Part shown: positions 1 through 36,057 of the stretch, in pieces
Layout: every line of letters starts with the position of its first letter
Numbering within the stretch: the first letter of the stretch is position 1
Origin: a virus
Lineage: Duplodnaviria; Caudoviricetes
IMG/VR virus record: IMGVR_UViG_3300022930_000022
Coordinates: 1 to 36,057 of that record
DNA length: 36,057 nt
Strand: one strand, 5' to 3'
Program-made: the position numbers and the translations under genes
The notes under the pieces: model-generated
The model's database searches: none
What the model was told of the DNA's origin: nothing
The model's input: the letters and a program-made list of their open reading frames with translations, nothing else

Positions 1-72
1 CTGCGCTGAATCCTGGTAATGCTGATATATAAAACGTTTCTGATGTTCGGTTGTATTTACTCCGTTTGCCAT
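1..72 (-). CDS. 5' part of a hypothetical protein running off the window (MANGVNTTEHQKRFIYQHYQDSAQ...)
   Basis: ATG at 72-70 after an A-rich leader; frame open to the window edge; same strand as upstream genes. Confidence 0.55.
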   Translation of the reverse strand, partial: MANGVNTTEHQKRFIYQHYQDSAQ

Positions 73-159
73 ATGCTTTTTTCTACAAGAGGCAGCACCA
101 TTGCCGCCCCTGTTCGCAGTAGATTTGATTGTTGCTATTCACCCTGCAACGGATAGGGT

Positions 160-810
160 TTAAAAATCTAGTATAGACAAATGAGCTAATATACTCACTT
201 CTAAAGCATCGTGTTTTTTTTTCGATACTTCCACCCAATCAGAAACAGTTTTTAGCACAGGACGGCTATTTGTACCTAAATTCACTATGCTATCCCTAGT
301 AATTGATTTAACATACATAGGGTATTTACTTTCAGGTCTAAATGATAGAAAATATTTGCGTTCTAATGTAGGGTTTACCGTGAATGAATGCACGCACTGA
401 GGCAGATATTCTAAAGGTATTTCGCCACATAATAAGTTTGCTGTATGCTTTTTTCTGGAAGGGCATTTTATCTCGCATTCAAAACGTAAATCTTCTGTTA
501 TGCCATCTGGAGATATACCAAGCATTGTATGTGATTCTGATTGCAGCCAGCCGCATTCTAAAAAGCCAAGACCAGTATATTCAGATAAGGCAACCCTAGC
601 CATTGGCTCTAATTCCGCCCCCCTCTGCATTTCTTCTGATGCGTAACCATCTTTAGGTGCTTCAAAAGGTTCTAAGCGAGTAGAGATTAATTCCTCAAGC
701 AATGCGCCACTATCAATCATTAGCTGCTTAGAAGTAGTACCCCCGATCTTGCCATACCTTGCCTCAAACCAATCTAACGAACCTTGTATTATATCCCACC
801 GTGCGATCAT
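160..810 (-). CDS. YqaJ-like / lambda-exonuclease family viral recombination nuclease
   Basis: Motifs QGSLDWFEAR, MQRGAELEPMAR, GISPDG, ECEIKCP and YLPQ match the PD-(D/E)XK YqaJ pattern. Confidence 0.9.
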   Translation of the reverse strand: MIARWDIIQGSLDWFEARYGKIGGTTSKQLMIDSGALLEELISTRLEPFEAPKDGYASEEMQRGAELEPMARVALSEYTGLGFLECGWLQSESHTMLGISPDGITEDLRFECEIKCPSRKKHTANLLCGEIPLEYLPQCVHSFTVNPTLERKYFLSFRPESKYPMYVKSITRDSIVNLGTNSRPVLKTVSDWVEVSKKKHDALEVSILAHLSILDF

Positions 811-1346
811 TATGATTTAGCTTTAAGTTTACCTTTCAATTCCTCTTTTTTAGCCAACACAGTAGGTAACTTTTTTTCCTCTAATGTTAGTCCGCTCCAG
901 GTAGCCGTAAGATCTTCCAGGTTTTCGCATTTACCTAGCTTCTCTAATGCTGATACGTCCGTTACCGTTGCAGGAGCGTAATACTTTTTAAACCTGGCTA
1001 CAAACCCATGACGTTTATCAGGCATAGCATAAAGAACTAAAGGCTTATCTAGCCAATGTTCCATAAATTCAGATTTAAACTCATTTATGCAGAATACCGC
1101 ATTAGTCTTGTTTAATATCAATGGCTTATAAAGAGGCTTGCCAGTAGGATATTCTCTTAAAAAGAACCCAGACTTAGTTACTTTTTGTTGAGTAGTTTGA
1201 TCGAACGTTTCTTTATCCTCAAACTTAGCTATAGTTACAATCATTTCGGGTAATAGCCCTTTACCGATTGCAACACCATTTCTTAAATCGTCGCCGCTAA
1301 TGTAGCGAGGATCGTTGTTCTTTTTCCAATGTGTTAAATTTTCCAT
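810..1346 (-). CDS. Putative ssDNA-binding/annealing partner of the exonuclease
   Basis: Its stop overlaps the YqaJ start; HWKK..DPRY and LILNKTN...W pattern recalled from phage proteins next to recombination nucleases; function inferred from context. Confidence 0.5.
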   Translation of the reverse strand: MENLTHWKKNNDPRYISGDDLRNGVAIGKGLLPEMIVTIAKFEDKETFDQTTQQKVTKSGFFLREYPTGKPLYKPLILNKTNAVFCINEFKSEFMEHWLDKPLVLYAMPDKRHGFVARFKKYYAPATVTDVSALEKLGKCENLEDLTATWSGLTLEEKKLPTVLAKKEELKGKLKAKS

Positions 1347-1400
1347 ATTATTTTATTTGAGTGGCTGTTTCGCTTAATCGCAGGGACGCACCTTTTTATA

Positions 1401-2471
1401 CTATACTAATTTCTTAGACTCGTTAATGATTATACCCCTAACAAGTGCTAAAGATTCTTTAACCTTAACAGATAACTCAATACCTAATTCACTTGTAAGT
1501 TCTGGGAATTCATTTCTTAAGGCGTCGAATTTAACAAAGAACGCTTTAACTTTCTCTTTATCTGGGGCAAGTAAAGCAGCCTTTTCTTTGGCTAATTTAT
1601 CTGCTTCTTCTGCTTCAATTCTAGCTTTTTCTTGTTCTTGAGCTAATTTTTCAGCATCTTGTTTAGCCTTTAGTTCTGCTTGTAGTTTATCAGCCTTAGC
1701 CTTTTCTTCCGCTGCTATTTTAGCTAGTCTTTCAGATTCAGCTTTAGCAATAGCATCTTTTTTAGCCTGTTCTTCTGCTAACTTTTTTTGTTCAACTTGT
1801 AGTTTGTCTGATTCCTCTTTTAGCCTGATATTTTCTAAACGTTGCGCCTCAATCCTTTCAGCCTCTAAACGCTCTTTTTCTAACCTCTCTAATTCCGCTT
1901 TTTTCTCCGCTTCGATTCGATCTAATTCAGCTTGTTTTTCTTGCACTAATCTTGTTTCAAATGCCAGTTTTTCATTAGCTAAATACTTTTCGAAAGTTGG
2001 TTGATCCATTGCTTTTAAATCAACGAACTGATTAACTTCTCCATAAGGCTCAAGTAATAAAACTCTTTCTTGTCGGATAGCCTCTAAACGTTCAGACTCT
2101 ATGCGCTCTTGATGTTTTTCAATTGCCATGAATTCTGACTCAGTTAAAGCGCAAGTGTTTTTAACTACGTTATAAAGATCCTGAATAAGATTAGATTCAA
2201 TAAGTAGTATCGCTTTGCGATCATCTTTGACCGCATCCGATCCTGTTCTGATTTTAACCATTTTTAGCCTCGCCTCACGTGCTTTTTTTGCGTGTTCAGG
2301 TGTTGGATTAACTTTATCTAAATCAGTCAGTACAGAAGCTAATTCGTGGTAATCTTTCATTAAAGGAGCAAATGCCATGGCGTGTGCCTGAGCCTTAGTA
2401 AGCTCTACTTTTGATTTTTGAACTACACCCGTTAACTCTGGTTGTTCAACGATTTTCAATTCTTTATTCAT
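1401..2471 (-). CDS. Long coiled-coil E/K/A-rich hypothetical protein
   Basis: 356 aa ORF with a long charged heptad-like central region. Confidence 0.8.
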   Translation of the reverse strand: MNKELKIVEQPELTGVVQKSKVELTKAQAHAMAFAPLMKDYHELASVLTDLDKVNPTPEHAKKAREARLKMVKIRTGSDAVKDDRKAILLIESNLIQDLYNVVKNTCALTESEFMAIEKHQERIESERLEAIRQERVLLLEPYGEVNQFVDLKAMDQPTFEKYLANEKLAFETRLVQEKQAELDRIEAEKKAELERLEKERLEAERIEAQRLENIRLKEESDKLQVEQKKLAEEQAKKDAIAKAESERLAKIAAEEKAKADKLQAELKAKQDAEKLAQEQEKARIEAEEADKLAKEKAALLAPDKEKVKAFFVKFDALRNEFPELTSELGIELSVKVKESLALVRGIIINESKKLV

Positions 2472-2538
2472 AGTCTTTTTTATTTTTTTTGATGATGCAA
2501 TTTACCTATTATCCAACGGATCAAACGTCACATTGTCG

Positions 2539-2685
2539 TTACTCATACCCGCCTGATTTCACTACCTCAATCAGCCCTAAATAATCAGCAGCGATTAATA
2601 CTAGCATGAATACCAGACCAAGAACGAACCATTGAACAACAGGCCATACCGTTTGCTTAGGTTCTTGGTTTATTTCGTTTTTCAT
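2539..2685 (-). CDS. Small single-TM protein (48 aa, MKNEINQEPKQTVWPVVQWFVLGLVFMLVLIAADYLG...)
   Basis: Read manually; ATG 3 nt after the upstream stop; hydrophobic core. Confidence 0.65.
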   Translation of the reverse strand: MKNEINQEPKQTVWPVVQWFVLGLVFMLVLIAADYLGLIEVVKSGGYE

Positions 2686-2688
2686 ATC

Positions 2689-2880
2689 CTATCCCTCATA
2701 TTTACTCCAACCATCTTGCGCCCAATCCTTACTGCCAACCCAATCACTCCAGAATATTTTAACTCCATCTTCAAAGATCACTTGGTTACCTTGCATTGTC
2801 AGATATTCATTATCTAAAAAGTATTCGTGGGTCATTTTGGTGCCTTGCCTTGCAAGTACTTTCATTTCATTTGCTGTCAC
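2689..2880 (-). CDS. Hypothetical protein
   Basis: GTGA start/stop overlap with the upstream gene. Confidence 0.7.
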   Translation of the reverse strand: MTANEMKVLARQGTKMTHEYFLDNEYLTMQGNQVIFEDGVKIFWSDWVGSKDWAQDGWSKYEG

Positions 2881-3059
2881 GACTCAGCCCCTCCCATCAC
2901 CTTTAAAATAATATTCCTGCATTCTTGGTAGGCTATTTCACGGGATAGCGCCATTAACTTTTCTTCTGGATCATTAGTTAGCTTGCTTATTTTGCTAGTG
3001 CTTAATTGCATGCTTGCTATCTCCGTATCGATAGCGTTTAGGGTTTCTTTAGTTGTCAT
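2877..3059 (-). CDS. Hypothetical protein
   Basis: Tightly packed, overlapping both neighbours. Confidence 0.7.
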   Translation of the reverse strand: MTTKETLNAIDTEIASMQLSTSKISKLTNDPEEKLMALSREIAYQECRNIILKVMGGAES

Positions 3060-3327
3060 TTTTATTTTCTATTAAAATGTTAAGATCTATTAATTCTGGT
3101 AGAGAAGTTACGTCGTGGCCAAATTCTTCTAGAAATTGATGGAACTGAAACTGAAAATATCCTTCTGTATCTTCTTTGCATTTAAAATAAGCTATATCTC
3201 TGATCGGTATCAATCCGTTTGTTTGTAGGGATAATAATTCTGTAGTATTAACCATTTTTTCATAGCCATTAGGTTTTATTTTGACCTTTATATATTGATT
3301 AAGGTTGAACGATATGTACTTACCCAC
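3049..3327 (-). CDS. Hypothetical protein (likely GTG start at 3327, MGKYISFNLN...)
   Basis: GTG overlaps the end of the upstream gene; the longer ORF-track start (3396) lies deep inside that gene. Confidence 0.7.
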   Translation of the reverse strand: MGKYISFNLNQYIKVKIKPNGYEKMVNTTELLSLQTNGLIPIRDIAYFKCKEDTEGYFQFQFHQFLEEFGHDVTSLPELIDLNILIENKNDN

Positions 3328-3652
3328 AATGCACCTCACTTTCCACCGCATAAACATCCATAAAATAATCACGTGTAGCCGACTCAAAGTTATCATCTAA
3401 CCATTTAAGTGAATCGCATTCGTGAGGCAACATATCCTCTGGAACGTGTATGTTTTTAGCTTCGATCCATTTAAGGACTGTTGAGACTAGGAGGGAAGTG
3501 CATAGTTCGCCTGTTGTATAGTACCATTCGATTGAATCATCTTCGAATACACAATCTGCATTATCTAAATTACAGCCCCTATAGTTACTTGCCAGTGATG
3601 TGCTATCGAAGTCGATAGTATCGGGATTGATTGATTTGTGTTTTGTTGACAT
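3320..3652 (-). CDS. Acidic hypothetical protein
   Basis: 110 aa ORF, first gene of the leftward early unit. Confidence 0.75.
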   Translation of the reverse strand: MSTKHKSINPDTIDFDSTSLASNYRGCNLDNADCVFEDDSIEWYYTTGELCTSLLVSTVLKWIEAKNIHVPEDMLPHECDSLKWLDDNFESATRDYFMDVYAVESEVHCG

Positions 3653-3833
3653 AATTTCTATTTTTTTACAGTTAATAAGCTTTTCAGTTCAGCTATAATA
3701 ATCGTTTTTAATAATCGCTCAGATGGATTCGTTAATGATTCGGCCTCTAGTTCTGCGATTCGTTGTAAGATTAATTTTCTCATGGTTTATATCGTTTTGA
3801 TGATACAATAGTACGGAGTCTAAAGTTATGATG

Positions 3834-3910
3834 CAAATTTATTTTAATATTTATTTCTAAAATTATTTTTAATATTATTCTTGCATATATAATAAGTTGT
3901 TGTATATTTG
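3834..3910. promoter_or_regulatory. Divergent Bacteroidota-type promoters: leftward TAAATTTG (3841-3834) and rightward TTG-N19-TATATTTG (-7 box 3903-3910)
   Basis: Exact TANNTTTG matches in an AT-rich gap between divergent gene sets. Confidence 0.7.
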
Positions 3911-3929
3911 AATAAGCAAAACGAAAAAC

Positions 3930-4142
3930 ATGAAAACTTACACTATCAAAAACTACAGCGGTCAAAAAACATTAATAGTTAACGATTTAATTAATGCAGA
4001 TGTTAAATCTTTATATAAACAAGCTATATCTAAAAGTATTGCTTTTGCAGTTAAACAAGAAATAGGAATACAAATATGGGGTTTATTGAAAGTAGCATCT
4101 TATTTAGGCGTTCAAGATTCAAGCAAGCTATTCAATGACTAA
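3930..4142 (+). CDS. Hypothetical protein
   Basis: First ORF after the rightward promoter. Confidence 0.75.
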   Translation: MKTYTIKNYSGQKTLIVNDLINADVKSLYKQAISKSIAFAVKQEIGIQIWGLLKVASYLGVQDSSKLFND

Positions 4143-4353
4143 AATATTTAATGTGATTGATGGAGGAATAGTTCCTCCTCAATCTATAGATGGGGCTGCT
4201 ATTGCTCATCAATGCTCTGATATGTTTATGAGTAAAATAATAACTACTGGAGGTAATGAAGTTTTTTCTGTATGTAGATATGACTTTAGAGATAAAAAAT
4301 GGCGATCTCCTGTATCAGGATTAAGACAAGTTTTAGAATATTATACAACATAA
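4135..4353 (+). CDS. Hypothetical protein
   Basis: Overlaps the upstream stop. Confidence 0.7.
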   Translation: MTKIFNVIDGGIVPPQSIDGAAIAHQCSDMFMSKIITTGGNEVFSVCRYDFRDKKWRSPVSGLRQVLEYYTT

Positions 4354-4357
4354 AATA

Positions 4358-4534
4358 ATGAGTAAACCAATTATATCAGAAAAGAAACAGCAACGACTTG
4401 ATAAGTACGCTGATTTGAAAGAAACCTTTAAAGGGTACTTAAAACAAGGCGGTCAAAGAACTGCAATTATTAAACATATGGCTAAACAATTACAAGTAAG
4501 TTCTGCCACTATATATAAAGCACTTAAGAAATGA
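4358..4534 (+). CDS. Small basic helix-turn-helix DNA-binding protein (58 aa)
   Basis: Read manually; C-terminal IIKHMAKQLQVSSATIYKALKK fits the HTH pattern. Confidence 0.7.
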   Translation: MSKPIISEKKQQRLDKYADLKETFKGYLKQGGQRTAIIKHMAKQLQVSSATIYKALKK

Positions 4535-4614
4535 AACCACTACTAATATCCATAACCCTACTAACCATATTCGTATGTATTGCGGTGTGGATGTATAATT
4601 ATACGAACGTATGA
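4531..4614 (+). CDS. Small membrane peptide (27 aa, MKPLLISITLLTIFVCIAVWMYNYTNV)
   Basis: ATGA overlaps at both ends; hydrophobic. Confidence 0.6.
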   Translation: MKPLLISITLLTIFVCIAVWMYNYTNV

Positions 4615-4811
4615 AAAAGCTATACTACCAAGTTTCAGATAACTATGATTTATCAAATGTTATCATGAATCATAAAACCCTAATTGATCACATGGATTGT
4701 GTTTTTACAGATGACAAGTCATTACCTAAACACGAAAAGCACATATTTACTATAGAGCCTAAATGGCTTAGTGACTATCAATTCAATAAACTAAAAGAAG
4801 CTGATTTTTAA
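4611..4811 (+). CDS. Hypothetical protein
   Basis: ATGA coupling to the upstream gene. Confidence 0.7.
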   Translation: MKKLYYQVSDNYDLSNVIMNHKTLIDHMDCVFTDDKSLPKHEKHIFTIEPKWLSDYQFNKLKEADF

Positions 4812-4812
4812 A

Positions 4813-4932
4813 ATGACCAGAACCCAATTAGCAACACTCCGAGACTTAAAAGTTTCCGAGGCGATAAAACAAATGGCTGTTAAGGCCGTGCATGACTGGA
4901 ATGGTAGAAATTTAAATTGGATTTTAAGATGA
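4813..4932 (+). CDS. Small hypothetical protein (39 aa, MTRTQLATLRDLK...)
   Basis: Fills the gap exactly; ATGA overlap with the next gene. Confidence 0.6.
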   Translation: MTRTQLATLRDLKVSEAIKQMAVKAVHDWNGRNLNWILR

Positions 4933-5141
4933 CAAAGCAAGAAAAAATTAAACAAATTTGGAGTGAATCTGTAAAAGTTCAATTCAATCAGATTGAAAAA
5001 GGAATCGACAATGAAGGTTGGTATTCTAATGAAAGGAATGATGCATGGATGCCTATGGCTGCGATAATAGACTGGAGCCAAATGGAATTTAAAAATAATA
5101 GAACTGAAATAAGACCATTAAAACTAAAAGACAATGGGTGA
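4929..5141 (+). CDS. Hypothetical protein (start MTKQEKIK)
   Basis: ATGA-coupled start preferred over the TTG at 4917. Confidence 0.7.
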   Translation: MTKQEKIKQIWSESVKVQFNQIEKGIDNEGWYSNERNDAWMPMAAIIDWSQMEFKNNRTEIRPLKLKDNG

Positions 5142-5241
5142 TATGGGGGACGAAATAGCAGGATCTTTACTTAAGGGCTGTCTAAAAATAGCAATAATAT
5201 TAGGGGTTATTTTTTTATTGATCTATTGGGCGTTTACTTAA
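5134..5241 (+). CDS. Small membrane peptide (35 aa)
   Basis: MGDMGDEIAGSLLKGCLKIAIILGVIFLLIYWAFT; overlaps the upstream stop. Confidence 0.55.
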   Translation: MGDMGDEIAGSLLKGCLKIAIILGVIFLLIYWAFT

Positions 5242-5318
5242 ACCCTAGTCAACAACTTAACCCATCCAAAAATCAACACTAACAAGTACACCGCTAACAA
5301 TACATCACAAAACCTCAT
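5238..5318 (-). CDS. Small membrane peptide at the end of the lysis cassette (26 aa)
   Basis: MRFCDVLLAVYLLVLIFGWVKLLTRV; shares TTAA with the stop of the convergent plus gene. Confidence 0.45.
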   Translation of the reverse strand: MRFCDVLLAVYLLVLIFGWVKLLTRV

Positions 5319-5484
5319 CCTCTTTCAATTCTTCAACAGTCCATTTATCTTTAAGCATATTAAATAGAGCCGTAACCAATCGGCCTATTATTGCTTTTAT
5401 CAGTAAACCGAGTATACCCCTGGCTTCTGATTTAATTGTTTCTTTAATGTCGTCTTGTAGCTCAAGTGCTCGTCTGCGTCTCAT
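5305..5484 (-). CDS. 59 aa protein with an amphipathic helix, downstream of the holin
   Basis: ATGA overlap with the holin stop; GILGLLIKAIIGRLVTALFNMLKDKW segment. Confidence 0.65.
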   Translation of the reverse strand: MRRRRALELQDDIKETIKSEARGILGLLIKAIIGRLVTALFNMLKDKWTVEELKEDEVL

Positions 5485-5759
5485 AACTGTTCTTTTATCG
5501 TTTTAGCTACATCTACCGCCTTGTCTGTAGTTGTCGGAACAATTACCTTGCTAGGCTCTACAAAATTCTTAGAAAGATACGTTAAGAACGAAATAATAGC
5601 AACGTTCAAAATTGACTTCCAGCTGATTGTAAAATCACCAGCATTCAATGACTGGATCAATACCGTAAACACAGGAGAAATAGCCGCTACTATCCCGCCT
5701 CTAAGTAAATCCCGTAAATTTAAAGTCCATTGGGTTGAGACTATTGCTTTTTGTTCCAT
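5481..5759 (-). CDS. Putative holin (2 TM)
   Basis: 92 aa, two hydrophobic helices, hydrophilic C-terminal tail, close to the endolysin. Confidence 0.75.
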   Translation of the reverse strand: MEQKAIVSTQWTLNLRDLLRGGIVAAISPVFTVLIQSLNAGDFTISWKSILNVAIISFLTYLSKNFVEPSKVIVPTTTDKAVDVAKTIKEQL

Positions 5760-5763
5760 ATCT

Positions 5764-6027
5764 CTATTTTTTTAATGGTTTATATTCTTTAACCTGATCA
5801 CACATATAATCTCCCTCAAAAGTGGCTACACCATCAGACATAGCCTTATCTATACAGTAGTCGCATATTGCAATTAAGTGCATGTTGCCGTCTAACTTAG
5901 ATCCATAACCCATATGTATTTTCTCTATAGTTCCATTTCTATGCATCCCCTTTTCTGGGCTTTCTGGTTTAAAGGATGGGTCACATTCGCTTATTACGTA
6001 ACGGCAGGCGATACATTTGAATTCCAT
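5764..6027 (-). CDS. Small Zn-binding hypothetical protein
   Basis: CIAC and CDYC motifs. Confidence 0.65.
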   Translation of the reverse strand: MEFKCIACRYVISECDPSFKPESPEKGMHRNGTIEKIHMGYGSKLDGNMHLIAICDYCIDKAMSDGVATFEGDYMCDQVKEYKPLKK

Positions 6028-6125
6028 ATCTCTATTTGTTCTTGTAAATATTTATCATACTCCGTTTTGTTCTTGAAACTCGATAGGTAACGTATTGATT
6101 GCCAAAATGATTCGGGTAGATCCAT
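5994..6125 (-). CDS. Small hypothetical protein (43 aa, MDLPESFWQ...)
   Basis: ATG overlaps the endolysin TAA. Confidence 0.45.
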   Translation of the reverse strand: MDLPESFWQSIRYLSSFKNKTEYDKYLQEQIEIWNSNVSPAVT

Positions 6126-6574
6126 TAGGCTAACTCTATGTGAGGAAGATCCTGAAACGTTCGCCAACTCCCGCCCCAAACAACAGCCACCCCTAAACAT
6201 TTAGCCGTAGCCACGATATGAGCAGCGATAACTTTAAACTCATTGGTAGCGTTCCAATCCATTTTACCGTTAATGTAGGGGCAAAAATCTATTGCATGAC
6301 CGTATCCATCAGATTTAACTTGATGATTAGATTTGTTCGTCGTTCCATTTTTCTGAGTAACGATATTCCCTAAAGGCTTCTTATTCGATTTACCATCTGG
6401 ATTAACTACAGTACGGCCCAACGCATATAACCGCTTCTGTTCCTCAGTAGAACGAACACCATAAACGATTGAGAAATCAACATGACTTTCTTTGATTGAT
6501 TCTTTAATGACTTTCACTAAATCAGGGTGTACGCCTTTCAGTTTATCTAGGCTACCTTTTCCGAGTACTGGCAT
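6125..6574 (-). CDS. Endolysin, peptidase M15 (L-Ala-D-Glu) family
   Basis: GVHPDL, GVRS..EQ, SNH...GHAIDF and WGGSW..FQDLPHIEL Zn-peptidase motifs. Confidence 0.92.
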   Translation of the reverse strand: MPVLGKGSLDKLKGVHPDLVKVIKESIKESHVDFSIVYGVRSTEEQKRLYALGRTVVNPDGKSNKKPLGNIVTQKNGTTNKSNHQVKSDGYGHAIDFCPYINGKMDWNATNEFKVIAAHIVATAKCLGVAVVWGGSWRTFQDLPHIELA

Positions 6575-6590
6575 ATGATTTTGTTTTAGT

Positions 6591-6598
6591 GCAAGTTA
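6591..6598 (-). promoter_or_regulatory. Candidate -7 box (TAACTTGC) for the endolysin
   Basis: TANNTTGC variant 16 nt before the ATG; the same octamer precedes the gene starting at 26149. Confidence 0.4.
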
Positions 6599-6603
6599 GC
6601 TAT

Positions 6604-6951
6604 TTAACTTTTAAAAAACCAATTATGAACCCTTTCAGAAGCAATCCACAATAACAAACTAATGAATATAGATGCCTCAGGTCGAACAAACATTTGATTC
6701 TGCCTAAATGGTTCTATCAATAATAATATGGTCGCACACAAGGCTATAATCAGCAATATGCACCAATGATATATTTTATTCGAACGCAACCATTGTTTGT
6801 AAACAAAATTAGACCTGAACCATGCGTTTATTGTTAGATAGTAAATCCCATGCCCTTGAAACTTAGCTCCAGAAACATATCTGGTAGTGATAAAAACTAT
6901 GCGCATCATCACACATATTAATAGAAAACCTGAAATTTGCGCTATTGTCAT
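6604..6951 (-). CDS. Multi-TM membrane protein
   Basis: About three hydrophobic segments; ATGA coupling. Confidence 0.7.
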   Translation of the reverse strand: MTIAQISGFLLICVMMRIVFITTRYVSGAKFQGHGIYYLTINAWFRSNFVYKQWLRSNKIYHWCILLIIALCATILLLIEPFRQNQMFVRPEASIFISLLLWIASERVHNWFFKS

Positions 6952-7376
6952 AAGTTATCTCCCTCCGTTGGCGTAGTTGTCGCCTTTTCAGTCGCAAGAA
7001 ACTTGCCTAACTTTACCCGAACCCATTCTTTTAATCCTAATTCGAAAATAACTTCAAACTGGCTAACCATAAAAACGCTGAATAAGGAGTTGACGAATAA
7101 ATAAACCTCGAATCCTTTATTATAGTTCAAAAAAGTGTTCCATATTAAGATCATAAAGAACGACCATGATATAGTGTAAATGCTTTGAATGAGCAAAGAA
7201 GATTTAGTGAGCCTATGTTTTTTATGCTCCATACCTAACCTCAATACAAATGCCAGGGCAACGCATAAAGAATACCATGCCCATACTAAAGGCTCGAAAG
7301 TTGAGAACGGCAATAACACCGCATTTATTAGCATGAAATCAGCAAAGGCTAAAACAGATTTACTTACCACATTCAT
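6948..7376 (-). CDS. Multi-TM membrane protein (holin/antiholin-like candidate)
   Basis: Three to four hydrophobic segments, polar C-terminal tail, upstream of the endolysin. Confidence 0.7.
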   Translation of the reverse strand: MNVVSKSVLAFADFMLINAVLLPFSTFEPLVWAWYSLCVALAFVLRLGMEHKKHRLTKSSLLIQSIYTISWSFFMILIWNTFLNYNKGFEVYLFVNSLFSVFMVSQFEVIFELGLKEWVRVKLGKFLATEKATTTPTEGDNL

Positions 7377-7711
7377 ACTTTTTTAAATGAACAATGTAAT
7401 ATTACTATAGCAAAACTTATGCTAGTAAATATATTAAAAAGATCGGTATGGTACAAGATCCAGCCTTTACCCATAAAAATACAGTAGGCGGTATAAATGA
7501 ACCTAAATAGGGATAAGAAAACGCAGTATTGAAAAAATATACTTTCCTTATATGTAGTTTCTGTTTGACTGATCTGGAAGTAACAAAGCAAGCATATAAA
7601 CAATAGCAAAGTACCCATATTGAATAGCTGTAAATAAACAGTACTTTCATATGGATACCATGCGTAAAGAATGGTGAACAAGCAGTATAAAAAGCAAGCA
7701 GCTATTTTCAC
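7373..7711 (-). CDS. Multi-TM membrane protein
   Basis: Four hydrophobic segments; GTG start directly after the upstream stop. Confidence 0.7.
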   Translation of the reverse strand: MKIAACFLYCLFTILYAWYPYESTVYLQLFNMGTLLLFICLLCYFQISQTETTYKESIFFQYCVFLSLFRFIYTAYCIFMGKGWILYHTDLFNIFTSISFAIVILHCSFKKV

Positions 7712-7843
7712 TTACTTTTTCTTAGTCTTTTTTGTTGATTTTGCAGGCGGTTTAATAGGGTCTACTGTTCCTGTATTTGGAACACATCTATTTATAGAAG
7801 AATCCCATCTGTAACCTGTAGGACAATTGTGAGTATCTGGCAT
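7712..7843 (-). CDS. 43 aa Cys-pair peptide with a Lys-rich tail
   Basis: MPDTHNCPTGYRWDSSINRCVPNTGTVDPIKPPAKSTKKTKKK; abuts the next gene; TATCTTTA box upstream (7874-7867). Confidence 0.65.
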   Translation of the reverse strand: MPDTHNCPTGYRWDSSINRCVPNTGTVDPIKPPAKSTKKTKKK

Positions 7844-7889
7844 AATAATATTTTTTTAGTTCGTCCTAAAGATAGGAAATATTTCTTTG

Positions 7890-7907
7890 TGTAACATATC
7901 GGATACA
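7890..7907. promoter_or_regulatory. Dyad operator-like site TGTAACA-TATC-GGATACA
   Basis: Copy of the recurrent TGTAACA-N4-TGTTACA motif, between the lysis unit and the RNA cluster. Confidence 0.55.
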
Positions 7908-8002
7908 AACTTTGTGCTACCAAATACTTTTCTCACCTTTATACCAGAGCGTTTAATTTAAGTAGATCGTAGCTACTATGGAGTTAGAGTTTCGATAAGG
8001 TT

Positions 8003-8072
8003 TACACGGTAGCTCAGTTGGTAGAGCGGGCTTAACAAAGCTAGGTCGGGGATTCGAGTTCCTCCTGTGTAG
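8003..8072 (+). tRNA. tRNA-like gene with a shortened anticodon arm (isotype undetermined)
   Basis: Acceptor TACACGG/CTGTGTA, D arm GCTC-AGTTGGTA-GAGC, T arm GGGGA-TTCGAGT-TCCTC; anticodon arm GGCTTAACAAAGCT is 14 nt instead of 17; no encoded CCA. Confidence 0.8.
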
Positions 8073-8073
8073 C

Positions 8074-8350
8074 AAACATAGTACATTGACACTCTAGTGA
8101 AGTTAGTCCGGACGAGGGTTCGATTCCCTCCACCTCCACCAAAAATGCTAAGCGTAGTTACTTAGCGCCAAAGAAAAGGATTGATTGATGATCGCCTTTT
8201 CTAAACTTAATGGGGGTGCCTGGTTTTGACGGATTAATAAGTAGTTAGAGTAGAGTAAGATGTTTAATTTCAACTGGCAAAGTTGTACAAATGTTTAGTC
8301 CATCGCTTAGAGCGGTAGCATAAACAGCCCGAAGGGAGCTAAATCCCTTC
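8074..8350 (+). ncRNA. ssrA: Circularly permuted (two-piece) tmRNA: acceptor piece about 8074-8141, intervening segment 8142-8211, coding piece from 8212
   Basis: 3'-end motif GGACGAGGGTTCGATTCCCTCCACCTCCACCA comes before the 5'-end motif GGGGGTGCCTGGTTTTGAC; acceptor stem has G3:U70; helix-2 pairs GGATTAA/TTAGTCC and TTAGAGT/ACTCTAG; tag ORF present. Outer ends are approximate. Confidence 0.9.
8276..8323 (+). other. tmRNA tag reading frame (A)GKVVQMFSPSLRAVA*
   Basis: Resume context TCAACT|GGC followed by 15 codons and TAA; small nonpolar C-terminus. Confidence 0.75.
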
Positions 8351-8355
8351 AATTT

Positions 8356-8408
8356 GGGGCGTGACGTGGTAACCAGTCCAGCGTATAACATCGAAAGTGG
8401 GCGCTCCA
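8356..8408 (+). ncRNA. Small structured RNA closed by an Ala-type acceptor stem
   Basis: GGGGCGT/GCGCTCC-A with G:U at the third pair; two internal hairpins. Confidence 0.45.
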
Positions 8409-8510
8409 CAAAGTCCTTGTTAATAACGGTAATAGTAATTTATTCTAAATAGAATTGTTGACAAAGCTATTATTGTAACGCAAGGCAAACATTTGGTTAA
8501 GTTTAGATTG

Positions 8511-8540
8511 GCGGGTAGGTGTAGTGCCCTACCCGTTTTT
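8511..8540 (+). terminator. Intrinsic terminator ending the RNA cluster
   Basis: GCGGGTAGG-N8-CCTACCCGT followed by a T run. Confidence 0.75.
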
Positions 8541-8557
8541 AAAGAGAAGAAAACAGC

Positions 8558-8866
8558 ATGAGATCAGCACAAGAAATATACGATAATACGCCATTTGAGG
8601 ATGAGAACGGTTTAATTCCGCACGATAAGTTAGCGGTTAAAGTGGCTGAAGAATACGCGGGACAGTTTAATCAATGGGTGAGTGTAGCCTATGGTCTGCC
8701 AGAAACATTAGATAATATTATTTGCTGCATGAAAAATGGATATATTGTTCAACTTACTTACGGCAGGATGTCTGGTTTCTTTGATCCAAAGTCTCGTAGA
8801 CCTGTTAGCAAAAATAACCCTGTAACCCATTGGATGCCATTACCTAACCCACCTCAACCATGCTAA
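8558..8866 (+). CDS. DUF551-like phage protein
   Basis: WVSV...LP and VTHWMPLPNPP signature. Confidence 0.8.
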   Translation: MRSAQEIYDNTPFEDENGLIPHDKLAVKVAEEYAGQFNQWVSVAYGLPETLDNIICCMKNGYIVQLTYGRMSGFFDPKSRRPVSKNNPVTHWMPLPNPPQPC

Positions 8867-8991
8867 ACCCATTCTTAACTTCATTCGCAATATGCTTCGG
8901 TCTAATCTTGCTAGTAATAGCAGCTAAAAAATACAATCGGTATATCGATTCTGGTAAAGAAAATGATGATGATTTAAACCATTTTATATGA
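8860..8991 (+). CDS. Small membrane protein (43 aa)
   Basis: MLNPFLTSFAICFGLILLVIAAKK...; overlaps both neighbours. Confidence 0.6.
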   Translation: MLNPFLTSFAICFGLILLVIAAKKYNRYIDSGKENDDDLNHFI

Positions 8992-9140
8992 AATATTTAG
9001 TTTTTGTAGCCTACTATATGTTCGCTTGTTTTCTTCTTTACGGTAATTACCATATCATAATTGAATTAGGTCATTCTAAATGGTGGTTACTGAGTTTATT
9101 ATTAATGTCAATATCACCAACTTTAAGATCGTCGAAATGA
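8988..9140 (+). CDS. Small 2-TM protein (50 aa)
   Basis: ATGA coupling at both ends. Confidence 0.6.
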   Translation: MKYLVFVAYYMFACFLLYGNYHIIIELGHSKWWLLSLLLMSISPTLRSSK

Positions 9141-9226
9141 AAAACTCACTAATCAAATACGGATCGATAGCCGTTTGTGCTTACACAATCATATTCTATG
9201 CGCAATGTATAATTTCACTTATATGA
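9137..9226 (+). CDS. Small membrane peptide (29 aa)
   Basis: ATGA coupling at both ends. Confidence 0.55.
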   Translation: MKNSLIKYGSIAVCAYTIIFYAQCIISLI

Positions 9227-9702
9227 AAGACCTAATAACAACAATATTCCTTGTAGCCTTATTTGGTTCGGCAAATGGTCAGAAGAAAGAGAAATATAAT
9301 GAATCATTCATAAGACAATCTAATGAGGTTTTAACTATGATTATTGATAGTTTAGCCTCTTACAAGAAAGAAATCAAATTGCTTAAGGGTAGAATCGACA
9401 GTTTAGAGAATCCAAAATTTACACCCCTATATGTAGGTAATGGATTATCTAATTTAACACTTAAGTCTGATTGTAGAGATTCAGTTGTAACCGAATGGAA
9501 AAAGGTAAGTATGTTCAATTTGATTAACTTCGATAAAAACTTATACAATTGGCAATCTGGATGGTTAAGAGAAGAAAGGATTATAAAGTTAGGTTCCTGT
9601 TACGCTTTTTACGCAAGTAACAAACCCAAAAAAACATATTACTATCCCGATAAGAAAAAGGAATTCAAACGTGACGTTATAGATTACCGTTTCATAAAAT
9701 GA
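9223..9702 (+). CDS. Exported protein with a Sec signal peptide
   Basis: Coupled ATG at 9223 gives MKDLITTIFLVALFGSANG|QKKE. Confidence 0.7.
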   Translation: MKDLITTIFLVALFGSANGQKKEKYNESFIRQSNEVLTMIIDSLASYKKEIKLLKGRIDSLENPKFTPLYVGNGLSNLTLKSDCRDSVVTEWKKVSMFNLINFDKNLYNWQSGWLREERIIKLGSCYAFYASNKPKKTYYYPDKKKEFKRDVIDYRFIK

Positions 9703-9833
9703 CCCGCATTCCTTTAACCCCAAAAGAAAAACTACTAGCATTTACGCTAATAGTTTTCGCTATTTTATTCACATGTAATTTACTTTACTGTATGGCTAGG
9801 TTTGTCCTTTTGGTTGACAATGCACTTAACTAA
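9699..9833 (+). CDS. Small membrane protein (44 aa)
   Basis: ATGA coupling; stop overlaps the convergent gene's stop. Confidence 0.55.
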   Translation: MTRIPLTPKEKLLAFTLIVFAILFTCNLLYCMARFVLLVDNALN

Positions 9834-10408
9834 AAGTCCGGTCTGTAATAGTAAACGCTTTTTATACTTGCTGTGCCTAAAGTAACGCCACCCCATGCCG
9901 CAGTAACATCTAAAACCTGATTATTAGCCATATTAGCTGTTATCTCCTTATAGAAAGTGCCGTTTGTATTCCCAAGGCTCACCACAAATCCATTGGGCTG
10001 TAATATTTCAGTTAAAACCATTTGACTTGATATTCCAGTTGAGACTATAAAACCACGAATTCTAAGCCCTGCATTCGTTAATCCTCCCCCTACAATAGTT
10101 GGAGCAAGCGTAGCTATTGTATTGCCTCCTAACGTAACCTTTATGCCCAATGTTGGTAATGATATAGCTGGAGTAGTAACAATGCAATACAATTCAAATC
10201 TATACGGCCTGTAAGGAATTAAAGTATTAGCTTGAATCGTATCCTTTATTGACCCAAGTAAACTGTACTCATTAGCATTGGAGTTTGCGACAGTAACATT
10301 CGGTGTAAATGATTTTATGGCACCTACAGGCGTCAGTTGCTTATTATTTATTGTTTGGCCAAATGTAAACGAAGAAATAAATAAAAGAATAATAGTGATG
10401 ATTTTCAT
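9830..10408 (-). CDS. Exported beta-rich protein, last gene of the tail-fibre unit
   Basis: MKIITIILLFISSFTFG|Q signal peptide; follows the large fibre-like gene. Confidence 0.75.
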   Translation of the reverse strand: MKIITIILLFISSFTFGQTINNKQLTPVGAIKSFTPNVTVANSNANEYSLLGSIKDTIQANTLIPYRPYRFELYCIVTTPAISLPTLGIKVTLGGNTIATLAPTIVGGGLTNAGLRIRGFIVSTGISSQMVLTEILQPNGFVVSLGNTNGTFYKEITANMANNQVLDVTAAWGGVTLGTASIKSVYYYRPDF

Positions 10409-10426
10409 AATTGTGAAAGGGTTAGT

Positions 10427-13400
10427 TTATAAAAATGTTAAAGTTCCTTGTGATGCGCTGATAGTCCACTTGTTGGTGTTAGTATATCTCAACGTAACTG
10501 TACAGTTTGCGTTTGTACTGGAAATAGATCCAGAGCTTCCCGATGTGGTAGTTGCGCCAACTGCAACAATAATTTGTCCAGTATTTTGTGATATTCTCCA
10601 TCCACCAGCGCCCTCGCCAACAATACTGAACAATGCGCCAGCGGTTGCTGTAGCTGGCAAAGAAATAGTGGTTAAAGCAGCATTGTGAGGAATGTAAATG
10701 GTATTTACCGCCCCTACCTGACTTGTGCCTGATATTTCAACTATTTGTGTTAATGAACTTATGTCTGCTTTTAAATCGAGTTCTTGTTTTCTTACGACAT
10801 CAGTAGCATTAGTCGGCGCAATTGGAACCGTAACTTTTCCCGTAACTCCGTTAATTCTAAGCGCATCAAATTTAGTTTTATTAAGAACAGTACCCGAAGC
10901 TCCGGAAGATCTGGCCCCAAAGACGATATCCCCAGCCAAACCAGTACCCGTACTTGCTCCTGCAACAATATCTAAAATATATCCATTGGCGTTTGTACCA
11001 GAGTTTGCTCCTGCTTGGATAGTTAAATTTCCATACGATGCAACGCCAGTTACTCTATCTATGCCGCCACCAACGATATTTTTTGTGACTAAATTATTTT
11101 CATCAGTCATAATTAGATATCTACTACTCGTACCGCCAATAGTATTCACAACGCTAACTCCTGTTGGATCTGCTGGACCAATAGACATGTCGTAAAAAGA
11201 AGAATTTCCGAAAACTACAGGGCCTACGTTTGGATTAATAAGTAATCCATTAACCATGTTAACTCCACCACTTATCCTAAGTTGACCTAATTTAGCGCTA
11301 CCGCCCAAAGAACCGTCATTACCTATTTGACCCCCAGTAATATTAGGATTATCGGTAAATAAGATACGATTTGAAATATTTAAATCTCGTGCTCTTCCCA
11401 CGCCGCTTATATTAAAATTTGATAGGGGTTGTACTACAGTCGTGTTTTGAATATAACCCGTGGAACCAGTTGCATCAGCTTTTAAAGCTAAACCGGAATT
11501 GATAGCATCAATAGTTCCATATTTAGTACCTGTTCCATCTGATGTTAAAGAGTTTTGTTTATTAGCAAGTAATTCATAAGGAGCCAATGCACTAGTAGTA
11601 AGAATACTACCGTCTGTTTGCGCGGAAGTTACCTTGCCCCAAATAGGTGCGACACCCACTCCCTGAGAAAGGAGTACATTACCTGCTGCAACAGAAGCTC
11701 TTTTTGATAACGATGAAGTGCTAGACGCGTACAACAAATCCCCTATAGCATAGGATGTTTGTCCAGTTCCACCATTAACAGGAGCTATTGTCGTACCATT
11801 CCATGTACCTGTAGTGACAATGCCTAAAACTGTGGGTCTGGAAAGCTGATAAGATATGCCACCTTGACGAGTCCATAAATTATTACTTTGTGTCCAAACA
11901 TCACCATTATTCCAACTGGTTGGGGTGATGGAGTCTAAATTTATAGCGGCACCTTCAAATACAGCTTGATTTTTTGTAACTCCGGTATATCCGCGTGTAG
12001 CTACTTGACCTATAAAACCACTCCCAGCACCGACACCATCAAAAGCAGAATTGATGCTAAATGTATGGGATCCTGTATAATTCCTACCACCTGTTGTGGG
12101 TGTAATAGCTGTTACAGCACCTCCTGAAACAGTTACCGTTCCTATTGCTCCAAATCCAGATGCGCCAGCTAAGGTTAAAAATGGAACATTAGAATAAACA
12201 CCATCAATGTATCCGCTGCCTGAATTATTAATATTCGCTGTTAGCATCCCTGTCCCTGAATTGAAACTTGCTGCATATCTATAACCGACCAATCTATCGT
12301 TATTAGCTGTAGGGACTAGACTAGTTCTAACATACCCTGCGCGGGCTTCCCCGGCATTTGGGTATACCGTACCACTCATTGTCTGGCTATTAAGAAAAGT
12401 ATTAGCGGAATTCGTTTTAGCGACTTCACCATCAACACTTAATATTGATTCTGATTGGGCATTATCTTTTATAATAAGATAACCGCTATTAAACATTTTA
12501 TCTGCAATCAGCCGTGCTCCATAGGGGTTTGGATGAACCCCATCACCTGCTAAATGGATAGCATTATCCCATTCTGGCGACACGTCAATTGTTTTAGAAT
12601 AATTAGTTTTGATCCAATTGTAAAGTACACTTTGATCAGAAATTACTGTTTCCGGTATAGGTAATACATGGATAACTTTAAATCCTGCTGCCTCTAATAA
12701 ATTAACCGCTGCCGAATAATTACTTTGCCAAGTAGCCGAAGGAATACCAGTAGCTAAATCATTTCTGCCATAATTAACAAATACAGTACAGGGTTTAATA
12801 TGGGATATGATAAATGGGGCGGACGCTAAAAATTCACTTGTTCTATCGCTACCCCCAACATAAGGACTTATTATTCCAGCACGTTGTAAGAAATTCGGAA
12901 CACGCTGTGATACTGGTATAGTCATTTTGCTATCACCCATCACAATACCGTCAGGGACCCTATTACTTGCGCTAGTAACTTTTATTTGGGATATCTCTAT
13001 ATTTCCGCCAAAGTTATAAATAACGATATTACCTGTGTTGATGTACAGCCCTTGTCGGTATGAAGTGATTGATCTACCCTGAGTTACGTTGGTAAATTTT
13101 GCTGTAAGTTGGTTTCCTCTTTGTGAGAGTTTTAATGTGCAATAGTCTCCCGGATCAACAATAAAATCACTAATTGTCTTATTAATAGTAGAAAGTTCCC
13201 GGGATGTCTGTAGCGTATTTGTAACCAAGTTATAGCCAACAGTGCCGTGATTGGATCCGAATAATGATTTTTTTCCTATCGCAATTCCATATCCAGAAAC
13301 ATCAATAGCACGATAGGTAATTTCAATATCCGTGTTGTCATCATTATTCACCAACCCATTTATGCTTACATATTTTGTAGCATCTTCATTACCCTCCGAA

Positions 13401-13810
13401 AAAATTAAACTTCGAGTGGATGAAACCGTTGGGGTAAAGCCTGTTGTTGTAAAATCTACTATATCAGTCCATTGACTTTTATCATAAAGAATGGTTCCGT
13501 AAGGTTGTTTTGTATTTACTGTATTATCTATTTGTGTTTTGCTGTAATAATTCGCATTTAACAAACTATCCAAATATCCAGTAGTCACACCAGCCGAACC
13601 CTTAGTATTCGCCATATAAAAGTACCTCTTAGGGACGCCTGTAGTTTCAACGTATAAGCTATCCTTAGACCGATCATTTGGAGCCGAAGCGTTTGGCACC
13701 CTAAACCAACCCGCTGATATACTTACTGCTCCTGTTGGTTTTGTTGTTGTTTGAGCTTGCGTACTTAAGCAGGCCGATAGTAATGTAAAAAGTAATAATA
13801 TTCGTCTCAT
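10427..13810 (-). CDS. Tail fibre/spike-like protein with an SGNH/GDSL esterase domain and an N-terminal export signal
   Basis: SGNH blocks VMGDS, YGRND, DGVHPN; G/T/S/N-rich fibre-like segments (GDLLYASST, PTNATDVVRKQELD); located after tail-tip genes; begins MRRILLLFTLLSACLSTQAQ. Confidence 0.8.
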   Translation of the reverse strand: MRRILLLFTLLSACLSTQAQTTTKPTGAVSISAGWFRVPNASAPNDRSKDSLYVETTGVPKRYFYMANTKGSAGVTTGYLDSLLNANYYSKTQIDNTVNTKQPYGTILYDKSQWTDIVDFTTTGFTPTVSSTRSLIFSEGNEDATKYVSINGLVNNDDNTDIEITYRAIDVSGYGIAIGKKSLFGSNHGTVGYNLVTNTLQTSRELSTINKTISDFIVDPGDYCTLKLSQRGNQLTAKFTNVTQGRSITSYRQGLYINTGNIVIYNFGGNIEISQIKVTSASNRVPDGIVMGDSKMTIPVSQRVPNFLQRAGIISPYVGGSDRTSEFLASAPFIISHIKPCTVFVNYGRNDLATGIPSATWQSNYSAAVNLLEAAGFKVIHVLPIPETVISDQSVLYNWIKTNYSKTIDVSPEWDNAIHLAGDGVHPNPYGARLIADKMFNSGYLIIKDNAQSESILSVDGEVAKTNSANTFLNSQTMSGTVYPNAGEARAGYVRTSLVPTANNDRLVGYRYAASFNSGTGMLTANINNSGSGYIDGVYSNVPFLTLAGASGFGAIGTVTVSGGAVTAITPTTGGRNYTGSHTFSINSAFDGVGAGSGFIGQVATRGYTGVTKNQAVFEGAAINLDSITPTSWNNGDVWTQSNNLWTRQGGISYQLSRPTVLGIVTTGTWNGTTIAPVNGGTGQTSYAIGDLLYASSTSSLSKRASVAAGNVLLSQGVGVAPIWGKVTSAQTDGSILTTSALAPYELLANKQNSLTSDGTGTKYGTIDAINSGLALKADATGSTGYIQNTTVVQPLSNFNISGVGRARDLNISNRILFTDNPNITGGQIGNDGSLGGSAKLGQLRISGGVNMVNGLLINPNVGPVVFGNSSFYDMSIGPADPTGVSVVNTIGGTSSRYLIMTDENNLVTKNIVGGGIDRVTGVASYGNLTIQAGANSGTNANGYILDIVAGASTGTGLAGDIVFGARSSGASGTVLNKTKFDALRINGVTGKVTVPIAPTNATDVVRKQELDLKADISSLTQIVEISGTSQVGAVNTIYIPHNAALTTISLPATATAGALFSIVGEGAGGWRISQNTGQIIVAVGATTTSGSSGSISSTNANCTVTLRYTNTNKWTISASQGTLTFL

Positions 13811-13815
13811 ATTGT

Positions 13816-14583
13816 TTATATAAATTTTAATGTTACTGGAATATCTGGAATCCCGATATAATCTCCAAATCCGTATACTTTACCTGCTACGTTATCATAA
13901 AAAGGCAATGGTATATTTATTCCGTCTATCTTGACCCCAACTAAAGTAAGATCGTAAACTGTCGCTGTATCTGTTGGTGATAGCCCAAGAAACCCATCTG
14001 AACCCACGGCATTGGTGTCATACAATAGTGGTCTGTCCAAAACTATAGCATACTGCTGATCTTCGTCAGCATCGAACTGAATAATCACCTTTTTAGATCC
14101 AGCTACATCTGCTAGTATCCTTGACTTTTCAACGAAATCACCGCCTACATTTAAATAGGCAAACACCAAATCACCGCTATCACCGTCAATGCTGTCGGGT
14201 GAGGCCACTAAATAAATATTTAGCCCGTCAGTTATGAATACGTTTTCTCTAATGGTAGGAGCAAATAAGCCTACAGCCCTCCAGTTAACCAGATCGTTGC
14301 TAGGCACCGTATCATTGTCATCTACCAGCGATATAAATAGGCATAAGGTATTATTTACTTGATAAGTCCTGTAAGTATCAATCTGAACCACTTCGCCTAT
14401 CTCGTAAGGTTTTATTACGCTTGACGAACCCTCAATATCTTTTCTTTGAACGAACGAATTAGGATATGAATTATCGAATCCAGCCGAACCTAATAATGGT
14501 TGCGCTATGATTATGGGATCGCCCGACTTGTTGCTTATCTCTGCGGTATCTATTGCGTTCGCTTTTCTCTTATTTTCGCTCAT
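13816..14583 (-). CDS. Putative minor virion/tail protein
   Basis: Acidic and beta-rich; coupled to the collar-domain gene. Confidence 0.65.
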   Translation of the reverse strand: MSENKRKANAIDTAEISNKSGDPIIIAQPLLGSAGFDNSYPNSFVQRKDIEGSSSVIKPYEIGEVVQIDTYRTYQVNNTLCLFISLVDDNDTVPSNDLVNWRAVGLFAPTIRENVFITDGLNIYLVASPDSIDGDSGDLVFAYLNVGGDFVEKSRILADVAGSKKVIIQFDADEDQQYAIVLDRPLLYDTNAVGSDGFLGLSPTDTATVYDLTLVGVKIDGINIPLPFYDNVAGKVYGFGDYIGIPDIPVTLKFI

Positions 14584-16187
14584 TATGCCACACGTTTAAC
14601 AAAGATGACTGGAATGGACGGTTGAGATATATTTACACCTGTTGGGCTTGAACTGCCTACTTTTTTAGTTGACTTAGGCCATATGATGTTTTCACCACTT
14701 CCGAATCCAGGGCGCCTGCCCGTTACCCTATCGTCTATTAAGTCACCAATTTCTGGTAAGTTAGCAAGCGTAAGTGTAGCTGTTTTAGACCCGAATGGAG
14801 TTCCCAGTAGTGAGTAGACAGGGTCTAATTCCTTGTACCCAACAGGAGCAAGACCGCCCATATCAATAGTGCCGTTACGACCATCCATAAGGACATAATT
14901 AGCGTACTCTGTATTAGGTCGGCCAACCCCTGTAGTAAGGTCGAAGTCATTACCAAGTTGCACCGAGTTACCTCCGTATTGGATCACCCCATATAAAGGC
15001 ACCCCTTGAACACTTGGCACTTCACCGCCTCCCAAATCAGACAGGTCAATATCGTCAACATCAAGTTGCTTGTATATTACTTGAAGCTCTGAGATATTGG
15101 CTCCGTCTAAGCCCGAAAGATACAACGTGCTATTGCCGTCGAATATGTATTCTGTTGACCAAATAAAATTATTAGCATCTACAGTAACCTCTCCGATCTC
15201 ATCACCGTTCGGAGTTGTACCGATTGACATTTCAAACGTTCCTGTTGACTTCTTTATCCATATTGACTCTAACATGGAATGGTCGTCAAATACGCTGGGT
15301 ATCGCCAGATTCGCCCCAACGTTAAAGTATCTTAATCTTTTCTGCATTGGCGTAAATATATTTTCAGGCTCAATTACCTCTGTTTCGTATCTATTAAACC
15401 GATTATCAACGGGACGTATATCAACGCTACCGCCAATCCAATCATCCCCTAAATCATTTTCAACCCATTCGTATTTAGCTTCGTTTGGAATCTGATAAGC
15501 TACCCCATCGTAAATCGTCTCAGTACACGACTGAATGATATTGATTTTATGAGCAACCCAACGAGGCATACCATAATTGTAGCCCAGCCAAAACTTAGCC
15601 TGTAAATATGGTATGGCATTTAATAACGTAGTATTGAAATCCTGATCTTCGTAAGTGTCACGTTCGTTTTGCGGAAGGAAGTTCTTAATAGCTGCCTCAA
15701 CTCTGATCTGAAATACAATTCCTGTATCGAAGATTATATCGTAGTCATTACGGGCATTGCGGTATTCGATCAGAAGCGTATTGTCATGCTCAATTTGAAC
15801 GTCAATAGCCTCGGATTTTAAGGGCTGAACGCCATCTTCATTCTCGTACTGAAATGAAGTGTAATAACGCCCTTCATCTAGTACCGAAAGCGATTGTTCT
15901 AACTCGTAAATCTTGAACGTTTGGCCTATGATCAACGTGGGTATCTCAATCCAATTAGCTGAATATGCAAGGAAATCGGTATCTATCTCATAGAACTTTA
16001 AGGCTGTTGGTGGCGTTAAACTTGGGCATTGTAGTTTTAATACATCCCCTGTTTGCCATTTCTGAGCGTAACACCTTGGCGATTGGTAGTTCAATACTTG
16101 CCTAACAGCGAAGTCGCCATTAAACGCTGTGCTGATATTATTCAGGTGTATAAAACGTAATGGCAGTATATCAGCTATTTTGAACAT
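14583..16187 (-). CDS. Tail-tip protein with a C-terminal tail-collar-like domain (start MFKIADIL)
   Basis: DGRNGTIDMGG..PVG, GSKTATLTLANLP and NISQPSIPVIFVKR resemble the phage collar domain; a promoter box at 16199-16192 supports the ATG at 16187. Confidence 0.75.
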   Translation of the reverse strand: MFKIADILPLRFIHLNNISTAFNGDFAVRQVLNYQSPRCYAQKWQTGDVLKLQCPSLTPPTALKFYEIDTDFLAYSANWIEIPTLIIGQTFKIYELEQSLSVLDEGRYYTSFQYENEDGVQPLKSEAIDVQIEHDNTLLIEYRNARNDYDIIFDTGIVFQIRVEAAIKNFLPQNERDTYEDQDFNTTLLNAIPYLQAKFWLGYNYGMPRWVAHKINIIQSCTETIYDGVAYQIPNEAKYEWVENDLGDDWIGGSVDIRPVDNRFNRYETEVIEPENIFTPMQKRLRYFNVGANLAIPSVFDDHSMLESIWIKKSTGTFEMSIGTTPNGDEIGEVTVDANNFIWSTEYIFDGNSTLYLSGLDGANISELQVIYKQLDVDDIDLSDLGGGEVPSVQGVPLYGVIQYGGNSVQLGNDFDLTTGVGRPNTEYANYVLMDGRNGTIDMGGLAPVGYKELDPVYSLLGTPFGSKTATLTLANLPEIGDLIDDRVTGRRPGFGSGENIIWPKSTKKVGSSSPTGVNISQPSIPVIFVKRVA

Positions 16188-16191
16188 TAAA

Positions 16192-16259
16192 CAAATATAA
16201 TACATAACAAGGATGTTACACAATAAATTAGAATTATTGTATTGTTAGGGTTAGATTTG
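16192..16259. promoter_or_regulatory. Divergent promoters (leftward TATATTTG 16199-16192; rightward TAGATTTG 16252-16259) with a dyad at 16203-16220
   Basis: Two exact TANNTTTG boxes and CATAACA-AGGA-TGTTACA. Confidence 0.7.
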
Positions 16260-16281
16260 GGTATACTTAAAAAATAATGGC

Positions 16282-16728
16282 ATGCCTAACAATACATCAA
16301 ACAAATTAAAATTCATGTGTTTTTCTGATGAATCTAAATTGAAAGAAATTGAAAATTATTTAAAATCAGAAAATTCAATATTAGATTTTAATAACGTTCT
16401 ACCTCTTAATGATCAAGAGCCTAGAGAGATATGGGGTACTAAATGGAATGCGTATTCAATACATAAATTACAGCCGGAAACATGGTCTTTAGTATATTTT
16501 TTTGAAACTGCTTGGAGTTACCCTATGCCTATAATAAGATGTATTTTTGATAAATTCCCTGACGTATACATTTCGTTTGATTCAGCTTGTGAAGGAGGAT
16601 GGTTTGCGCTGTCAATGAATAGAGACGACGAAGGAGGTAAAATAGAAACAATAGAATACACAACGCAATTAGGGAATGATCCTAAAGGAGAAATCCGTAA
16701 AGCTATTCACTCATCATTAGATTTATAA
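16282..16728 (+). CDS. YubB/DUF1281-like ferredoxin-fold protein
   Basis: MPN...N, LDFN..P, WGTKWN and FETAWSYP signature. Confidence 0.8.
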   Translation: MPNNTSNKLKFMCFSDESKLKEIENYLKSENSILDFNNVLPLNDQEPREIWGTKWNAYSIHKLQPETWSLVYFFETAWSYPMPIIRCIFDKFPDVYISFDSACEGGWFALSMNRDDEGGKIETIEYTTQLGNDPKGEIRKAIHSSLDL

Positions 16729-16730
16729 CC

Positions 16731-16838
16731 ATGCAAAACATCGAAGGATCAAAAAGCGCAACGGTAATAATATTACTATTCGTTGTGGTAGGTTTATTAT
16801 TTTTTGGAGGGGTTTATTTTAATTGTATAGCTTTTTAA
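16731..16838 (+). CDS. Small membrane peptide (35 aa)
   Basis: MQNIEGSKSATVIILLFVVVGLLFFGGVYFNCIAF, 2 nt after the upstream stop. Confidence 0.55.
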   Translation: MQNIEGSKSATVIILLFVVVGLLFFGGVYFNCIAF

Positions 16839-16862
16839 TATTAATTTAAATTACCAATACAT

Positions 16863-16893
16863 AGATCCAACGCTTAATCGGCTTGGATTTTTT
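16863..16893 (+). terminator. Probable intrinsic terminator
   Basis: AGATCCAA...TTGGATTT hairpin with a T run. Confidence 0.55.
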
Positions 16894-16935
16894 GGGTGCC
16901 GGGCGATTGTGCTTGGTGATAAATCTTGACGGATC

Positions 16936-17238
16936 ATGAAAAATCAAAACAACCTAGAATACATTAAAGACCAATTGCAAAGAGGTTTGATGACTACTGA
17001 GCAAGCGAATATTGAAATGGTTAGAATGGATAGGTTTTCTATAATTAAGAATAAGCTACCTCAATCAGTTAGACAAGCATTAATGAATGGGGTTAAGTCA
17101 GGTCAGCTAAAACGTAGAATGAAGTCTGATAAAAACCCTGAATACTTTTATCATCCTGAATTTGAGCATTTAGCCAAACAAGAAATATACAGCCAACAAT
17201 GTAAAGTAATTGAATCATTGAAGATGATTTGTAAATAA
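16936..17238 (+). CDS. Hypothetical protein
   Basis: 100 aa ORF. Confidence 0.75.
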   Translation: MKNQNNLEYIKDQLQRGLMTTEQANIEMVRMDRFSIIKNKLPQSVRQALMNGVKSGQLKRRMKSDKNPEYFYHPEFEHLAKQEIYSQQCKVIESLKMICK

Positions 17239-17323
17239 CATTTCCGTTTCCGTCAAGTGCGGGAATCTGCCAGCGCAACACTCAAAAGGTTTGCGCTTAA
17301 GGTGGCAACAAAGCGTGAATATT

Positions 17324-17623
17324 ATGGAATACAATTTAGAATACTTTATAGCAAAGTTCGAGTCCATTCCAGAAGAAAAATGGACAACTAGAACATTTGA
17401 CGATGGTAATGGCTGTTATTGCGCCTACGGGCATTGTGGCGATAGATTAGGTAAAGAAGATGGTAAGGAATCTATGGCTTTATCTAGAATTATAATGGAT
17501 AAAGGCCAAGCTTTCCCCTTTCATTTAGCTGATATAAATGATGGTAACGACAACTTCGTAGATGAATACGGTTCAACCCCGAAAGAACGTGTTGTGAACT
17601 ATCTGAAGTCATTGCGTAAATAA
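17324..17623 (+). CDS. Hypothetical protein with a CYCAYGHC motif (start MEYNLEY)
   Basis: ATG at 17324 preferred to the upstream TTG, which lies inside a hairpin. Confidence 0.75.
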   Translation: MEYNLEYFIAKFESIPEEKWTTRTFDDGNGCYCAYGHCGDRLGKEDGKESMALSRIIMDKGQAFPFHLADINDGNDNFVDEYGSTPKERVVNYLKSLRK

Positions 17624-17721
17624 TATTCAAAGTCCTTAGCCACTGGGCATCCAATCGGCAAGGCATAAAACAAGCGTGGGAGCGCAAGTGGTTTAAGTTA
17701 GTGATGGCTTGTGGCGTCTCA

Positions 17722-19740
17722 TCACCTATTAACCCTCTCCCATCTTTCCAAATCAGTATCGGCAGTGAGCAGAAGTTTAAATTCCTGTTCGCTGTTTCTT
17801 GCTATATCAACTTCGCAGTTTAAAACATACCCACGAGCAACCCACCCGTTATAAGCAAACTTAACGTATCCAAAAGGCGAACTATCAAATAAACGACGAG
17901 CATCGAACTGTAATTTTGCACCAATCGTAGCGATATGTGGAATAAAGTACTTAGCTGGTAAAGACCCGACTAAAACATCCTCATCCTCTTTAACTACTAA
18001 TCCCGCCTTAGTCGTACTCAGTTCCGTATTTTTATCCCCTGATGCAAAGTTGATATAACGATCATCCATTCGATCAAATACAGAATGCAAAAACGCACCC
18101 TTACGCAATAGGTTTTGTTTAGGTGTCAGCCCTAAATTATATGCGCTATCAGGTGATTTAACCCCGCTTACATTCTCATAAGAACTTCCTAATATTGGCC
18201 TGTAATACTCACCATCGAAATAGCAATCAACTATAAACGTATCATTGTCTGAACCAGTATCGTAAGTTCCCTTAGCTGTCTTCTTGACATTGTACTCAGT
18301 CCTAATCTTCTCGATACCATATTGATCCGCTCTATATGGAGATACCCAATCTTTAACGGTCTGAACACGTGTTATTGGTGTTTGCCAAATCTGTCCAGAA
18401 TTGTATTCTTGTTTACCATCTATATCGTCCGTGTTTCCGTCTTTATACCCGATCTTAAACCCAGACATCATGTAAGTTTCTGCGGGTTCTATTTCGCATT
18501 TACTCACTTCGCCAACATCGAGTATTTCCAGTGGCCTAGTAAAGTAGTTGCCGTTTTCAATCCGCAATACCCCGTTTTCAAGTCCAGCTCCAGCATCGTC
18601 TATGCCATTAAAGCATTGGAACAACTCTTTGAATGTGGTCTTTATTTTAGCCCCGTCAATCTCCCTTATCGCATCCCCTGATGTGAATATTAGATTAGCC
18701 CATCTGCCTGACCTCATTAAATAGCTATCTGCCAATTCCGAGCTAATACCCATTTTAACAGCTAAACGTTTTAACAGGTCAATTCCTTTTAGTCCTTTAC
18801 ATGGTGACGGGTCTGATACAGCTATGTAGTTAACCGTAAATTCGCCAGTTCCTAACTGTATTTGCTGAGCATTACCGATTCCGTTGACCCTCAGGTAGAA
18901 AAATAGCCGTTGCCCATTACTTAGCGTGAAATCATTATTGAAAGTAAATTCAAACGGCACAACAAGCGATGTGTCGCCAGACGAAAACAGGGTAGCGATA
19001 GTGTTATTTGAATTGTCCTTAACTAATATCTGAAATCCAGCGGTTGCCCCAGGAACACGAGAGAACAACCCCGACATATTTCCGCTTACATTTATATTGA
19101 CCGATCTATTAGCCTGTACAAACCAATTGTCAGAAGTGGAAAACGATCCGTCATTGACTTCTTGCCTAATTACATCCTGCACATCGATAAACCCAGATTG
19201 AAATGATGTAGTCGCTATCTCTGAGGCGGGTATATATCTTTGGTCGTTTCCAGTAAAAGGCTGGAATACCGAAGTGCTTTCTTCATTGAACTCAACCCCT
19301 GGCAGAATCATATTAACTACATCTGATCCCGTAAGCAGCAACTCGTACTTAATCGCATCCCGTGATTTTAAAGCCTCACTTGCTCCGCCCTGCATTAACG
19401 TTGTACTGAATACGACCCCGTTATCTTTAGCGCCTGAAAAGTCTATATCTCCTGAAAATGAAGTGTCGTATTGCAGTGTGGTCGGGTTTAATTTCTCTAC
19501 ATCAATCCTGACTCCTGCCTGTATGCCTTTAGAGTAGTAAGCCTGTCTTAATATCCGCGCTCCATCATAAACGAAATCCAACGGCAATCCCCATGCCCGA
19601 ATAACTCCGAAATACTCATTATCCCTTGTGTAATTTACTTTACTGTTTTTATCCCAACCTTGAGGTAGAAAGATTATCTCAGTCTTGATTGAGTTGTAAG
19701 TAAGGTAATAACGGAATTCAGGATTGCCGAGTAAGTTCAT
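17722..19740 (-). CDS. Tail-tip / baseplate hub-like protein
   Basis: 672 aa; first minus-strand gene after the tape measure; function from position. Confidence 0.7.
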   Translation of the reverse strand: MNLLGNPEFRYYLTYNSIKTEIIFLPQGWDKNSKVNYTRDNEYFGVIRAWGLPLDFVYDGARILRQAYYSKGIQAGVRIDVEKLNPTTLQYDTSFSGDIDFSGAKDNGVVFSTTLMQGGASEALKSRDAIKYELLLTGSDVVNMILPGVEFNEESTSVFQPFTGNDQRYIPASEIATTSFQSGFIDVQDVIRQEVNDGSFSTSDNWFVQANRSVNINVSGNMSGLFSRVPGATAGFQILVKDNSNNTIATLFSSGDTSLVVPFEFTFNNDFTLSNGQRLFFYLRVNGIGNAQQIQLGTGEFTVNYIAVSDPSPCKGLKGIDLLKRLAVKMGISSELADSYLMRSGRWANLIFTSGDAIREIDGAKIKTTFKELFQCFNGIDDAGAGLENGVLRIENGNYFTRPLEILDVGEVSKCEIEPAETYMMSGFKIGYKDGNTDDIDGKQEYNSGQIWQTPITRVQTVKDWVSPYRADQYGIEKIRTEYNVKKTAKGTYDTGSDNDTFIVDCYFDGEYYRPILGSSYENVSGVKSPDSAYNLGLTPKQNLLRKGAFLHSVFDRMDDRYINFASGDKNTELSTTKAGLVVKEDEDVLVGSLPAKYFIPHIATIGAKLQFDARRLFDSSPFGYVKFAYNGWVARGYVLNCEVDIARNSEQEFKLLLTADTDLERWERVNR

Positions 19741-19788
19741 TGTAACGGAATTGGTACATTCAAATATAGTGAATATGGTTTATATTTG
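19741..19788. promoter_or_regulatory. Switch module 1: dyad 19741-19758, leftward -7 box 19768-19761, 12 bp, rightward -7 box 19781-19788
   Basis: TGTAACG-GAAT-TGGTACA tt CAAATATA N12 TATATTTG. Confidence 0.75.
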
Positions 19789-19810
19789 GGTTCACTTAAA
19801 AATAACGAAA

Positions 19811-20284
19811 ATGAAATTATACGATGAATTTGAACATTCCATATTTAATGATTATAATCTAACCGACTTAATGGTGTTAGAAGAATTCCCTAAAAGAAAG
19901 CCTAAAATATCAAACGATTCAAAAGTTATGTCTTTGTTGCAAGAATATTTAAAAGATTTTGGAATATATCTTTTTGGTAAAACTCTGTTTAGGAAAGAGC
20001 AGGATGATTCAGAAAGCGGCATATGGGTTAGGTATTGTAGAATAGATGTTCATAGGATTCCTATTAAAAATCTTAAAATACTATCCCTATTATATGGTTA
20101 TAAAAATGTAATTATTGATATATCTTTATTTACTTGTGACTCATATAATCATTCTTTTGACTTTAATACCAATACAGGCGTTTGTCTTTTAAAGGAAAAT
20201 GTATACGGATCGTCTAAGCCTATTAAGGATTTTCAAAACATTAACGAATTAGTAGTTTACTACAGAAACAATTACCCTATTTAG
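19811..20284 (+). CDS. AT-rich hypothetical protein (start MKLYDEF)
   Basis: ATG downstream of the promoter box; the longer ORF-track start overlaps the divergent gene. Confidence 0.75.
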   Translation: MKLYDEFEHSIFNDYNLTDLMVLEEFPKRKPKISNDSKVMSLLQEYLKDFGIYLFGKTLFRKEQDDSESGIWVRYCRIDVHRIPIKNLKILSLLYGYKNVIIDISLFTCDSYNHSFDFNTNTGVCLLKENVYGSSKPIKDFQNINELVVYYRNNYPI

Positions 20285-20285
20285 T

Positions 20286-20573
20286 ATGCAAAAAATATAT
20301 ACAATATTAGGAATGATTATTTTTTGGGTAGCTTACTCAATAATATGCGCTTATATTATAGGGTTTATTTTCATTAGATTGAAGATGCTATTCAATAAAT
20401 ACATTGGCTTAGATTCTATAAAATACTTCTTTGGTAAAAGATACAGTAGCGAGTATATAAGAGAGGTTTATAGCTATTTTACTACTAAAGGCATTAAAAC
20501 TAAAGGTAGCAGAGGAAAAATATTTACTTATATGCTAAAATATAGGCTTAGAAATATTAGATCAGTTAATTAA
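20286..20573 (+). CDS. Basic protein with an N-terminal TM segment
   Basis: Hydrophobic N-terminus; stop overlaps the tape-measure stop. Confidence 0.7.
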   Translation: MQKIYTILGMIIFWVAYSIICAYIIGFIFIRLKMLFNKYIGLDSIKYFFGKRYSSEYIREVYSYFTTKGIKTKGSRGKIFTYMLKYRLRNIRSVN

Positions 20574-23542
20574 CCAACCCCATTCCTCCGTTTATACCCC
20601 TCTAGTTTATTAGCAGATAAAGTACTGCCAAACCAACCCCTATTAGATGTAGTAGGGGTTTTCTTTTTAGCTATCTGGCCTAACAAGCGGTTCCCTTTCT
20701 GATGCTCACCAATTAACGCCTCAACTTTCCATCCATCAGAGCCGAATTCTTTACTAATCAACTCAGGTTTAGCCATCATCCTAACTAACTTATCATGCGG
20801 AATAATCCGAGTTCCAGCTTGCAAATTTTTGATATTAGGACTATCACCTCCGATATAAGGTGACCCCGATGGAGGAAGGTACAATTCCGCTCCACCTTCA
20901 TCCGTCAAAGCCAACCCCCCCCGACTTGATGACGTGCCTTTAAAGTATTTAGGAATTGGCGTTGCTAATGCGGTCGCCAATTGAACTGCCCCGATACCAC
21001 CTATCAACAATGACAGAGGAATATTAGGTAAAGCCTCAACCACCGCAGATGCTGTATCGAAAATGATCTTTCCAATTGCCACGGCTTTATCGAACCTAGC
21101 TTTACGTTGATCTACGTCACGCTGTCTAGCTTCCAGTACTCTTTTTTGAGCCTCTGATCTGGCCTCGATAATCGCTATCTTATTGGCCTTTTCTTCTTCT
21201 GTACCAACCGAACGTTCAACGTTTTCAATATCACGTTCTGTACGCTTATCCAGCATATCGGATTCTTCCTGAATCTTGTTTTTCTGATTCTCAAAACTTG
21301 CGTTAACGAGTTCGATACCGAAATTAGCTACTTCACCAGCGAGTTCTTTTAGTTTATCGTTGATCTCCTTACGCTTTTCGGCTTTCTTTTCTTCTAATGC
21401 GATTTGATAATCTGCGCTGTTCTTAGCCAACTTATCTTCTAAATCTCGCAACTTCTGTTGATCCGAAACCGATTCTAAACCAAACTGCTTTTTAATATCA
21501 ATGATATTTTTAACGGATTGAATTTCTAACGCAACCGACTGCTGAAGTGCCTGACGTTGAATTTTTTCTTTCTCATCGTTATATTCTTTCTCATTAATCA
21601 GCCCTTTAGCAAATTGCTTAGATAGATTTAATAGCGCATTCTGAGAGGCTGTTTGAGCCGCTTTACTTTCGGTATCCAACAAAGTTAAACGATTAGCTAC
21701 TTGCGTTTCACCCAACTTCTTTAACGCTTCGATATGAGCTTTACGATCTTCTTCGAGTAGCTTATACCGTGTTTTGTTGACTTCGATTTCCGTATTTACA
21801 TCATCTAATAACCGTTGTTTTTCTACTAAATTAGCTTCTTGACCTTGGATTAATTTCTTTTGAGCATCCAAACGGTTTAATTGCTCCGACAAAGATTGAA
21901 AATTAGTCAATGCCGAAATACGTTCATCAAAACTATTCTGATCGTTTTCGTATATTTCTTTCTGAACTGCTTTTAATGCTTCTACTTGCGCTCTTTGTGC
22001 GTCGATAGCGTCTGTATTTGCTTTTTTAGTTCCAGTTTCTCCTTTACCGTTAAGGCTTAACCCGTTTTTCTTAGCATATTCATCAGATACTTTCTGGAGC
22101 TCTGCAAATAATTTAAAACCTTTCGCTGCTTCATCGTTCAAATCATTTACAGCGCCAATCCTAGCATTATTGGCATTGCCTAAGAAATTGGTTATGCCGT
22201 TGGTATTACCAGAGAATAACCCCCCTAGTGCTTGGCCAGATGCTTTCAGGTAATCTATAAAGGTATTATCGCCTGATGCACGTTTTTGAGCTTCAATAGT
22301 TTTTTCTGTAGCTATTTGTAGAGCCGCATTTGCTTTAGCCCTTAATAACATTGCCTCAACAAACGCGGGTGCCTTATCATTATAAAATGCTTCCGCTTCT
22401 GCAGCTGTCTTTAATTGCCCTGCTGTTTGGCCTATTCCTTCATTGTATATACGTAATACATCAGTACCAGAAATAACACCTGCTTTGAATTCAGTTATTG
22501 CAGTACCTAATTGGTTTACATCAGATATAGCTTTCTTGTAATTACTATCATCTAATGCGGTATCGGTTACTAATTCTTTAGCTGTGCGCTTGAATATATC
22601 TAACTGTTGTATGTATTCGATTATAGGCTCTGTAGCGAATCCAATTAGTCCAGCTATACCAACTCCAGGAAGAATATTAGCGATCGTTTTAAGGCCGTTA
22701 AATGCTTTTCCTAATGCGGATGAGTAATTACCCACATTACGTTGGTTACGTCCTGTGGCGCTTTCTAATTGGCTTACTTGTTCTGTTAAGCCTGTAATGA
22801 TTCGGTTAAGTCTTTGCCCCGCTGCACTTGCTCGTTCTTGTGGGGATTGATTATCGTAAACAGCGTTTAACCTGATGAGTGCCGCCCTCCTTTGCTCCAA
22901 TGAACCCTGTACAGCGTTAGCCTCGCGCACTTGGTTGCGTAATTCTAAATTACCCCTTCTTAGATTTTGCCTTTCTTCTTCTAATAAGAATGCTGCTGAT
23001 CTTCGCCCCGTGTTAGCTCGTGTAGTTGTGTTGACATTTGCGGCTGTAGCTTGGGTATTAGCTGTTATATCATTCGTTAATTGTCCTAATGCCCTGTCTT
23101 GTTCGTTTAAAGCATCGGTGACTTCTGCTGATCCGTTGGCGGTACTGTTATAAGCGTCGATCTCCGCTTGTGAATTAGATATAACCGTACGTGTCTGGCG
23201 TTCCATTTGAACGGTACGTTGGGAATCCCTTGCTGTTTGCCTATCTGCCAAAGCCTGACGTTTAGCTGCTATCGTTTCTTCAATCTGTTGGGTCTTTAAC
23301 TTAGCCTGTTGTAACCTTTCTTCTGCGAGTTGAGTTTTAGCTATAGATTGCCTTTGAGCTTCCGCCTTTTTATCGAAATCCTTTAAACCGTTTGCTTGGG
23401 CTAAAGTGTTGTTCATTTTTTCGGCAGCTAAGATCGTATCTTCAAATGCCGAACGCAATTTATCAACACCTTCTTTAGCCTTATCTAATTGGTCAAAGGC
23501 CGATTTGGCTATAATTTCATCTATTAACTCTTGATTTGCCAT
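20570..23542 (-). CDS. Tape measure protein
   Basis: 990 aa, helical and A/Q/E/K-rich, QRNVGNY motif, hydrophobic patches, C-terminal PKYFKG..GG; follows the chaperone gene. Confidence 0.9.
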   Translation of the reverse strand: MANQELIDEIIAKSAFDQLDKAKEGVDKLRSAFEDTILAAEKMNNTLAQANGLKDFDKKAEAQRQSIAKTQLAEERLQQAKLKTQQIEETIAAKRQALADRQTARDSQRTVQMERQTRTVISNSQAEIDAYNSTANGSAEVTDALNEQDRALGQLTNDITANTQATAANVNTTTRANTGRRSAAFLLEEERQNLRRGNLELRNQVREANAVQGSLEQRRAALIRLNAVYDNQSPQERASAAGQRLNRIITGLTEQVSQLESATGRNQRNVGNYSSALGKAFNGLKTIANILPGVGIAGLIGFATEPIIEYIQQLDIFKRTAKELVTDTALDDSNYKKAISDVNQLGTAITEFKAGVISGTDVLRIYNEGIGQTAGQLKTAAEAEAFYNDKAPAFVEAMLLRAKANAALQIATEKTIEAQKRASGDNTFIDYLKASGQALGGLFSGNTNGITNFLGNANNARIGAVNDLNDEAAKGFKLFAELQKVSDEYAKKNGLSLNGKGETGTKKANTDAIDAQRAQVEALKAVQKEIYENDQNSFDERISALTNFQSLSEQLNRLDAQKKLIQGQEANLVEKQRLLDDVNTEIEVNKTRYKLLEEDRKAHIEALKKLGETQVANRLTLLDTESKAAQTASQNALLNLSKQFAKGLINEKEYNDEKEKIQRQALQQSVALEIQSVKNIIDIKKQFGLESVSDQQKLRDLEDKLAKNSADYQIALEEKKAEKRKEINDKLKELAGEVANFGIELVNASFENQKNKIQEESDMLDKRTERDIENVERSVGTEEEKANKIAIIEARSEAQKRVLEARQRDVDQRKARFDKAVAIGKIIFDTASAVVEALPNIPLSLLIGGIGAVQLATALATPIPKYFKGTSSSRGGLALTDEGGAELYLPPSGSPYIGGDSPNIKNLQAGTRIIPHDKLVRMMAKPELISKEFGSDGWKVEALIGEHQKGNRLLGQIAKKKTPTTSNRGWFGSTLSANKLEGYKRRNGVG

Positions 23543-23590
23543 TGTAACAGGATTGGTACTTTCAAATATAGGTATAAGTTGGTATATTTT
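23543..23590. promoter_or_regulatory. Switch module 2: dyad 23543-23560, leftward box 23570-23563, 12 bp, rightward TATATTTT 23583-23590
   Basis: 23543-23571 is identical to 19741-19769 at 26 of 29 positions. Confidence 0.75.
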
Positions 23591-23621
23591 ATTCGCTCAT
23601 CGGATAACGACTTCTTTGCTG

Positions 23622-23668
23622 GGTAACAGATATGTTACATAAGGATTGGAGGGGATTAGGTATATTGC
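23622..23668 (+). promoter_or_regulatory. Near-perfect dyad GGTAACA-GATA-TGTTACA, 21 bp upstream of a TATATTGC box
   Basis: Best match to the dyad consensus; the box is 3 nt before the ATG at 23672. Confidence 0.65.
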
Positions 23669-23671
23669 GGT

Positions 23672-24031
23672 ATGAAGATAAAAGCTAACATTTCAATTTT
23701 GCATAATAATGTGACTAATTGCACATTTATCGCAAATGAAATAGATGATAAAATTCAAACAGGTACTAGAGAAAATGATTCTAATATTGAATGGATGGGC
23801 GATTTGTCTATACCAATAAAGACTACGACACCTATAACCGATAAAAATTTATTAGAATTAGATTTACCTTCATATGAAAATGGTTATTATTGTATAAATG
23901 AAAACCTCACTGTTGATTGCGAAGGAACAATTAGACTAGATAATGATTATACAACTAAACGTTTGTTTATTGCTCAATGCTATTCTATGGAAGAAGTTTT
24001 AAGTTTTATTGAAATTGCTAATAAAATATAA
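23672..24031 (+). CDS. Hypothetical protein
   Basis: 119 aa ORF. Confidence 0.75.
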   Translation: MKIKANISILHNNVTNCTFIANEIDDKIQTGTRENDSNIEWMGDLSIPIKTTTPITDKNLLELDLPSYENGYYCINENLTVDCEGTIRLDNDYTTKRLFIAQCYSMEEVLSFIEIANKI

Positions 24032-24032
24032 T

Positions 24033-24233
24033 ATGGACTTTAAATGGAATAGTGTTGCTGAATCATTGCCTAAAGAACTTAAAGAAGTACTTATGCTTGA
24101 CGTTAATACAAGCAAAAAAGAAATTGGATATTATGTAGATAATATTAAAGCTTTTTTAAGTTTAAAGGAAGTAAAAGGTAATTTCTTTAATACTACCCAT
24201 TGGTTTTATATACCAGAAACTATAGATTTTTAA
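24033..24233 (+). CDS. Second DUF551-like protein
   Basis: KWNSVAESLP...V...THWFYIPE. Confidence 0.7.
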   Translation: MDFKWNSVAESLPKELKEVLMLDVNTSKKEIGYYVDNIKAFLSLKEVKGNFFNTTHWFYIPETIDF

Positions 24234-24272
24234 ATAAAAACATGAATTTTTGATTTCACTTAAATAAATATT

Positions 24273-24467
24273 ATGGAAGATTTTAAAACAAGATTAATTG
24301 AGGAAAAAGATTTACTACTCGATAAAGTCACAAAATTAGGCAAGTTCTTAGCAAGCGATAAAACAGAAACTCTATCAGAAGGAAATTTACTTTTACTGGA
24401 AGAACAATTAAATGTCATGAACAGGTATCTAAACATTTTGATTATTAGAATAGAATTGATCGGCTAA
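24273..24467 (+). CDS. crAss001_48-like helical hairpin protein
   Basis: RLIEEK..L..K..KL..FL...LL.EQL.VM..YL.IL..RI pattern. Confidence 0.75.
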   Translation: MEDFKTRLIEEKDLLLDKVTKLGKFLASDKTETLSEGNLLLLEEQLNVMNRYLNILIIRIELIG

Positions 24468-24488
24468 TTTGGTTAGATCGGATTTGAT

Positions 24489-24521
24489 AAGCCCTTAATA
24501 TTAATTTGTTAGGGGTTTTTC
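24489..24521 (+). terminator. Intrinsic terminator
   Basis: AAGCCCTTAATA/TGTTAGGGGTTT hairpin with a T run. Confidence 0.65.
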
Positions 24522-24570
24522 TTTATATTGCGTAATTGTTACAAATCACCTATATTTGACTTATATACTG

Positions 24571-25164
24571 TTACTTACTAGAATTCTCACTATTAAACAA
24601 CTCAATATCCTTCAAGAACTCTAAAACAGTTGTGGTCTTAGCGTCAATATGAAAACCATTGAACTTAGATAATTGCCGTAAAAGCTTATAAAAATCTTCC
24701 TCTTTAACTTCCCCATCACTAGACTTATTCAACTCCCCTAATTCCCGTTCAGCTTCCTGACGTTGTATTACTAACTTCTTAGCCGATGATAGGGTTAACT
24801 TCAAATCCCGTTGCATCGACTCAGGTGTGTACGAATACCTAAACCCATGCCTACGTAAAACACCGATCATTGCCTCGCTATATGAATTCTCTAATATGGA
24901 TACCGCAGATGTTATTACAAACAGCTTACCATTGATTACCGTAACTTGCTTAATAAGATTCAGTATATGATCGCTTGACTTATTGCCAGATAATTCGTTA
25001 TACTCATCGAATATCGTTTCCCAGACTTCGCTTAGTTCTACCTCAGACTTATTCCGGTGCGCTGGCTCTGAATACAAATATTCCATTTCACCACGAACTA
25101 CGATTTTAATGAAGTTGAACAGCGGCAATTCTGAACAAGACCTGTAAATTGATCTACTTTGCAT
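24571..25164 (-). CDS. Putative tail assembly chaperone
   Basis: Last minus-strand gene before the tape measure; C-terminal IDAKTTTVLEF resembles chaperone tails. Confidence 0.55.
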   Translation of the reverse strand: MQSRSIYRSCSELPLFNFIKIVVRGEMEYLYSEPAHRNKSEVELSEVWETIFDEYNELSGNKSSDHILNLIKQVTVINGKLFVITSAVSILENSYSEAMIGVLRRHGFRYSYTPESMQRDLKLTLSSAKKLVIQRQEAERELGELNKSSDGEVKEEDFYKLLRQLSKFNGFHIDAKTTTVLEFLKDIELFNSENSSK

Positions 25165-25372
25165 CTATCTTGCCATTAAGGTACTGTATTGACCTCGCTA
25201 CCCTTTGCCCGTTTGCGCTGTTACGCTCTACCTCGTTAAGCATATTGTATAACTTCCTGTATGCGCGAACTTTGTTTATCATTTCGGTTTTGGATAGGTT
25301 GTTGCGTAAAATGTAGAATGCTAATACGAAAAGACCGATTAGGGCTGCGATTAGTATGCATGCTAATATCAT
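25154..25372 (-). CDS. Small protein with an N-terminal TM segment
   Basis: Hydrophobic first 22 aa; overlaps the next gene. Confidence 0.65.
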   Translation of the reverse strand: MILACILIAALIGLFVLAFYILRNNLSKTEMINKVRAYRKLYNMLNEVERNSANGQRVARSIQYLNGKIDAK

Positions 25373-25417
25373 ATCATAATTGTTACATTCAAATATAAGG
25401 AAATAAGGTTAAGTTTG
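25370..25417. promoter_or_regulatory. Switch module 3: dyad 25370-25387, leftward box 25397-25390, 12 bp, rightward TAAGTTTG 25410-25417
   Basis: CATATCA-TAAT-TGTTACA tt CAAATATA N12 TAAGTTTG. Confidence 0.75.
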
Positions 25418-25421
25418 GGGT

Positions 25422-25697
25422 ATGGATATTAGGAAGTTAAAATCACTGGTTAGAAAAACAGAAATAGCAGAAAATAAATTTCATACTAAATGTTCTGAAA
25501 CTGCGATGGAATTGTGTAAATATATGAACTTTGAAAATGAAGAAGAAGATTTTTTTCAGATTGACTTTCAGCCATCAGATGGAATCGTTTTAACCGACCA
25601 TTTTTCCAAAGTTTATGATTTAACTGGGATATTAAAACACATAAAGGAAAATGGTAAATTTAATAGTTACGAGGAATTAGGCTATTATTCAATTTAA
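25422..25697 (+). CDS. Hypothetical protein, probably leaderless
   Basis: ATG 4 nt after the -7 box. Confidence 0.75.
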   Translation: MDIRKLKSLVRKTEIAENKFHTKCSETAMELCKYMNFENEEEDFFQIDFQPSDGIVLTDHFSKVYDLTGILKHIKENGKFNSYEELGYYSI

Positions 25698-25699
25698 AA

Positions 25700-26149
25700 T
25701 CACATAAACCCCAACCCCGTAACAAGCGTAACATATTCCTTAACTCCAGTATAGAAAACACCAAGTGCATAAACTTTTCGGTTGTCTTTTGTTAGGCCGT
25801 ATATTTTCTCGCCATAAAGTTTAACTAATCGAGCAGACTTCTGATCCTTACTTGATATACTGAAGCCCGACGAATCCACATCGACTACGAACTGGCTTTG
25901 AAAACGGCCCGTAGAAGACAAATCTGGAATACCAAATCCAGGTTGTGGATTTATTGCATTCTTTTTAGCTGCGTATGTTCGCGATTTATACTCCCGAAGT
26001 TTAATCCCATCCGAGCGCATACCGAATTGATATAACTGCGACCTGTTTAAATCGATGATAGTTCGTTTAGTATCGTTCAGGATTTCGGGAACTTGGCCTT
26101 TAAGGTTAAGGTTTTCAAACTTTCGGAACATCCCGGCTATTGTGGTCAT
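25700..26149 (-). CDS. Putative tail completion/neck protein (start MTTIAGM)
   Basis: Basic; Y...Y...K and DLSSTGRF pattern of virion morphogenesis proteins; position in the tail unit. Confidence 0.6.
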   Translation of the reverse strand: MTTIAGMFRKFENLNLKGQVPEILNDTKRTIIDLNRSQLYQFGMRSDGIKLREYKSRTYAAKKNAINPQPGFGIPDLSSTGRFQSQFVVDVDSSGFSISSKDQKSARLVKLYGEKIYGLTKDNRKVYALGVFYTGVKEYVTLVTGLGFM

Positions 26150-26156
26150 ATGCGAA

Positions 26157-26208
26157 TGTAACAATTTAGATAGGTATTAGCAAGTTAGGGGTATTGTGTT
26201 TAGATTTG
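26157..26208. promoter_or_regulatory. Degenerate switch module 4: TGTAACA-ATTT-AGATAGG, leftward TAACTTGC 26187-26180, 13 bp, rightward TAGATTTG 26201-26208
   Basis: Same order of elements with slightly shifted spacing. Confidence 0.55.
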
Positions 26209-26227
26209 AGAAACTTAAATAAAGATT

Positions 26228-27043
26228 ATGAAAAAACATGAGTTGCTGAAATATGCATACGACAATTATCCTAAAGGGACTGTTGCTAGGTTTGGAGGTA
26301 AATTGCCAGATCACGTAAGTACAGGTAAATTTGAAATTACTGATTTAAACCATAATGGAGAGATTCAAGTAATGTCTGATAATGGTTTAGAATGTTTTTA
26401 CGCAGATGGAGAATGGGCAGAAATCATTCCAGAAAAACAACCCTCAATCCTAGATGGTAAGGTAGCAATCTATTGTAAAAACTATAGAGAATATTTATTG
26501 ACAGCAAAACACCTAGACTCAATTGGTAAAAGATCGAATATTGTAAAAGAAGAATATTTTGAAAATAAACCAATATGGATAAGCGTAGAAAATCAACCTG
26601 TTTTTTGGAGTTCTATAGGAGAGATAAGGCCAGAAGATAACGGCTACAGTATCATCCCCTTCGCAGACTTCGCTAAAGAAGTAGGAATAACCGTTCCTGT
26701 ATTCATTCTGAAGTCAGAGGATGGAGTTGATTTGTATGAGGGAGATCAAGCGCATCATGTATTTCAGGGACATGGTAGTTTGGGTTATGGAGGCTTATAT
26801 AATATTAAACATTTTTTGCTTGTAGGTAAAGCATTCAGCACGAAAAAAGCAGCCGAATCGTGGATTGAGGAACAGAATAAGCCTAGAGAGATTGAGATAA
26901 TACATAATGATAATGAAACATCTCATGTCAGTAAAGATCAAATTAAAATTAGGTTTTCCGATAAAGGGTCTATAGATTATATTGGCTATTTGACTCCTAA
27001 AGCTATCGAACAAATTTGGGAAGCCTACCAATCGCTACAATAA
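26228..27043 (+). CDS. Mosaic hypothetical phage protein
   Basis: 271 aa ORF; SEDGVDLYEGD and AFSTKKAAESWI segments. Confidence 0.8.
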   Translation: MKKHELLKYAYDNYPKGTVARFGGKLPDHVSTGKFEITDLNHNGEIQVMSDNGLECFYADGEWAEIIPEKQPSILDGKVAIYCKNYREYLLTAKHLDSIGKRSNIVKEEYFENKPIWISVENQPVFWSSIGEIRPEDNGYSIIPFADFAKEVGITVPVFILKSEDGVDLYEGDQAHHVFQGHGSLGYGGLYNIKHFLLVGKAFSTKKAAESWIEEQNKPREIEIIHNDNETSHVSKDQIKIRFSDKGSIDYIGYLTPKAIEQIWEAYQSLQ

Positions 27044-27045
27044 AC

Positions 27046-27081
27046 AAAAAACCCTCGAAACTATCCAGCGACGAGGGTTTT
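27046..27081. terminator. Bidirectional intrinsic terminator
   Basis: AAAACCCTCG-N14-CGAGGGTTTT between convergent genes. Confidence 0.75.
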
Positions 27082-27102
27082 ACACTTAAACATTATAACA
27101 GA

Positions 27103-27258
27103 CTATGAATCTTTCTTTGTTATCTGATCGTAGATTTTCTCTAAATCAACCTTATCATACGGCCCAGCTTCTTTAACGAAATCCTCTTTCTTCTTCAGCG
27201 ACTTAACCCATTCCGAGTTAAAGTTCTTGGCGCTTAACTTAACTTCATGCTTTGCCAT
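27103..27258 (-). CDS. Small protein after the major tail gene (51 aa, MAKHEVKLSAKNFNSEW...)
   Basis: Read manually; ATG 2 nt after the major tail stop. Confidence 0.7.
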   Translation of the reverse strand: MAKHEVKLSAKNFNSEWVKSLKKKEDFVKEAGPYDKVDLEKIYDQITKKDS

Positions 27259-27260
27259 AA

Positions 27261-28196
27261 CTAAGCCACTTTAAGAGTTAACCCTTCGAACCCAACAACG
27301 CCAGCTGCTTCTAAAACAGATACAGGCTGCAATGTTACGAAAAATGGCCCACCAGCTACATAGTCGGGATCTGCTGTACTCATTGTAATCGTAAACCCTT
27401 TGATGTTAGGATCAGCAACAACAGAAGTAATCGTAATATCCTTACCAGCCTCAGTGATCTTCCATAGTGCGGCACTTGCAAGCTCGGTGTCGTACAGATC
27501 ATACATATTCGTTCCAGCACATCCAGTCGTAGCGAGCACTTTAAATACTCCAAGTGCCCTAGCGCCAGATTGAACCAAAACGACATTGTGCAATCCGTCG
27601 ATCTCCATGAGAGAAAGTAAATCCATTTGAACAAAACCTAAGTTACCGTTTAAGTATTCAGGTTTGAACGAGATACGATAAGCAAATCCAGTAACGTTTG
27701 TGCCATCGGCAAATTTGAACTTATCCGCGTTAAAGTAATCCAACGGAATGCCTTTAAGTGATGTGCCCGATTTAACCCCGAACAAAACACCTCCAGCGTC
27801 AACACCTAAATAACGATAGTTGCCTTGATTGAACTTCTGCAAAGCACCGTTAACGCAGTTACCTCCAGCCAAGTAAGCAAAGGTAAGATTGTAATTGCCC
27901 TGGCGAACTGGAACAGGCGTACCGTATCCTAATGTTTGCAATACCACATCCTCAGAACTATCGGTAATACCAACAACTTCCGGCAAAGGATAAACCCTCA
28001 ATGAAGCGTTATCTGATTTTGTAGCTGCGATCAAAGCGGCTAATGCCGTGTCAGGGTCAGCTAATTGAGCGGCTGTTATCTCAAATGACTTCGGAACCAA
28101 GAAGCCACGAACAATATTTTTTAGCGTTAATGAGCAATCATCGATTCCTGTATTGCCTCCGCTTGAAGCGCAGAACGCTTGGTTTAAAATACTCAT
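27261..28196 (-). CDS. Major tail (tube) protein
   Basis: 311 aa, beta-rich, after the neck genes and followed by a terminator. Confidence 0.75.
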   Translation of the reverse strand: MSILNQAFCASSGGNTGIDDCSLTLKNIVRGFLVPKSFEITAAQLADPDTALAALIAATKSDNASLRVYPLPEVVGITDSSEDVVLQTLGYGTPVPVRQGNYNLTFAYLAGGNCVNGALQKFNQGNYRYLGVDAGGVLFGVKSGTSLKGIPLDYFNADKFKFADGTNVTGFAYRISFKPEYLNGNLGFVQMDLLSLMEIDGLHNVVLVQSGARALGVFKVLATTGCAGTNMYDLYDTELASAALWKITEAGKDITITSVVADPNIKGFTITMSTADPDYVAGGPFFVTLQPVSVLEAAGVVGFEGLTLKVA

Positions 28197-28207
28197 ATCT
28201 TATTAAT

Positions 28208-28786
28208 TTAGACTACCACAACTTTCGGAGGGCAGTAGTTATCAACTATTTTAACTTTTAAATTTTCAATTTCAACACAATCAACCCAATCGTTGAATAT
28301 ATTACCTTCATTGCCAAATAAACCCTCTTTACCCCAATAGTACCGATTTGTTTTCCTATGCGGTATCTTATCGGTAAACCCAGTGAACACACCCGAATAC
28401 TTCATCTGCTTCATCAACTCCAAATAGATAGGAATCAATACAGGTTTAAAGTTGAAATCATCCCTTTCTTTTGCGACTTGATTAGGGCTCTTACAAGCTC
28501 TTATAATTGCTAAGTGAAGGTTATATTCAGCATAAACTCCTTTATCTCTTCCTACGTCCTCTGTAGTATCCAGAAACAAAGCAATCAACGGGTACTTATT
28601 ATAACGGCTTGTTTCACCTTGCGTAAACTGACCTAACGTGTTAACGATCTCTAGTGGATGCCCGTATTGGTAGTGTACGCCAGTAATCATTTCATCCGCT
28701 TGCTGTAATTGTGGCAACAGATTAGCAGAAACCTTATCGACTATAGGTTTAAGTACATCCTGAATGAATATAGGTTGCAAGTTCAT
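28208..28786 (-). CDS. Putative tail terminator / neck protein
   Basis: Directly before the major tail gene; KYPLIALF motif. Confidence 0.6.
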   Translation of the reverse strand: MNLQPIFIQDVLKPIVDKVSANLLPQLQQADEMITGVHYQYGHPLEIVNTLGQFTQGETSRYNKYPLIALFLDTTEDVGRDKGVYAEYNLHLAIIRACKSPNQVAKERDDFNFKPVLIPIYLELMKQMKYSGVFTGFTDKIPHRKTNRYYWGKEGLFGNEGNIFNDWVDCVEIENLKVKIVDNYCPPKVVVV

Positions 28787-28787
28787 G

Positions 28788-29555
28788 TTAGATGTTTAAG
28801 GAGTTGATGAAACGAAATATATCTTGATTCTGATGTTGACATATTCTAGTGTAGCTAAATATCCATTCAGGGTATATCTCTACATCCAACGTAAATCCCC
28901 TCGCCATTTCAACCATCTCATTCCACGCACTAACTTGTTTATCTACACTTGAAGCCTTAACTGAATTCTCCCCCTTTGAACTAACCTCTCCAATAGTGGC
29001 AGTAAACGTAACCTCGTTTCTGATATACCAATAGTAAATGTAATCTACTAACATCGGCTTCAAATCCGTATCGTTAAGAATATACAACCACTTTGGCAAA
29101 ATATCTCCAGGAACAGCTATCACTTCATCGCCAATCGGAGCATTACCCGAAACAAACGTAAACTTCAATGGAACCGTAGTACCATAAAAGCCACCTAATC
29201 CGTTTACTTTACCTGTTAAGATATTATATCCAGATCCGGTTATTTGCTCACCATTTACGTGAACAGATAGCAGACGCTTAAAGTTGAAATTCTCGGTATA
29301 AGCCTGAACCTCTCCATTTATATCTATATCTGCCCCAGTGAATGTAGGTGACACGGTAGTTAAACCTATCTCATCAAGATTTACTAAGGTAATTCCAGCA
29401 ATAAATTCATTAGCCAACGCAGACCCTAAAAGTTTCTTTAAGAACTTAGGCTCGTACTTATCAATAAAGGATTGCAAGTTTTCACGAGTACCTGAATTTT
29501 CAGTACCAGCTATATTTCTTTCACCCTTAAAGTCTGCGATGGTTATGATTGACAT
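28788..29555 (-). CDS. Head-tail adaptor-like protein with an inserted beta-rich segment
   Basis: Helical N- and C-terminal parts (IDKYEPKFLKKLLG; YIYYWYIR...AWNEM) flank a beta-rich middle; follows the capsid genes. Confidence 0.65.
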   Translation of the reverse strand: MSIITIADFKGERNIAGTENSGTRENLQSFIDKYEPKFLKKLLGSALANEFIAGITLVNLDEIGLTTVSPTFTGADIDINGEVQAYTENFNFKRLLSVHVNGEQITGSGYNILTGKVNGLGGFYGTTVPLKFTFVSGNAPIGDEVIAVPGDILPKWLYILNDTDLKPMLVDYIYYWYIRNEVTFTATIGEVSSKGENSVKASSVDKQVSAWNEMVEMARGFTLDVEIYPEWIFSYTRICQHQNQDIFRFINSLNI

Positions 29556-29562
29556 GATTGTA

Positions 29563-29754
29563 TTATTTTACGATTGTAGCGTAACCTCTTTTTTCCATAA
29601 ACCCAGCAGCAACAACCGATGCTTCAAATTCTTCACCTTCTTCGTGATAAGGTGCTGAATCAGTAGCTTTTAGTTTAACTCTTTTGGTAATATCAATTAC
29701 GCCTTCTTCTGGTTTGAAGTCCTCGACTCCTTCGCCACCTTTTTCTTTTGCCAT
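29563..29754 (-). CDS. Small head-associated hypothetical protein
   Basis: 63 aa ORF right after the capsid gene. Confidence 0.7.
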   Translation of the reverse strand: MAKEKGGEGVEDFKPEEGVIDITKRVKLKATDSAPYHEEGEEFEASVVAAGFMEKRGYATIVK

Positions 29755-29759
29755 ATAAA

Positions 29760-31028
29760 TTATGCTGCTGGTGTTAGTAATGTTTTAATGTTCGCAAATG
29801 TATCGTAAATAAATGCTCCAGCCCAATTTGCCGAACTGTATTGATGTAATCTCATTTCGCCGATAACGGTTACTAAGTTTTTAGAGAAATCATCATTTTC
29901 CCATCCCCAAGCAACAAAGAAATCTTGATAAATCAACACTTTGTATTTGCTCATATCTCCAATCAACAAATAGCCAACAGCGATGTTGTTATCCTCAATT
30001 ACTGGAACGCCAGCAATAACACGACCGTCAGCAGTAGTGAATGGAGGAAGCATATAAACGCCTGAATTATTAGCTTTAGCTAAATCCATGTTGGCTGCAT
30101 CAATTGGGTTAACGAATGCTACAATATCCCTATCAAAATTCAAGCTGATTAACTGAGCCTTAGCGGCACGTACAGCGTCTGAATTATTCGGATTTGGAGT
30201 TTTAACAGTAGTCAATGAGTAAGGGCTTGCAATAGTGGTAACCCCAGCAGGTGAAGTGGATGAAGCTACTCCAGTTAAAACAGCAGCATTAGCCGCCATC
30301 ATCACCTCATAACGTAGCTCATCAGTTATAAGCGTTTCCATGCCCTCTACATCATAAAGCAACTCAGTAGATGCTTTCATTCTTTCTGCTACTTTTTTAG
30401 CATTAGAAATCTCGGGGGTAAGCTCGAATGAAGCAAGTGGCTTTAAAACACCTTCACCAATAAAGGCAGCATTACCTTGCTTATTCGTTTTATTAACCCA
30501 AGGGAATGAGCTCAAAGACGTACGGCCTTTACGAAGCATTTCCCAGAATGTTGGTTTTTTACGAACCAAATCAATTACTTCTGCACCTTTGTCGATATAG
30601 TAAGGAACCGGGTTAATAGCACTTGCACCAACTGTCATTGTTATAGGCGCACGAACCTGTAAGGGCTTCAAGTCTGCTTTAGTTCCTTCTTTAATAGAAG
30701 CCAAGGCATCTTTGTTTTCTTCTTTCCAAGCACGGATTTGCTCACCAACCGATTTAGGCTGATTGTCTTTGCCTTTTTCTCCAAGGGCAGCAATAGCTTC
30801 ACCTTGAGCCTTTAGTATTGAACGGATGCCTTTGTCGTCGTCACCCAATAACGTTTTAAGTTTGTCTAAATCAACAGTGGCCTTACCATCTGTATCAAGT
30901 AACCCAATACTTCTTAATTGTTCGGCTGGATCTTTCCCTTCTGGTAGATCAACAAACCTTTTCTCTAAGTCCTCAACTAGCTTTAAGTTATCGCCAGTCA
31001 AGCCTTCTTTGTTGAAAGTAATCTTCAT
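29760..31028 (-). CDS. Major capsid protein (HK97 fold)
   Basis: N-terminal delta domain, AAFIGEGVLKP, DFSKNLVTVIGEMR and GAFIY motifs. Confidence 0.95.
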   Translation of the reverse strand: MKITFNKEGLTGDNLKLVEDLEKRFVDLPEGKDPAEQLRSIGLLDTDGKATVDLDKLKTLLGDDDKGIRSILKAQGEAIAALGEKGKDNQPKSVGEQIRAWKEENKDALASIKEGTKADLKPLQVRAPITMTVGASAINPVPYYIDKGAEVIDLVRKKPTFWEMLRKGRTSLSSFPWVNKTNKQGNAAFIGEGVLKPLASFELTPEISNAKKVAERMKASTELLYDVEGMETLITDELRYEVMMAANAAVLTGVASSTSPAGVTTIASPYSLTTVKTPNPNNSDAVRAAKAQLISLNFDRDIVAFVNPIDAANMDLAKANNSGVYMLPPFTTADGRVIAGVPVIEDNNIAVGYLLIGDMSKYKVLIYQDFFVAWGWENDDFSKNLVTVIGEMRLHQYSSANWAGAFIYDTFANIKTLLTPAA

Positions 31029-31029
31029 T

Positions 31030-31794
31030 TTAAAATTGTTTTAAATCTAATTTATAACCTCCAATTTCAGTAATTTGCTCATCCGGCTTGTGTTTGTCTT
31101 TGAGTGATTGTTGTCTTTGCTCAATCGGCTCTAACTTAGCAAGTGAAATATGCCTACTTATTAATTGTCTTAACTCTAATTGCCTGGATCTTGGAACAGA
31201 TTTAATATAATCTTCTGTTTCTTCATCAAGCATTTCTTTTTCTTGCTGAACGTTTTCAGACCTAATAGTGTAAGTTTCTGCGTTACTAGCTCTGGTTACA
31301 ACGCTACCTTCGTAAAGTTCTACCTCATTAAGTAAAACTGACTCTGTAGTCTCATCGTATACCATTTTATCCCAAACATAAGAAAAACCAACGGAATATT
31401 GATTAAGTGTGCCTGATTTAATTTGACGTAATGCTCTTTCTGCTTGAGGTATTTCATCGTACACAGCTTCAAAGTAAAGCCCGTAATCATCTTCCTGTAA
31501 AATAGTGAATTGCCCTATAGGCTCATCTGTTCTGTGTTGCCATAAATGAATAATCTTATTTTTAGCTTGGCTTTTTGGCCCTCTTTCTTGTATAGACTTG
31601 GCGCAACAGCCCCTAATGAATATCGTGCCGTATGTGTCTCGAACACCCCAAACAATAAGGTATCCTTTCACTGTTCTATCTTCGGTTTGAAGTTTTAAAT
31701 CTACTTCAACCAAATCTCCTGCTCCGTCAACATATGCCCTTGTAGAAATTAAAGGCGATGATGTTAGTTTAAGTTCTTTAATTTTCTGGTGCAT
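31030..31794 (-). CDS. HK97-family prohead protease
   Basis: LWQH...PIG, EDDYGLY, YSVGF and ELYEGSVV motifs. Confidence 0.93.
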   Translation of the reverse strand: MHQKIKELKLTSSPLISTRAYVDGAGDLVEVDLKLQTEDRTVKGYLIVWGVRDTYGTIFIRGCCAKSIQERGPKSQAKNKIIHLWQHRTDEPIGQFTILQEDDYGLYFEAVYDEIPQAERALRQIKSGTLNQYSVGFSYVWDKMVYDETTESVLLNEVELYEGSVVTRASNAETYTIRSENVQQEKEMLDEETEDYIKSVPRSRQLELRQLISRHISLAKLEPIEQRQQSLKDKHKPDEQITEIGGYKLDLKQF

Positions 31795-33121
31795 CTTCTG
31801 TTGTTTTTACTTGTTCTGTTTGTGGCTTGTAGTATTCATCAAACGTAGGATCTTGAATTGTATCACGACCTAATTCGATTAGCCACATGTTTTTAGTTAT
31901 CAAACCATTTGCATACTCAATGGATAAAGCATTGTTTAATGCCATACGTGCATCAGCTTTATCTTTAGCTTCCTCCTGTATAACATCAATATCAGTAAAA
32001 TCTACTTTCATTGAAATACCAGATTCAGGATCTATAATACCCTTGCTGTTTTGCTGTATGCGGCTTTCTGCTTCTGGAATTACAGTATCACGGTAAAAAG
32101 CTTTCTTAGCTTGCTTCTTGTTATCAAAAGTAACATCTTTGCCTCTTGCCATTAACTCGGGCGGGTAGCCGTAAGCGTCACATAAACGGTTTATATCATC
32201 TTCAATTTCTTCAAATAGCAATAGGTCTTTAGTAGCAAAACCCATTTGTTGCCATTTTAAAGCCGCGTCAGTAATAATAACTTGTTTAGGCTGACCTGTT
32301 AATCCATATTGCCTAAAGTCAGCTTGTACAGCGTCTTTTTCTCCGCTTGGCAACGGGATAAAACCAGCCTGATCTTTTTGATCGTTAGTGAGTATACCTA
32401 TTGCTCCGCGCTTTGTGATTAAAGTGTTTCTACTTTTGTATGCAGCATGAATATTTGATATAGGGTATTCTAGTCCTACCATCCTGCTATCTGGTATAGT
32501 TAGGTTTGTGTCGCATTCTGTCCCTATTCCATCATCAAACACGAAATAGATGTTATCCATATCCAAAGGCTGCGATTCACCTTCCCATGATATAGTTATT
32601 TTCTTGTATATTTCTTTAATGTCATTTTGCTTTAGCCATTTACCAGAGAAACTAAAATCATCAATCAAGTAAGGAGGTATATTCCATAAAGCCGAAACCT
32701 CAGAAGCCATCCCTATCGGGTGAACTTTTAGCACTGGGCAATAACCGAAAATATCAATGTAATGGTTTTGTTGAGAATAGAACTGAATGCCAGATTGTAA
32801 AGCATTAGGCTGTTCTTGAAGTTTCTTTAATTGATCTACATACGCCCCTTTAGCGTAATTGCCTGTAGATTTTTTGATATACTCTATTTTCCCGTTGTTG
32901 AATGCTTTTGCCCTTTTAGCTATAATGCTTTTTAACGGAGCGCAAACGTTAAAGGCGTATAGGTATTGTTTTTCATTATTCAGATTAAAAAAAACAGTAT
33001 CGCCAAATCCGTTTAATGGGATAAATGAGTTTGCATTATTATAAGCATTAATTCCTGCCACTGCATTTGCAGATTCAAGGTTGCCAATATTCCAATTTCC
33101 TAATTGCAGTCCAAACTTCAT
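31778..33121 (-). CDS. Portal protein
   Basis: 447 aa between terminase and protease; LCDAYGYPPELM...TFDN..QA pattern. Confidence 0.9.
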   Translation of the reverse strand: MKFGLQLGNWNIGNLESANAVAGINAYNNANSFIPLNGFGDTVFFNLNNEKQYLYAFNVCAPLKSIIAKRAKAFNNGKIEYIKKSTGNYAKGAYVDQLKKLQEQPNALQSGIQFYSQQNHYIDIFGYCPVLKVHPIGMASEVSALWNIPPYLIDDFSFSGKWLKQNDIKEIYKKITISWEGESQPLDMDNIYFVFDDGIGTECDTNLTIPDSRMVGLEYPISNIHAAYKSRNTLITKRGAIGILTNDQKDQAGFIPLPSGEKDAVQADFRQYGLTGQPKQVIITDAALKWQQMGFATKDLLLFEEIEDDINRLCDAYGYPPELMARGKDVTFDNKKQAKKAFYRDTVIPEAESRIQQNSKGIIDPESGISMKVDFTDIDVIQEEAKDKADARMALNNALSIEYANGLITKNMWLIELGRDTIQDPTFDEYYKPQTEQVKTTEDAPEN

Positions 33122-33125
33122 TTAT

Positions 33126-33147
33126 GTAAAGTAACAATATTTTTACT
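33126..33147. promoter_or_regulatory. Dyad AGTAACA-ATAT-TTTTACT overlapping a variant -7 box before the portal ATG
   Basis: One mismatch in the GTAACA-N4-TGTTAC core; lies in the 44 bp terL-portal gap. Confidence 0.55.
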
Positions 33148-33165
33148 AAGGTAAATAATATTTTA

Positions 33166-34332
33166 TTATATCCTATAAAATTTAGTGTACACACCGTAAC
33201 GAATGCTGTCCATTAAGTGATCAAAGCCAGATGCGGGGGTATTCGTTGGTTTACCTGTTGCTTTATCAATCTCCCACATATATTTTGATTTCTCCATGTG
33301 GATGTTTTTGCTTGATTCAGTATAGAACACGTTGTATTCATTCAGCTTCAATATGCCTGCTTTTATGCTACCTTGTCCTTTCCTTGCCATTAAGGCCATT
33401 ACTTCAAGCCTGCGTAATTGCGCTATCTGATCTGGATCATGCTCGCAGTAAATATGAGTGTCTCTATTAAACCCATTTACTTGGAATATCTGCTTCATCT
33501 GTATTGGAGCTATGCCAGCTTCATAGCAAAGTTCATGTACAAAAACATTGTTACCTACCACGGCTATTTTAGTTGCTGCCGTTGGATCGTTCGTGTATCC
33601 AAAGTCCAACCCTCCAAAGAAATCTGTATCTGGGAAATCCTTGTCAGGGATCATTTTCCATTTAGGGAATATCAACCCTTGCAAGTTTCCTGTTAGTCCC
33701 CTAGCATATACACGCCATAATTCAGGATCTTTAATGCTTTCAGTTTGTCTGTGTTCTTGCTCTGTTAAAAAAGGATTATGCCTATGATCTGAAATAATTA
33801 ACTCAACTGACTTCCCAAAATCATTAGATTCTGGCGTGGTGTCTATTAACTTTTCATGTGCAAAGAAAGGCGCAGACGGATTGTAGTCAATGAATACTTT
33901 ACGTCTTGTACGTTTAGCTAATTGCCAAAATATCGGGTAAGTTATGCCGTTAGCCTCATTTGCAAATAAGTACTGACGCTTACCGTTCTTTGCTGATTGC
34001 TCAGTTTCGCAACTGATAAACTCCATTATCCAACCTGATTTAAAATAGAATATACGATCTGATTTATTCCAAGATTTTATATAATTAATTAATCCTGGAG
34101 TTGAACCTACTATTCCTTCGGCTGCTCTGTAAGCTCCTTTTTTTAAGTTAGGGATACTTTCACCTACAACAGTAATAACCGGATCTATTGAAGGTGCTTT
34201 TTCTGTGATGGCGTACCAGAATAGCAACTGCATTATTGCATACGTTTTGCCACTGTCTGTGCCACCCTGATTGATTAAAATATCTGCTACTGACTCTTTG
34301 TTTGCGTGCCATACCTTAGATACGTTAAACAT
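33166..34332 (-). CDS. terL: Terminase large subunit (PBSX/SPP1-like)
   Basis: Walker A QGGTDSGKT, Walker B LFANEA, DYNP, GLDFGYTNDP and DHLMDSIRY. Confidence 0.95.
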   Translation of the reverse strand: MFNVSKVWHANKESVADILINQGGTDSGKTYAIMQLLFWYAITEKAPSIDPVITVVGESIPNLKKGAYRAAEGIVGSTPGLINYIKSWNKSDRIFYFKSGWIMEFISCETEQSAKNGKRQYLFANEANGITYPIFWQLAKRTRRKVFIDYNPSAPFFAHEKLIDTTPESNDFGKSVELIISDHRHNPFLTEQEHRQTESIKDPELWRVYARGLTGNLQGLIFPKWKMIPDKDFPDTDFFGGLDFGYTNDPTAATKIAVVGNNVFVHELCYEAGIAPIQMKQIFQVNGFNRDTHIYCEHDPDQIAQLRRLEVMALMARKGQGSIKAGILKLNEYNVFYTESSKNIHMEKSKYMWEIDKATGKPTNTPASGFDHLMDSIRYGVYTKFYRI

Positions 34333-34334
34333 AC

Positions 34335-34829
34335 TTATTTAGCGTCAATTTCTGATTCAGATGAATTTAGTGGGGGAGCGGTGTTGTAAACGTTAACTAT
34401 TGGAATTTGGGTTTCTGGAATTTTTTGGCTATTGTCTTTTTCGAATACTCCAATAATTTTACCTAAATGCGCTGTCGCTGTGTTAGCCCCGGATGAATCG
34501 AATTCATAAACAGGATCGCCATTATCGTCAAATACAGCTACGAAAGATTTACTCTGCGAATCCCATTGCATAACTGGTTTAGCTTTTACGCATGCATCAG
34601 AAATATGCTTGAACCTCTCAACTATCCATTCTCTCGTTATAGCTGATTTTTCAGATGCTTCTGCTCTTAACCCGCTTAAGTATTCCTCTACCTCTGGTTC
34701 TTGAAGTAAATTGTAAGCAATCTGTTTCGCTGTTTTCTCTGAATAACCTGCATATATAGCTGATTCTGAACCTTTTAGCGATTCAAAATACTTATCTGCA
34801 AATCTTTTCTTCTGTTCGTTTAGTGCCAT
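34335..34829 (-). CDS. terS: Terminase small subunit
   Basis: LNEQKKRFADKY and SAIYAGYSEKTAKQIAYNLL HTH; directly upstream of terL. Confidence 0.92.
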   Translation of the reverse strand: MALNEQKKRFADKYFESLKGSESAIYAGYSEKTAKQIAYNLLQEPEVEEYLSGLRAEASEKSAITREWIVERFKHISDACVKAKPVMQWDSQSKSFVAVFDDNGDPVYEFDSSGANTATAHLGKIIGVFEKDNSQKIPETQIPIVNVYNTAPPLNSSESEIDAK

Positions 34830-34851
34830 AAAAAGTAAACCACGGTAAACC

Positions 34852-34859
34852 CAAATATA
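34852..34859 (-). promoter_or_regulatory. -7 box TATATTTG for the packaging/head operon
   Basis: Exact consensus 22 nt before the terS ATG. Confidence 0.6.
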
Positions 34860-34864
34860 CTAAT

Positions 34865-35383
34865 TTATCCCTTCAATTCGTTAATAGCCTTCTGCATTAC
34901 TTCCGGCCTACCATATTGCTTAACGTACCAGACAAGAAAGTCCTCAAATGTCTTAACGATTATATAAACCCCTCCATTACGTTCTACATCTGCCTGGTAT
35001 TTCTTTTGATCTGCTTTCTGAGTATCCTTGCCAAACTTAATCTCACAATAGATTGGCTTACCCTGGATAAGCAGTTTCATATCTGAAGATCCTTTCCTGC
35101 TAGTCGAAGTTACAAACTTTTCTTTACTAACCGTTAATCTTCCATTAGCCGTGTCTTTGTAAGTTGCTGCCATAAATCTACCCTGAGTCTTAGTACGTTC
35201 AGCTAAGAATCCCGTAATGCGTGCAAACCGTTCAATAGCTTTCTCAATATCATTAGCGTTCTTTTCGGTGTATTTAGTTCCGACTATGTAGTTAGCTGGT
35301 ATTGATGGTGAGTCTATTCGACGTTGTATAGCGTCCATTTCGGTTAAGACTGTTAGAGCCGATATAACTTTTTTGCGTGCCAT
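34865..35383 (-). CDS. VRR-NUC-like PD-(D/E)XK nuclease
   Basis: GSSD...YCEIK...Q...Q...GGVYIIVKTFEDF. Confidence 0.85.
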   Translation of the reverse strand: MARKKVISALTVLTEMDAIQRRIDSPSIPANYIVGTKYTEKNANDIEKAIERFARITGFLAERTKTQGRFMAATYKDTANGRLTVSKEKFVTSTSRKGSSDMKLLIQGKPIYCEIKFGKDTQKADQKKYQADVERNGGVYIIVKTFEDFLVWYVKQYGRPEVMQKAINELKG

Positions 35384-35385
35384 AT

Positions 35386-35592
35386 TTAACATCCCCCATG
35401 TTCATCTTCCCATATTATATAGGCAAACTCTCCTTCTTCAACACTTATAAACCCAGAAAGACCGCAATCTATACATCTAGCATCATCACCGTTATAAACG
35501 ATAAAATCGAATTTTGATTCAGTCAATACCTCAGATTCACCACCACATATAGGGCAGTCTGAACTGGGGAAAAATATCCATTCTTTACTCAT
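35386..35592 (-). CDS. Small Zn-ribbon protein
   Basis: CPICG and CIDCG motifs. Confidence 0.7.
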   Translation of the reverse strand: MSKEWIFFPSSDCPICGGESEVLTESKFDFIVYNGDDARCIDCGLSGFISVEEGEFAYIIWEDEHGGC

Positions 35593-35594
35593 AT

Positions 35595-35768
35595 TTATAG
35601 ATTTAATAATTTGTATGCTTTATAAATTTCTTCTATAGATTTACCTGTAATATTTATTTGAGTATCACCTCTAAAATTTATCCTTATTCCCGTAGAATAA
35701 ACTTCAATATTTAACCCTGTAAAATCTTTTATTTCGATAGGTTCTTTTATTTTTTCCTCTATTTTCAT
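35595..35768 (-). CDS. Small hypothetical protein (57 aa, MKIEEKIKEP...)
   Basis: Read manually; fills the gap with 2 nt spacers on both sides. Confidence 0.65.
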   Translation of the reverse strand: MKIEEKIKEPIEIKDFTGLNIEVYSTGIRINFRGDTQINITGKSIEEIYKAYKLLNL

Positions 35769-35770
35769 AA

Positions 35771-35983
35771 TTAAAATAGTTCTTTTTTATTACCATGATA
35801 TATATCTGCCCAATACTTACTATCACCTTCTCCAAGCCCAATTATAAAAGCCTGTAGTAAAGCTGATTTTAAGCTACCTACTAATGTGAAGGGTGGCATT
35901 AAAGGATATAGAACCATGTTATGTAGTGCCTGTTTTCTTTGTGTTTCTGGAAGCTCTTGCATCCATTGTAAGATTGTTTTCAT
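35771..35983 (-). CDS. Hypothetical protein
   Basis: 70 aa ORF. Confidence 0.7.
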   Translation of the reverse strand: MKTILQWMQELPETQRKQALHNMVLYPLMPPFTLVGSLKSALLQAFIIGLGEGDSKYWADIYHGNKKELF

Positions 35984-36057
35984 AATTAGTGGACTTTTGG
36001 ACTTTTGATGAACTTTTGTTTTATGGGTTTAAATAGTATTAGAATGCGATTATGGGG

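What the first reader, a model, noticed from the sequence alone, without database searches (positions are those of the whole stretch)
8074..8350. Phage-encoded, circularly permuted and minimised two-piece tmRNA
Seen: the tmRNA 3' end (T arm, CACCTCC-A-CCA, ending 8141) lies upstream of the 5' end (GGGGGTG at 8212). A 70 nt spacer with two hairpins separates them (GCTAAG/CTTAGC 8147-8166; AGAAAAGG/CCTTTTCT 8172-8202). The pieces pair through the acceptor stem with G3:U70, GGATTAA/TTAGTCC, TTAGAGT/ACTCTAG and possibly ATGTTT(8260)/AAACAT(8074). Only about 25 nt separate helix 2 from the resume codon, and I find no pseudoknots. Established: permuted ssrA is known from Alphaproteobacteria and some cyanobacteria and betaproteobacteria, whereas typical Bacteroidota ssrA is one-piece. 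Inference: an independent permutation giving a pseudoknot-free ribosome-rescue RNA (about 200 nt mature) that uses host SmpB and AlaRS. I cannot tell whether this lineage is already catalogued.
Basis: partly seen in the sequence, partly recalled or inferred. Interest (0 to 1): 0.9.

Follow-up and report, generated by a model that had tools for sequence, protein, structure and literature searches.

The report
Compact two-piece tmRNA in Bacteroidota phage
This phage, which likely infects Bacteroidota, carries a real back-to-front, half-sized gene for tmRNA (the RNA that frees stalled ribosomes) with no room for the usual first knot but a predicted tiny knot after its stop codon; sister genes are already labelled in public phage records, so it is an undescribed variant of a known kind.

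Summary
Observation confirmed: a circularly permuted tmRNA at 8074-8350 (Rfam RF04321, 64.2 bits, cut-off 47) in a 36-kb HK97-type phage with Bacteroidota promoter signals. It belongs to a compact phage-borne class: 63 distinct copies collected, 33 non-redundant. The resume codon lies 54-65 nt after the 5' G (77 or more in the comparison tmRNAs), so pseudoknot 1 is absent; the inter-piece helices covary. One correction: it is not pseudoknot-free. A small H-type pseudoknot follows the stop codon (22 of 33 members; controls about 7), and a kink-turn-like junction joins the pieces. It is not new to records: RefSeq crAss-like phages and the cultured Maribacter phage Panino carry the same type, annotated as SsrA, and 13 crAss phages are listed as 'Permuted' in a 2022 table; my 8 paper searches found no description of the class. 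The scan noted this class before in at least 25 other genomes. Origin is open: the tRNA-like part matches Bacteroidota one-piece ssrA (33 of 33), while the kink and terminal knot match other permuted tmRNAs. Processing and tagging are untested. New variant of a known kind.

The parts
8003..8072 (+). tRNA-like element whose anticodon loop is cut to 4 nt; its 3' end abuts the acceptor piece and likely supplies that piece's 5' end
   Evidence: Rfam tRNA 43 bits, cut-off 29; not called by ARAGORN; cloverleaf centroid; paired change at 8031/8040 keeps the stem in contigs of runs X2-X4. Processing role inferred.
8074..8141 (+). Acceptor piece (about 68 nt): 3' strands of the three inter-piece helices, T arm, acceptor 3' strand, discriminator A8138, encoded CCA
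   Evidence: Sequence, RF04321 alignment, folds; 5' end inferred
8082..8089 (+). Acceptor side of a kink-turn-like junction (3-bp stem, 3-nt bulge, GA); partner GA plus stem at 8253-8257
   Evidence: Motif in 18 of 33 class members, 4.3 in base-shuffled and 8.9 in partner-swapped controls; structure itself untested
8142..8211 (+). Intervening spacer, predicted to be removed; two hairpins
   Evidence: Fold; hairpin 1 has a compensatory change in L195, hairpin 2 is kept in L175/L177/L178/L190/L195; spacer length 13-211 nt across the class
8212..8350 (+). Coding piece (about 139 nt): acceptor 5' strand, D-loop mimic, 5' strands of the helices, tag frame, terminal pseudoknot
   Evidence: 3' end inferred
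8276..8323 (+). Tag reading frame, (A)GKVVQMFSPSLRAVA-stop
   Evidence: Same frame and similar peptides in relatives; stop aligns with the end of RF04321
8326..8350 (+). Predicted small H-type pseudoknot: stem 1 8326-8328/8338-8340, stem 2 8331-8337/8344-8350, loops 2 and 3 nt
   Evidence: Stem 1 of 3 or more Watson-Crick pairs in 22 of 33 members vs 6.5 and 7.0 in two controls, 0 of 2000 rounds reaching it; pair counts
8355..8409 (+). Second stem ending in CC-A-CA; right boundary of the exchangeable cassette
   Evidence: Fold not better than shuffles, z -0.27; joint 8076-8409 in a sister contig
8510..8540 (+). Hairpin plus T run, likely terminator of the RNA operon
   Evidence: z -3.75; not listed by the consensus scan

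Best explanation
The phage carries a back-to-front tmRNA gene that is predicted to be cut into a 68-base and a 139-base piece, which pair along a tRNA-like core and likely rescue stalled ribosomes with the host's proteins, adding a short tag. Steps: (1, inferred) one transcript runs through a tRNA-like element, the acceptor piece, the spacer and the coding piece to a terminator near 8540; (2, inferred from known two-piece tmRNAs) host RNase P cuts before G8212 and 3' trimming exposes CCA at 8141, while maturation of the upstream tRNA-like element makes the acceptor's 5' end; (3, shown in sequence and by covariation) the pieces pair through the acceptor stem and three helices; (4, inferred) host alanyl-tRNA synthetase charges it via G3.U70/A73, host SmpB and EF-Tu deliver it; (5, inferred) translation resumes at 8276 and adds AGKVVQMFSPSLRAVA. 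With the ring open and pseudoknot 1 gone, a kink-turn-like bend would aim the tag frame and the helix-5-like hairpin plus mini-pseudoknot would stand in for the helix 5/pseudoknot 2 anchor or cap the free 3' end. The gene is an optional cassette in a tRNA array, likely a spare for host tmRNA during infection.
For: RF04321 over cut-off; 19 of 20 tested relatives also over cut-off. All 24 viral hits of a pattern that held only the coding piece had the acceptor piece upstream. In 63 distinct copies: G1-C72, G2-C71, G3.U70, A73 invariant, 0 mismatches in 7 x 63 acceptor pairs, four-way covariation at pair 5. Own-partner duplexes are more stable than swapped ones in 33 non-redundant members, also for the most distal helix alone (-7.0 vs -3.8 kcal/mol; 0 of 20000 permutations; window ranks first in all three tests). 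Open tag frames of 10-17 codons with small non-polar or Ser-Ala ends and tmRNA-like upstream context in 33 of 33. The acceptor piece is preceded by a TAnnTTTG box at 39-48 nt (9 of 33; background 0.02 per window) or a tRNA T-loop (8 of 33), 16 of 33 in all. Review PMC8012679 (passages): pseudoknot 2 and helix 5 anchor tmRNA at the mRNA entrance throughout trans-translation. PMC11915505: permuted transcripts are cut by tRNA processing enzymes.
Against: No RNA, processing, charging or tagging data for any member. Loss of pseudoknot 1 could impair activity (role of PK1 recalled, no call). The own partner was the best of 33 in only 7-8 of 33 members. The helix-5-like hairpin beats synonymous recodings in only 8 of 33, not in the window (p 0.32). 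In a MAFFT alignment of 17 hand-picked members stem 1 of the pseudoknot is only 59.6% paired because variable loop lengths put it out of register; 11 of 33 members have no 3-bp stem 1 by the automatic rule, and a few of the 22 calls sit on a different hairpin. The gene is dispensable: 1 of 50 capsid-related records has it, 0 of 13 near-complete.
Confidence: 0.72

Rival explanations
1. Origin A: an independent (fourth) permutation of a Flavobacteriales/Sphingobacteriales-type one-piece ssrA inside phages, followed by loss of pseudoknot 1; kink and terminal knot arose by convergence.
For: tRNA-like domain nearest to Bacteroidia-type one-piece genes in 33 of 33 (mean identity 0.83 vs 0.74 for other phage permuted genes, 0.60 for alpha T-loop genes); 19-nt 5' segment, TTTGAC and TTT|GGAC signatures shared. 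Tree groups the class with Bacteroidota one-piece genes at 96/96. Resume context and some tags are host-like (GEQVELAMAA, GNNYEMRAAA). Below the cut-offs of the alpha, beta and cyano models.
Against: Only 6 non-redundant Bacteroidia references (my pattern kept 10 of 23 fetched genes; the 13 dropped include 20-nt-type genes); tree has 113 columns for 99 rows, 45 open forks, one other phage permuted gene inside the group, and the class is not one clade. Distal features point elsewhere (next rival).
Confidence: 0.5
2. Origin B: a descendant of the widespread alpha/beta-like phage two-piece tmRNAs that lost pseudoknot 1 and took on the host's tRNA-like domain by recombination or adaptation (a chimera, no new permutation).
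For: Helix 2b/2c junction nearest to other permuted genes in 29 of 33; strict kink-turn motif at the same register in 35 of 42 other phage permuted genes and 21 of 46 alpha T-loop genes but 2 of 6 and 1 of 13 one-piece genes; same post-stop pseudoknot layout with a 3-bp stem 1 in 28 of 35 and 22 of 36 of those sets; similar opening point.
Against: Needs replacement of both halves of the tRNA-like domain and the resume region; Bacteroidia one-piece genes already carry the acceptor-side GTA-GA at the same register; the junction strings compared are only 21 nt and were anchored on GA, which inflates identity.
Confidence: 0.4
3. Function rival: the RNA is processed and charged but acts against the host system, soaking up SmpB or releasing ribosomes with a tag that host proteases read poorly, so phage proteins escape degradation.
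For: A tRNA-domain-only tmRNA of phage DS6A inhibits endogenous tmRNA (PMC4131195 passages; PMC11915505). Tags are longer than and unlike host GENNYALAA-type tags.
Against: Tag frame, stop codon, resume context and Ala/Val-Ala ends are conserved in 33 of 33, which a pure decoy would not need.
Confidence: 0.18
4. A relic or integration-site fragment of a host ssrA without function.
For: Patchy presence among close relatives.
Against: Both halves are complete and covary; no bacterial genome hit of this type among 7 GTDB pattern matches; no integrase hit among the 37 proteins scanned.
Confidence: 0.04

Closest known systems
Permuted tmRNA, Rfam RF04321 (merging alpha RF01849, beta RF01850, cyano RF01851; PMC11915505)
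   Same: Gene order, tRNA-like domain, spacer, tag frame; 64.2 bits over the 47 cut-off. A post-stop pseudoknot with 3-bp stem 1 is also seen in my alpha-type sets.
   Different: Fits none of the three subtype models (beta 47.1 vs cut-off 84); resume codon at 54-65 nt vs 77-119, so no pseudoknot 1; about 207 nt; Bacteroidia-type tRNA-like domain; found here only in viral records.
SsrA genes annotated in crAss-like phages cr50_1 and cr10_1 (RefSeq NC_055868, NC_055875; 'Permuted' in PMC9004378 Table S1)
   Same: Same compact permuted layout, resume at 59-61 nt, same 19-nt 5' segment.
   Different: Different tags (GNNFVTDY...), no canonical kink-turn match, longer spacers, much larger genomes; only labelled, not analysed, in what I read.
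SsrA of Maribacter phage Panino (PP540027; PMC11590407)
   Same: Closest cultured member: permuted, RF04321 62.2 bits, tag GKVMNVSFAPTVRQFA, tRNA directly upstream, kink motif and mini-pseudoknot.
   Different: 77-kb podovirus with 20 tRNAs; the passages I saw mention one SsrA gene without noting permutation.
Two-piece tmRNA of Methylophilales phage Melnitz and other aquatic phages (PMC9004378)
   Same: Phage-encoded, permuted, accessory; 53 two-piece calls among 133 phage tmRNA structures.
   Different: Those described are alpha- or cyano-type; the comparable IMG/VR genes keep 77 nt or more before the resume codon.
One-piece ssrA of Bacteroidota
   Same: Nearly the same tRNA-like domain and resume context in the 19-nt-type genes.
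   Different: One piece, 347-405 nt, resume at 90-103 nt, 9-10-residue tags.

Membership tests
Permuted tmRNA (RF04321) | Score above the family cut-off | tested here: met
   64.2 vs 47 bits
Permuted tmRNA (RF04321) | 3' half of the tRNA-like domain upstream of the 5' half, spacer between | tested here: met
   8074-8141, 8142-8211, 8212 onward
Permuted tmRNA (RF04321) | Alanine identity: G3.U70, A73, CCA | tested here: met
   Window sequence; G3.U70 and A73 in 63 of 63; CCA encoded in the window but in only 3 of 63 copies
Permuted tmRNA (RF04321) | Tag frame with resume context and stop | tested here: met
   8276-8323; conserved in relatives
Permuted tmRNA (RF04321) | Transcript processed into two paired RNAs; charged; binds SmpB; tags proteins | not testable with these tools
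   Pairing supported by covariation; the rest needs experiments
Alpha/beta/cyano subtypes (RF01849-RF01851) | Score above subtype cut-off | tested here: not met
   Best is beta 47.1 vs 84; 0 of 20 relatives pass any subtype cut-off
Alpha/beta/cyano subtypes (RF01849-RF01851) | Structured region (pseudoknot 1 or hairpin) between helix 2 and the resume codon | tested here: not met
   About 10 unpaired nt; resume offset 54-65 vs 77-119. That PK1 is typical of these subtypes is recalled.
Kink-turn motif | Canonical stem, 3-nt bulge, tandem G.A/A.G pairs (consensus recalled) | tested here: met
   Window and 18 of 33 members at a fixed register; controls 4.3 and 8.9
Kink-turn motif | Kinked 3D fold or L7Ae binding | not testable with these tools
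   Needs probing or structure
H-type pseudoknot | Loop bases pair with a segment outside the hairpin, with covariation and feasible loop lengths | tested here: met
   22 of 33 vs 6.5-7.0; 13 different stem-1 pairings; loops 2 and 3 nt in the window; weaker in the free alignment
Helix 5 of tmRNA | Selected hairpin overlapping the end of the tag frame | tested here: inconclusive
   Predicted in most members, but p <= 0.05 against synonymous recodings in only 8 of 33

The most novel reading that the evidence does not exclude
A fourth, phage-only origin of two-piece tmRNA, derived from the Bacteroidota host gene: a natural ~205-nt ribosome-rescue RNA that still tags proteins without pseudoknot 1, using a kink-turn and a 25-nt pseudoknot, spread from 36-kb siphoviruses to gut crAss-like phages as a swappable cassette in tRNA arrays.
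Probability: 0.4. Interest if true: 0.7.

Novelty: new variant of a known kind. Interest (0 to 1): 0.5.

Why it matters
If active, this is a natural minimal tmRNA with a tag frame: it would show which parts trans-translation really needs (no pseudoknot 1, but a bend in helix 2 and a knot behind the stop codon), and bear on why two-piece tmRNAs arose repeatedly. It is testable now, because a cultured phage-host pair (Maribacter phage Panino) carries the same type. It also matters for annotation: ARAGORN called only 9 of 24 such loci and gave the right tag in 6. It is not a new kind of system: phage two-piece tmRNAs are published and sister genes are labelled in RefSeq.

Tried and rejected
Chance match: rejected. 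ARAGORN's ends and tag for the window (8049-8677, VVPYPF...): rejected, the frame at 8276 is conserved. 'Pseudoknot-free': rejected for the 3' end. Phage-encoded SmpB: 0 hits in the record, 90% complete. blastn of the locus against 50,697 phage records gave only short T-arm and tRNA matches, none over 14% of the query; the cultured member was found with a relative as query. Cellulophaga phage Calle_1 tmRNA is one-piece, 360 nt. Cellulophaga phi4:1, listed as Permuted in PMC9004378 Table S1, gave only 15.6 bits with RF04321: not confirmed. GTDB pattern scan: 7 hits, 0 of this class, 1 a one-piece tmRNA; an exact-pattern scan can miss divergent copies. Two sub-cut-off RF04321 hits in Bacteroidota genomes were one-piece genes. 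Genome-wide count of TAnnTTTG is not enriched (51 vs 46.6); only its position upstream of genes is. No RNA holder listed among sequencing runs. First metagenome pattern was mis-written and found nothing. Endolysin homolog search gave no host names. Searching the tmRNA database supplement for phage or taxon names gave 0 hits because rows are named by accession and the file is cut; its Table S2 and sequence list were not seen, so whether these genes are among its 79 phage entries is open. Sharkady and Williams 2004 (PMC516066) is not held; Mao et al. 2009 was not read; either could describe relevant structures.

Full report
Setting. The window is a whole IMG/VR virus record of 36,057 nt, linear, estimated 90% complete. 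Of 37 proteins scanned against PHROGs, hits include small and large terminase, portal, head protease, major head protein, tail proteins, endolysin and an exonuclease: an HK97-type tailed phage. The host is likely in Bacteroidota: the best capsid matches among 50,697 phage records are Flavobacterium and Cellulophaga phages (30-33% identity), the best named terminase matches are Parabacteroides, Bacteroides and Phocaeicola phages (33-35%), the TAnnTTTG promoter box (motif recalled) lies within 60 nt upstream of 10 of 50 hand-picked ORFs against 1.9 expected, and only 2 of 50 have a Shine-Dalgarno-like word. The best-holding public runs are leaf-litter metagenomes, one of which may be the source.

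The observation. Every element quoted is at its coordinates. Rfam's permuted tmRNA model RF04321 matches 8081-8323 at 64.2 bits against a cut-off of 47; the beta subtype model reaches 47.1 of 84. The minimum-energy fold of 8074-8352 gives the acceptor stem, T arm, three inter-piece helices, both spacer hairpins, a long hairpin over the tag frame and a terminal hairpin; z is -3.96. The tag frame is 8276-8323, GKVVQMFSPSLRAVA. ARAGORN calls a permuted tmRNA but with wrong ends and tag.

Relatives. Of 50 viral records with a related capsid protein only 1 (G001, 86% capsid identity) has the gene, and 0 of the 13 near-complete ones; its copy has a nearly identical tag and compensatory changes in the acceptor stem. 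A pattern holding only the 5' end and the start of the tag found 24 IMG/VR loci, and all 24 had the T arm and acceptor 3' strand upstream. Three patterns spanning the spacer added 19, 46 and 8 loci, partly the same contigs. Together with three GenBank genes this gave 64 distinct copies (63 with enough flank), 33 after filtering at 70% identity. In all 33 the resume codon lies 54-65 nt after the 5' G, against 77-119 in 36 other phage permuted genes, 80-100 in 38 genes with an alpha-type T-loop and 90-103 in Bacteroidota one-piece genes. These patterns select a 2-nt D-loop spacing but not compactness, so the uniform short distance is a result. 19 of 20 tested members pass the RF04321 cut-off and 0 of 20 pass a subtype cut-off. 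A looser pattern suggests about 370 viral stretches with permuted tmRNA for one spacer range alone, of which 119 were listed and nearly all are of the longer type.

Covariation. Across 63 copies the acceptor stem has no mismatch, G3.U70 and A73 are invariant and pair 5 takes five forms. Duplexes of each acceptor arm with its own coding arm are more stable than with others, also for the most distal helix alone (0 of 20,000 permutations), though the own partner is the single best in only 7-8 of 33; the window's is best in all three tests. Relatedness among members is not fully removed by the 70% filter.

First, behind the stop codon three bases (8326-8328) can pair with the loop (8338-8340) of the terminal hairpin (8331-8350), an H-type pseudoknot with loops of 2 and 3 nt. 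With the hairpin chosen blind to this pairing, 22 of 33 members show 3 or more Watson-Crick pairs, in 13 different sequence forms, against 6.5 (shuffled) and 7.0 (swapped), 0 of 2000 rounds reaching 22 (a looser first version gave 25 of 33 vs 10.2 and 12.4). A few of those calls lie on other hairpins. On a free alignment of 17 members that I picked, stem 2 is 80.7% and stem 1 59.6% paired, the latter partly out of register. A short contig in run X3 keeps stem 1 with a different stem 2 (loose end; read by eye). Second, the junction of the two distal helices fits the kink-turn consensus (8082-8089 with 8253-8257) in 18 of 33 members, against 4.3 and 8.9 in controls; the lead came from an earlier scan note. 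A review states that pseudoknot 2 and helix 5 stay bound at the mRNA entrance and anchor tmRNA (PMC8012679, passages), which fits keeping this part while pseudoknot 1 is lost; that link is my inference. Evidence for selection on the helix-5-like hairpin is weak (8 of 33).

Expression context. A tRNA-like element with a 4-nt anticodon loop (8003-8072, 43 bits) ends where the acceptor piece starts; contigs from three other runs carry a paired change in its anticodon stem. Across the class 9 of 33 have a TAnnTTTG box 39-48 nt before the conserved GGAC and 8 of 33 a tRNA T-loop 54-65 nt before it (16 of 33 either; the regex missed the window's and Panino's tRNAs), so the acceptor piece probably starts at a promoter or at a tRNA 3' end. 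In run X2 one contig that is nearly identical on both flanks joins 8076 to 8409 with 87 other letters between: the gene is an exchangeable cassette. The record has no SmpB gene.

Hosts and origin. In genomes drawn from the phylum of a Sphingobacterium genome, 57 of 61 have a one-piece tmRNA and 0 of 151 a permuted one over cut-off; a GTDB-wide exact-pattern scan gave 7 hits, none of this class. The tRNA-like domain is nearest to Bacteroidia-type one-piece genes in 33 of 33 members, and a 99-row, 113-column tree joins the class with Bacteroidota one-piece genes at 96/96, but with many open forks, only 6 such references and without making the class one clade. Against this, the distal junction is nearest to other permuted genes in 29 of 33, the kink motif is in 35 of 42 other phage permuted genes but 3 of 19 one-piece genes, and the same terminal pseudoknot layout occurs in 28 of 35 and 22 of 36 genes of the two permuted comparison sets, with a longer loop. 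My alpha set was defined by a T-loop motif in metagenome contigs and 13 of its 46 members look phage-borne. So an independent permutation is plausible (about 0.5) but a host-adapted chimera of an older permuted lineage is nearly as likely (about 0.4).

What is known. PMC11915505 (parts 1-3 of 5 of the text, two parts of the supplement) defines the permuted form, names three bacterial clades, counts 79 bacteriophage sequences from RefSeq viruses and does not discuss a Bacteroidota-phage class in the parts read; its Table S2 was not available. PMC9004378 (passages and all of Table S1) reports 53 two-piece calls in phages and lists 13 crAss phages and Cellulophaga phi4:1 as Permuted. I checked two of the 13, cr50_1 and cr10_1: both are the compact type and annotated as SsrA in RefSeq. 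Maribacter phage Panino carries a close member, annotated in GenBank; its paper mentions one SsrA gene only (PMC11590407, passages). PMC4131195 and PMC10085705 (passages) and PMC6235969 (one reference hit) add nothing on the class. Eight full-text searches (listings seen) found no description of a compact or pseudoknot-1-less Bacteroidota-phage tmRNA; subscription papers, including the original two-piece papers, are not covered. The scan's notes record this class in at least 25 other genomes.

Verdict. Real, a member of the permuted tmRNA family but of none of its three described subtypes. Most likely a working minimal ribosome-rescue RNA that depends on host factors (0.72). New variant of a known kind; interest 0.5, because the genes are already labelled, while the minimal architecture, the overlooked 3' knot and the open origin are worth a direct test.

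Noticed in passing
window 8003-8072: tRNA-like element with a 4-nt anticodon loop, kept by a compensatory change in related contigs; similar defective or half tRNAs flank the tmRNA in L175, L178, L198 and L212. Could be processing signals or nuclease decoys.
   Followed up: partly
window 8076-8409: A sister contig (run X2) replaces this stretch with 87 other letters; the cassette ends at tRNA-type CA ends, suggesting exchange by recombination at short shared ends.
   Followed up: partly
window, upstream of ORFs at 3930, 16282, 19740, 23542, 25372, 25422, 26228, 34829 and others: TAnnTTTG boxes, often TATATTTG and in divergent pairs, with small + strand genes inserted between - strand virion genes; an earlier scan note (e1-10427314) covers this.
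   Followed up: partly
L212, L213, L238, L243 (crAss-like members): The acceptor piece starts with a covarying hairpin whose loop could pair with the coding piece just before the resume region, a crAss-specific extra pseudoknot or kissing pair (seen by eye).
   Followed up: no
L193 516-706: Member with a spacer of only 13 nt, followed by a DUF805b RNA match at 754-788 (44.7 bits, cut-off 35.6).
   Followed up: no
L228, L269: Members whose 10-residue tags look like host Bacteroidota tags; possible early-branching or recently recombined forms useful for the origin question.
   Followed up: no
L212 1550-1770, L213 1600-1700: Spacers of crAss members contain T-arm-like elements, recalling the tRNA inside a spacer noted in PMC11915505.
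   Followed up: no
window 7911-7941: Weak Bacteroidota-type promoter candidate (TTTG, 19 nt, 6-of-8 box) upstream of the RNA operon.
   Followed up: no
L201 / G054: A 0.7-Mb genome labelled Bdellovibrionales has a one-piece tmRNA with a 21-residue tag next to an smpB-like gene; size and tag suggest the label may be off (my impression).
   Followed up: no

Follow-up and report, generated by a model that had tools for sequence, protein, structure and literature searches.

In the Bacillus phage phi29, protein p4 operates the early-to-late switch at A2b/A3, the single switch of the genome, and turns late genes on. Class II activation, from a site centered at about -41.5, is exemplified by lambda cI at OR2 and by Mu Mor. 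Host regulators can also restrain phages: Spo0A suppresses the lytic cycle of phi29 (PMC2731898), and in the lytic deferment described for alphaproteobacterial phages (PMC9437464) the regulator, CtrA, is known, its binding has been shown and its sites are clustered in few regions. For E. coli, PMC12825309 describes a divergent promoter that CRP, bound at -40.5, activated in one direction while blocking it in the other, and reports that none of five bidirectional promoters tested had enough basal activity for competition, exclusion arising upon activation.

Here we analyze a dyad, TGTAAC-N6-GTTACA, that recurs between virion genes and accessory cassettes of a tailed phage represented by a 36,057-bp virus record (IMGVR_UViG_3300022930_000022), the whole of which is referred to below as the window. 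The regulatory element proposed in an initial annotation of this DNA is real, larger than first described and differently organized. The dyad likely works like phi29 p4 and Spo0A or like CtrA lytic deferment, an analogy with which we claim membership in neither class. As in phi29, one protein would exert opposite effects between divergent early and late promoters, and a host regulator can suppress a lytic phage; in contrast to phi29, every cassette junction has its own copy of the switch, whose predicted bound state turns virion genes off. As in CtrA deferment (PMC9437464), sites of what would be one regulator occur in unrelated phages of one host group, and timing of lysis by host state is proposed, whereas here the sites are spread gene by gene, opposite effects on accessory and virion genes are predicted from where they lie, and they are known from sequence alone. 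The likeness to the CRP-controlled divergent promoter described in PMC12825309 consists of a site about 41-42 bp upstream of the inferred start with opposite effects by direction, while the differences consist of a Bacteroidota primary sigma, TAnnTTTG boxes, separate boxes 12 bp apart and another site sequence. Because the bidirectional promoter as defined in that paper has one shared -10, the phage modules, with their two boxes, do not belong to that category. As for CtrA and Spo0A, the sites are enriched in promoters of phages that are unrelated but share a host group, here deduced from prophages.

No description of the motif or layout in Bacteroidota phages was found in the open-access literature searched. 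Among known sites of similar form, the TyrR and P2 Ogr boxes are of the 18-bp TGT-N12-ACA type. The GacA upstream activating sequence, TGTAAG-N6-CTTACA (PMC4353343), comes from a different phylum and shares the 18-bp length, outer bases and 6-bp spacer, the sixth base being C in the dyad and G in the GacA site. No GacA-, TyrR- or Ogr-type protein was found to be linked with the dyad. Direct repeats of the PhoB/OmpR type have an 11-bp period, whereas the dyad half-sites are mirror-symmetric, and this assignment was rejected; the host separately has a repeat of TAACA in the same orientation. The Bacteroidetes SOS box (GGA-N5-TCC or CTAA-N5-TTAG), likewise a palindromic operator and bound by a host regulator of this phylum, matches the dyad in neither sequence nor spacing, and an SOS link suggested by an HTH/S24 repressor locus in genome G021 was discarded because the published boxes do not match. 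An ECF sigma promoter with TGTAAC as its -35 element was also discarded, as inspection of the site listings by eye revealed no conserved -10 about 16-17 nt downstream.

Dyads and divergent promoters in the window

The minus strand of the window carries terminase, portal, protease, capsid, tail and tape-measure genes (identified by a PHROG search), which are interrupted by AT-rich plus-strand cassettes of small genes. The record is incomplete and lacks roughly 4.5 kb, as a 40,585-bp contig carries an identical large terminase and relatives have helicase and primase-like genes that are absent here. Window DNA is present in leaf-litter metagenomes; no RNA data set was listed with them, which speaks neither for nor against expression. 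We found no close cultured phage (best capsid match 30-33%), no match in INPHARED for the cassette DNA or for A3 (a small phage protein discussed below), and no usable loci from IMG/VR for the 672-aa virion protein. The host group is probably the genus of genome G268, itself probably Pedobacter, to judge from related prophages in two members of that genus (G570 and G571) and from the major tail protein, which has a 51% homologue named from Pedobacter lusitanus.

Three modules (19741-19788, 23543-23590 and 25370-25417) have the identical spacing ascribed to them by the initial annotation, reading directly as dyad (18 bp), 2 bp, CAAATATA, 12 bp and TAnnTTT(G/T), and the distances given from dyad to opposite box, 22 bp and, at 23622, 21 bp, are likewise correct (Table 1). 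These modules are beyond chance and real: a perfect leftward CAAAnnTA within 40 bp of a rightward box occurs in only three pairs in the window, all at 12 bp, and in 300 local dinucleotide shuffles of the window three such 12-bp pairs were never reached (mean 0.07), three pairs at any single spacing were reached once, and neither the full module nor three dyads with at most one mismatch (mean 0.11) appeared in any shuffle.

Other parts of the original description needed revision. The dyad of the third module has only one good half. The fourth junction, given as having spacings of 5 and 13 bp, was misassigned, the box in question being TAACTTGC, with 2 mismatches, and a better leftward box, TACATTCG, lying at 26153-26160. 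Similarly, the fixed 2/12-bp geometry holds in the three modules but is one layout among several, which include an overlap of dyad and box (gap -4) and gaps of 21, 22, 26 and 31 bp between dyad and downstream box, and most dyads in the activator position have no opposing box. As read from these sequences, the invariant is the 18-bp dyad ending 21-22 bp before the TAnnTTTG box of a cassette, not the 2/12-bp spacing; because both position constraints are met at a divergent junction, the 12-bp spacer is the arithmetic remainder of 22-2-8. In the second module, 81 nt separate the rightward box, TATATTTT, from the ATG that follows, and the promoter directly before the cassette is a further one with a dyad, at 23622. 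Dyad sites that had been overlooked lie at 7890 (1 mismatch), 16203 (2 mismatches), and 24526 and 33130 (3 mismatches each). No consensus box lies 21-31 bp from the dyad at 7890..7907, and the element at 24526..24558 is likely a hitch-hiked remnant, since homologous DNA (83% over 88 bp) precedes the portal gene in phage G430. The likely two-way terminator at 27046..27083 would leave the downstream tail genes in need of their own promoter.

Table 1. Dyads, promoter boxes and associated genes in the window (strand given as + or -; a point marks features assigned to neither strand).
Feature	Position	Strand	Remarks
Dyad upstream of tRNA/tmRNA cassette, 1 mismatch	7890..7907	.	sequence
Fifth junction: left box 16192-16199, 3 bp, dyad 16203-16220 (2 mismatches), 31 bp, right box 16252-16259	16192..16259	.	
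Virion structural protein gene, predicted repressed target	17722..19740	-	phrog_15220, E 9e-54
Dyad TGTAAC-N6-GGTACA, 1 mismatch	19741..19758	.	fills predicted virion-gene 5' leader; ends 22 bp before cassette box
Leftward -7 box TATATTTG, 672-aa virion protein gene (ATG 19740)	19761..19768	-	consensus per PMC7366714; start site predicted
Rightward -7 box TATATTTG of cassette 19811-20573	19781..19788	+	sequence
Exchangeable two-gene accessory cassette	19811..20573	+	no PHROG match
Tape measure protein gene, predicted repressed target	20570..23542	-	phrog_18891, E 9e-10
Dyad TGTAAC-N6-GGTACT, 2 mismatches, over tape-measure gene leader	23543..23560	.	sequence
Leftward -7 box TATATTTG, tape measure gene (ATG 23542)	23563..23570	-	sequence
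Rightward -7-like box TATATTTT, gap 22, 81 nt before cassette ATG	23583..23590	+	sequence
Second promoter: dyad 23622-23639 (1 mismatch), 21 bp, box TATATTGC, ATG 3 nt later	23622..23668	+	predicted leaderless
Three-gene accessory cassette (DUF551, crAss001_48-like)	23672..24467	+	similarity searches
Half dyad, 7 bp, TATATTTG, antisense into gene 24571-25164	24526..24558	+	3 mismatches
Half-good dyad CATATC-N6-GTTACA, 3 mismatches	25370..25387	.	overlaps ATG of gene 25154-25372
Leftward -7 box TATATTTG for two genes preceding tape measure gene	25390..25397	-	tail-module role by synteny
Rightward box TAAGTTTG, gap 22, ATG 4 nt later	25410..25417	+	predicted leaderless; cassette gene 25422-25697
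Leftward box TACATTCG, dyad overlap (gap -4), 3 nt before ATG 26149	26153..26160	-	phrog_6195 tail protein
Half-good dyad TGTAAC-N6-GATAGG, 3 mismatches	26157..26174	.	sequence
Rightward box TAGATTTG, gap 26, for cassette gene 26228-27043	26201..26208	+	sequence
Hairpin flanked on either side by A and T runs, likely two-way terminator	27046..27083	.	predicted by reading sequence
Weak dyad, 3 mismatches, just upstream of portal ATG (33121)	33130..33147	.	uncertain

The first module is retained without gaps, its dyad included, in contigs of three metagenome runs (X2, X3 and X4), the gene after the module differing: cassette 19811-20573 is replaced by 359 other nucleotides in X2, and different first genes follow in X3 and X4. 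Other cassettes are replaced, moved or lost in related strains (a comparison of DNA contigs that has no bearing on expression); for example, cassette gene 25422-25697 is skipped in a contig of X4 and cassette gene 26228-27043 is absent in X2 (joint 26151-27047). Sharing extends to other phages, as 19781-19810 is identical to a gap-21 promoter region in G010 and the promoter at 23622..23668 matches a gap-21 promoter of G430, an unrelated phage, with 95% identity over 64 bp.

Spacing in related phages and sorting of target genes

Eighteen relatives were taken as whole or near-whole records and scored for dyads with at most two mismatches. The window and nine records (475 kb) formed a motif-rich set with 102 dyads versus 22 matches to a reversed control pattern, and the other nine relatives (378 kb) a motif-poor set with 24 dyads versus 22 control matches, an excess that is partly circular because the grouping followed sight of the counts. 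The phasing of the spacing, unlike the count excess, is not circular. In the 10 motif-rich records the dyad lay upstream of a TAnnTTTG box at gaps of 21 (19 sites), 22 (5), 26 (6) and 31 (8), other gaps mostly having 0-2 sites except for gap -4 (4 cases); the independent events are fewer than these counts, because homologous promoters occur among the sites and the records G004 and G434 both look like mixtures of two related phages. Gaps of 21 or 22 thus account for 24 of the 102 dyads versus none of the 22 reversed-control sites in the same records, and in the motif-poor relatives no dyad occurs at these gaps and one reversed-control site does, in G001. Control patterns with 5- and 7-bp spacers show no phasing. 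The gap-26 class faces the opposite side of the helix from the 21 and 31 classes.

A second class of dyads covers the promoter: the dyad follows the box by 2 bp in 7 cases and by 4 bp in 3, and elsewhere overlaps it (gap -4). Some dyads sit in the promoter spacer at gaps of 3-18. Of eight full modules found, the boxes are 12 bp apart in six and 11 bp apart in one, and the module in L051, listed at 6 bp, also has a second box at 12.

With a relaxed box, 63 sites in the activator position were collected, 57 of which have a downstream ORF. Their base matrix is mirror-symmetric, with the central A in the first half in 61 of 63 sites and the corresponding T in the second half in 58, indicating that the site is a true dyad. 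Since an ATG follows the box by 3-5 nt in 32 of the 57 promoters with an ORF, these promoters, if leaderless, would have boxes spanning -11 to -4 and a gap-21 dyad centered at -41.5 (the -7 and -33 consensus promoter elements being those given in PMC7366714). A center at a fixed distance of about 41-42 bp upstream of the inferred start, as for class II activators, was therefore found for the dyad.

The system is largely missing from the close relatives G001, G002, G008 and the G570 prophage. A scan of all IMG/VR for perfect dyads at gaps of 12-36 returned 56 distinct sites with no peak at 21/22, indicating that the pattern is clade-limited. No recurring gene emerged from a metagenome scan fixed at gaps 21-22, run without a control, and a free-spacer scan for modules found 22 loci, mostly with weak left halves, among which spacers of 11-12 bp occur in the four that have a virion ATG beside the dyad.

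The genes served by the two classes of site differ. A PHROG scan covered 46 of the 57 activator-position targets, those of the window being scanned separately and a few homologues and early-operon genes left out, and none of the 46 is a head, tail or connector gene. These targets comprise unknowns, an HNH protein, methyltransferases, ParB-like proteins, a PAPS reductase and recombination-operon genes; one target in this position, homologous to a small gene of the head module, counts against the sorting. The occluded position is represented by 42 rows, 11 of them without an ORF, leaving 30 distinct targets. Half of these (15/30; 12 of 18 in the relatives' scan and 3 of 4 in the window scan) are of virion type, encoding portal, protease, head morphogenesis, adaptor, tail completion, tail tube, tape measure and virion proteins. 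Eight others, outside the PHROG scan, are accessory genes behind weak or distant boxes, which is against the sorting, and the remaining seven are unlabelled or other. Where a perfect TATATTTG occurs at gap 2, all 10 rows lie within the virion module (five by PHROG label and five by synteny).

Proposed mechanism and competing explanations

The reading that we favor, to which we would give almost an even chance, is that one dimeric regulator, probably of the host, activates accessory cassettes from the dyad and blocks virion genes until it leaves. As judged from the geometry, one dimer would bind the 18-bp dyad. With transcription starting about 4 nt after the box, the gap-21 site would be centered near -41.5, from which the bound dimer would recruit polymerase containing the primary sigma to cassette promoters, while steric repression would occur where the dyad covers a virion box or start, so that at divergent junctions one site would perform both activation and block. 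Release of the regulator later in infection could follow from a change in host signal or from titration by multiplying phage genomes. Counting against this reading are the helix face of the gap-26 class, the clade-limited pattern with its loss from close relatives, and the missing genome-wide excess in hosts. The initial annotation had likewise assigned both roles to one bound dimer, which fits the distance phasing, the target sorting and the retention of the module during cassette swaps. It had further deduced exclusive firing from overlapping polymerase footprints; overlap alone is insufficient for this, given the exclusion upon activation at the five E. coli promoters described in PMC12825309.

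The regulator is probably a host protein, as several features of the carriers and of the host genus suggest. Carriers with very different virion genes have cassette DNA in common, as well as two membrane genes of the lysis region, suggesting a shared host. In the genus of G268, an LTXXQ (Spy/CpxP-like) gene has TG(C/T)AAC-N6-GTTAC 9-10 nt upstream of its conserved TAAAC promoter element at 27 of 30 loci, a dyad-21-TATTTTTG variant recurs in eight host-genus rows (both of the two that were read precede an efflux adaptor-type gene), and another RND-efflux-type operon in G268 has a gap-31 dyad. Genome-wide, the dyad with box at gap 21 occurred 43 times versus 40 for the control in four host-genus genomes, and the bare dyad 102 versus 88 times in three. 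Sites with dyad and box did not exceed three per genome in 151 genomes, the commonest being the same-orientation repeat, and the dyad was near background in 401 Bacteroidota, with 1 of 37 sites at gap 21 in the three genomes richest in dyads. None of the 27 genes for LuxR-type (15) or OmpR-type (12) proteins in G268 has the dyad upstream. A small host regulon would fit both the fixed-distance host sites and the missing genome-wide excess. Two apparent signals were discarded, since the dyad excess in G176 arises from a repeat protein and a site conserved in four Bacteroidota genomes is coding sequence.

It is possible, if rather unlikely, that the binder is encoded by the phages and acts by the same logic on cassettes and virion genes. 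The best candidate is A3, a 54-59 aa alpha-beta-alpha-beta-beta protein of the early operon, which other small regulators might replace in some lineages. A3 is present in five motif-rich records (G003, G004, G005, G006 and G009), its own promoter in G003 and G009 has a tandem TGTAAC and a gap-31 dyad, and in the window phage it would lie in the missing ~4.5 kb. Its model is confident (pLDDT 92), its fold is widespread among phage proteins and some of its homologues are tandem duplications; a fold search against the PDB gave nothing at E<=0.001, winged-helix matches being non-significant. The distribution of A3 argues against this role, as it was not found in the motif-rich G010, G430, G434 and G435 or in the G571 prophage, whereas it is present in the motif-poor G008 and G570 prophage. 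The HTH58, Xis-like, RHH and GcrA-like families are patchy and their predicted recognition elements differ, and each of these, like A3 and the CI-like family, was rejected as a universal binder because it misses several carriers. No regulator family was found in all carriers, in a search that very divergent homologues could escape and with ~4.5 kb absent from the window. Moreover, a newly made repressor would trail the consensus virion promoters at entry. In favor of a phage-encoded binder are the lack of a broad host regulon and the operators of the G571 prophage, which has an integrase and a CI-like repressor. Its seven dyads carry the core GTAACATATATGTTAC or a near match to it, six of them the core itself; six lie at the terS, portal, protease, head-tail and tail-tube starts, in line with the proposed block of virion genes, and one before a glycosyltransferase, and one shows the gap-2 TATATTTG layout of the window. 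These near-identical spacers look like a phage-specific operator and count against a host binder.

Two related candidates were rejected. Operators of a temperate phage's immunity repressor do not fit the free motif-rich records searched, none of which has a tyrosine integrase; the G571 prophage is the exception. Tyrosine integrase (PF00589) was found in 1 of 17 records searched (the motif-poor G002), the G006 contig and serine integrases being left out, and recombination sites do not fit because spacers differ between sites and the free phages searched have no tyrosine recombinase.

A pure repressor, for which one operator would shut both junction promoters (at the start site on one side and in the -33 region on the other) and silence scattered host-type promoters until removed, appears improbable. 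It would account for all seven G571 prophage sites being in occluding positions and for the dyads within promoter spacers, and gap 21 sets the dyad edge at the -33 position given in PMC7366714. However, a sharp 21/22 peak (24 sites versus 0-2 at most neighboring gaps) would be unneeded, and a function shared by both positions leaves the sorting of accessory from virion genes without reason.

Still less probable is a combination of ordinary back-to-back promoters with one block copied by recombination, the spacing being owed to descent and no protein being bound. Back-to-back -7 boxes are common in Bacteroidota chromosomes (27 versus 8 for the control in five genomes, 8 of the 27 at 11-14 bp), and some promoters are near-identical between phages, yet gap-21 spacers are mostly unrelated in sequence, with length and both half-sites retained. 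Mismatches, furthermore, are mirror-symmetric, several independent layouts reach the same two positions, and host genes also carry the dyad. Finally, a reversed polarity, in which a late protein activates co-oriented cassette promoters that read through into virion genes, is scarcely credible, for although cassettes are co-oriented with the virion operon in G006 and G010, with no dyad found over a virion start, those of the window phage, G004, G430 and G434 face away from virion genes with the dyad covering virion boxes or leaders, and activator-position targets include methyltransferases, ParB-like proteins and recombination-operon genes.

Implications for gene timing in Bacteroidota phages

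Virion genes of these phages stand behind near-consensus host promoters, which should fire immediately if nothing restrains them, and the dyad motif would be a concrete, testable way to hold back virion genes in Bacteroidota phages, in which the timing of gene expression is poorly described and for which no such mechanism was found in the literature searched. More tentatively than for the activator and block described above, we consider it possible that several phages of a single soil genus of Bacteroidota, unrelated to one another and both lytic and temperate, are wired gene by gene to a single undescribed host regulator, which when bound would keep swappable cassettes on and head and tail genes held, so that virion building would be gated by host state or titration without a late-gene activator of the phage's own. 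Such a regulator may be one of envelope stress, an idea that rests on the host sites before Spy-like and efflux genes.

The analysis yields exact predictions of site, spacing and target class. It also supplies an activator-type promoter of about 50 bp as a portable part for a phylum in which genetic parts are scarce, and suggests that a new host regulon may exist. Should a host protein prove to be the binder, host-state sensing of the CtrA and Spo0A type would extend to a third phylum, in a distributed layout rather than as a single switch.

Small proteins, RNA genes and record composition

The 58-residue HTH protein encoded in the early cassette has homologues in four other phage records (G001, G005, G430 and G434) and is a possible early regulator; the family was not found in every phage that carries the dyad. 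The truncated ORF at the record edge may belong to the HTH family found at the same place in G006, G010, G434 and G435, an assignment made by eye. The A3 family of small phage proteins comprises 58 representatives, among which tandem-domain proteins and fusions with other domains occur, and its protein is predicted to be well folded. No Pfam match was obtained for the single member scanned, and PHROG gave no convincing match.

The two-piece tmRNA gene of the window was also predicted by ARAGORN, but with other bounds and another tag. Homologous DNA is present in phage record G009 and at locus L001, and a marine phage with a two-piece tmRNA has been reported (PMC9004378). The tRNA-like gene has a short anticodon loop and received no tRNA prediction from ARAGORN.

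In each of two compared records, G004 (58,782 bp) and G434 (77,222 bp), the packaging and virion genes are present as two sets, and the record looks like a join of two related phages.

Features in the window, related phages and bacterial genomes
Feature	Location	Strand	Context or score
ORF truncated by record edge	window 1-72	-	directly after exonuclease gene
58-aa HTH protein gene	window 4358-4534	+	divergent early cassette
tRNA-like gene	window 8003-8072	+	Rfam, 43 bits
Permuted (two-piece) tmRNA gene	window 8081-8323	+	Rfam RF04321, 64.2 bits (cut-off 47)
Cassette genes with ATG shortly after -7 box (examples)	window 23672 and 25422		
54-aa A3 family member	L088:13430-13594		homologues in alignment A3
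Repeated GCATAATTAG-type motif	L057 2596-2711, 5002-5276, 11110-11224 (phage G002)		adjoins TATATTTG boxes
HTH_3/S24 repressor gene, divergent from dinB-dnaE2	L364 2975-3059 (Bacteroidota genome G021)		intergenic region rich in GTTACA/TGTAAC
Same-orientation TAACA repeat	L369 ~3018-3064 (host genus)		21 bp upstream of TAnnTTTG box, phosphoesterase-glycosyltransferase operon

Other motifs in bacteria and in a phage lacking the dyad

On a quick look, neither of two published Bacteroidetes SOS boxes was apparent in the intergenic region beside the repressor gene of G021, and its GTTACA/TGTAAC-rich sequence is possibly a third motif beside them. The TAACA repeat, which we take to resemble a Pho-type box, is strongly conserved in the host genus, probably Pedobacter, and accounts for many rows of the genus-wide dyad scan. 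In G002, a relative with an integrase and without the dyad, the repeated motif lies immediately upstream of its boxes, with packaging and tail genes behind them, and represents a putative parallel solution using another operator.

Possible leaderless messages

Among promoters with the dyad in the activator position and a downstream ORF, 32 of 57 have an ATG 3-5 nt downstream of the -7 box, and many of these genes belong to cassettes. Since leaders shorter than 10 nt make up only ~3.7% in B. thetaiotaomicron, according to PMC7366714, the phages of this set may favour leaderless messages.
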